From a virus: a DNA stretch of 37,438 nucleotides. The stretch lies in the UHGV virus genome UHGV-0041833; one strand, given 5' to 3'. The notes beneath the pieces were generated by a model. It was not told the origin of the DNA. It ran no database searches and saw only the letters and a list, made by a program, of their open reading frames with translations. Shown here piece by piece: positions 1 to 37,438 of the stretch. The position numbers and the translations under genes are program-made. Position 1 is the stretch's first letter. Every line of letters starts with the position of its first letter.

Positions 1-102
1 GCGTATCCTTTTTTGTCTCCTCACCGTCTGGTCGGTGTCCTGCTGAGACTTATAACTTCCTGTTTTTGTTGGTGTAGTCCTTACACCGTCCAATCATGAT
101 TG

Positions 103-127
103 GCTGGCGGGAGTTGAACCCGAGTCC
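103..127 (-). other. Putative attachment-site core: minus-strand segment ggactcgggttcaactcccgccagc resembling the 3' T-arm end of tmRNA (ssrA)
   Basis: 24 of 25 nt match the E. coli ssrA 3' end as recalled from memory; neither flank continues as ssrA, so only a core-length fragment is present; lies 2 kb from int at the start of phage-like DNA. Confidence 0.35.
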
Positions 128-278
128 AAATATCACTAACTTGATGTAATTAATGATTTTTTCGACATTAACTATCTTGCGGATCTTACACGTATCTTTT
201 ACTGTTATATCCCAGTCTTCATAACCAACTATGAATAGTAGATAATCTATAAATCCATCGTATAAGAATGACATCGCT

Positions 279-1190
279 ATGACCATACTGGTACCCCCAA
301 GCAAATTTTGCATTTACTCAGATGATTCTAGGGCTGGGACATTGAACTTCATCAACTCGATTGAATCGATTGGAGTAAAAAATAAAGGTCGAGTTATAGT
401 TGATTTGTCCAAGGTAAAATTTGCCTCAGCTGCGGCATCGGTACTGTTCTTTGCCATAGTAAATAGAGCTCAATTTTTAACCCGGGACCCTAATTTTATA
501 CGTTTTAAATGGCCTAAAAAGGATGATAACCCATCTGGGCATAGATGGATCGTTGGTACTGGACTTGCTCGTGCTTTGCTTGCTGGCACAGAAGAGAAAC
601 TGAATGCACTTACGAGGGAGGAACGATACTTTCAGTCAGCTGTCGAACCTTACGAGCATATTGTTGAAACAGTACTCATGCTGCAGAAAAGTGCTCTGCT
701 TAATAATGAACAGTTAGGCTTACTGCTGACAGCGATTAGTGAAGCTTTGCTCAATGTTTCTCATCATGCGTATGAAGATGAGGGGTTCGAGTCAGATATT
801 CAGCTTCTCAAAGGTAAACGATGGTGGCAGTGCGCTTGGTTCAATCGTGATGAAAATAAAGTCGTTTTTATCGTTTGTGACCTTGGATTGGGGATTTATA
901 GAAGTTTCGTGCCTAATGGTGATGGTCATAGCATTCAAAACGAAGTATCTTCTGTGGAAAGAGCTATGTTAGTAGGGGAATCCCGCTTTGTTGGTTCCGG
1001 ACGGGGAAATGGCTCTGAAGATATCAAGAGACCTATTGGGGCAGGTTGTGAGGATAATGAGACACTTCTGATACTAACAGGAAGGGCTCGTTATAGCTAT
1101 AATTCTAATGACAGTAGTCCTCGATGTGAGAAGCTAGCTGAGTACATACCGGGTACTTTACTACAATGGTCGCTGGTTCCCAGGAGATGA
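279..1190 (+). CDS. GHKL (histidine-kinase/anti-sigma-factor kinase-like) ATPase-domain protein with STAS-like N-terminal segment; cargo gene 1
   Basis: 303-aa ORF; C-terminal half has N-box-like EALLNVSHHA, G1-like CDLGLGI, G2-like GSGRGNG; N-terminal VIVDLSKVKFASAAAS resembles STAS motif; AT-rich versus phage core; first of three tightly spaced genes. Confidence 0.5.
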   Translation: MTILVPPSKFCIYSDDSRAGTLNFINSIESIGVKNKGRVIVDLSKVKFASAAASVLFFAIVNRAQFLTRDPNFIRFKWPKKDDNPSGHRWIVGTGLARALLAGTEEKLNALTREERYFQSAVEPYEHIVETVLMLQKSALLNNEQLGLLLTAISEALLNVSHHAYEDEGFESDIQLLKGKRWWQCAWFNRDENKVVFIVCDLGLGIYRSFVPNGDGHSIQNEVSSVERAMLVGESRFVGSGRGNGSEDIKRPIGAGCEDNETLLILTGRARYSYNSNDSSPRCEKLAEYIPGTLLQWSLVPRR

Positions 1191-1194
1191 TTTT

Positions 1195-1521
1195 ATGAGA
1201 AATATCGTCATAGCGAAGGAGTTCTCCAGAACACCTTTCGGACGTTACACAACGGATAGCCCACACAGTGCGGAAAGATTTCGTAGAGAGTTTTTGGTGC
1301 CTGCGCTGAAGGGTACTGAACAGGAGATTGTGGTTGATTTTCGCGGTATAGCACTGGGTGTTGGTTCCTCTTTCTTAGAAGAGGCGTTTGGAGGTCTCAT
1401 CCGTAAGGAAGGGATACCTAAAGCCAACGTTAAAGCACGTTTGATTATAAAAAGTGATGTTCCGTTCTACAAAGAACAGATTGATAAATTTATTGATTTA
1501 GCACAACCAGAAAGAGTATAA
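1195..1521 (+). CDS. STAS-like (DUF4325-type) small protein; cargo gene 2
   Basis: 108-aa ORF starting 4 nt after previous stop with AGGAGA SD 7 nt upstream; VVDFRGIALGVGSSFLEEAFGGL resembles STAS-like partner-switching domains. Confidence 0.5.
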   Translation: MRNIVIAKEFSRTPFGRYTTDSPHSAERFRREFLVPALKGTEQEIVVDFRGIALGVGSSFLEEAFGGLIRKEGIPKANVKARLIIKSDVPFYKEQIDKFIDLAQPERV

Positions 1522-1531
1522 GAGGCGATAG

Positions 1532-2149
1532 TTGATCAGTACGGAACCAATGTCATTAGTAGCACAAATAGGACAGTATTCGTGGTGTATCACAGTAGTT
1601 AGCGTCTGCTTAGTTTTCATTGGATGGCGAGTTGCGTACAATAATTCTGTAAAACTGGCGACACGTTCTGAATCGAAATCAATTATTGATGCTATTTCAA
1701 AGTTAGTTATTGAAATTTCTGATATTTCTTCTAACTATTGGCTCAGTCAGACAACTCAACCTAAAATTAGAGCATCAAAGCATCGATTGTTAAGGTTGCA
1801 AAAGGATAGAACAAAGGCTTCTGTTTCATACTTGTTAACTATCTTGGCTAAAGCTCAACAAGTTTCCAAACTGATTTGCATTTTGGAAAGCAGAGGACTG
1901 TATATACCTGACGAGGTGTTCTCATCTGTACTAGAGAAAGCAACTCTGGATTGTGAGGTCGCTCACAAGCTTTCAGATGCCGATCGCCCGGTTAAAGCAC
2001 AAGAAGTAATTGATGCTTGTATGGGAGTTATCGAAGCGTTACATACTTCTTTTCAAAGGTACCACCCTCCCAAAAAGGATCGTACCTTTATGCAAAGGTT
2101 AAAAATTTGGTTTCAAACAGTAGACGATTGGCATAATGACTTAAAATAA
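1532..2149 (+). CDS. Single-pass membrane protein with helical cytoplasmic domain; cargo gene 3
   Basis: 205-aa ORF; TTG start with AGAGG SD 6 nt upstream (alternative ATG at 1550); one predicted TM helix SWCITVVSVCLVFIGW; 3' end overlaps the int stop codon by 9 nt (convergent). Confidence 0.5.
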   Translation: MISTEPMSLVAQIGQYSWCITVVSVCLVFIGWRVAYNNSVKLATRSESKSIIDAISKLVIEISDISSNYWLSQTTQPKIRASKHRLLRLQKDRTKASVSYLLTILAKAQQVSKLICILESRGLYIPDEVFSSVLEKATLDCEVAHKLSDADRPVKAQEVIDACMGVIEALHTSFQRYHPPKKDRTFMQRLKIWFQTVDDWHNDLK

Positions 2150-3313
2150 AGCCTTTTTATCCTTGATACTTGCCCTCCCATCATACTCTTTCAAGTATTG
2201 TCCATAGTGCCTGAATAACATTTCAGGCCCTTTATGGCCCATTTGAGCCGCAAGCCAAAACAGGTTTGCTCCCCGGCTGATATGGCTGGTGGCGAATGTA
2301 TGCCTGGTTTGATATGGGTTTCTGTAACGAATACCTGCTTTTCGCAATGTTGGCACCCATGCTTTTTTCCTAATTGCATCAGCACTTGCCCAGGGTTTAT
2401 TGGTCTTTGGATCTTCAAAGACAGTAGCATCCTTCATGAATGTAAATGGCTTCTGGTTTATCAACGCCAACATTGCTTCTTCAGTCAGTTCAACTTTACG
2501 GGTACCGGCTTTTGTCTTTGTTCCTTTGATAACTCCGACAACACTTGCGCTCTGAACATGGGCTGTTTTTCCAACAAAGTCGATATCATGCCATCGTAGG
2601 GCACATAATTCAGAACTACGCAGGCCTGTATGTATGGCGAACCGGAACAGATTTTCCCATTGTTTGTTTCCGGCTGCTGCTAGTAATGCATCAACTTCTG
2701 CTGGTGATAGCGGATCAACCACATAGCTGCTTTCTGCTTCTGACTTATCACTTTGGTAGCGCGAAGCTGTTACTAACGATACGGGGTTAATTTGAAGTAC
2801 CCCATCGGTCACGGCTTCATCAAGTGCTGACCGTAGGAAAGATAACTGGTTGCGAATGGTTTTTAAGGTTGTTTTCTGGCTTTGAATCCACGCTTTCAGG
2901 GTTGCTGGTGTTAATTCACTTGCAGGGCAAATGTGAAGTGAGGCTAACGCACTACGGCATTTTTTATAGCCACCAATCGTAGAGGGTGAAAGTTTTCTTG
3001 TTTCGCAGATTTCAAGATATTCGTCCAGGTACATCTTTACCGTTTTGCTTGCAGCAGCATTACCAAAAATTTTCAAACGAGCAGAACGGGGAAAATATTC
3101 TGCATAAATGAATGTTCCCCTTTCGATCTTATTATGGATTTCGCCGAGTGTACGCTCGGCGTATTTAATGTTCTTTGGTGTTACTTCCAGATTGGAAAGC
3201 GGCTCACGACATCTAACTCCTTTGTAGGTGAAAGTTATATTGATCGTTTCTCCCTGGTGGTGTTTCCTGATTGTTACGCCGCGCGGTAGTTTGAGCAGTT
3301 TTGTCTGGCCCAT
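2141..3313 (-). CDS. int: Tyrosine integrase (phage integrase family with N-terminal arm-binding domain)
   Basis: 390 aa; ATG at 3313 with GAGG SD; C-terminal catalytic region with R...H..R...Y-type motifs (HTFATSHISRGANL, FRHYGQY); overlapped at its 5' end by the xis ORF. Confidence 0.9.
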   Translation of the reverse strand: MGQTKLLKLPRGVTIRKHHQGETINITFTYKGVRCREPLSNLEVTPKNIKYAERTLGEIHNKIERGTFIYAEYFPRSARLKIFGNAAASKTVKMYLDEYLEICETRKLSPSTIGGYKKCRSALASLHICPASELTPATLKAWIQSQKTTLKTIRNQLSFLRSALDEAVTDGVLQINPVSLVTASRYQSDKSEAESSYVVDPLSPAEVDALLAAAGNKQWENLFRFAIHTGLRSSELCALRWHDIDFVGKTAHVQSASVVGVIKGTKTKAGTRKVELTEEAMLALINQKPFTFMKDATVFEDPKTNKPWASADAIRKKAWVPTLRKAGIRYRNPYQTRHTFATSHISRGANLFWLAAQMGHKGPEMLFRHYGQYLKEYDGRASIKDKKALF

Positions 3314-3480
3314 TTTGCAACCTCACTAAGATCAATCCACCTCTCCTTAACGCCTTCAACCTTTAAAACCTGAACACCTTCACGCCAAACACCGCGCTGT
3401 ACACGTTTGTTTATTGCTTCAGGAGTTTCGCCAGTTTCTTTGCAATAAGTTGAGATAGGAACACAATCGAGGTTCAGCAT
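3274..3480 (-). CDS. xis: Excisionase-like small DNA-binding protein
   Basis: 68 aa from ATG 3480 (GGAG SD 6 nt upstream; alternative starts 3492, 3519); overlaps int start by 40 nt; small basic winged-helix-like protein in canonical xis position. Confidence 0.55.
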   Translation of the reverse strand: MLNLDCVPISTYCKETGETPEAINKRVQRGVWREGVQVLKVEGVKERWIDLSEVAKWARQNCSNYRAA

Positions 3481-3521
3481 ACGTTTCTCCATTATCCCGT
3501 CTGCACACGGGAGCAACATTA

Positions 3522-4388
3522 TTAACGAATAGTGTCGTTACTTTGAAGTACAGCAAATGCCATTAATACTTCTAAAGTATATCTTCTATAAAATTTAACA
3601 AAACCAACATAGAAAACATAGACGAAGAAAAAGCTAAGCATTATTGAAAGTAAACTATAAAGATAATCACTATGAGTACATAATCGATAAATAAAGGTTG
3701 GAACTGATACCCAAAATGAAATTATAAAGATTAAACATATGTTTCTGCAAAAACCATATAATGCAACATAGTTTTGAATTTTTGTTTGATGTTGTTTTGA
3801 AAACTCATAAACATAATGATATGCCAATCTGAAGAGATCATCATCAAGTCCGTTTTTATCTTGTAATAATTGGCGATTTGTTATGAACTTTTTCTCATAA
3901 CCTTCTTTGATCATTAACCATGTTGTATTAGCTAAATGAAATGGTAGAGATTGAGAATAACATAGTTTTTGTGTTATAAAATCCCATAGTATTATTGGAC
4001 ATAATACGCATTTGATTATGCGATTCTTTATTTTTGTTTTTTTATCAGCGCTTCTCTCATCGCATGATGGGCTACAAATGCTTTCTGAGGTATCTATCAA
4101 TTTTTTAAATAGATATTTGGAAGGATATCCTAATTCTTTATTCATGTATTTTTCGATAAAAAATGCTGACGTGATAGAAATAAAATGTCCAGCTATATAA
4201 GATATAATAACTATTGAAGCGTAGTTCAAAATGCCAAAGATTTGACTTTGACCTCTGAGCAATTCACTTAAGTCAATAACAATATCTAGATCGAATGTCA
4301 AACCACAGAAATACATTAATAGGATAAAAAAACCACCTGGTATTAAATATCCAAGAAAGTCATAGAATGAGAATGGATTTTGATTCAT
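3522..4388 (-). CDS. Polytopic inner-membrane protein of unknown function (AT-rich cargo gene upstream of xis-int)
   Basis: 288 aa from ATG 4388 with GGAGA SD; several hydrophobic helices at N- and C-termini; strongly AT-rich; 108-bp AT-rich upstream intergenic region with promoter-like hexamers. Confidence 0.6.
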   Translation of the reverse strand: MNQNPFSFYDFLGYLIPGGFFILLMYFCGLTFDLDIVIDLSELLRGQSQIFGILNYASIVIISYIAGHFISITSAFFIEKYMNKELGYPSKYLFKKLIDTSESICSPSCDERSADKKTKIKNRIIKCVLCPIILWDFITQKLCYSQSLPFHLANTTWLMIKEGYEKKFITNRQLLQDKNGLDDDLFRLAYHYVYEFSKQHQTKIQNYVALYGFCRNICLIFIISFWVSVPTFIYRLCTHSDYLYSLLSIMLSFFFVYVFYVGFVKFYRRYTLEVLMAFAVLQSNDTIR

Positions 4389-4496
4389 TGTTGCTCTCCA
4401 ATAATTTTTCAATTTGTAATATAACCTATATCTATATGTTAATAAATTACTTATATGTTCTTTTATGGCAGAGTTTGAATTCGTACGTGCTGATTT

Positions 4497-5021
4497 TTAC
4501 GACTCAGTTAACTCTTTAAAGCGTTCCATAAACATCCCATAGGTATGGCCTGGCGACAGTGGAATAACTTTGAACATCTCTGTTGCCGGGATACCTTCCA
4601 GTACGGGCCAGAAAGAGCCATCATCAAGCCCGAGATCGCGGCGTTCGGTTGCCAGCATGATGAGATCGGCATATTTCACGGGCGTACTCATAACCGGGGG
4701 TAACCCGTATTTCTCACGGATTACGGCGTCTATTTTTTCTTCCATCCGTTTATAGTCAGGAAGAAGGCGTTTCAGTGGCGCCGGGATGTCCTGGCAATAC
4801 GCTTCTGTTGCATCATGCATTAACGCTTCAAAAGCAAATTCCTGCGGTACCAGTTGGCTGCAAAGCACCGCATGTTGGGCGACGCTGTAGAAATGTGAAA
4901 GATGTCCTGCAAAGCGACAGATATTTGAAAGAGAAACCGCGATATCGTTAATAACGATGTCGTCTTTATTTATCCTGTCATAATAAAAATGCTTCCCGGA
5001 AAAAGTTTTAATAAATGACAT
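4497..5021 (-). CDS. HD-domain phosphohydrolase (YfbR/YfdR-like 5'-deoxynucleotidase family)
   Basis: 174 aa from ATG 5021 (GGAG SD; the track ORF begins at an upstream GTG 5048); H...HD metal-binding signature (GHLSHFYSVAQH ... LMHDATEAY). Confidence 0.7.
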   Translation of the reverse strand: MSFIKTFSGKHFYYDRINKDDIVINDIAVSLSNICRFAGHLSHFYSVAQHAVLCSQLVPQEFAFEALMHDATEAYCQDIPAPLKRLLPDYKRMEEKIDAVIREKYGLPPVMSTPVKYADLIMLATERRDLGLDDGSFWPVLEGIPATEMFKVIPLSPGHTYGMFMERFKELTES

Positions 5022-5114
5022 TTTGTTCTCCACGTATATGCGCTGCACCGCGCTGAATTCTGGTAAAAGAAAGCCCTCACCATCCGGCGATTATTGAGTC
5101 AATTACGTTTCCAT

Positions 5115-5136
5115 AAATGCCCCCGCAGGGGCATTT
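5115..5136. other. Perfect 9-bp stem/4-nt loop hairpin between the DUF2303-like and HD genes
   Basis: aaatgcccc cgca ggggcattt; no long T-run on either strand. Confidence 0.4.
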
Positions 5137-5148
5137 GCAGTAATGAAA

Positions 5149-5973
5149 TCAGGCGGTAAAAGTACCAATAAAGGTTTCTACTTTGCTGTCCTTGAATTTC
5201 TCAACAAGCAGATCACGAAATTCGTTAGCCATTTCTTCCTGCACTGCTTCCAGCTGAATAATGCGCAGAACCAGTACAGGACGATCGCCAGTGATAATGC
5301 TGAGGCGTAATTTAAACGGACGTTCTTTCAGGCCTTCAAACGGAACGCATTTAAATTCAAATGCCACTGGCATAATATCTTTGGTCTTCGCTTCGACAGA
5401 CTCCATCAGGGAGCGTTTGCCGCTGAAGTCATTGTCTTCAAAATCAGCGGTCTGGTTTGCTTCAATCGTGATTTTACGGACTGCCGCAGCCGCTTTTGTT
5501 GCCTGAATGGCATCACCATTAGCATCAAAGCCCACAAGGTAGTCGGCCCAGTCTTCAATCCATTCTGCCAGTGACTTCTGGGAGTTACGCTCGCCGTTAA
5601 CAGACAACAGAGCAGAGAACGGTGCTGTCTTTTTCAGTTTGAGAGTGGCGGTGTTATCTGCGTGACCAGGCTCATCAATAGTACCCAGGTTAAGCACACT
5701 GACGGCACGCATATTATCGGCATCGATAAAGCAGCGGGTGCCTTCATCCGCAAGATCTTTAGAATAACGGGTAAAGTCATCGATGCTGGCAGTGGAAAGC
5801 GCACCACGGAAACGGAAGCGATTTAAATTAAATTTTTCCAGATCATGAATGCGGAAATTTTCAGGTAATGCCACTGCGTCGGCACCAATCTTACTGATAA
5901 TTTCATTAACACCCTGAGCAGAAATAAGGGCATGGATTTGATTAATTGCGGTTGCGTCTAAGTTCTGAGACAT
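5149..5973 (-). CDS. DUF2303 (YfdQ-like) phage early protein
   Basis: 274 aa; ATG with GAGGA SD; position and length match the YfdQ-type gene of CPS-53-like prophages. Confidence 0.6.
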
Positions 5974-6038
5974 AATAAGTCCTCACTATATAAAGATATT
6001 CAGTGATGAGATAAATAATCAGTTAATTAAGAACGATA

Positions 6039-6401
6039 TTAATGACCTGCTGCGCGGAGTTTTCCGTCAGGTTCACCGGCAAGAGTCAGTAATTGTCCCT
6101 GGTCTTCCTGCAGAATAGTCAGGCGACCACCGCGATTGACATACATCGGCGTTTCGGTGGTGTCTTCTTCGGAAATTTTCCCGCGGTTAGTCGGACGAAC
6201 ATATGAGAGTTTGTGTTTTATTTTCACACGGTTCTCATCAAACGGTTCGATTTCCAGGTTGAGCGAGACCTTACCTTTGGTTTTCGTGTTCATCACACCG
6301 GAAGCGACTTCACTGAGAACTGCGCCGATTTTGGTTTCAAATACGCCGCCGTCCAGCTCCCCGATAAATTCCTGCACGTTGGTACTGCGTTCGCTAGCCA
6401 T
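6039..6401 (-). CDS. Hypothetical early protein (YfdP-like), first gene of the early-left operon
   Basis: 120 aa from ATG 6401 with AGGAG SD 7 nt upstream; the longer in-frame reading to 6719 is low-complexity and GC-rich and lacks an SD. Confidence 0.55.
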   Translation of the reverse strand: MASERSTNVQEFIGELDGGVFETKIGAVLSEVASGVMNTKTKGKVSLNLEIEPFDENRVKIKHKLSYVRPTNRGKISEEDTTETPMYVNRGGRLTILQEDQGQLLTLAGEPDGKLRAAGH

Positions 6402-6869
6402 TTTGCTGCTCCTCATCATATCGACCCTGCAAGGTCGGTTGGTTTCTCCACAAAACAGAGAAGAACACCTGCGGTGGCAGCCGCCCGGGTGGATTGGGTT
6501 ATGAGCCCGTCGTCCGGTGATGCTCTTCTCTGTTTTGTAAAAAGAGCGGTACCAGCCGGAAGCAAGGGTACAAGCTGGTACCGCCAGGACTACACACAGC
6601 ATAAAGTTGTGGTGCCGGGTGCCTCCCGGTGCCTGGCGAAGGTTGCACACCAGGCGGGTGGGTATCCACAGAAGGTCGACTGTCAGCCTCAACCTTAACC
6701 CGCGTGCGCTGAGCCGCATTCACCACAACGCTAAGGATTCTCTCTGGTTGAAAATACTTAGCTGTTATGTGCCTGCTTTTAGCCACATCAGGCGAGGTGG
6801 GCCTGGTTATTCCCCAACAACAAGGATTCGGCTAATCTGGATGACTCTGTTCTTAGAGGGGATAATTAA
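6402..6869. other. GC-rich, hairpin-dense non-coding region (candidate early-left promoter/leader or structured RNA)
   Basis: About 470 bp with no convincing ORF on either strand, multiple stable stem-loops, and operator-like half-site GGTACAAG identical to the OR1 right half. Confidence 0.3.
6546..6584. repeat. 11-bp perfect inverted repeat gcggtaccagc / gctggtaccgc with 17-nt spacer
   Basis: Direct reading; the spacer contains GGTACAAG; each arm contains palindromic GGTACC. Confidence 0.6.
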
Positions 6870-7382
6870 ATGGGAGCGATTTATGTTAAACGTTTGATTC
6901 TGTCGGTAGCACTGATAATACCGATAGCATCCAATGCTTCTGATGCTTTGAACCAGCCGAGCAGTAGTCTAAATGATGGTGTTGAGACTTTTTTTATTTC
7001 CTGCTTTGATATGCCTCAGGAAACAACTACTGATATGGACGCTTGTCAGAGAGTTCAGTTAGCTCAGGTTAGTTGGGTTAAGAATAAGTATTCGGTGGCC
7101 GCCCTGAATCGTTTGAAACAAGACAACAAGGATGATCCACAGCGTCTGCAGGAATTAACTGCTTCTTTTAACGCGGAAAGTGAAGCTTGGACAGAATTAA
7201 TTGAGAAAGCGTCAAAGTCCGTCCAGGTTGATTATGCAGGAGGAACTATAGCTGGCACTGCAGTTGCATCACGTCAAATTGGTCTTCTGGAATTACAATC
7301 CCACGATATCTGGGAGCACTGGCTACGATTCGAGGACTCAACTCCTCCTCTTTTGCCAGAACCAAAGTTCAAATCTGAGTAA
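6870..7382 (+). CDS. Secreted periplasmic protein with cleavable signal peptide (possibly DUF1311/LprI-like); moron
   Basis: 170 aa; GAGGGG SD; N-terminal signal peptide MGAIYVKRLILSVALIIPIASNA; own terminator downstream; opposite orientation to neighbouring early genes. Confidence 0.6.
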   Translation: MGAIYVKRLILSVALIIPIASNASDALNQPSSSLNDGVETFFISCFDMPQETTTDMDACQRVQLAQVSWVKNKYSVAALNRLKQDNKDDPQRLQELTASFNAESEAWTELIEKASKSVQVDYAGGTIAGTAVASRQIGLLELQSHDIWEHWLRFEDSTPPLLPEPKFKSE

Positions 7383-7408
7383 TAAGTCATCCAGATTGTT
7401 AAAGAGCG

Positions 7409-7432
7409 AAGCGTCCTATAGGGCGCTTTTTT
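7409..7432 (+). terminator. Rho-independent terminator after the secreted-protein gene
   Basis: 8-bp stem (aagcgtcc/gggcgctt) with tata loop followed by TTTTTT. Confidence 0.6.
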
Positions 7433-7549
7433 GTTGCTAACGAATCATCCTGGACTTCATATGCCCCAGGCGGCTACTTCGTGGGCGTCCTGCCTGTTTG
7501 TTGTTTCTCTTGGGTACATTATGTATCTCAAAGGTATATTATCAAGTAT

Positions 7550-7572
7550 AAAAAAACCTGCCGAAGCAGGTT
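7550..7572 (-). terminator. Rho-independent terminator downstream of cI (minus strand)
   Basis: cctgc cgaa gcagg hairpin preceded on the plus strand by A7, giving a U-tract on the minus-strand transcript. Confidence 0.55.
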
Positions 7573-7584
7573 CATAAACATTGA

Positions 7585-8259
7585 TTAGGCTTTGATTTTG
7601 TATCTTCTTGGTTTTCCTGAGAAAATCACAGTACCAATTATAGAGCAATTACCGTTGATCTTAATGTAAGGCTCAGGCCAGTTTGGGTTTAACGCTTTGA
7701 GATAACGCTGTGTCCCATCTTCTATCAACCTTTTGAAGGTGGTTTCACCTGTATCGTGCATCAATGCAATAACGTCGTCACCGTGGCAGGCAGGTACTTC
7801 AGGATCGACAAAAATCATGTCTCCCGGGCGGTACTCATCAATCATTGAATCACCTATCACCCGCAAGATATAAGTCATTTCCCCACAGGGTACAGGGCAG
7901 GGATACGTTTCTGCTGTGCTCAAATCAACCTCAGAATATCCAACTTCTTTCCATGCTCCGGCCTGTACCCATGATATGACAGGGACTAATGTGATTTGTT
8001 TATTAGTGATTGAAACATCAGGTTTTTTTGTGATGTTCGTTGTCTGGTGTTCTTGATCGAGCCATCCGACAGGCAGGTCGAAACATTTTTCGATGTGTCG
8101 TGCCATGCTGTCACCGATATTTTTAGTAGCACCATCTCCCATAAACCTGCTGGTCTGGGTTGGCTCGCGATCAATCATAGTGGCAAAGGAAGAATTCCCG
8201 CCAACACCATCTCTCAGTTTTCTGGCGTTAGACCGCCGGATGTCATGGATTGTTTTCAT
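7585..8259 (-). CDS. cI: CI-type repressor (N-terminal HTH, C-terminal S24 LexA-like autopeptidase domain)
   Basis: 224 aa; Ala-Gly cleavage-site-like WVQAGAW, Ser nucleophile motif GDSM, downstream Lys; divergent from cro across operator region. Confidence 0.85.
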   Translation of the reverse strand: MKTIHDIRRSNARKLRDGVGGNSSFATMIDREPTQTSRFMGDGATKNIGDSMARHIEKCFDLPVGWLDQEHQTTNITKKPDVSITNKQITLVPVISWVQAGAWKEVGYSEVDLSTAETYPCPVPCGEMTYILRVIGDSMIDEYRPGDMIFVDPEVPACHGDDVIALMHDTGETTFKRLIEDGTQRYLKALNPNWPEPYIKINGNCSIIGTVIFSGKPRRYKIKA

Positions 8260-8274
8260 AACGAAATTAAAACC

Positions 8275-8345
8275 CTTGTACCGTTAAGGTACAAGTATCT
8301 TGAAGGTTCATTTCAATCATGTAATATGTACACCGGAGGTACACA
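8275..8345. promoter_or_regulatory. Right operator region: two 17-bp palindromic operators (TGTAC-N7-GTACA) flanking a rightward promoter (-35 TTGAAG 8300..8305, -10 TAATAT 8322..8327)
   Basis: OR1 cttgtaccgttaaggtacaag (8275..8295), OR2 atgtacaccggaggtacacat (8325..8345); promoter hexamers with 16-bp spacer; cro SD GGAGG at 8335..8339. Confidence 0.6.
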
Positions 8346-8349
8346 TTGT

Positions 8350-8550
8350 ATGAAAGCGTATTGGGACTCTTTAACCAAAGAACAGCAGGGCGAGTTGGCC
8401 GGAAAAGTTGGCTCAACACCTGGCTACTTACGGCTGGTTTTCAATGGCTATAAAAAAGCCAGTTTTGTGCTGGCTAAAAAACTTGAGCAATGCACGTCAG
8501 GTGCAATTACGAAATCTGACTTAAGACCGGATATCTATCCGAAAGATTAG
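8350..8550 (+). CDS. cro: Cro-like small HTH regulator
   Basis: 66 aa from ATG 8350 directly downstream of pR/operators; the 167-aa track ORF from 8047 is antisense to cI and rejected. Confidence 0.7.
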   Translation: MKAYWDSLTKEQQGELAGKVGSTPGYLRLVFNGYKKASFVLAKKLEQCTSGAITKSDLRPDIYPKD

Positions 8551-8581
8551 CAGAACACTTTCAATTTTTAACCACAGAACG

Positions 8582-9145
8582 ATGAGGCTAATCGTGGGTA
8601 AGCATCACTGGAAAATAGAAAAACAGCCTGAGTGGTACGTGAAAGCTGTCAGAAAAACGATCGCGGCGTTGCCGGGTGGTTACGCTGAAGCGGCTGACTG
8701 GCTCGATGTAACAGAAAACGCTTTATTCAACCGCCTTCGTGCAGATGGCGATCAGATTTTCCCGCTGGGATGGGCAATGGTTTTACAGCGTGCTGGTGGC
8801 ACTCACTTCATTGCTGATGCTGTGGCGCAGTCTGCAAATGGCGTCTTTGTGTCTCTTCCTGACGTCGAGGATGTGGACAACGCCGATATCAACCAACGCC
8901 TGCTGGAGGTCATTGAACAGATCGGCAGTTATTCAAAACAGATTCGTTCAGCAATTGAAGACGGTGTAGTGGAACCGCATGAGAAGACAGCAATTAACGA
9001 TGAGCTGTACCTCTCAATTTCGAAGCTGCAGGAGCATGCAGCACTGGTCTACAAAATCTTTTGCGTTTCAGAAAGTAGTGACGCCCGCGAGTGTGCAGCT
9101 CCGGGCGCCGTGGCGTGTCGTGACTGTGGAGAAACTAACGCATGA
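8582..9145 (+). CDS. CII-like regulatory protein (phage 186 CII / CP76-YdaT-type)
   Basis: 187-aa ORF directly after cro; composition and layout resemble 186-type CII proteins; C-terminal extent uncertain because of overlapping frames. Confidence 0.45.
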
Positions 9146-9480
9146 ACAGTTTAACAACACACTACCGTCGCTCGCAACTGATTGCGCTTCCTGTACCGGG
9201 TGGAAAAGCGAAGGTGGAGTATTGCTATGCAGTAAATGTACCAGGTGACAGGGAAATTGTAACCCACAGCTTTGCTGAGTGGGCTGTGGGTGATTTCAAC
9301 CGGCAGAAGGAGACAGTCCTTTGCGACAAGTTAACCGCTGGTTCAAAGATCACTACGGAGTGCCCGTCAGAGTCATTCGTTGGGAACCGGAAACACAACG
9401 GGTTATCTACCTCCGCGAAGGCTATGAGCATGAATGCTTCAGTCCGCTCGAACAGTTTCGTCGTAAATTCAGGGAAATAG
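9142..9480 (+). CDS. Hypothetical protein (frame uncertain; possibly the N-terminal part of a gene continuing in another frame)
   Basis: ATG overlaps previous stop (ATGA); the first 55 residues look protein-like, the remainder is Ser/Asn-rich and low-complexity. Confidence 0.3.
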
Positions 9481-9500
9481 AGGTCGGTCATGAGCACTAA
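9321..9500 (+). CDS. Hypothetical small protein (TTG start) translationally coupled to the replication gene
   Basis: 59 codons, AGGAG SD 9 nt upstream of TTG; stop overlaps the ATG of the next gene (ATGAGCACTAA); protein-like composition ([19 protein letters not shown]...). Confidence 0.35.
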
Positions 9501-10475
9501 ATTAACCGGCTATGTATGGGATGGTTGCGCTGCGTCAGGCATGAAGTTATCCAGCGTGGCAATTATGGCCCGCCTGGCTGATTTCAGTAATGACGAAGGT
9601 GTGTGCTGGCCATCAATTGAAACCATTGCCCGCCAGATTGGCGCGGGGATGAGTACCGTCAGAACGGCTATCGCACGGCTGGAAGCAGAAGGCTGGTTAA
9701 CGCGTAAGGCGCGTCGCCAGGGTAACCGCAATGCGTCGAATGTTTATCAGCTTAACGTTGCGAAGCTTCAGGCAGCGGCATTTTCTCAACTGTCAGATTC
9801 TGACCCGTCAAAATCTGACGCATCAAAATCTGCCCCGTCAAAATTTGATGCGTCGAAATCTGGCAAAAAAGCGGGTTTTCACCCGTCAGAATCTGGCGGG
9901 GATCCGTCAGTAAAATCAAAACATGATCCGTCAGATAAAAAAACTTCTCGTCCNNNNNNNNNNNNNNNNNNNNNNNNNNNNNNNNNNNNNCTCGTCCGGA
10001 CGCTTCGCAACCGGACACGCAGACGGCTGAACAGGAGTTTTTAACTCGCCATCCTGATGCTGTTGTATTCAGCCCTAAAAAGCGCCAGTGGGGAACGCAG
10101 GATGATTTGACCTGCGCACAGTGGCTCTGGAAAAAAATCATCGCCCTGTACGAGCAGGCTGCCGAATGTGACGGCGAGGTGGTTCGTCCCAAAGAACCGA
10201 ACTGGACAGCCTGGGCAAACGAAATTCGCCTGATGTGTGTGCAGGATGGTCGTACTCACAAACAAATCTGCGAGATGTACAGCCGCGTCAGCCGCGATCC
10301 GTTCTGGTGCCGTAACGTGCTCAGCCCGTCGAAGCTGCGGGAAAAATGGGATGAGCTTTCCCTGCGCTTATCGCCGTCCGTAAGTACGTACACCGAAAAA
10401 CGCGAGGACCCGTACTTCAAAGCCAGTTACGACAACGTGGACTACAGCCAGATCCCGGCAGGATTCAGGGGGTGA
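9490..10475 (+). CDS. Replication initiator (N-terminal HTH, internal origin iterons, DnaT-like C-terminal domain); interrupted by an N-run
   Basis: N-terminal winged-helix region; iteron-encoded repeat peptide DPSKSDASKSAPSKFDASKS; C-terminus ends YSQIPAGFRG like primosomal protein DnaT; both halves come into one frame if the N-run plus the 7-nt flanking duplicate are collapsed. Confidence 0.7.
9791..9946. repeat. Origin-like iteron array inside the replication gene, followed by an A-rich tract
   Basis: At least 6 direct repeats of about 15 bp with core CGTCA(A/G)AATCTG, then gataaaaaaac. Confidence 0.6.
9954..9990. other. Assembly gap (37 N) flanked by duplicated ctcgtcc
   Basis: N-run; identical 7-mer on both sides; collapsing restores the reading frame. 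Confidence 0.8.
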
Positions 10476-10477
10476 TC

Positions 10478-10966
10478 ATGAGTCTGTTAAATGACGTTCA
10501 GAAATTCATTGAAGCCCATCCGGGGTGTACTTCCGGTGACATTGCGGATGCTTTTGCAGGTTACTCACGACAGCGCGTTCTGCAGTCAGCAAGCAAGTTA
10601 CGTCAGAGTGGGCGTGTGGCTCACCGTTGTGAAGGAGATACACGCAGACATTTCCCGCGCCTGACTGAGAGAGCGCAGGAACCGGAACCACAACCAGTTC
10701 GAGAAACCAGACCTGTGCGCAATTTCTATGTCGGCACTAACGATCCACGGGTGATTTTGTGCCTGACCCGCCAGGCTGAAGAACTGGAGTCCAGGGGTTT
10801 ATACCGTCGTGCTGCAACCGTGTGGATGGCGGCATTCCGTGAAAGCCACTCCCAGCCAGAACGAAACAATTTTCTGGCGCGTCGTGAGCGGTGCTTACGG
10901 AAAAGCAGCAAGCGCGCTGCATCGGGTGAAGAGTGGTATCTGTCAGGGAATTACGTGGGGGCTTAA
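10478..10966 (+). CDS. Protein with PerC-like C-terminal motif and winged-helix-like N-terminus
   Basis: 162 aa from ATG 10478 (AGGGGG SD); LESRGLYRRAATVWM matches the PerC-family signature LE.RGLWRRAA..W. Confidence 0.45.
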   Translation: MSLLNDVQKFIEAHPGCTSGDIADAFAGYSRQRVLQSASKLRQSGRVAHRCEGDTRRHFPRLTERAQEPEPQPVRETRPVRNFYVGTNDPRVILCLTRQAEELESRGLYRRAATVWMAAFRESHSQPERNNFLARRERCLRKSSKRAASGEEWYLSGNYVGA

Positions 10967-11619
10967 TGAGTAATAAATATTGCCAGGCGCTGGTGGAGCT
11001 GCGGAACAAACCAGCCCATGAACTGAAGGAAGTGGGCGATCAGTGGCGCACGCCGGACAACATTTTCTGGGGAATTAACACCCTGTTTGGCCCGTTTGTT
11101 CTGGATCTGTTCACCGACGGTGGTAACGCCAAATGTGCCGCGTATTACACGGCGGAAGACAATGCGCTGGCGCATGACTGGTCAGAACGTCTTGCGGAGC
11201 TTAAAGGTGCTGCCTTTGGTAATCCCCCATACAGCCGCGCCAGTCAGCATGAGGGGCAATACATCACCGGCATGCGTTACATCATGAAGCATGCCAGTGC
11301 CATGCGTGATAAAGGCGGGCGCTATGTTTTCCTGATCAAAGCTGCCACCAGCGAAGTGTGGTGGCCGGAAGATGCAGATCATATTGCTTTTATTCGCGGG
11401 CGTATTGGTTTTGAACTGCCTGTCTGGTTTATCCCGAAAGACGAGAAGCAGGTGCCGACAGGAGCTTTCTTCGCTGGTGCTATTGCTGTTTTTGACAAGA
11501 CCTGGAAGGGACCGGCAATCAGCTACATCGGGCGCGATGAACTTGAGGCATGTGGTGAGGCGTTTCTGGCGCAGGTTCGCCAGCAGGCGGAAAAACTGCT
11601 CAGGGAGATGGCGGCATGA
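10966..11619 (+). CDS. Phage DNA N6-adenine methyltransferase (Dam-like)
   Basis: 218 aa from ATG 10966 (TAATG overlap with previous stop); catalytic NPPY motif (FGNPPYS). Confidence 0.8.
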   Translation: MSNKYCQALVELRNKPAHELKEVGDQWRTPDNIFWGINTLFGPFVLDLFTDGGNAKCAAYYTAEDNALAHDWSERLAELKGAAFGNPPYSRASQHEGQYITGMRYIMKHASAMRDKGGRYVFLIKAATSEVWWPEDADHIAFIRGRIGFELPVWFIPKDEKQVPTGAFFAGAIAVFDKTWKGPAISYIGRDELEACGEAFLAQVRQQAEKLLREMAA

Positions 11620-11942
11620 CGACGTTAACTCAATGCCAGCAGCAGGTGCTGGATATGCTGATTTCTTATCAGAAAGAACGTGGCTTCCCGCCAACCAATC
11701 AGGAGGTGGCAACCATGCTGGGATACCGTTCAGTGAATGCAGCGGTGGAGCATCTTCGAGCACTGGAGAAAAAAGGCGTCATCACGATAAAGCGTGGCGT
11801 GGCCCGGGGTATCACTCTTCATACCGCGGTGAAGGACGACGACAGCGAGGCGGTCGGGATTATCCGCTCACTGCTTGCCGGTAAGGAAAACGCCAGGCTG
11901 CGTGCAGCCCACTGGTTACATGAGAGGGGCCTGAAAGTATGA
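11616..11942 (+). CDS. LexA-like N-terminal DNA-binding-domain protein lacking the peptidase domain
   Basis: 108 aa; alignable by eye to the LexA N-terminus (LT.RQQ.V.D.I......G.PPT..E.A..LG.RS.NAA.EHL.AL..KGVI.I..G..RGI.L); no Ser/Lys autopeptidase domain. Confidence 0.65.
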   Translation: MTTLTQCQQQVLDMLISYQKERGFPPTNQEVATMLGYRSVNAAVEHLRALEKKGVITIKRGVARGITLHTAVKDDDSEAVGIIRSLLAGKENARLRAAHWLHERGLKV

Positions 11943-12328
11943 AGCTGATTCTGCCGTTTCCGCCCAGCGTGAACACGTACTGGCGACACCCCAACAAAGG
12001 GGCGTTTGCTGGTAAGAGCCTGATAAGCGCGGCGGGGCGCAAATTCCAGAGCGCGGCGTGTGCAGCAATAGTTGAGCAGTTACGTCGTCTGCCAAAACCA
12101 ACGTCGGCACCTGCTTCAGTGGAGATCGTGTTGTTTCCTCCGGATAACCGGATCCGCGATCTGGACAACTATAACAAGGCGCTGTTTGACGCCCTGACCC
12201 ACGCGGGTGTGTGGGAAGACGACAGTCAGGTGAAAAGAATGCTGGTGGAGTGGGGACCGGTTATCCCGGAAGGGAAGGTCGAGATCACTATCAGTAAGTA
12301 CGAGAAAACGGCGGGTGCAGCTGCCTGA
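11939..12328 (+). CDS. rusA: RusA Holliday-junction resolvase
   Basis: 129 aa; conserved RusA features (PPS.N.YWRH, RDLDNY.KA.FDALT..GVW.DD.QV); ATGA overlap with upstream gene. Confidence 0.85.
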   Translation: MKLILPFPPSVNTYWRHPNKGAFAGKSLISAAGRKFQSAACAAIVEQLRRLPKPTSAPASVEIVLFPPDNRIRDLDNYNKALFDALTHAGVWEDDSQVKRMLVEWGPVIPEGKVEITISKYEKTAGAAA

Positions 12329-12347
12329 TTAAGAGGAGAAACGAAGT

Positions 12348-13145
12348 ATGAATAATCTGATGGTTATTGATGGTATTGAAGTTCGTCGTGATGCTTATGG
12401 GCGTTACAGCCTGAACGATCTGCACAGGGCTGCCGGTTCTCTGGATAAGCATAAGCCTGCATTCTGGCTCCGCAATGAGCAAACTGAACGTTTAATAAGC
12501 GAGTTGCAGATTTGCAACTCGGTCAATATAGAGCCAGTTAACGTTATTCGTGGCGGAAATAACCAGGGGACGTATGTCTGCAAAGAACTGGTGTATGCCT
12601 ATGCAATGTGGATAAGCCCGTCATTCCATCTGAAGGTGATCCGTACTTTCGATATGGTAACCAGCACACCGGAAAAATTATCCGGGCAGGCTGCTGACAA
12701 GATGCAGGCTGGCGTGATCCTGCTGGACTTTATGCGCCGGGAATTAAACCTGTCTAACTCATCAGTGCTTGGAGCCTGTCAGAAGCTTCAGGAGGCTGTT
12801 GGCTTACCGAATCTGGCACCGCGCTATGCCATTGATGCTCCTGCTGACGCGCCTGATGGCTCAAGTCGCCCGACACTGTCGCTGAGTGCACTGCTGAAAC
12901 AGTATGGTATCCGCCTTACGGCTAATCAGGCATATCACCAGATGGCGAAGCTGGGGATCGTCGAACAGCGCGAACGATACAGCCGTACAGCGATTAACAA
13001 CATCAAAAAATTCTGGTCGCTGACGGCGAAAGGCTGCATGTTCGGCAAGAACATCACCAGTCCTGCAAATCCGCGCGAGACGCAGCCGCATTTCTTCGAA
13101 TCCCGATTCCCTGAGCTGTTAAAGCTGCTCGATACCGTTCATTGA
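12348..13145 (+). CDS. KilA-N domain protein (antirepressor-like)
   Basis: 265 aa; AAGAGGAG SD; N-terminal KilA-N signature (IDGIEVRRDAYGRYSLNDL ... AFWLRNEQTERLISEL). Confidence 0.6.
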   Translation: MNNLMVIDGIEVRRDAYGRYSLNDLHRAAGSLDKHKPAFWLRNEQTERLISELQICNSVNIEPVNVIRGGNNQGTYVCKELVYAYAMWISPSFHLKVIRTFDMVTSTPEKLSGQAADKMQAGVILLDFMRRELNLSNSSVLGACQKLQEAVGLPNLAPRYAIDAPADAPDGSSRPTLSLSALLKQYGIRLTANQAYHQMAKLGIVEQRERYSRTAINNIKKFWSLTAKGCMFGKNITSPANPRETQPHFFESRFPELLKLLDTVH

Positions 13146-13146
13146 G

Positions 13147-14142
13147 GTGACCGTGAGAGCACTACTGACCCCTGAAATTGCCCCGCGTATGGGGATCGTA
13201 TTGTTCAGGCCCGGTTCAGAGCTGATGCCCCTGTTTATGCAGGGGCGTGTCCTGCTGGAGCCTGAGCCGGAACGTTATTCATCTTTTGCCAGTGGTGCCG
13301 TTCCGGCGGCATCACAACCGCTGGCGGATGATCCTGCCATTCGGGCCGTGTTCCGCAATGAGGCAGTTATTCGTCGTGCGGGGGGTGTGGAATGTCTTGA
13401 AAGCTGGTTACTTCGTGAAAAGGGCTGTCAGTGGCCTCATTCCGGATGGCACAGCGAGAACATGACCACAATGCGACACGCGCCGGGCGCAATCCGTCTG
13501 TGCTGGCACTGCGATAACCTGCTTCGCGATCAGTTCACGGAACGGCTGGAATCAATGGCAACGGATAACTGTGCCCGCTGGGTGTTGTCTGTTGTGCGTC
13601 GGGATCTCGGTTTTGATGACAGTCACGTTGTGACAATGCCGGAACTGTGCTGGTGGCTGGTTCGTAATGATCTGGCGGATGCCTTACCGGAAAGTGCAGC
13701 CCGTAAGGCACTGAGATTACCGAAGCCTGTTGTGCCGTCTGTCACCCGGGAAAGTGACCTTGTGCCTTCGGTTCCTGCCACCAGCATCATCCAGGATAAG
13801 GCGAAAAAGGTGCTGGCGCTGAAAGTGGATCCGGAGTCGCCGGAGTCTTTTATGTTACGCCCAAAATGTCGCCGCTGGGTTAATGAAAAGTACACGCGCT
13901 GGGTTAAGACACAGTCGTGTGCATGTTGTGGAAAGCCCGCTGATGATCCCCACCACCTGATAGGCCACGGACAGGGTGGAATGGGTACAAAAGCGCATGA
14001 CCTTTTTGTGTTGCCTTTGTGCAGAAAGCATCACGACGAGCTGCATGCGGATACCGTGGCATTTGAAGAGATGTATGGCTCCCAGCTGGAGCTGATATTT
14101 CGTTTTATCGATCGTGCGCTGGCAATTGGCGTACTGGTGTAA
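13147..14142 (+). CDS. nin-region protein with C-terminal Cys/His zinc-binding HNH-like motif (DUF968-like)
   Basis: 331-aa ORF (GTG start uncertain; alternative ATG 13189); C-terminal CACCG...HHLIGHG...H...C.KHHDELH. Confidence 0.45.
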   Translation: MTVRALLTPEIAPRMGIVLFRPGSELMPLFMQGRVLLEPEPERYSSFASGAVPAASQPLADDPAIRAVFRNEAVIRRAGGVECLESWLLREKGCQWPHSGWHSENMTTMRHAPGAIRLCWHCDNLLRDQFTERLESMATDNCARWVLSVVRRDLGFDDSHVVTMPELCWWLVRNDLADALPESAARKALRLPKPVVPSVTRESDLVPSVPATSIIQDKAKKVLALKVDPESPESFMLRPKCRRWVNEKYTRWVKTQSCACCGKPADDPHHLIGHGQGGMGTKAHDLFVLPLCRKHHDELHADTVAFEEMYGSQLELIFRFIDRALAIGVLV

Positions 14143-14155
14143 GTGGAGAACGAGC

Positions 14156-14908
14156 ATGAACCTTGAAGCCTTACCGAAATATTACTCCCCAAAATCTCCA
14201 AAATTGAGCGATGACGCATCGGCGACAGGCTCGGGTGGTTTAACAATTACGGATGTAATGGCTGCGCAGGGGATGGTGCAGTCGAAAGCACCGCTTGGGT
14301 TTGCCTTATTCCTGGCAAAAGTTGGTGTTCAGGATCCTCAGTTTGCGATTGAAGGCCTGCTCAATTACGCGATGGCACTGGATAACCCGACATTGAACAA
14401 ATTGAGTGAAGAAACCCGGTTACAGATCATCCCTTACCTTGTGAATTTTGCCTTTGCTGATTATTCCAGGTCTGCGGCAAGTAAGGCTCGCTGTGAGCAT
14501 TGTACTGGTACTGGATTTCATAATGTATTGCGCGAAGTGGTGAAACATTCCAGAAGCGGGGAATCCGTTATCAAAGAAGAGTGGGTGAAGGAACTGTGTC
14601 AGCATTGTCATGGCAAGGGAGAAGTCAGCACGGCGTGCAGAGGGTGTAAGGGTAAAGGTATTGTCCTGGATGAAAAAAGAACCCGGCTTCATGGCACGCC
14701 TGTTTATAAGACTTGTGGGCGTTGCAATGGAAACCGGTTTAGCCGTTTACCGACTACACTGGCACGACGTCATGTCCAGAAGCTGGTTCCAGACCTGACT
14801 GATTATCAGTGGTACAAAGGATATGCAGACGTAATTGATAAACTAGTAACAAAGTGCTGGCAGGAAGAAGCATATGCTGAAACACAATTGAGAAAGGTGA
14901 CGAGATAA
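14156..14908 (+). CDS. Late-gene antiterminator Q (zinc-finger type)
   Basis: 250 aa from ATG 14156 (GGAG SD); several CxxC/CxxG zinc-binding pairs; last gene before the late promoter/terminator and lysis genes. Confidence 0.7.
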   Translation: MNLEALPKYYSPKSPKLSDDASATGSGGLTITDVMAAQGMVQSKAPLGFALFLAKVGVQDPQFAIEGLLNYAMALDNPTLNKLSEETRLQIIPYLVNFAFADYSRSAASKARCEHCTGTGFHNVLREVVKHSRSGESVIKEEWVKELCQHCHGKGEVSTACRGCKGKGIVLDEKRTRLHGTPVYKTCGRCNGNRFSRLPTTLARRHVQKLVPDLTDYQWYKGYADVIDKLVTKCWQEEAYAETQLRKVTR

Positions 14909-14939
14909 GTGATTTTCGCCGAAGATAGTGACATGAAGC

Positions 14940-14968
14940 TTGCATTTTTCAAAAAATATGGATAAGAT
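14940..14968 (+). promoter_or_regulatory. Candidate late promoter (PR'-like): -35 TTGCAT, 17-bp spacer, -10 TAAGAT
   Basis: Hexamers read directly; located between Q and a downstream intrinsic terminator, as in lambdoid late regions. Confidence 0.4.
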
Positions 14969-15014
14969 TTTCTCAACGATGGGCTTTGTATGTCTGCCGT
15001 TGATAATTTTCACG

Positions 15015-15040
15015 AACCCGCTGTTGAGCGGGTTTTTATT
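15015..15040 (+). terminator. Intrinsic terminator (tR'-like) downstream of the late promoter
   Basis: aacccgc tgttga gcgggtt stem-loop followed by TTTTT. Confidence 0.6.
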
Positions 15041-15093
15041 TACTTGTACTGAAACACATTATATAACCTCATATCAGTTAAAAAGGAGGTTGT

Positions 15094-15429
15094 ATGATTA
15101 ATGCCGTTGAGTACAGATTACCGTTAGGAAATATCTCTCCAGAGAATCTTGACGCGTTGTCAGAACTTATCGTTAAGCATTCCGATAAATTTAATAACTA
15201 TGTACTTAGTTCTATTTCTGATGATGATATTCGATATTCTTACGATTACTACAATTTTGAAATCACAGAGATAGATGAATATGGGTTTCACTTTATAGCA
15301 CCATATAGCTATTATGAAGGATGCGTTGACAATAACTTCTCAGGAGAGGTTGAAGGTTATGCAGAATACGAAATTATTGATAATGAATTAGTCTTCTCTC
15401 TTGAGGAACTACCTTGGGATGTAAAATAA
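15094..15429 (+). CDS. Small highly acidic, Tyr-rich protein of unknown function (moron between Q and holin)
   Basis: 111 aa; strong AAGGAGG SD; AT-rich; no signal peptide or TM segment; own terminator. Confidence 0.6.
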   Translation: MINAVEYRLPLGNISPENLDALSELIVKHSDKFNNYVLSSISDDDIRYSYDYYNFEITEIDEYGFHFIAPYSYYEGCVDNNFSGEVEGYAEYEIIDNELVFSLEELPWDVK

Positions 15430-15440
15430 ATATCAATAAT

Positions 15441-15470
15441 AAAGGCCGTAACGAACGGCCTTTATTATTA
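15441..15470. terminator. Hairpin terminator after the acidic moron (9-bp perfect stem, A/T-flanked, potentially bidirectional)
   Basis: aaaggccgt aacga acggccttt followed by attatta. Confidence 0.6.
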
Positions 15471-15481
15471 TAAAATCATCA

Positions 15482-15886
15482 ATGCCTGATGAATTAGAAT
15501 GTAATTTTCGAATTAATAATAAATCAACATATCATTTCACGCTCCGATTTTCTGTCGGAGGCGAAACTGCGGCTATTCATATGCACGAAAAAGAGAATCT
15601 TGCCGGAGCGTTCTGGCTTGTTTTGCTGATCATCGCAGGTTGGGGGGGGCTTGTCCGTTACCTGATTGATGTGAAGCAGAGTAAAGCAACGTGGAGCTGG
15701 ATAAATGCCCTCGCTCAGATAGTTGTATCAGGATTCACCGGTGTTATTGGTGGCCTAATCAGTATCGAAAGTGGATTCAGTATTTACATGATTCTCGCAA
15801 CTGCGGGGATTAGTGGTGCGATGGGTTCGGTTGCACTGACGTACTTCTGGGAACGACTGACAGGGGTGAAAAATGCAAAATCTTAA
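15482..15886 (+). CDS. Holin (three predicted TM helices)
   Basis: ORF from ATG 15482 (134 aa) with internal ATG 15581 (101 aa); three hydrophobic helices; immediately upstream of and overlapping the endolysin gene. Confidence 0.7.
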   Translation: MPDELECNFRINNKSTYHFTLRFSVGGETAAIHMHEKENLAGAFWLVLLIIAGWGGLVRYLIDVKQSKATWSWINALAQIVVSGFTGVIGGLISIESGFSIYMILATAGISGAMGSVALTYFWERLTGVKNAKS

Positions 15887-16349
15887 TCCTCAGCGTAAAG
15901 CTTTCCTCGATATGGTGGCCTGGTCAGAAGGAACGGATAATGGGCTACAACCGACACGTAATCATGGTTATGACGTCATTGTGGGCGGAGAAATATTCAC
16001 TGATTACTCCGATCACCCTCGCAGACTTGTCACGCTAAACCCAAAACTCAAATCAACGGCTGCCGGGCGCTACCAGCTTCTTTCCCGCTGGTGGGATGCA
16101 TACCGTAAACAGCTTGGACTGAAAGACTTCTCTCCAAAAAGCCAGGATGCTGTTGCACTGCAGCAGATTAAAGAGCGTGGTGCTTTACCGATGATTGATC
16201 GCGGTGATATTCGTCAGGCTATCGACCGTTGCAGCAATATCTGGGCTTCACTGCCGGGAGCTGGTTATGGTCAGTTTGAGCATAAGGCTGACAGCCTGAT
16301 TGCAAAATTCAAAGAAGCCGGCGGAACGGTCAAAGAGATTCAGGTATGA
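15873..16349 (+). CDS. R: Endolysin, lambda R-type lytic transglycosylase
   Basis: 158 aa; near-identical over long stretches to lambda R as recalled ([17 protein letters not shown] ... [121 protein letters not shown]). Confidence 0.9.
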
Positions 16350-16783
16350 GCAGAGTAACGGTGATTATATCCGCTCTGGTTATCTGCATCATCGTCTGCT
16401 TGTCATGGGCTGTTGATAATTACCGTGATGACGCCATCGTCTACAAAGTACAGCGCGATAAAGCCACATCCATCATCGCTGATATGCAGAAGCGTCAACG
16501 TAATGTAGCTGAACTCGATGCCAGATATACAAAGGAGCTTGCTGATGCTAATGCGACTATCGAAAGTCTTCGTGCTGATGTTTCTGCTGGGCATAAGCGC
16601 CTGCAAGTCGCCGCCACCTGTACAAAGTCAACGACCGGAGCCAGCGGCATGGGCGATGGAGAAAGCCCTAGACTTACAGCAGATGCTGAACTCCATTATT
16701 ACCGTCTCCGAAGTGGAATCGACAAGATAACCTCACAGGTCAATTACTTGCAGGAGTATATCAGGACGCAATGTCCCAACTAA
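16346..16783 (+). CDS. Rz: Rz i-spanin
   Basis: 145 aa; N-terminus [22 protein letters not shown] as in lambda Rz; ATGA overlap with R. Confidence 0.85.
16545..16730 (+). CDS. Rz1: Rz1 o-spanin lipoprotein embedded in the +1 frame of Rz
   Basis: 61 aa; AAGGAG SD 8 nt upstream; lipobox LLGISAC followed by a Pro-rich segment. Confidence 0.7.
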
Positions 16784-16880
16784 TCACATTTTGAGGATAT
16801 TTAACGTCTATGCTTTAATGATTTTATTCATTGTTTTATAATCGCGAAGAATAATGATGAACTTGGCAAAGGATATGATT

Positions 16881-17105
16881 ATGCGTATTAAACCTCAAGA
16901 TTTTAAGTTTGATGTGTTGACTGTTGCTGGTTACGCTAACCCTAAAGCTAAAACACATTTCGCACCTTCTGCTTCTGGATTTAATTTTAAATGGGAGTGG
17001 GAAGGGAAAATTTATGAGCTTCATATCGAGCAAGAAAAATTACAGTACCCTGATTTTATTCTTGAACGACTTTTTGATGCCGCAATTGAGATGGCTAAAA
17101 AATGA
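16881..17105 (+). CDS. Small hypothetical protein (AT-rich cargo gene after the lysis cassette)
   Basis: 74 aa from ATG 16881 (AAGGA SD; track ORF begins at 16854); no TM or signal peptide; AT-rich. Confidence 0.45.
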   Translation: MRIKPQDFKFDVLTVAGYANPKAKTHFAPSASGFNFKWEWEGKIYELHIEQEKLQYPDFILERLFDAAIEMAKK

Positions 17106-17145
17106 CAAAAATCACCGGATGGGTTTTTTGTTTATAGATATTCAC

Positions 17146-17197
17146 ACATAGCCCTTGCATCTAGAACAGAAAATCTTGTCATGGCGCGGGGCTATGT
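17146..17197. repeat. 9-bp inverted repeat acatagccc / gggctatgt with 34-nt spacer between the convergent cargo genes
   Basis: Direct reading; possible bidirectional terminator or protein-binding site. Confidence 0.3.
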
Positions 17198-17211
17198 TAG
17201 CAAAAATTTAT

Positions 17212-17652
17212 TTAATAGGATATTTTGTTTGCAGATTTAAGCTCTTTAAGAGTAGCGTCAAGTATATGTAAAAATAGAGAAGTGTCGCCATACTCATAAT
17301 GTGGCTCGGATTTGTATTCTCTAATATAAATAAATCCACCTTTGGATAAAAATAAATCAATCAGCTCGTTGTTATTTTCATCGGTTGGGTCAATGGCAGC
17401 AAACTTCAATACAGGAGCTTCATCAATGACTAGCAGTGTTTCTTTGAAAATAAGTTCTAGTTCATATGTTGAAAGTTTGAGGGTTAACCTATTTTTTTTA
17501 TCTTTATTGAAAATTATTGTGTCGCCAAGAAAATCGTATTCAGAGCTTGAGTCAATAATGTTATTCTTAAGTTTGAGAGATATTGCATCTAAAGCCTTTT
17601 TATGCTCTGCGCACTTAACAACTTTATGAACATCTAAACTGGGGATACTCAT
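17212..17652 (-). CDS. Hypothetical soluble protein, reverse-oriented AT-rich cargo gene
   Basis: 146 aa from ATG 17652 with AGGTGG SD 7 nt upstream (track ORF begins at TTG 17715); opposite strand to all flanking phage genes. Confidence 0.55.
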   Translation of the reverse strand: MSIPSLDVHKVVKCAEHKKALDAISLKLKNNIIDSSSEYDFLGDTIIFNKDKKNRLTLKLSTYELELIFKETLLVIDEAPVLKFAAIDPTDENNNELIDLFLSKGGFIYIREYKSEPHYEYGDTSLFLHILDATLKELKSANKISY

Positions 17653-17754
17653 AATACAACCACCTATGTAAGAACTAAAGAGCATTGAGTCTATGTGATT
17701 AATATCAAGACCCAATTAAATTTTTTAAATTATTAGAGTTAGATCCCACTTTAA

Positions 17755-18105
17755 ATGCCCCCACGAACCCCAAAAGCCTGCCGCGTTCGCGGCTGCCGCC
17801 AAACCACCACTGATCCGTCAGGCTATTGTGAAAGCCACAAAAGCGAAGGCTGGAAACAATACAAGCCAGGACAATCCCGTCACCAGCGCGGCTACGGTTC
17901 GAAGTGGGATGTTATCCGCGCGCGCGTGCTGAAGCGTGACAAAGGCCTGTGTCAGTTGTGCCTGCATGTCGGTGTGGTGCGTGAGGCGAAAACCGTTGAC
18001 CACATCATCCCTAAAGCGCATGGCGGCACTGATGCAGACTGCAATCTGCAGAGCCTGTGCTGGCCGTGTCATAAGGCGAAGACGGCCCGTGAACGACTGA
18101 AGTGA
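17755..18105 (+). CDS. HNH endonuclease (terminase-associated)
   Basis: 116 aa; Cys-rich HNH motifs (CRVRGC...C, DHIIPKAHGGTD, CWPCH); immediately upstream of the terminase genes. Confidence 0.85.
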   Translation: MPPRTPKACRVRGCRQTTTDPSGYCESHKSEGWKQYKPGQSRHQRGYGSKWDVIRARVLKRDKGLCQLCLHVGVVREAKTVDHIIPKAHGGTDADCNLQSLCWPCHKAKTARERLK

Positions 18106-18230
18106 TAATAATTCTCAACTTTCTGAGGGGAGGGGCGGGTCAAATCCCTGTGACCTGACGTCTTCCGGACTGCCCGCCCCATCGTTTTTTTATACCCGCG
18201 AAAAATGAAATTTAACCAGGAGTGCCGCAT
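18106..18230. other. Candidate cos/packaging region with G-rich 8-bp inverted repeat ggggcggg / cccgcccc and T-run
   Basis: IR at 18132..18139 and 18173..18180 followed by TTTTTTT; located between HNH and terS. Confidence 0.3.
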
Positions 18231-18725
18231 ATGGCTGGAACGGCGGGGCGTTCCGGGCGTCGCCCCAAGCCAACGGCGCGCAAGGCGCTGGCCGGAAACC
18301 CCGGCAAGCGAGCCCTGAACAAAGATGAACCTGTTTTTACGCCCATCAAAGGTGTTGAGCCACCGGAGTGGTTCGCTGAAGAAGATCTCCCTCTCGCCAC
18401 GATCATGTGGCAACTGACAACCAAAGAACTCTGCGGTCAGGGCCTGCTGTGCGTGACTGACCTCGCGGTGCTTGAGCGGTGGTGCGTGGCCTATGAGTTC
18501 TGGCGACGTGCTGTGAAAAATATTGCCATACAGGGCAATACCATCACCGGCGCAATGGGCGGCAGGGTCAAAAATCCGGAGCTGACAGCCAAAAAAGAAC
18601 AGGAGTCCGAGATGAGCAGCACGGGGGCAATGCTCGGACTCGACCCCAGCAGCCGTCAGCGTCTGATTGGCCTGGCGGGGCAGAAGAAAGCCACTAACCC
18701 GTTTCTGAAAATCATCGAATCATGA
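18231..18725 (+). CDS. Terminase small subunit (P27 family)
   Basis: 164 aa from ATG 18231 (AGGAG SD); N-terminal [26 protein letters not shown] motif typical of P27-family TerS. Confidence 0.8.
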
Positions 18726-20455
18726 GCCGGAAATCTTACCCCAACGTAAATGCTGCCAATCAGTATGCCCGGGATGTCGTGCGCGGAAAGATTGTGGCCT
18801 GCCAGTTTGTGATTCAGGCCTGCCAGCGCCATCTTGATGACCTGATGGCGGAAAAAAGTAAGTCGTTTCGTTACCGCTTCGACAAGGACCTGGCTGAACG
18901 GGCCGCCAAATTTATTCAGCTGTTGCCGCACACCAAGGGTGAGTGGGCATTTAAGAGGATGCCCATCACGCTGGAGCCGTGGCAGCTCTTTGTGATCTGC
19001 TGCGCGTTTGGCTGGGTCAATAAAGGCTCCCGGCTGCGCCGCTTCCGGGAGGTGTATACCGAAATCCCCCGTAAGAACGGCAAATCGGCAATCTCTGCCG
19101 GTGTTGCCCTGTATTGTTTTGCCTGTGATAACGAGTTTGGCGCGGAAGTGTATTCCGGTGCCACGACAGAGAAACAGGCGTGGGAAGTCTTTCGCCCGGC
19201 TCGACTGATGTGTAAACGCACACCCATGCTGACGGAAGCGTTCGGGATTGAGGTTAACGCCTCAAACATGAACCGTCCGGAGGATGGCGCGCGGTTTGAA
19301 CCGCTGATCGGTAACCCCGGTGATGGTTCATCACCCCACTGTGCGGTGGTGGATGAATATCACGAGCACGCCACCGATGCGCTTTACACCACGATGCTTA
19401 CCGGGATGGGGGCGCGACGTCAGCCACTGATGTGGGCTATCACCACCGCCGGGTACAACATTGAGGGGCCGTGCTACGACAAGCGGCGGGAAGTCATCGA
19501 GATGCTCAATGGCTCGGTGCCTAACGATGAACTGTTCGGGATCATCTATACCGTTGATGAAGGTGACGACTGGACCGACCCGCAGGTGCTGGAAAAAGCC
19601 AATCCAAATATTGGCGTGTCGGTTTATCGCGAATTTTTGTTAAGTCAGCAGCAGCGTGCGAAAAATAACGCCCGTCTGGCAAACGTCTTTAAAACAAAAC
19701 ACCTCAATATCTGGGTGTCGGCGCGTTCGGCGTATTTCAACCTGGTGAGCTGGCAGAGCTGCGAGGATAAATCACTGACCCTTGAGCAGTTCGAGGGGCA
19801 GCCGTGCATTCTGGCCTTTGACCTGGCGCGTAAGCTGGATATGAACAGCATGGCGCGACTTTATACCCGCGAGATTGACGGTAAAACGCATTACTACAGT
19901 GTGGCCCCGCGTTTCTGGGTACCGTATGACACGGTGTACAGCGTCGAGAAAAATGAAGATCGACGGACAGCCGAACGCTTTCAGAAATGGGTGGAAATGG
20001 GCGTTCTGACCGTTACCGATGGTGCGGAGGTGGATTATCGCTACATCCTCGAGGAGGCCAAAGCGGCGAACAAAATCAGCCCGGTCAGTGAGTCACCCAT
20101 CGACCCCTTCGGGGCGACCGGGTTGTCACATGACCTTGCTGATGAAGACCTGAACCCCATCACTATCATTCAGAACTACACCAACATGTCCGACCCGATG
20201 AAAGAGCTGGAAGCGGCAATTGAATCGGGGCGCTTTCATCATGATGGCAATCCCATCATGACCTGGTGTATCGGCAACGTGGTCGGCAAAACCATTCCGG
20301 GTAACGATGATGTGGTGAAACCCGTCAAAGAGCAGGCGGAAAACAAAATCGATGGTGCAGTTGCGCTGATTATGGCGGTTGGCAGAGCCATGTTGTACGA
20401 GAAAGAAGACACGCTGTCTGACCACATTGAGTCCTACGGGATCCGCTCGCTTTAA
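18722..20455 (+). CDS. Terminase large subunit
   Basis: 577 aa; ATGA overlap with terS; size and position before the portal gene. Confidence 0.9.
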
Positions 20456-20466
20456 CTGAGGTAATT

Positions 20467-20649
20467 ATGATCATGCTGATTCTCGCGCCTCTGGTGGGCG
20501 TGCTGGGTGCGCTTTTGCTGGCATATGGTGCCTGGCTGATTTATCCCCCGGCGGGTTTTGTTGTTGCCGGGGCGCTGTGCCTGTTCTGGTCGTGGCTGGT
20601 GGCGCGATATCTCGATCGTACACAGCTGTCTGTCGGCGGAGGTAAATAG
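20467..20649 (+). CDS. Small hydrophobic membrane protein between terL and portal
   Basis: 60 aa; GAGGT SD; two hydrophobic segments. Confidence 0.45.
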
Positions 20650-21890
20650 TGTTCTTTTCGGGATTATTTCAACGAAAAAGTGACGCGCCGGTGACCACGC
20701 CAGCAGAGCTGGCGGAGGCTATCGGGCTGTCATACGACACCTATACCGGAAAGCAGATCAGCAGCCAGCGGGCCATGCGACTGACGGCGGTTTTTTCCTG
20801 CGTCAGGGTGCTGGCAGAGTCGGTCGGGATGTTGCCCTGCAATCTGTATCACCTGAACGGCAGCCTGAAACAGAGGGCCACCGGCGAACGTCTGCATAAG
20901 CTGATCTCCACGCATCCCAATGGCTATATGACGCCGCAGGAGTTCTGGGAGCTGGTGGTCACCTGTCTGTGCCTGCGGGGAAACTTTTACGCCTACAAAG
21001 TGAAAGCATTTGGCGAAGTGGCTGAACTGCTGCCCGTCGATCCTGGCTGTGTGGTACCGAAGCTTAACAGTAGCTGGGAGCCGGTCTATCAGGTCACATT
21101 CTCGGACGGCTCCACGGATGTGCTGAGCCAGGAAGATATCTGGCATGTGCGCACGCTGACGCTGGACGGTCTGGTGGGGCTGAATCCCATCGCCTATGCC
21201 CGCGAGGCAATATCGCTGGCAGCTGCGACCGAAGAGCACGGGGCCAGACTGTTCAGCAATGGTGCGGTGACGTCGGGTGTGTTGCGTACAGAGCAGACGC
21301 TGTCAGATCAGGCTTACGAGCGCCTGAAGAAAGATTTTGAGGAGCGTCACACCGGGCTTGGTAATGCTCACCGCCCGATGATCCTTGAGATGGGGCTGGA
21401 CTGGAAGTCGATGGCGCTGAACGCCGAGGACAGCCAGTTCCTGGAAACCCGCAAGTTTCAGCTTGAAGAAATCTGTCGTCTGTTCCGGGTGCCGTTGCAC
21501 ATGGTGCAGAACACCGATCGCGCCACCTTCAACAATATTGAAGAGCTGGGGCTGGGATTTATCAACTATTCACTGGTGCCGTATCTGACCCGCATCGAGC
21601 AGCGGATCAACACCGGACTGGTTCGAAAAAGTAAGCAGGGCGTTTATTACGCCAAATTTAACGCCGGGGCGTTACTGCGCGGGGATATGAAGTCCCGTTT
21701 TGAAGCCTACGCCACCGGGATTAACTGGGGAATTTACTCTCCCAATGACTGCCGCGACCTGGAAGATATGAATCCCCGTCCCGGTGGGGATGTCTATCTC
21801 ACACCGATGAACATGACCACGAAACCCTCCGATGGCAGTAAAGCCGGTAAGCAGAAGGATAACGCCAATGCAGACGAAACAACGTCTTGA
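20649..21890 (+). CDS. Portal protein (HK97 family)
   Basis: 413 aa; GTG start with GGAGG SD 6 nt upstream; position after terminase. Confidence 0.85.
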   Translation: MFFSGLFQRKSDAPVTTPAELAEAIGLSYDTYTGKQISSQRAMRLTAVFSCVRVLAESVGMLPCNLYHLNGSLKQRATGERLHKLISTHPNGYMTPQEFWELVVTCLCLRGNFYAYKVKAFGEVAELLPVDPGCVVPKLNSSWEPVYQVTFSDGSTDVLSQEDIWHVRTLTLDGLVGLNPIAYAREAISLAAATEEHGARLFSNGAVTSGVLRTEQTLSDQAYERLKKDFEERHTGLGNAHRPMILEMGLDWKSMALNAEDSQFLETRKFQLEEICRLFRVPLHMVQNTDRATFNNIEELGLGFINYSLVPYLTRIEQRINTGLVRKSKQGVYYAKFNAGALLRGDMKSRFEAYATGINWGIYSPNDCRDLEDMNPRPGGDVYLTPMNMTTKPSDGSKAGKQKDNANADETTS

Positions 21891-22518
21891 TGTACCGCTG
21901 AGTCTGAAATCTGTCAGTGACTCCGGTGAGTTTGAAGGGTATGGCTCCGTCTTTGGTGTAAAGGACAGCCACGATGATGTGGTGATGTCCGGGGCATTTG
22001 CTGCTTCCCTGCGGGCGTGGAGTGACAGAAAAGCGTTACCTGCGCTGCTCTGGCAGCACCGCATGGATGAACCCATCGGTGTTTACACCGAAATGAAGGA
22101 AGACGATGTCGGGCTTTACGTCAGGGGACGGTTGCTTATTGATGATGATCCCCTCGCAAAACGCGCACATGCACACATGAAGGCCGGTTCGTTAACCGGC
22201 CTTTCTATTGGGTACGTCCTGAAAGACTGGGAATACGACCGGAGCAAAGAAGCCTTTCTGCTGAAAGAAATCGACCTCTGGGAAGTCAGCCTGGTGACGT
22301 TCCCGTCTAACGACGAGGCGCGGATCAGCGACGTCAAGAACGCACTGGCCCGCGGGGAAATCCCCGAACAGAAAAAAATCGAAAGAGTCCTGCGTGATGT
22401 CGGACTCTCCCGTACCCAGGCCAAAGCATTCATGGCCGGGGGCTATGGCGCACTGTCCCTGCGCGACGCTGAGGATGTGGGCTCTGCACTGAATGCACTG
22501 AAAAATCTGAACTTCTAA
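21868..22518 (+). CDS. Prohead protease (HK97 family)
   Basis: 216 aa from ATG 21868 (AAGGA SD); located between portal and major capsid genes. Confidence 0.8.
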   Translation: MQTKQRLDVPLSLKSVSDSGEFEGYGSVFGVKDSHDDVVMSGAFAASLRAWSDRKALPALLWQHRMDEPIGVYTEMKEDDVGLYVRGRLLIDDDPLAKRAHAHMKAGSLTGLSIGYVLKDWEYDRSKEAFLLKEIDLWEVSLVTFPSNDEARISDVKNALARGEIPEQKKIERVLRDVGLSRTQAKAFMAGGYGALSLRDAEDVGSALNALKNLNF

Positions 22519-22532
22519 TCAGGAGAAATACG

Positions 22533-23738
22533 ATGGCGGTTGATATTAAAGATGTCGAACAGGTCGCGCAGGAGCTGCAGCAGAAGTTTGACGACTTCAA
22601 AGCAAAGAACGACAAGCGCGTGGATGCGATTGAGCAGGAAAAAGGCAAACTTGCCGGGCAGGTGGAAACCCTGAACGGGAAACTCAGCGAGCTGGAAAAC
22701 CTCAAAAGCGATCTTGAAAAAGAGCTGCTTGAGCTGAAACGTCCGGCAGGTGGTGCGCAAAATAAACTGGCCACCGAGCATAAAGAAGCGTTTGTGGGCT
22801 TCCTGCGTAAAGGCCGTGAAGATGGTCTGCGCGATCTGGAGCGCAAGGCATTGCAGGTGGGCACCGATGAAGACGGCGGCTATGCCGTGCCGGAAGCACT
22901 GGATCGCAACATTCTCACCCTGCTGAAAGATGAAGTGGTGATGCGCCAGGAAGCCACGGTGATCACCGTTGGTGGTTCCGACTACAAAAAACTGGTGAAT
23001 CTGGGCGGCACGGCTTCCGGATGGGTTGGCGAGACTGACGCGCGCTCCCAGACTGCCACCTCAAAACTGGGCCTGATTGAACCTTTCATGGGGGAAATCT
23101 ACGGTAACCCGCAGGCCACCCAGAAAATGCTGGATGATGCCTTTTTCAACGTGGAAGCATGGATCAACAGCGAGCTGGCAACCGAATTTGCCGAACAGGA
23201 AGAAATTGCCTTTACCACCGGCGATGGTACCAAGAAGCCGAAAGGGTTCCTGGCGTATGAATCCACTGATGAAACCGATAAGGTCCGGGCGTTCGGCAAA
23301 CTTCAGCATATTGTATCCGGCGAAGCGACGGCGGTGACCGCAGACGCCATTATCAAACTGATTTACACGCTGCGTAAGGCACACCGCACTGGCGCGAAGT
23401 TCATGATGAACAACAACAGCCTGTTTGCCATCCGTCTGCTTAAAGACAGCGAGGGTAACTATCTGTGGCGTCCGGGGCTGGAACTGGGGCAGCCGTCCTC
23501 TCTGGCGGGTTACGGTATCGCTGAAAACGAACAGATGCCGGATATCGCCGCTGATGCGAAAGCCATTGCATTTGGTAACTTCAAACGGGGTTACACCATC
23601 GTTGACCGTATCGGCACCCGCATTCTGCGTGACCCGTACACCAATAAACCGTTTGTCGGTTTTTATACCACCAAGCGCACCGGCGGGATGCTGGTCGATT
23701 CGCAGGCCATCAAACTGCTGAAGATTGCAGCGGCGTAA
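22533..23738 (+). CDS. Major capsid protein (HK97 fold) with N-terminal coiled-coil delta domain
   Basis: 401 aa; AGGAGA SD; coiled-coil-like N-terminal 100 aa then capsid domain. Confidence 0.85.
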   Translation: MAVDIKDVEQVAQELQQKFDDFKAKNDKRVDAIEQEKGKLAGQVETLNGKLSELENLKSDLEKELLELKRPAGGAQNKLATEHKEAFVGFLRKGREDGLRDLERKALQVGTDEDGGYAVPEALDRNILTLLKDEVVMRQEATVITVGGSDYKKLVNLGGTASGWVGETDARSQTATSKLGLIEPFMGEIYGNPQATQKMLDDAFFNVEAWINSELATEFAEQEEIAFTTGDGTKKPKGFLAYESTDETDKVRAFGKLQHIVSGEATAVTADAIIKLIYTLRKAHRTGAKFMMNNNSLFAIRLLKDSEGNYLWRPGLELGQPSSLAGYGIAENEQMPDIAADAKAIAFGNFKRGYTIVDRIGTRILRDPYTNKPFVGFYTTKRTGGMLVDSQAIKLLKIAAA

Positions 23739-23749
23739 TCACTCAGGGG

Positions 23750-23799
23750 NNNNNNNNNNNNNNNNNNNNNNNNNNNNNNNNNNNNNNNNNNNNNNNNNN
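23750..23799. other. Assembly gap (50 N) interrupting a GC-rich hairpin after the capsid gene
   Basis: Left flank cagggg and right flank cgcggaaccgcgccccctg are complementary halves of a strong stem-loop. Confidence 0.7.
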
Positions 23800-23837
23800 C
23801 GCGGAACCGCGCCCCCTGTTCTGACGGGTGAAGAATC

Positions 23838-24038
23838 ATGATCCTGAAACAAGATCTGAAATGGTCACCGGACGGTATGCGTGTTGAGGTCATTCGGGCC
23901 GGTGAGTATGACGATGGGGCGCTTCCTGCCCGGGTGCAGGAGATTGCACTTCAGGCCGGGTTAGCAGAGCGCGGAATCAGTGCAAAAAGCAGTAAAGCGG
24001 CAAAAGAGAAAAAAGCCACGACCAGTAAAGAGGGCTGA
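23838..24038 (+). CDS. Small hypothetical head-module protein
   Basis: 66 aa; Lys-rich C-terminus; immediately downstream of an assembly gap. Confidence 0.4.
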   Translation: MILKQDLKWSPDGMRVEVIRAGEYDDGALPARVQEIALQAGLAERGISAKSSKAAKEKKATTSKEG

Positions 24039-24040
24039 GT

Positions 24041-24364
24041 ATGCTTCTGACAATGGAAGAGATTAAAGCCCAACTCCGGCTGGATGAGGATTTCGATGCT
24101 GATGACCGCCATCTGCAACTGCTGGCCTGTGCGGCACAAAAGCGGACGGAAACGTATCTGAACCGGAAGCTCTATGCACCGGATGAAACCATTCCGGACA
24201 GCGATCCGGACGGGCTGCACCTGCCGGATGATATTCGTCTGGGGATGCTGATGCTTATCAGCCATTTTTACGAAAACCGCTCGTCGGTTACGGAAGTGGA
24301 GAAACTCGACATGCCGCAGAGTTTTGGCTGGCTTGTCGGCCCGTACAGGTACTTTCCGCAATGA
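24041..24364 (+). CDS. Head-tail connector protein (gp6-like)
   Basis: 107 aa; position after capsid; typical acidic N-terminus. Confidence 0.65.
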   Translation: MLLTMEEIKAQLRLDEDFDADDRHLQLLACAAQKRTETYLNRKLYAPDETIPDSDPDGLHLPDDIRLGMLMLISHFYENRSSVTEVEKLDMPQSFGWLVGPYRYFPQ

Positions 24365-24771
24365 AAATTCGTCAGGCGCAGACCAGCGCAACCTACATTC
24401 TGCCGGACCCCGGTGAACTGAATAAACGCGTCCTGATCCGCCTGCGGGTGGATATGCCCGCGGATAACTTTGGCGTGGAGCCTCAATACCTGATTACGTT
24501 CCGGACATGGGCGAAGGTTATCCAGACCAGTGCCACCACCTGGCAGGAAACCGCGCAGACCGGGGACGCCATCACCCATTACATCACCATTCGTTACCGC
24601 CGGGGGATTACCGCTGATTATGAGGTGGTCTGCGGTGACAGTGTGTACCGGGTGAAACGTCAGCGCGATCTGAACGGGGCGCGGCGCTTTCTGCTGCTGG
24701 AGTGTACGGAGCTGGGCGAATGTAGGCAGAGTCACGGAGGCAACAATGACGACTTCCTTTTTGCACGTTGA
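24361..24771 (+). CDS. Head closure / head-tail adaptor protein
   Basis: 136 aa; ATGA overlap with upstream gene. Confidence 0.55.
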   Translation: MKIRQAQTSATYILPDPGELNKRVLIRLRVDMPADNFGVEPQYLITFRTWAKVIQTSATTWQETAQTGDAITHYITIRYRRGITADYEVVCGDSVYRVKRQRDLNGARRFLLLECTELGECRQSHGGNNDDFLFAR

Positions 24772-25252
24772 TTTTCAGCAGCCCGCGGAGATGCGCTTTA
24801 ACCGCGCCCGTGTCCGGCGGGCGTTTGTCACGATTGGTCAGCGTCATATGCGTGATGCCCGTCGGCTGGTGATGCGCCGTGCGCGGTCGGCACCGGGTGA
24901 AAACCCCGGTTATCAGACCGGACGCCTGGCTCGTTCGATTGGTTACATGGTACCCAGAGCCAGTAAACATCGCCCTGGTTTTATGGCACGTATAGCCCCT
25001 AACCAGCGTAATGGAGAGGGAAACCGCCGTATCACCGGTGATTTTTATCCGGCTTTTTTGTTCTATGGCGTGAGGCGAGGGGCAAAGCGTCGTCGCAGCC
25101 ATCATCGTGGTGCATCCGGTGGCAGCGGCTGGCGACTGGCTCCACGTAATAACTTTATGGTGGAAACGCTTGAAAAGAACCGCAGCTGGACACGCTATTT
25201 TCTGGCGCGGGAATTACGTAAATCACTGAAGCCGGAGCGACGACGCAGATGA
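24746..25252 (+). CDS. HK97 gp10-like tail-completion/neck protein
   Basis: 168 aa; GGAGG SD; basic C-terminus. Confidence 0.55.
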   Translation: MTTSFLHVDFQQPAEMRFNRARVRRAFVTIGQRHMRDARRLVMRRARSAPGENPGYQTGRLARSIGYMVPRASKHRPGFMARIAPNQRNGEGNRRITGDFYPAFLFYGVRRGAKRRRSHHRGASGGSGWRLAPRNNFMVETLEKNRSWTRYFLARELRKSLKPERRRR

Positions 25253-25809
25253 AACTGACGCCTGTTATTGCTGCGCTGCGTGCCCGCTGCCCGTATTTTG
25301 AAAACCGGGTGGCAGGCGCGGCACAGTTCAAAAATCTGCCGGAGGTCGGAAAGCTGAGACTCCCGGCGGCATATGTGGTACCGGGTGATGACTCTCCGGG
25401 AGAAAACAAAAGCCAGACCGACTACTGGCAGGAGCTGAAAGAGGGCTTCTCCGTGGTTGTCATACTGAGTAACGGACGTGATGAGCGCGGTCAGTTTGCC
25501 TCGTATGATGTGGTGGACGATGTCCGGCAGATGCTCTTTAAGGCCCTGCTGGGCTGGAACCCGGAAGCGTGCGGTAACCCGATTACCTATGACGGCGGCA
25601 CGCTGCTGGATCTGAATCGTCATGAGCTGATTTATCAGTTCGATTTTTCGGTCATCAGAGAGCTGACCGAAGACGATACCCGCCAGCAGGATGACCTGAA
25701 CAGTCTGGATGAACTGCGAACGCTGGCGATTGATGTTGATTATCTCGATCCCGGTAACGGGTCTGACGGCGATATCGAACATCACACCGAAATACCCCTT
25801 CCTTCCTGA
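25249..25809 (+). CDS. Tail-associated protein (tail terminator/sheath stabiliser-like)
   Basis: 186 aa; ATGA overlap; position immediately upstream of the sheath module. Confidence 0.45.
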   Translation: MKLTPVIAALRARCPYFENRVAGAAQFKNLPEVGKLRLPAAYVVPGDDSPGENKSQTDYWQELKEGFSVVVILSNGRDERGQFASYDVVDDVRQMLFKALLGWNPEACGNPITYDGGTLLDLNRHELIYQFDFSVIRELTEDDTRQQDDLNSLDELRTLAIDVDYLDPGNGSDGDIEHHTEIPLPS

Positions 25810-25817
25810 GGATCATC

Positions 25818-25988
25818 ATGTTTGTGAAACCTGTTAAAGGGCGGTCAGTGCCTGACCCTGCCCGCGGCGACCTTTTGCCCGCCGAAGGGCGAAATGTTGA
25901 TGAGAACAACTACTGGCTGCGCCGTGAAGCAGCGGGTGATATCCGGCGCGTGAATAAAAAGGTGAACACCGATGACGATAAGCTTTAA
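25818..25988 (+). CDS. Small protein preceding the sheath gene (DUF2635-like)
   Basis: 56 aa, not in the ORF track; GAGGA SD 5 nt upstream; MFVKPVKGRSVPDPARGDLLPAEG... typical of small ORFs preceding Mu-type sheath genes. Confidence 0.45.
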   Translation: MFVKPVKGRSVPDPARGDLLPAEGRNVDENNYWLRREAAGDIRRVNKKVNTDDDKL

Positions 25989-27468
25989 CACCATTCCGTC
26001 GAATACGCTGGTTCCGCTGTTTTATGCGGAAATGGATAACCAGGCTGCGAATACTGCACAGGACAGCGGAGCATCGCTGCTGATTGGTCATGCCAATAAC
26101 GGTGCAGAGATTGTTGCCAACAGTCTGGTACTGATGCCGTCGGCAGACTATGCACGCCAGATTTGTGGTGCGGGAAGTCAGCTGGCGCGTATGGTCGAGG
26201 CTTATCGCCAGACTGACCCGTTTGGCGAGCTGTATGTGATTGCCGTTCCTGAATCCACAGGCGCGGCGGCAACGGTTACGCTGACGGTGACCGGGGCGGC
26301 AACCGAAACCGGCACGGTGAATGTGTATGTGGGACGTACCCGCGTGCAGGTACCGGTGACTAACGGCGATAACGTTACGATGATTGCCAGCAGTATCCAG
26401 GATGCCATCAATGCCGTTCCGACCCTGCCGTTTACGGCTTCATCTTCGGCAGGCGTGGTCACACTGACCGCGCGTCATAAGGGGCTTTGCGGGAATGAAA
26501 TTCCTGTCAGCCTCAATTACTACGGCTTTGGTGGGGGCGAAGTGCTGCCAGCGGGCGTACAGATTGCCGTGGTGACGGGTACCGCCGGAACGGGTGCTCC
26601 GGTTCTCACCGGCGCTGTGGCTGCAATGGCGGATGAGCCGTTTGATTATATCGGCCTGCCGTTCAACGACACGGCCTCCGTTAACACGCTGGTGACCGAG
26701 ATGAACGATACCAGCGGTCGCTGGAGCTATGCGCGTCAGCTGTATGGTCATGTGTATACGGCAAAGACCAGCACGCTGTCAGAACTGGTGACCGCAGGTG
26801 ACCAGTTTAACCAGCAGCACATTACCCTGGCGGGGTACGAAAAAGACACCCAGACGCCTGCCGACGAGCTGGCGGCAAGCCGTACCGCCCGCGCAGCGGT
26901 GTTTATCCGCAACGATCCGGCACGTCCCACGCAGACCGGTGAGCTGGTGGGTATGCTGCCTGCGCCGAAGGGGAAACGGTTCACGATGACCGAACAAAAG
27001 ACCCTGCTGTCTCATGGCGTGGCAACGGCGTATGTCGAAAGCGGGGTACTGCGCATTCAGCGTGATGTCACCACGTACAGGAAAAACGCTTACGGGGTTG
27101 CGGATAACAGCTACCTCGACAGCGAGACGCTGCATACCAGTGCGTATGTACTGCGCAAACTGAAATCCGTCATTACCAGTAAGTACGGGCGTCACAAGCT
27201 TGCCAGCGACGGTACCCGCTTTGGTCCCGGTCAGGCGATTGTCACCCCGGCGGTGATCAAAGGGGAACTGCTGGCAACCTACCGTCAGCTTGAGCGTGCG
27301 GGGATCGTGGAAAACTACGAACTTTTTAAGCAGTACCTGGTTGTGGAGCGTGATGCCAGCGATCCGAACCGCCTGAACACGCTGTTCCCGCCTGACTATG
27401 TTAACCAGTTGCGTGTCTTTGCCGTGGTTAACCAGTTCCGTCTTCAGTATTCAGAGGAGTCCGCATAA
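25972..27468 (+). CDS. Contractile tail sheath protein (Mu L-like)
   Basis: 498 aa; size and position; followed by the tube gene with TAATG overlap. Confidence 0.85.
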   Translation: MTISFNTIPSNTLVPLFYAEMDNQAANTAQDSGASLLIGHANNGAEIVANSLVLMPSADYARQICGAGSQLARMVEAYRQTDPFGELYVIAVPESTGAAATVTLTVTGAATETGTVNVYVGRTRVQVPVTNGDNVTMIASSIQDAINAVPTLPFTASSSAGVVTLTARHKGLCGNEIPVSLNYYGFGGGEVLPAGVQIAVVTGTAGTGAPVLTGAVAAMADEPFDYIGLPFNDTASVNTLVTEMNDTSGRWSYARQLYGHVYTAKTSTLSELVTAGDQFNQQHITLAGYEKDTQTPADELAASRTARAAVFIRNDPARPTQTGELVGMLPAPKGKRFTMTEQKTLLSHGVATAYVESGVLRIQRDVTTYRKNAYGVADNSYLDSETLHTSAYVLRKLKSVITSKYGRHKLASDGTRFGPGQAIVTPAVIKGELLATYRQLERAGIVENYELFKQYLVVERDASDPNRLNTLFPPDYVNQLRVFAVVNQFRLQYSEESA

Positions 27469-27824
27469 TGGCCCGTATCGGGGGAACCTGTTATTTCAAA
27501 ATTGACGGTCAGCAGCTATCGCTGACCGGCGGCATTGAGGTGCCCATGAACAGGACGGTCAATGATGACATCATCGGCCTGGACGGTTCAGTGGACCGCA
27601 AGGAAACTCACCGTGCGCCTTATGTTAAAGGGACCTTCAAGGTGCCGAAGAATTTTCCGGTGAGCAAAATCACCTCGTCTGATGAGATGACCATCACTGC
27701 CGAGCTGGCGAACGGTCAGGTCTATGTACTGTCGTCTGCCTGGCTGCACGGCGAAGCGAACCATAATGCCGAAGAAGGGACGGTTGATCTTGAGTTCCAC
27801 GGTGAAGAAGGGGATTACCAGTAA
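27468..27824 (+). CDS. Tail tube protein (Mu M-like)
   Basis: 118 aa; AGAGGAG SD; between sheath and chaperone genes. Confidence 0.8.
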   Translation: MARIGGTCYFKIDGQQLSLTGGIEVPMNRTVNDDIIGLDGSVDRKETHRAPYVKGTFKVPKNFPVSKITSSDEMTITAELANGQVYVLSSAWLHGEANHNAEEGTVDLEFHGEEGDYQ

Positions 27825-28093
27825 TGAAAGAGCTTGAGTTAAAGAAACCGATTACCGCTCATGGCGAGACACTCTCCGTACTGGAGTTTGATGAGCCCAC
27901 CGGGAAAGATGTCCGCGAGCTGGGGTATCCCTACCAGATGAATCAGGATGAGTCCGTCAGACTTCTGGCGCATGTGGTATCGAAATACATTGTGCGGCTG
28001 GCGAAAGTGCCGCAAAACTCTGTCGACCAGATGTCTCCGGCAGACCTGAATGCTGCGGCGTGGCTTGTGGCTGGTTTTTTCCTCCAGGCCTGA
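27824..28093 (+). CDS. Tail assembly chaperone (short product)
   Basis: 89 aa; ends just after a TTTTTTC slippery site. Confidence 0.65.
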   Translation: MKELELKKPITAHGETLSVLEFDEPTGKDVRELGYPYQMNQDESVRLLAHVVSKYIVRLAKVPQNSVDQMSPADLNAAAWLVAGFFLQA

Positions 28094-28242
28094 CGGCTGA
28101 ATACCTCACTGATCGCTTCTTTGACTGCGCCAGCTACTGGCGCATTAATCCCTTCGAATTGCTGAATATGCCGATCAGTGAAATTCCCTTGCTGGTCAGT
28201 CAGGCAAACAGGATAGAGCAGGAGAAACGCACACATGGCTGA
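27824..28242 (+). CDS. Tail assembly chaperone, -1 frameshift fusion product
   Basis: Slippery heptamer T TTT TTC at 28075..28081; the -1 frame stays open to 28242 and overlaps the tape-measure start. Confidence 0.55.
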
Positions 28243-30070
28243 ATTTGAGCTTAAGGCGTTGATCACCGGTGTCGACAGGCTTTCTCCCGCGCTGTCGAAA
28301 ATGCAAAAGAAAATCCGGGGATTTAAACGCCAGGCGGAAGAAGCGTCACAGGGTGGGCTGGCGCTTGGTGGCGGACTGGCTGCGGGTCTGACGCTTTCCC
28401 TGAAATCTTATGCCGATCAGGAAAACGCCGCCACCGGGCTGAAAGTTGCCATGATGGATGCGAACGGTGAGGTCGGAAAGCGCTTTCAGGACATCAATAA
28501 ACTGGCTATTGGTCTGGGTAACCAGCTACCCGGTACAACGGCTGATTTCCAGAACATGATGCAGATGCTGGTGCGTCAGGGGATCCCGGCAGAAAACATT
28601 CTTGGCGGTGTGGGTAAAGCGACAGCTTATCTTGCGGTACAACTGAAAAAAACACCGGAAGCGGCTGCCGAGTTTGCCGCAAAGATGCAGGATGCTACCG
28701 GAACGGCGTCAGAAGACATGATGGGGCTGTTCGACACTATCCAGAAGGCGTTTTATCTGGGCGTTGACGATACCAACATGTTGTCCTTCTTCACTAAAAC
28801 CAGCTCTGTTCTGAAGATGGTGAACAAGGACGGTCTTCAGGCTGCACAGAGCCTTGCCCCCATCAGCGTCATGATGGATCAGATGGGGATGAACGGGGAG
28901 TCGGCAGGTAACGCCCTGCGAAAAGTTATCCAGTCCGGATTAAGCGTTAAGAAAATCAGGGACGTCAATAAAGTCATGGCCCGCCAGAAACTCGGGGTAC
29001 AGCTCGATTTTACTGACGGCAAAGGGAGTTTTGGCGGTCTTGATAACATGTTCAGGCAACTGGCAAAGCTGCGAAAACTGACCGACGTTAAGCGAACTGG
29101 TGTACTTAAGGCAATATTTGGTGATGATGCCGAAACCCTTCAGGTGGTCAATGCACTAATCGATAAAGGAAAGGATGGCTACGACCAGATCCAGCAGAAG
29201 ATGAATAAACAGGCCAGTCTGAATAAACGTGTTCAGGCACAGCTTGGTACGCTGTCCAACCTGTGGGAGGCAATGACAGGGACCGCAACTAACGGCCTTG
29301 CGGCTATTGGCGGCGCATTTTCTGGTGACGCTAAAAATATCACGCAATGGCTGGGGGAGTTGGGGGAGAAATTCACGAAGTTTGCGGATGAAAATCCCCG
29401 GGTTATTCGCGGCGTCGTCGGGCTTGCTGCCGGTCTTGCGATTCTGAAACTGGGATTGATGGGCGTTGGCGGTGCCATCAGTATTGTCAGCAGGATCATG
29501 TCGATGACGCCGATTGGCATGATTGCGACGGCGATAGCCCTGGCTGCGGGATTAATTATCACTAACTGGGATGTTGTCGGACCTTATTTCAAGAAGCTCT
29601 GGGAAACCATTGGTCCTTATTTTGAGGCTGGCCGGGAACTTCTGAAGAAGGTTTTTGCCTGGTCGCCGCTGGGGATGGTAATCAATAACTGGGGACCGGT
29701 TGTTAAGTGGTTTCAGGATATGTGGGACAAGCTGAAGCCAATTATTGAGTGGTTTACCGACAGTTCCGGTGACACGGTCGATGCCATTAACTCTGCGCAG
29801 TGGGGCGCGGGTGCTTATGATGCTTATGGGACGGGAATACCGGCACGGGGATACACACCTTATCAGGCGGTGGATCCGGCTCAGTCAAACAACGCCTCCG
29901 GTGCCACAGGCCCGAATCCCTTCATGATTAACAAAGCTTCTGCGCCAAAAGTTGATGGTGAGATCAAGGTCTCTTTTGTGAATTCACCTCCGGGTATGCG
30001 GGTTATGGAAACGCGATCCAGCGGTTTTGATGTCAGCCATGATGTTGGCTATACGCGCTTTGGCAGGTAA
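28235..30070 (+). CDS. Tail tape measure protein
   Basis: 611 aa; AGGAGA SD; Ala/Gly-rich helical protein with hydrophobic central segment. Confidence 0.85.
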   Translation: MAEFELKALITGVDRLSPALSKMQKKIRGFKRQAEEASQGGLALGGGLAAGLTLSLKSYADQENAATGLKVAMMDANGEVGKRFQDINKLAIGLGNQLPGTTADFQNMMQMLVRQGIPAENILGGVGKATAYLAVQLKKTPEAAAEFAAKMQDATGTASEDMMGLFDTIQKAFYLGVDDTNMLSFFTKTSSVLKMVNKDGLQAAQSLAPISVMMDQMGMNGESAGNALRKVIQSGLSVKKIRDVNKVMARQKLGVQLDFTDGKGSFGGLDNMFRQLAKLRKLTDVKRTGVLKAIFGDDAETLQVVNALIDKGKDGYDQIQQKMNKQASLNKRVQAQLGTLSNLWEAMTGTATNGLAAIGGAFSGDAKNITQWLGELGEKFTKFADENPRVIRGVVGLAAGLAILKLGLMGVGGAISIVSRIMSMTPIGMIATAIALAAGLIITNWDVVGPYFKKLWETIGPYFEAGRELLKKVFAWSPLGMVINNWGPVVKWFQDMWDKLKPIIEWFTDSSGDTVDAINSAQWGAGAYDAYGTGIPARGYTPYQAVDPAQSNNASGATGPNPFMINKASAPKVDGEIKVSFVNSPPGMRVMETRSSGFDVSHDVGYTRFGR

Positions 30071-30130
30071 TGAAAAATTAATCTGTTAATGAGTCCCACT
30101 CCGGTGGGATTTTTTATGTACGGAGTTTAT

Positions 30131-31459
30131 ATGACGTGGAAAGACAGACTTCAGGACGCGTCATTTCGCGGTGTGCCGTTTAAGGTTGAAGAAGAAAGTG
30201 CGGGAACCGGTCGTCGTGTGGAAACGCACGAATACCCGAACCGCGACAAACCCTATACCGAAGACCTGGGGAAAATCACTTTCCGCCCGTCCATCACAGC
30301 TTATGTGGTGGGAGATGACTGCTTTGACCAGCGCGATCGCCTGATTGACGCGCTGAATAAACCCGGTCCCGGCACGCTTGTCCATCCGACTTACGGTGAG
30401 CTGAAAGTCTGTGTTGACGGGGAAGTTCGGGTCAGCACATCGAAGAGTGAAGGGCGTATTGTCCGCTTTGACCTGAAGTTTGTCGAAGCGGGAGAACTCT
30501 CTTACCCCACTTCAGGTGCGGCGACGGCGCAGACGCTGATGTCATCCTGTTCTGCACTGGATGACTGCATCAGTGACAGCTTCAGTGGTTTCAGTATCGA
30601 TGGCGTGGCAGATTTTGTGCAGAACGACGTCGTCGGTAATGCCAGCACAATGCTTGGGTATGTTTCTGATGCGATGAAAGTGGTGGATTCTGCCGTATCG
30701 GATGCCGCCAGGCTGTTGCAGGGGGATATCTCGGTACTTCTGCCGCCGCCATCGTCAGGCAAAAATTTCGTTGAGCAGGTGCAGAAAATGTGGCGTACCG
30801 GGAAACGCCTTTATGGTAACGCCAGCGACCTGGTCACCATGATCAAAACGCTTTCCGGTGTCAGCCTCGGCAGCGATCTGCAACCGCGCGGCGTCTGGAA
30901 AACGGACAGTAAAACCACCGCCACGGCGACGCAGCAGCGTAACGTGGTTGCCAGCACCCTTCGTACGACCGCAATCAGCGAAGCGGCGTATGCCGTCACA
31001 CGATTGCCTGCGCCCACAACTTCCGCGGTGATGCAGAATGCCACAGTGGGGCAGTCAACAACACCCGCGCAGAGCACCGGCTGGCCTTCTGTCACGCATC
31101 CGGCACTGAACAATGCACCGGCGGTGAAAAACACGGTTGACCTGCCAACGTGGGAAGAACTGACCGACATTCGCGACACACTGAATACGGCAATTGATAA
31201 GGAGTTGTCCCGTACAACCAGTGATGTGCTGTTTCTGGCGCTGCGCCGGGTGAAAGCAGATCTGAATGCGGATATCAACACGCGCCTTGAACAGTCTGCA
31301 CGGATCATTCAGCGCACACCGGATGAGGTTTTACCCGCGCTGGTGCTGGCGGCGACCTGGTTTGATAACGCGGCGCGTGACGCGGACATTATCCGGCGTA
31401 ATGCCATTACGCATCCCGGCTTTGTGCCGGTGATCCCTCTGAAGGTGCCAGTGCAATGA
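30131..31459 (+). CDS. DNA circulation protein (Mu N-like)
   Basis: 442 aa from ATG 30131 (ACGGAG SD; track ORF begins at 30089); N-terminus MTWKDRLQDASFRGVPF. Confidence 0.7.
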   Translation: MTWKDRLQDASFRGVPFKVEEESAGTGRRVETHEYPNRDKPYTEDLGKITFRPSITAYVVGDDCFDQRDRLIDALNKPGPGTLVHPTYGELKVCVDGEVRVSTSKSEGRIVRFDLKFVEAGELSYPTSGAATAQTLMSSCSALDDCISDSFSGFSIDGVADFVQNDVVGNASTMLGYVSDAMKVVDSAVSDAARLLQGDISVLLPPPSSGKNFVEQVQKMWRTGKRLYGNASDLVTMIKTLSGVSLGSDLQPRGVWKTDSKTTATATQQRNVVASTLRTTAISEAAYAVTRLPAPTTSAVMQNATVGQSTTPAQSTGWPSVTHPALNNAPAVKNTVDLPTWEELTDIRDTLNTAIDKELSRTTSDVLFLALRRVKADLNADINTRLEQSARIIQRTPDEVLPALVLAATWFDNAARDADIIRRNAITHPGFVPVIPLKVPVQ

Positions 31460-32535
31460 ACGATAACGTCACGCTACGGGTAAATGGCCGGGAGTGGAAT
31501 GGCTGGACATCGGTGCGCATCGGTGCCGGTATTGAACGGCTGGCGCGGGATTTCAGTGTGGAGATCACCCGCCAGTGGCCGGGTGATGAGGGTATCACCA
31601 CGCTTCAGCCGCGCATTAAAAACGGTTCAAAAGTGGAGGTGCTGATTGGTGATGAGCTGGTGATCACCGGCTGGGTGGAGGCGACGCCCGTTCGTTACGA
31701 TGCCCGTTCGGTCAGCACCGGTATTGCCGGACGCAGTCTGACCGCTGACCTGATTGACTGTGCAGCCGAACCGACACAGTTTAACGGACGATCGCTGGTA
31801 CAGATTGCGCAGGCGCTTGCTGCGCCTTTCGGCATTGAGGTGGTGAACAACGGTGCGCCGTCGGGTGTTATTCCTGACGTCCAGCCCGATCACGGTGAAA
31901 CGGTGATTGAGGTAATCAACAAAATACTCGGTCAGCAGCAGGCACTGGCTTACGACGACCCACACGGCAGGCTGGTGATTGGCGGTATTGGCTCAACGCG
32001 GGCACATACTGCGCTGGTACTCGGGGAAAACATCCTTTCCTGCGATACGGAGAAGAGTATCCGGGAGCGGTTTTCTGTTTACCAGGTGGCGGGGCAGCGT
32101 GCTGGAAACGACGATGATTTCGGTGAGGCCACCACCAGCGCGCTGCGGGCCCGCACAGAGGACGCATTTATTGCCCGTTACCGTCCGATGTATATCAGGC
32201 AGACAGGGCAGGCTACGGGGGCAGGCTGTATTGCGCGTGCTGACTTTGAAGCCCGACAACGGGCGGCGCGGACGGATGAAACCACCTATGTGGTGCAGGG
32301 CTGGCGACAGGGTAACGGTACGCTGTGGCAGCCCAACCAGCGGGTGATTGTCTTCGATCCGGTCTGTGGTTTCGACAATACCGAACTGCTTGTCTCGGAA
32401 GTCACGTTTACTCAGGACCAGAACGGCACCCTGACGGAAATCCGTGTCGGCCCACCTGATGCTTATCTGCCTGAACCCGAAGCCCCCGGCGCGCGGAAAA
32501 AGAAAAAAGCCAGAGTACAGGAGGACCCGTTCTGA
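31456..32535 (+). CDS. Baseplate hub protein (Mu P-like)
   Basis: 359 aa; ATGA overlap; position. Confidence 0.7.
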   Translation: MNDNVTLRVNGREWNGWTSVRIGAGIERLARDFSVEITRQWPGDEGITTLQPRIKNGSKVEVLIGDELVITGWVEATPVRYDARSVSTGIAGRSLTADLIDCAAEPTQFNGRSLVQIAQALAAPFGIEVVNNGAPSGVIPDVQPDHGETVIEVINKILGQQQALAYDDPHGRLVIGGIGSTRAHTALVLGENILSCDTEKSIRERFSVYQVAGQRAGNDDDFGEATTSALRARTEDAFIARYRPMYIRQTGQATGAGCIARADFEARQRAARTDETTYVVQGWRQGNGTLWQPNQRVIVFDPVCGFDNTELLVSEVTFTQDQNGTLTEIRVGPPDAYLPEPEAPGARKKKKARVQEDPF

Positions 32536-33083
32536 TGAGTACGATTGAAGCCATGCAGCGACAACTCCTCGGCCTGATTGGGCGGGCAGTGGTGAAAAGC
32601 ATCAGTGCCGCCACGAAATGTCAGACCGTGGATGTGTCCCTGATTGCCGGTGAACCCAAAGCCGGGGTTGAACATCTTGAACCCTACGGTTTTACCGCAA
32701 GGGCAAACAGCGGTGCGGAAGCGGTGGTGTTGTTTCCGGATGGTGACCGTTCTCATGCGGTGGTTGTTACGGTGTCGGACCGGCGCTACCGCCTGAAAGG
32801 GCTGCAGACGGGTGAGGTGGCGGTCTATGACGATCAGGGGCAGTCTGTGACGCTGACCCGGGAGGGGATCGTGGTGGACGGTGCAGGTAAAACGATCACG
32901 TTTCGCAATGCACCTGAAGCACGTTTTGAAATGGACCTGGAAGTGACAGGACAGGTGAAAGACCTGTGCGACTCCAGCGGCACCACCATGTCAGCGATGC
33001 GGCTTGCCTATAACGGGCATCGTCACAGAGAGAACGGTCAGGGCAGTAACACCGACAAACCTGATAAAGCGATGGAGGCATGA
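32535..33083 (+). CDS. Baseplate assembly/spike protein (Mu gp45 / V-like)
   Basis: 182 aa; position. Confidence 0.65.
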   Translation: MSTIEAMQRQLLGLIGRAVVKSISAATKCQTVDVSLIAGEPKAGVEHLEPYGFTARANSGAEAVVLFPDGDRSHAVVVTVSDRRYRLKGLQTGEVAVYDDQGQSVTLTREGIVVDGAGKTITFRNAPEARFEMDLEVTGQVKDLCDSSGTTMSAMRLAYNGHRHRENGQGSNTDKPDKAMEA

Positions 33084-33508
33084 TGGAACTGTGGCTGACG
33101 GTGAACGGTAAACGCACCTGCGCCAGCGCACCGCTGGATCCGCTGACCCGCGCCGTGGTGATTTCCCTGTTTACCTGGCGGCGGGCGGAGCCTGATGACA
33201 ACGCCGACGTCCCGATGGGATGGTGGGGGGATACCTGGCCTGCGGTACAGAATGACCGTTACGGCTCCCGACTGTGGCTGCTTCAGCGCAGCAAACTGAC
33301 CAATCAGCTGGTGCAGACGGTAAGGGGGTATATCCGCGAATGCCTGCAATGGATGATTGATGACGGCGTGGTGTCCCGTATTGATCTGGATATCCTCCGC
33401 ACCGGGATTAATGAACTGGGTAACAGTATCACTCTCTGGCGTCGTGACGGACCGGTAATGATTTCTTTAGATGATCTGTGGAGTGCGATAACGCATGGCG
33501 GACAGTGA
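33080..33508 (+). CDS. Baseplate wedge protein (Mu gp46 / W-gp25-like)
   Basis: 142 aa; position. Confidence 0.65.
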   Translation: MMELWLTVNGKRTCASAPLDPLTRAVVISLFTWRRAEPDDNADVPMGWWGDTWPAVQNDRYGSRLWLLQRSKLTNQLVQTVRGYIRECLQWMIDDGVVSRIDLDILRTGINELGNSITLWRRDGPVMISLDDLWSAITHGGQ

Positions 33509-34572
33509 ATTTCAGCGCCCGACGCTGGCAGAAAATATCAGTATGCTCCGTAACGATTTATTCGCCAGGCTGGACGTCAGCGACACGCTCCGGCGCATGG
33601 ATGAAGACGTGCGGGCAAAGGTGTATGCGGCGGCGCTGCATACGGTTTACGGGTACATCGATTATCTGGCAATGAACATGCTGCCTGACCTGTGCGATGA
33701 GTCCTGGCTGGCGCGACATGCTGCGATGAAACGGTGTCCGCGCAAGGGGGCCACGACTGCCAGCGGGTATATGCGCTGGGAAGGCGTCAGCGATGGCCTG
33801 AAGGTGACCGCCGGGAGTGTTATTCAGCGCGATGACCTGATTCAGTACACGGCAACTGCCGATGCAACCAGCGCCGGTGGTGTCCTGCGCGTGCCGATCG
33901 CCTGCTCAAGTGCAGGCGCGGTCNNNNNNNNNNGGCGCGGTCGGTAACGCTGACGACGGTACGTCATTAATCCTGGTCACGCCGGTTAATGGTCTGCCGT
34001 CTTCCGGCGTGGCAGACACTCTGACAGGTGGATTTGATACTGAAGAGCTGGAAACGTGGCGCGCCCGCGTCATTGAGCGGTATTACTGGACGCCTCAGGG
34101 CGGGGCTGACGGGGACTATGTTGTCTGGGCTAAAGAATTGCCCGGCATTACCCGCGCATGGGCATACCGTCACTGGATGGGAACGGGGACTGTCGGTGTG
34201 ATGATTGCCAGCAGTGACCTGATTAATCCCATTCCGGAAGAATCAACGGAAACGGCGGCAAGACAACATATCGGGCCACTGGCCCCGGTGGCAGGCTCTG
34301 ATTTGTATGTGTTCAGGCCGGTGGCGCATACGGTGGATTTTCATATCCGTGTGACGCCGGATACACCGGAAATACGGGCTGCCATCACCGCGGAGTTGCG
34401 TTCGTTCCTGCTGCGTGATGGTTATCCGCAGGGAGAACTGAAGGTGTCGCGTATCAGTGAAGCGATTTCCGGTGCGAACGGGGAATACAGCCATCAATTG
34501 CTTGCACCGGCGGAAAATATCTCCATTGCAAAAAATGAACTGGCGGTTCTGGGGACGATTTCATGGGCGTGA
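33495..34572 (+). CDS. Baseplate J-like protein (Mu gp47), split in the ORF track by an assembly gap
   Basis: Track ORFs 33495..33947 and 33862..34572 come into one frame if the 10-N run and the 9-nt duplicate ggcgcggtc are collapsed. Confidence 0.7.
33924..33933. other. Assembly gap (10 N) flanked by duplicated ggcgcggtc
   Basis: Direct reading. Confidence 0.8.
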
Positions 34573-35180
34573 CAAACGATGATTACATCCGTCTGTTGTC
34601 GGCACTGCTGCCGCCCGGTCCGGCGTGGTCAGCCAGCGATCCGGCGATTGCCGGTGCGGCACAGTCATTAACCCGCGTTCATCAGCGTGCGGATGCCCTG
34701 ATGCGGGAGCTGGATCCGCGCACCACCACCGAACTGATAAATCGCTGGGAGCGTCTGTGCGGCCTGCCGGATGAATGTATTCCCGCAGGAACACAGACCC
34801 TTCGCCAGCGTCAGCAACGACTGGATGCGAAGGTTAACCTGGCGGGCGGCATCAATGAGGATTTTTACCTTGCACAGCTTGCTGCCCTGGGCAGACCAGA
34901 CGCCACCATCACGCGATACGACAAAAGCACGTTCACCTGCTCATCGGCCTGTACTGACGCGGTGAATGCGCCGGAATGGCGGTATTACTGGCAGGGCAAC
35001 AAANNNNNNNNNNGGTATTACTGGCAGGTCAACATGCCAGCCGCCACCAACAGCACCTGGATGACATGTGGCGATCCCTGTGATTCCGCGCTGCGTATCT
35101 GGGGCGACACCGTCGTCGAATGTGTGCTTAACAAACTCTGCCCTTCGCATACCTACGTAATTTTTAAATATCCGGAGTAA
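34563..35180 (+). CDS. Tail protein (Mu gp48 / DUF2313-like)
   Basis: 205 aa; N-terminus [18 protein letters not shown] typical of DUF2313 tail proteins; contains a 10-N gap flanked by an imperfect 23-nt duplication. Confidence 0.65.
35004..35013. other. Assembly gap (10 N) flanked by near-duplicate ggtattactggcagg(g/t)caaca
   Basis: Direct reading. Confidence 0.8.
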
Positions 35181-35183
35181 TCC

Positions 35184-35927
35184 ATGCATCGTATAGACAC
35201 GAAAACCGCGCAGAAGGATAAGTTCGGCGCGGGTAAGAACGGTTTTACCCGTGGTAACCCCCAGACAGGCACGCCTGCCACCGATCTGGATGATGAGTAC
35301 TTTGACATGTTGCAGGAAGAACTCTGCAGCGTGGTGGAGGCATCCGGTGCCAGTCTGGAGAAGGCGCGGCACGACCAGCTGCTTACCGCGCTTCGTGCGC
35401 TGCTGTTAAGCCGCAAGAATCCGTTTAGCGATATCAAATCGGACGGCACGGTGAAAACGGCTCTCGAAAACCTTGGTTTGGGAGAAGGCTCTGCATTACC
35501 TGTTGGTGTGCCTGTTCCATGGCCTTCAGCCACACCGCCAACAGGCTGGCTGAAATGCAACGGTGCGGCTTTTTCTGCTGAAGAATACCCGGAACTGGCA
35601 AAGGCTTATCCGACAAATAAATTGCCTGATTTACGTGGTGAGTTTATTCGTGGCTGGGATGATGGGCGCGGCGTTGATTCAAGGCGTGCGGTGCTGTCAA
35701 CACAAGAGCCAACTGTAGGTACTTTTTATGTGGAGCTAGCTATCATCTCGGGAACTTTGAGCGGCTCAGGTGCTAAATTTACCGATTCAGTAGGGATTGG
35801 ATCAACCAGTAGTAACATTACCGTTAGCAACGGTAATGACCAGTCCGTGTCGGGTACAGTGGCCGTTAACCCCGTCGATACCCGTCCACGCAACATTGCA
35901 TTTAACTATATCGTGAGAGCAGCATAA
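35184..35927 (+). CDS. Tail fibre protein (constant N-terminal part fused to variable part Sv of the invertible segment)
   Basis: 247 aa; conserved N-terminus ([26 protein letters not shown]); crossover site lies at codons 93..101 (ALENLGLGE). Confidence 0.8.
35461..35486. other. Left crossover site of invertible segment (Hin/Gin/Pin-type 26-bp site)
   Basis: ctctcgaaaacc tt ggtttgggagaa; fits the hix/gix half-site pattern ..TC..AAACC NN GGTTT..GA.AA recalled from memory. Confidence 0.7.
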
Positions 35928-36529
35928 TGGATAAAGCAATATTAAATAGTGGACTTGTTGCTACAAAGGCAGGGGATATTACCGTTTATAACTATGATGG
36001 TGAAACTCGGGAATATATTTCCACTTCAAGTGAATATCTTGCCGTTGGTGTTGGTATCCCGGCATATTCCTGTCTGGATGCACCAGGTATACATAAGGCG
36101 GGTTATGCTATCTGTCGTTCTGTGAATTTAAATTCATGGGAATATGTGCCAGACCATCGCGGTGAAATCGTCTATAACACCGAAACGGGAGAATCAAAAC
36201 AAATCACAGCACCGGGTGATTACCCCGAAAATACAACCACTATTGCCCCATTAACGCCATACGATAAATGGGATGGTGAGAAATGGGTGACCGATACTGA
36301 GGCACAGCATAGCGCCGCAGTAGACGCGGCAGAAGCACAGCGTCAGTCACTGATTGATGCTGCAATGGCTTCCATCGGTCTGATTCAGCTGAAATTACAG
36401 GCCGGACGGAAGCTGATGCAGGCAGAAACAACCCGGCTTAACGCTGTGCTGGATTACATTGACGCGGTGACGGCAACAAATACCAGCACAGCGCCGGATG
36501 TCATCTGGCCTGAACTGCCGGAGGCGTAG
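35927..36529 (+). CDS. Tail fibre assembly protein (Tfa, forward orientation)
   Basis: 200 aa; ATAATG overlap with fibre gene; C-terminal Tfa signature (LDYIDAV...TAPDVIWPELPEA). Confidence 0.75.
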   Translation: MDKAILNSGLVATKAGDITVYNYDGETREYISTSSEYLAVGVGIPAYSCLDAPGIHKAGYAICRSVNLNSWEYVPDHRGEIVYNTETGESKQITAPGDYPENTTTIAPLTPYDKWDGEKWVTDTEAQHSAAVDAAEAQRQSLIDAAMASIGLIQLKLQAGRKLMQAETTRLNAVLDYIDAVTATNTSTAPDVIWPELPEA

Positions 36530-36944
36530 GCCATTCAATATCTGGCGCACAGGAAGTATCGACCAGTTCCAGTGCGTCCAGATAATCCAGCCACGAATTA
36601 TATTGCGCCAGTTCCTCGCCTTTCAGACGACCAATAGCAGCTTTGCCAGGCCACTGATGGGTATTGATGTAGGTATTGACTTCTGAAACCAAAGATATTT
36701 TTTTCATTTCAGCCGTCAACACCTCATCCTCTTTTGAAGGGGGTGGGGAATTAATCCATACTGGCCGTCCTGAACTGTCAGCGCCAATTTCTTTCCCTTC
36801 TGGATGCAGACCAAGAAATTGCTCATATGTTTCTCTGGTAATTTCAATAACATCATCAGGAAGCGTTCCCGCATCCTCATATTCTGGAAACAATTCTTGC
36901 AGATAAAAACTTTTACTTCCGGGTGAAAAGAATACTGAGTTCAT
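36501..36944 (-). CDS. Tail fibre assembly protein (Tfa', inverted orientation)
   Basis: 147 aa; C-terminal WLDYLDALELVDTSCAPDIEWPTPP; convergent with the forward tfa. Confidence 0.75.
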   Translation of the reverse strand: MNSVFFSPGSKSFYLQELFPEYEDAGTLPDDVIEITRETYEQFLGLHPEGKEIGADSSGRPVWINSPPPSKEDEVLTAEMKKISLVSEVNTYINTHQWPGKAAIGRLKGEELAQYNSWLDYLDALELVDTSCAPDIEWPTPPAVQAR

Positions 36945-36946
36945 TA

Positions 36947-37438
36947 TTACCGTCCAATGATTAACGCTGAGACGCTGGTATCTGAAGGAAAGGCTGCATT
37001 CAGTGGTTTGTCGACTTTGAACACAATCGTATTATTCCCCCTGACAGCGGCAAAAGAACAAACCGCCGTCGCGTATGAACCTGTAATATTACTGGATACA
37101 CCACCATAAGCTGTTGTTGATACCAGAGGGATAACGCCCAGCACCTTATTAGGAAATACAAAGGGCAATGTGGCTGTGGCAATATAAGACTTATTAGAAC
37201 CTGTGATGGCATAAGCATTATCAGTCATTCCATTCATCGCCACTGGGCCGCTTATACTTACAGTAACCATCTGAATGATTAGCCCGTCAGGTTGACGAAT
37301 CACAAAATTTCCATTGCCACCAGTAACCGTCCAGAAAGACATATCAGGGATTTGGTTTTCCCCGTTGCCCACATTCCGTTTTGCCGCTTCTCCCAAACCA
37401 ACGTTTATGAAAATGCAGAAATAACGAGCAAATGGCAT
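36947..37438 (-). CDS. Alternative tail-fibre variable part (Sv') read from the right crossover site
   Basis: Minus-strand ORF; codons for GLGE at 37399..37388 coincide with the right crossover site and are in the same frame as GLGE in the forward fibre; expressed only after inversion. Confidence 0.65.
   Translation of the reverse strand: MPFARYFCIFINVGLGEAAKRNVGNGENQIPDMSFWTVTGGNGNFVIRQPDGLIIQMVTVSISGPVAMNGMTDNAYAITGSNKSYIATATLPFVFPNKVLGVIPLVSTTAYGGVSSNITGSYATAVCSFAAVRGNNTIVFKVDKPLNAAFPSDTSVSALIIGR
37388..37413. other. Right crossover site of invertible segment (inverted copy of the left site)
   Basis: Plus strand ttctcccaaacc aa cgtttatgaaaa; 13 nt (ggtttgggagaag) form a perfect inverted repeat with 35475..35487. 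Confidence 0.7.

Follow-up and report, generated by a model that had tools for sequence, protein, structure and literature searches.

The closest described relatives of the locus considered here are tail-fibre regions that are rearranged by serine DNA invertases of the Din family (Hin, Gin, Cin and Pin). In the e14 prophage of E. coli K-12, the P segment and its invertase Pin are arranged as stfP-tfaP / tfaE-stfE-pinE; this segment has been inverted experimentally by PinE and, in trans, by PinQ and PinR (PMC12529663), and its orientation is heterogeneous within cultures (PMC4272514). The G segment of phage Mu, with the invertase Gin, is arranged as Sc-Sv-U / U'-Sv'-gin, and P2-like prophages, such as those of E. 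coli N31 and EPEC E2348/69, possess fibre regions with multiple crossover sites. In the Hin system the recombinational enhancer has a length of about 60 bp, is situated where the invertase gene encodes the N-terminus of the protein, at about 100 bp distance from hixL, and contains ATTTA/TAATG between its Fis sites (PMC2724282, PMC3798978).

The DNA analysed here, henceforth the window, is a stretch of 37,438 nucleotides (virus genome UHGV-0041833) that represents a complete-looking e14-type prophage of E. coli, integrated at ssrA, with the fibre segment at its right end. Its backbone carries the e14 gene names ymfK, ymfT, ymfL, ymfR and ymfQ, and no second recombinase is annotated within the prophage besides a tyrosine integrase. 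Carriers of prophages of this type include E. coli UTI89, NU14, IHE3034, SF-166, APEC O1 and S88, and positions 1-25000 of the window are 100% identical to SF-166, PA45B and SCU-122, all three of which possess a DUF262 gene that is discussed below. The e14 element itself is defective and resides at icd, whereas the window prophage is full-length. The features at its right end are:

34563-35180, plus strand: ymfQ, a Mu gp48-like baseplate gene adjoining the fibre gene upstream (Pfam Phage_Mu_Gp48, E=7e-25; named ymfQ in SF-166)
35184-35473, plus strand: constant N-terminal part of the tail fibre, outside the segment; 96 codons and part of codon 97, common to both orientations in natural genomes
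35184-35927, plus strand: fibre gene in the window orientation, 247 aa; constant part with StfE-like variable part (Pfam phage tail Collar, E=1e-15)
35461-35486, no strand: left 26-bp crossover site (pix-type), CTCTCGAAAACC TT GGTTTGGGAGAA, with the core TT at 35473-35474
35474-37400, no strand: invertible segment, 1,927 bp between core dinucleotides, precisely inverted in natural genomes
35927-36529, plus strand: TfaE-type assembly chaperone that serves the expressed variable part of the tail fibre (Pfam Caudo_TAP, E=4e-30; 91% identical to K-12 TfaE)
36501-36944, minus strand: alternative, TfaP-like chaperone, silent here (Pfam Caudo_TAP, E=6e-28; 54% identical to K-12 TfaP)
36947-37399, minus strand: alternative variable C-terminal part of the fibre, silent here (weak Gp53-like_C match)
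37388-37413, no strand: right 26-bp crossover site, TTCTCCCAAACC AA CGTTTATGAAAA, with the core AA at 37400-37401
37414-37438, no strand: first part of the spacer that leads from the right site to the start codon of pin, read against identical genomes

The ymfQ region contains an artefactual run of N at 35004-35013 and is 33 nt longer than its counterpart in SF-166.

A sequence-only reading of this DNA had proposed an invertible tail-fibre segment of the Hin/Gin/Pin type, bounded by two 26-bp sites that share a perfect 13-bp inverted repeat. The sites are real, and the repeat is longer than had been claimed, with 20 nt at 95% complementarity (35468-35487 and 37387-37406) enclosing the perfect 13-mer GGTTTGGGAGAAG. 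When reverse-complemented, the right site reads TTTTCATAAACG-TT-GGTTTGGGAGAA, as against CTCTCGAAAACC-TT-GGTTTGGGAGAA on the left, and the TT dinucleotides at both centres make the two sites compatible for inversion. The window thus presents the hallmark of Din-family substrates, namely two imperfectly palindromic sites of approximately 26 bp in inverted orientation with identical central dinucleotides. Furthermore, at every base both sites match those of the K-12 e14 P segment, which has been inverted experimentally (PMC12529663, PMC4272514), and this places the segment in the proposed family. The comparison with gix and pix that the sequence-only reading had suggested gave, apart from this identity to the e14 sites, 18/26 identical positions between the left site and Mu gixL (by-eye reading of the alignment) and a gap-free alignment of the right site with Mu gixR. 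The left site also coincides exactly with the start of the cassette DNA that is common to the window and unrelated phages.

With up to 3 mismatches allowed, the 20-mer occurs just twice in the window and had no match in 100 shuffled sequences; these 0/100 shuffles, together with the identity to the e14 sites, rule out a chance match. A third AAACCNNGGTTT-like match at 24901 is within chance expectation. A multi-site shufflon is likewise ruled out; because the window holds only 2 such sites, the system is a two-state switch.

The organization of the fibre genes follows the layout that had been described from the letters alone, with a constant N-terminus outside the segment and two opposed C-terminal parts, each accompanied by a Caudo_TAP chaperone and each in frame in its own state. 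The left site lies in frame within the 247-aa fibre ORF, with the crossover in codon L97 of ...ALENLGLGE, so that the claimed constant part of 96 residues holds. A minus-strand ORF (...NVGLGEAAK...) contains the right site, also in frame, close to its start; as listed, this ORF spans 36947-37438 and extends beyond the segment to an ATG at 37438. The alternative chaperone gene overlaps the TfaE-type chaperone gene by 29 bp at its 3' end. Simulated inversion yields the anticipated in-frame fusion of the constant part to the alternative tip, again of 247 aa, and in flipped natural genomes this fusion is annotated as a gene. The two tips, one with a Collar domain and the other with a weak Gp53-like_C match, are unrelated in sequence, which fits different receptors; by analogy, the switch would probably alter the host range of the virion.

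The gene order of the window (ymfQ, constant fibre part, two cassettes, pin) is that of e14. The constant part is near-identical to the 5' part of K-12 ycfK/stfP, and the StfE-like variable part is 60% identical to the C-terminal part of K-12 StfE; it is identical through the collar region and diverged in the distal part of the tip. The alternative tip shows no similarity to K-12 StfP past GLGE, its chaperone is only 54% identical to TfaP, and the segment of 1,927 bp compares with 1,797 bp in e14. The Mu G segment shares the overall architecture and the position next to a gp48-like baseplate gene, and the stretch from site through spacer to invertase start aligns without gaps to that of the window lineage, with strong conservation of the 5' invertase region. 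Mu differs in its segment of about 3 kb, its constant part of about 170 codons, its TC/GA core, its tips and its intact gin. The P2-like regions of N31 and EPEC E2348/69 have near-identical half-sites (AAACGTTGGTTTGGGGGAA) with the same TT core and an invertase 82% identical to PinE, and P2-like phages have cassette DNA in common with the window from exactly the crossover site on; however, the P2-like regions constitute shufflons of 4-5 sites and more than two tips with an intact invertase, whereas the window has 2 sites and no functional invertase. Hence, the switch itself is of a well-known kind, and what sets it apart is a stump of pin in a lineage in which both orientations nevertheless occur.

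The sequence-only reading had expected the invertase gene just past the right edge. DNA past 37438 lies outside the window, and its content was deduced from genomes identical to it. In these, a pin start codon is indeed found 30 bp beyond the edge, 67 bp from the centre of the right site, but what follows is a stump of 41 codons and then an unrelated DUF262 gene. The SF-166 locus, 100% identical to the window, contains a 123-bp recombinase pseudogene (MLIGYVRVSTNDQNTDLQRNALNCAGCELIFEDKISGTKSE), a stop, and then the DUF262 gene. The remnant comprises codons 1-41 (virtual coordinates about 37468-37590) and is identical to pinE at 41/41 aa and 119/123 nt. In every inspected genome with 100% identity to the window, pin is cut after codon 41 with the DUF262 gene downstream, and no functional serine invertase gene adjoins a site in genomes identical to the window. 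Of the 5,426 complete E. coli genomes, 298 have the pin/DUF262 junction, the lowest identities being about 96%. We infer that in this prophage lineage the cis invertase gene was destroyed and that a DUF262/GmrSD-like gene took its place downstream, at the position of pinE-mcrA in e14.

These observations bear directly on the possibility that the locus is a self-contained, functional switch with its own invertase gene just past the window, as in K-12 e14 or phage Mu. The start of pin and its first 41 codons do stand exactly at the expected place, and intact versions exist among relatives: SL124 has the same silent cassette beside an intact pinE, and O157:H7 genomes have an intact pinE whose first 123 bp, together with the spacer, are 100% identical to the remnant. 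However, only a few genomes combine the same silent cassette with an intact pinE, and these match the region less well (98.3%, as in SL124, or lower), whereas all inspected 100%-matching genomes have the truncated pin followed by DUF262. A self-contained switch is therefore, in our estimate, very improbable for this prophage.

The remnant retains more than a start codon. It aligns gap-free to both K-12 pinE and the gixR-gin region of Mu, with strong conservation of the 5' part of the invertase gene that corresponds to the enhancer; a TAATG motif is present at about 124-128 bp from the centre of the site, and homology to pin extends to about 190 bp. The enhancer-equivalent stretch thus stands at the distance from the site that has been reported for Hin (PMC3798978, PMC2724282), suggesting that the pin remnant preserves a putative equivalent of the Fis-bound recombinational enhancer of hin and gin.

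Comparison of natural genomes with the truncated pin revealed 78 in the window orientation and 24 flipped, so that both orientations occur between genomes. The sequence-only reading had coupled two outcomes as grounds for giving it up, the lack of an invertase gene downstream and a single orientation in deep sequencing; the former is borne out, in that no functional invertase lies downstream, but the latter is not, as both orientations are present among genomes. In flipped genomes the simulated flip is reproduced with 100% identity at the left junction, and in GN06489 the right junction of the flipped segment, read directly, is also as simulated. GN06489, IHE3034 and PMV-1 are flipped and carry the same pin remnant and DUF262 gene, and the flipped GN06489, GN06758 and GN04275 are nearly identical to the window across 25 kb. 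For a flanking SNP at 35297 (G/C), all four combinations of allele and orientation are present (four-gamete test on the alignment). Because of these four combinations, and because near-identical prophages, all truncated, differ in orientation, inversion appears to have gone on after the loss of pin. The same junction with both orientations, the four SNP/orientation combinations, and the opposite orientations of prophages a few bases apart in 25 kb together imply that orientation changed, or was exchanged with equivalent effect, two or more times after the truncation.

A candidate for an enzyme acting in trans is found in the flipped carrier N31, where a P2-like prophage encodes an invertase of 199 aa that is 82% identical to PinE; the five sites of this prophage (AAACGTTGGTTTGGGGGAA) are one base off the right site of the window. 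On the chromosomes of the flipped GN06489, APEC O1 and PMV-1, no pin-family gene body was detected by blastn, and a check of one GN06489 plasmid, covering its first 50 kb out of 107 kb, gave no invertase. Among the carriers listed, a second pin-like place was recorded in 8 of 17 forward and 6 of 9 flipped genomes, and there was no clear association between orientation and a second pin-like locus. This comparison used a chimeric DUF262+pinE query and counted places per record, a procedure that is blind to plasmids and to very distant invertases; what the second place is was verified for N31 alone.

These results bring into play an alternative in which the segment is a frozen fossil that has ceased to invert in any strain; its orientations would be inherited states that prophage variants disseminate through horizontal transfer or recombination, or would stem from rare RecA-dependent recombination between the 20-bp repeats. 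Such an account would accommodate the many carrier chromosomes with no detectable pin-family gene and the lack of a clear link between orientation and a second pin-like locus; moreover, homologous exchange within the repeat would likewise give precise junctions. It sits poorly with the occurrence of one truncation junction in both orientations, with the four SNP/orientation combinations and with the opposite orientations of prophages that are only a few bases apart over 25 kb. In addition, RecA acts very poorly on a 20-bp repeat that contains one mismatch. Heterologous Pin-family enzymes, by contrast, have been found experimentally to invert identical sites in trans (PMC12529663). We accordingly regard a frozen fossil as unlikely.

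Trans-acting invertases offer the best account of both orientations among near-identical prophages with the same truncation, and inversion after the truncation was most likely effected by invertases supplied in trans. We therefore favour, as the probable explanation, an orphaned switch of the e14 P-segment type, which lost pin, kept its sites and the enhancer equivalent, and is flipped by invertases encoded elsewhere. In this scheme, a serine DNA invertase would cut both 26-bp sites at the central TT/AA and rotate the 1,927-bp segment. The constant 96-codon N-terminus would be joined to the StfE-like collar tip, with the TfaE chaperone, in the window orientation, and to the unrelated alternative tip, with the TfaP-like chaperone, in the other. 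With pin reduced to codons 1-41 the switch would be unable to flip itself, whereas its intact sites and retained enhancer equivalent would leave it a substrate for related invertases from other prophages; where a strain lacks such an invertase, the segment would presumably be frozen. The sites, the layout, the in-frame fusion, the identity to the e14 sites, the truncation and the presence of both orientations after it are observed, whereas the enzyme acting in trans, the function of the enhancer and the effect on host range are deduced.

The minus-strand ORF on the right side raises a further possibility, namely that the main role of the locus in the lysogen is host defence, with the product of this ORF (ATG at 37438, leader MPFARYFCIFINV and the tip facing it) blocking the adsorption of other phages in the manner of e14 StfE2. 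Such a role is supported by the analogous e14 product StfE2, which is reported to block T2 adsorption after inversion (PMC12529663), by the conservation of the leader and its ATG in K-12 stfE, and by RefSeq, which annotates the right-side ORF as a gene in both orientations. On the other hand, the tips are not the same as in K-12, as the silent one is unrelated to StfP, and the complete-looking state of the prophage makes a role in virion host range the simpler reading. A simple scan around the right site recovered no sigma-70-like promoter, a result that bears on the question neither way. Defence as the main role strikes us as improbable, though it is compatible with an orphaned switch.

The orphaned switch has several implications: 1) The two minus-strand genes should be annotated not as 'hypothetical' but as the silent half of a fibre switch, whose fibre gene occurs naturally in two forms. 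2) A widespread prophage lineage appears to have lost its invertase gene, retained the sites and enhancer-equivalent DNA, and changed orientation repeatedly. 3) Natural populations would thereby lend support to the cross-talk of prophage invertases, a phenomenon seen until now mainly by over-expression or in K-12 (PinQ/PinR on e14). 4) The host range of these prophages, provided that they still form particles, would depend on co-resident prophages. More tentatively, and with some doubt on our part, the loss of the invertase might represent a stable, selected arrangement rather than a decaying relic, in which a defence-type gene has replaced pin, the sites and enhancer are kept, the switch remains responsive, and invertases of P2-like, Mu-like or other prophages, whether co-resident or incoming, determine its orientation. 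Were this the case, the fibre tip of one phage, or a StfE2-like defence product, would be under the control of another phage's enzyme.

The strongest inverted repeat within 34500-37438 is a 20-nt pair at 35468-35487 and 37387-37406 (95% complementary), and it contains the perfect 13-mer inverted repeat that the sequence-only reading had reported. Copies with at most 3 mismatches were confined to these two in the whole window; in 100 shuffles there were none. Both 26-bp crossover sites are, base for base, those of the e14 P segment of K-12 MG1655. The segment and its surroundings comprise:

34563-35180, plus strand: Mu gp48-like / YmfQ baseplate protein (Pfam), upstream of the fibre ORF
35184-35927, plus strand: fibre ORF (Pfam phage tail Collar domain)
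35461-35486: left 26-bp site, CTCTCGAAAACC-TT-GGTTTGGGAGAA, core TT at 35473-74
35927-36529, plus strand: tail-fibre assembly protein (Pfam Caudo_TAP)
36501-36944, minus strand: tail-fibre assembly protein (Pfam Caudo_TAP)
36947-37438, minus strand: alternative fibre ORF (weak Pfam Gp53-like_C match, just below cut-off)
37388-37413: right 26-bp site, reverse complement TTTTCATAAACG-TT-GGTTTGGGAGAA, core AA at 37400-01

As had been proposed, the two sites share one reading frame: the left one falls within the 247-aa fibre ORF, with the crossover at codon L97 of ...ALENLGLGE, and the right one close to the start of the minus-strand ORF; inverting 35474-37400 in silico yielded an in-frame 247-aa fusion in which the alternative C-terminus follows the 96 constant residues. 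The central dinucleotides, TT and AA, are compatible with inversion by a serine invertase. The relaxed core pattern AAACCNNGGTTT revealed no credible site in the window besides the two, and the switch is thus two-state. Furthermore, DNA matches to unrelated phages (P2-like, HK106 and a P1-sized phage) start at query positions 279-290, exactly at the left site, so that this site marks a module boundary as well.

The Sc-Sv-U / U'-Sv' layout is that of the Mu G segment, which along with P1 C and the P2-type fibre shufflons is a close relative; the e14 P segment has the same DNA sites and works alike. The constant fibre part is nearly identical to that of K-12 e14. The expressed, plus-strand tip is StfE-like, identical to K-12 StfE through the collar domain and with a diverged distal part (60% overall), and its TfaE is 91% identical to K-12 TfaE. 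The silent, minus-strand tip has no relation to K-12 StfP, and the chaperone that goes with it shares 54% identity with TfaP. The convergent chaperone genes share a 29-bp overlap (36501-36529) and contain a second inverted repeat, internal to the segment and 18 nt long (36448-36465 / 36574-36591, 83% complementary), a product of their common C-terminal motif (LDYIDA / LDYLDA...WPE/WPTPP) on opposite strands. Just within the silent-tip coding region, soon after the right site, the minus strand carries a terminator-like hairpin with a T-rich tail (37345-37364, or 8750-8769 in L001, the E. coli SF-166 locus that continues beyond the window's right edge; 1 found against 0.3 expected), which might curb read-through coming from beyond the segment, or might be there by chance.

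The sequence-only reading had placed a serine invertase gene past the right edge. A pin gene does start there, 30 bp past the window end, but in SF-166, 100% identical to the window, RefSeq annotates only a 123-bp recombinase pseudogene at this position. Read directly, it encodes MLIGYVRVSTNDQNTDLQRNALNCAGCELIFEDKISGTKSE, followed by T and a stop, and matches the K-12 pinE start at 41/41 residues and 119/123 nucleotides. The homology stops at about L001 8995, followed by the 3' end of a DUF262 gene on the opposite strand; this type IV restriction-like, GmrSD-like gene (L001 9097-10986) stands in place of the 3' part of pin. Since it occupies the position of mcrA in K-12 e14, e14-type prophages seem to have a hotspot for defence cargo at their right end. 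Serine invertases consist of a catalytic domain, an oligomerisation helix and a DNA-binding domain. The stump retains the catalytic serine, with the rest of the catalytic domain and both other parts gone, and on this domain structure activity should be impossible. Of 5,426 complete E. coli genomes, 298 share the remnant-DUF262 junction, with identity falling as low as ~96%; the truncation is therefore one old event. An intact pinE does lie beside the same silent cassette in some genomes, as a self-sufficient switch would have it, but these match the window less well (SL124, 98.3%), and the genomes matching it perfectly fall in the truncated-pin lineage. A switch driven by its own invertase, as first envisaged, is thus unlikely for this lineage. 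As an adjacent functional invertase is one of the defining features of the family, and this system is without one, it is best described as an orphaned family member.

Nevertheless, both orientations exist in the truncated-pin lineage: junction-spanning queries found 78 genomes with truncated pin in the window's own (forward) orientation and 24 with the segment inverted (flipped). With a simulated flipped fusion gene as query, 39 genomes had one place covering at least 80%, and among the matches listed 23 of 30 were 99.7-100% identical. Flipped GN06489, IHE3034 and PMV-1 carry the same pin remnant, the same DUF262 gene and a right junction exactly as simulated. At a SNP in the constant region outside the segment (35297, G/C), all four allele/orientation combinations occur (G/forward in the window and SF-166, C/forward in NU14, G/flipped in GN06489, C/flipped in IHE3034), and flipped GN06489, GN06758 and GN04275 are nearly identical to the window across 25 kb. 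These observations imply at least two orientation changes after truncation, or equivalent recombination between prophage variants. A pure fossil, whose two states would have spread through horizontal exchange alone or through RecA recombination over the 20-bp repeat, is less economical in view of the four combinations, the opposite orientations in near-identical prophages and the documented trans activity of invertases.

The best-supported answer to how flipping proceeds without pin in cis is an invertase acting in trans. PinE inverts the e14 P segment (1,797 bp, repeats TTGGTTTGGGAGAAGG), as do, in trans, PinQ/PinR of other cryptic prophages (PMC12529663); the orientation of this segment is mixed within K-12 cultures (PMC4272514). 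Cross-action in this family is established: in addition, Fin works on the Hin segment and PinE on Mu G (PMC12529663 and references cited there). In flipped carrier N31, a P2-like prophage encodes a full-length, 199-aa invertase with 82% identity to PinE, and its five Pin-type sites AAACGTTGGTTTGGGGGAA are one base off the window's right site and likewise have a TT core. With several short 'phage tail protein' cassettes distributed over the two strands, this N31 locus (L009 1819-4816) is a multi-cassette fibre shufflon. Din-family invertases also require a Fis-bound enhancer in cis. The remnant aligns gap-free with K-12 pinE and with Mu gixR-gin, and its best-conserved stretch (GTGTCAACAAATGACCAGAACACAGATCTACAACGTAATGCGCTGAACTGTGCAGGATGCGAG...), ~90-150 bp from the site centre, falls within the kept 123 bp; by homology, the putative enhancer is therefore probably intact. 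Prophage-encoded invertases in trans would flip the segment, and the remnant would supply the enhancer. Blastn found no pin-family gene body in many carrier chromosomes, including flipped GN06489, APEC O1 and PMV-1, nor was such a gene found in the first 50 kb of a GN06489 plasmid; strains of this type probably have the segment locked in the orientation it had when the last helper invertase disappeared. Orientation had no obvious association with a second pin-like locus in carriers.

The ATG and short leader MPFARYFCIFINV of the minus-strand ORF (37400-37438, ATG at 37438) lie outside the invertible segment, so an ORF with a start of its own is always present for the tip at the right site. K-12 e14 keeps this ATG and leader too, and even Mu retains a part of them (ATGGCAT); e14 StfE2 is reported as the product of such an arrangement (PMC12529663). 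A defence role for this outward ORF, analogous to e14 stfE/StfE2, is compatible with trans inversion of an orphaned segment, but a scan around the right site gave no promoter-like signal and the tips are not those of K-12.

Elements of this kind are in the textbooks, and published work already shows identical sites being inverted in trans. What is new beyond the known e14-type system is limited: a silent tip different from the known one, the displacement of pin by a defence-type gene across a widespread prophage lineage (the 298 junction-bearing genomes), and population-genomic evidence of continued orientation change after that loss.

Many complete E. coli chromosomes, among them SF-166, NU14, ATCC 11775 and APEC O18, match the 2,876-bp stretch running from ymfQ to the end of the window at 99.9-100%, and the first 25 kb of the window are 100% identical in SF-166, PA45B, SCU-122 and others. 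The window has four N runs (9954-9990, 23750-23799, 33924-33933, 35004-35013). The last, which falls within ymfQ, lies between two near-duplicate 21-nt stretches (GGTATTACTGGCAGGGCAACA / GGTATTACTGGCAGGTCAACA, 95% identical), and its region holds 33 nt more than the otherwise identical SF-166 sequence (ymfQ ORF of 205 versus 194 aa); the run has the look of an artefact of assembly or scaffolding. The SF-166 prophage appears complete, with integrase, ymfK/ymfT/ymfL regulators, lysis genes, terminase, portal, an HK97-type head and a Mu-like contractile tail and baseplate, and has gene names in common with the defective prophage e14. Window 1-131 and L001 14671-14807, at the 3' end of the ssrA tmRNA gene ~6 kb past the right edge, form a direct repeat (92.7% over 137 nt) that is probably an attL/attR pair; so read, the element extends past the window to include the pin remnant, DUF262, a DinI-like pseudogene, a GIY-YIG gene and two hypothetical genes.
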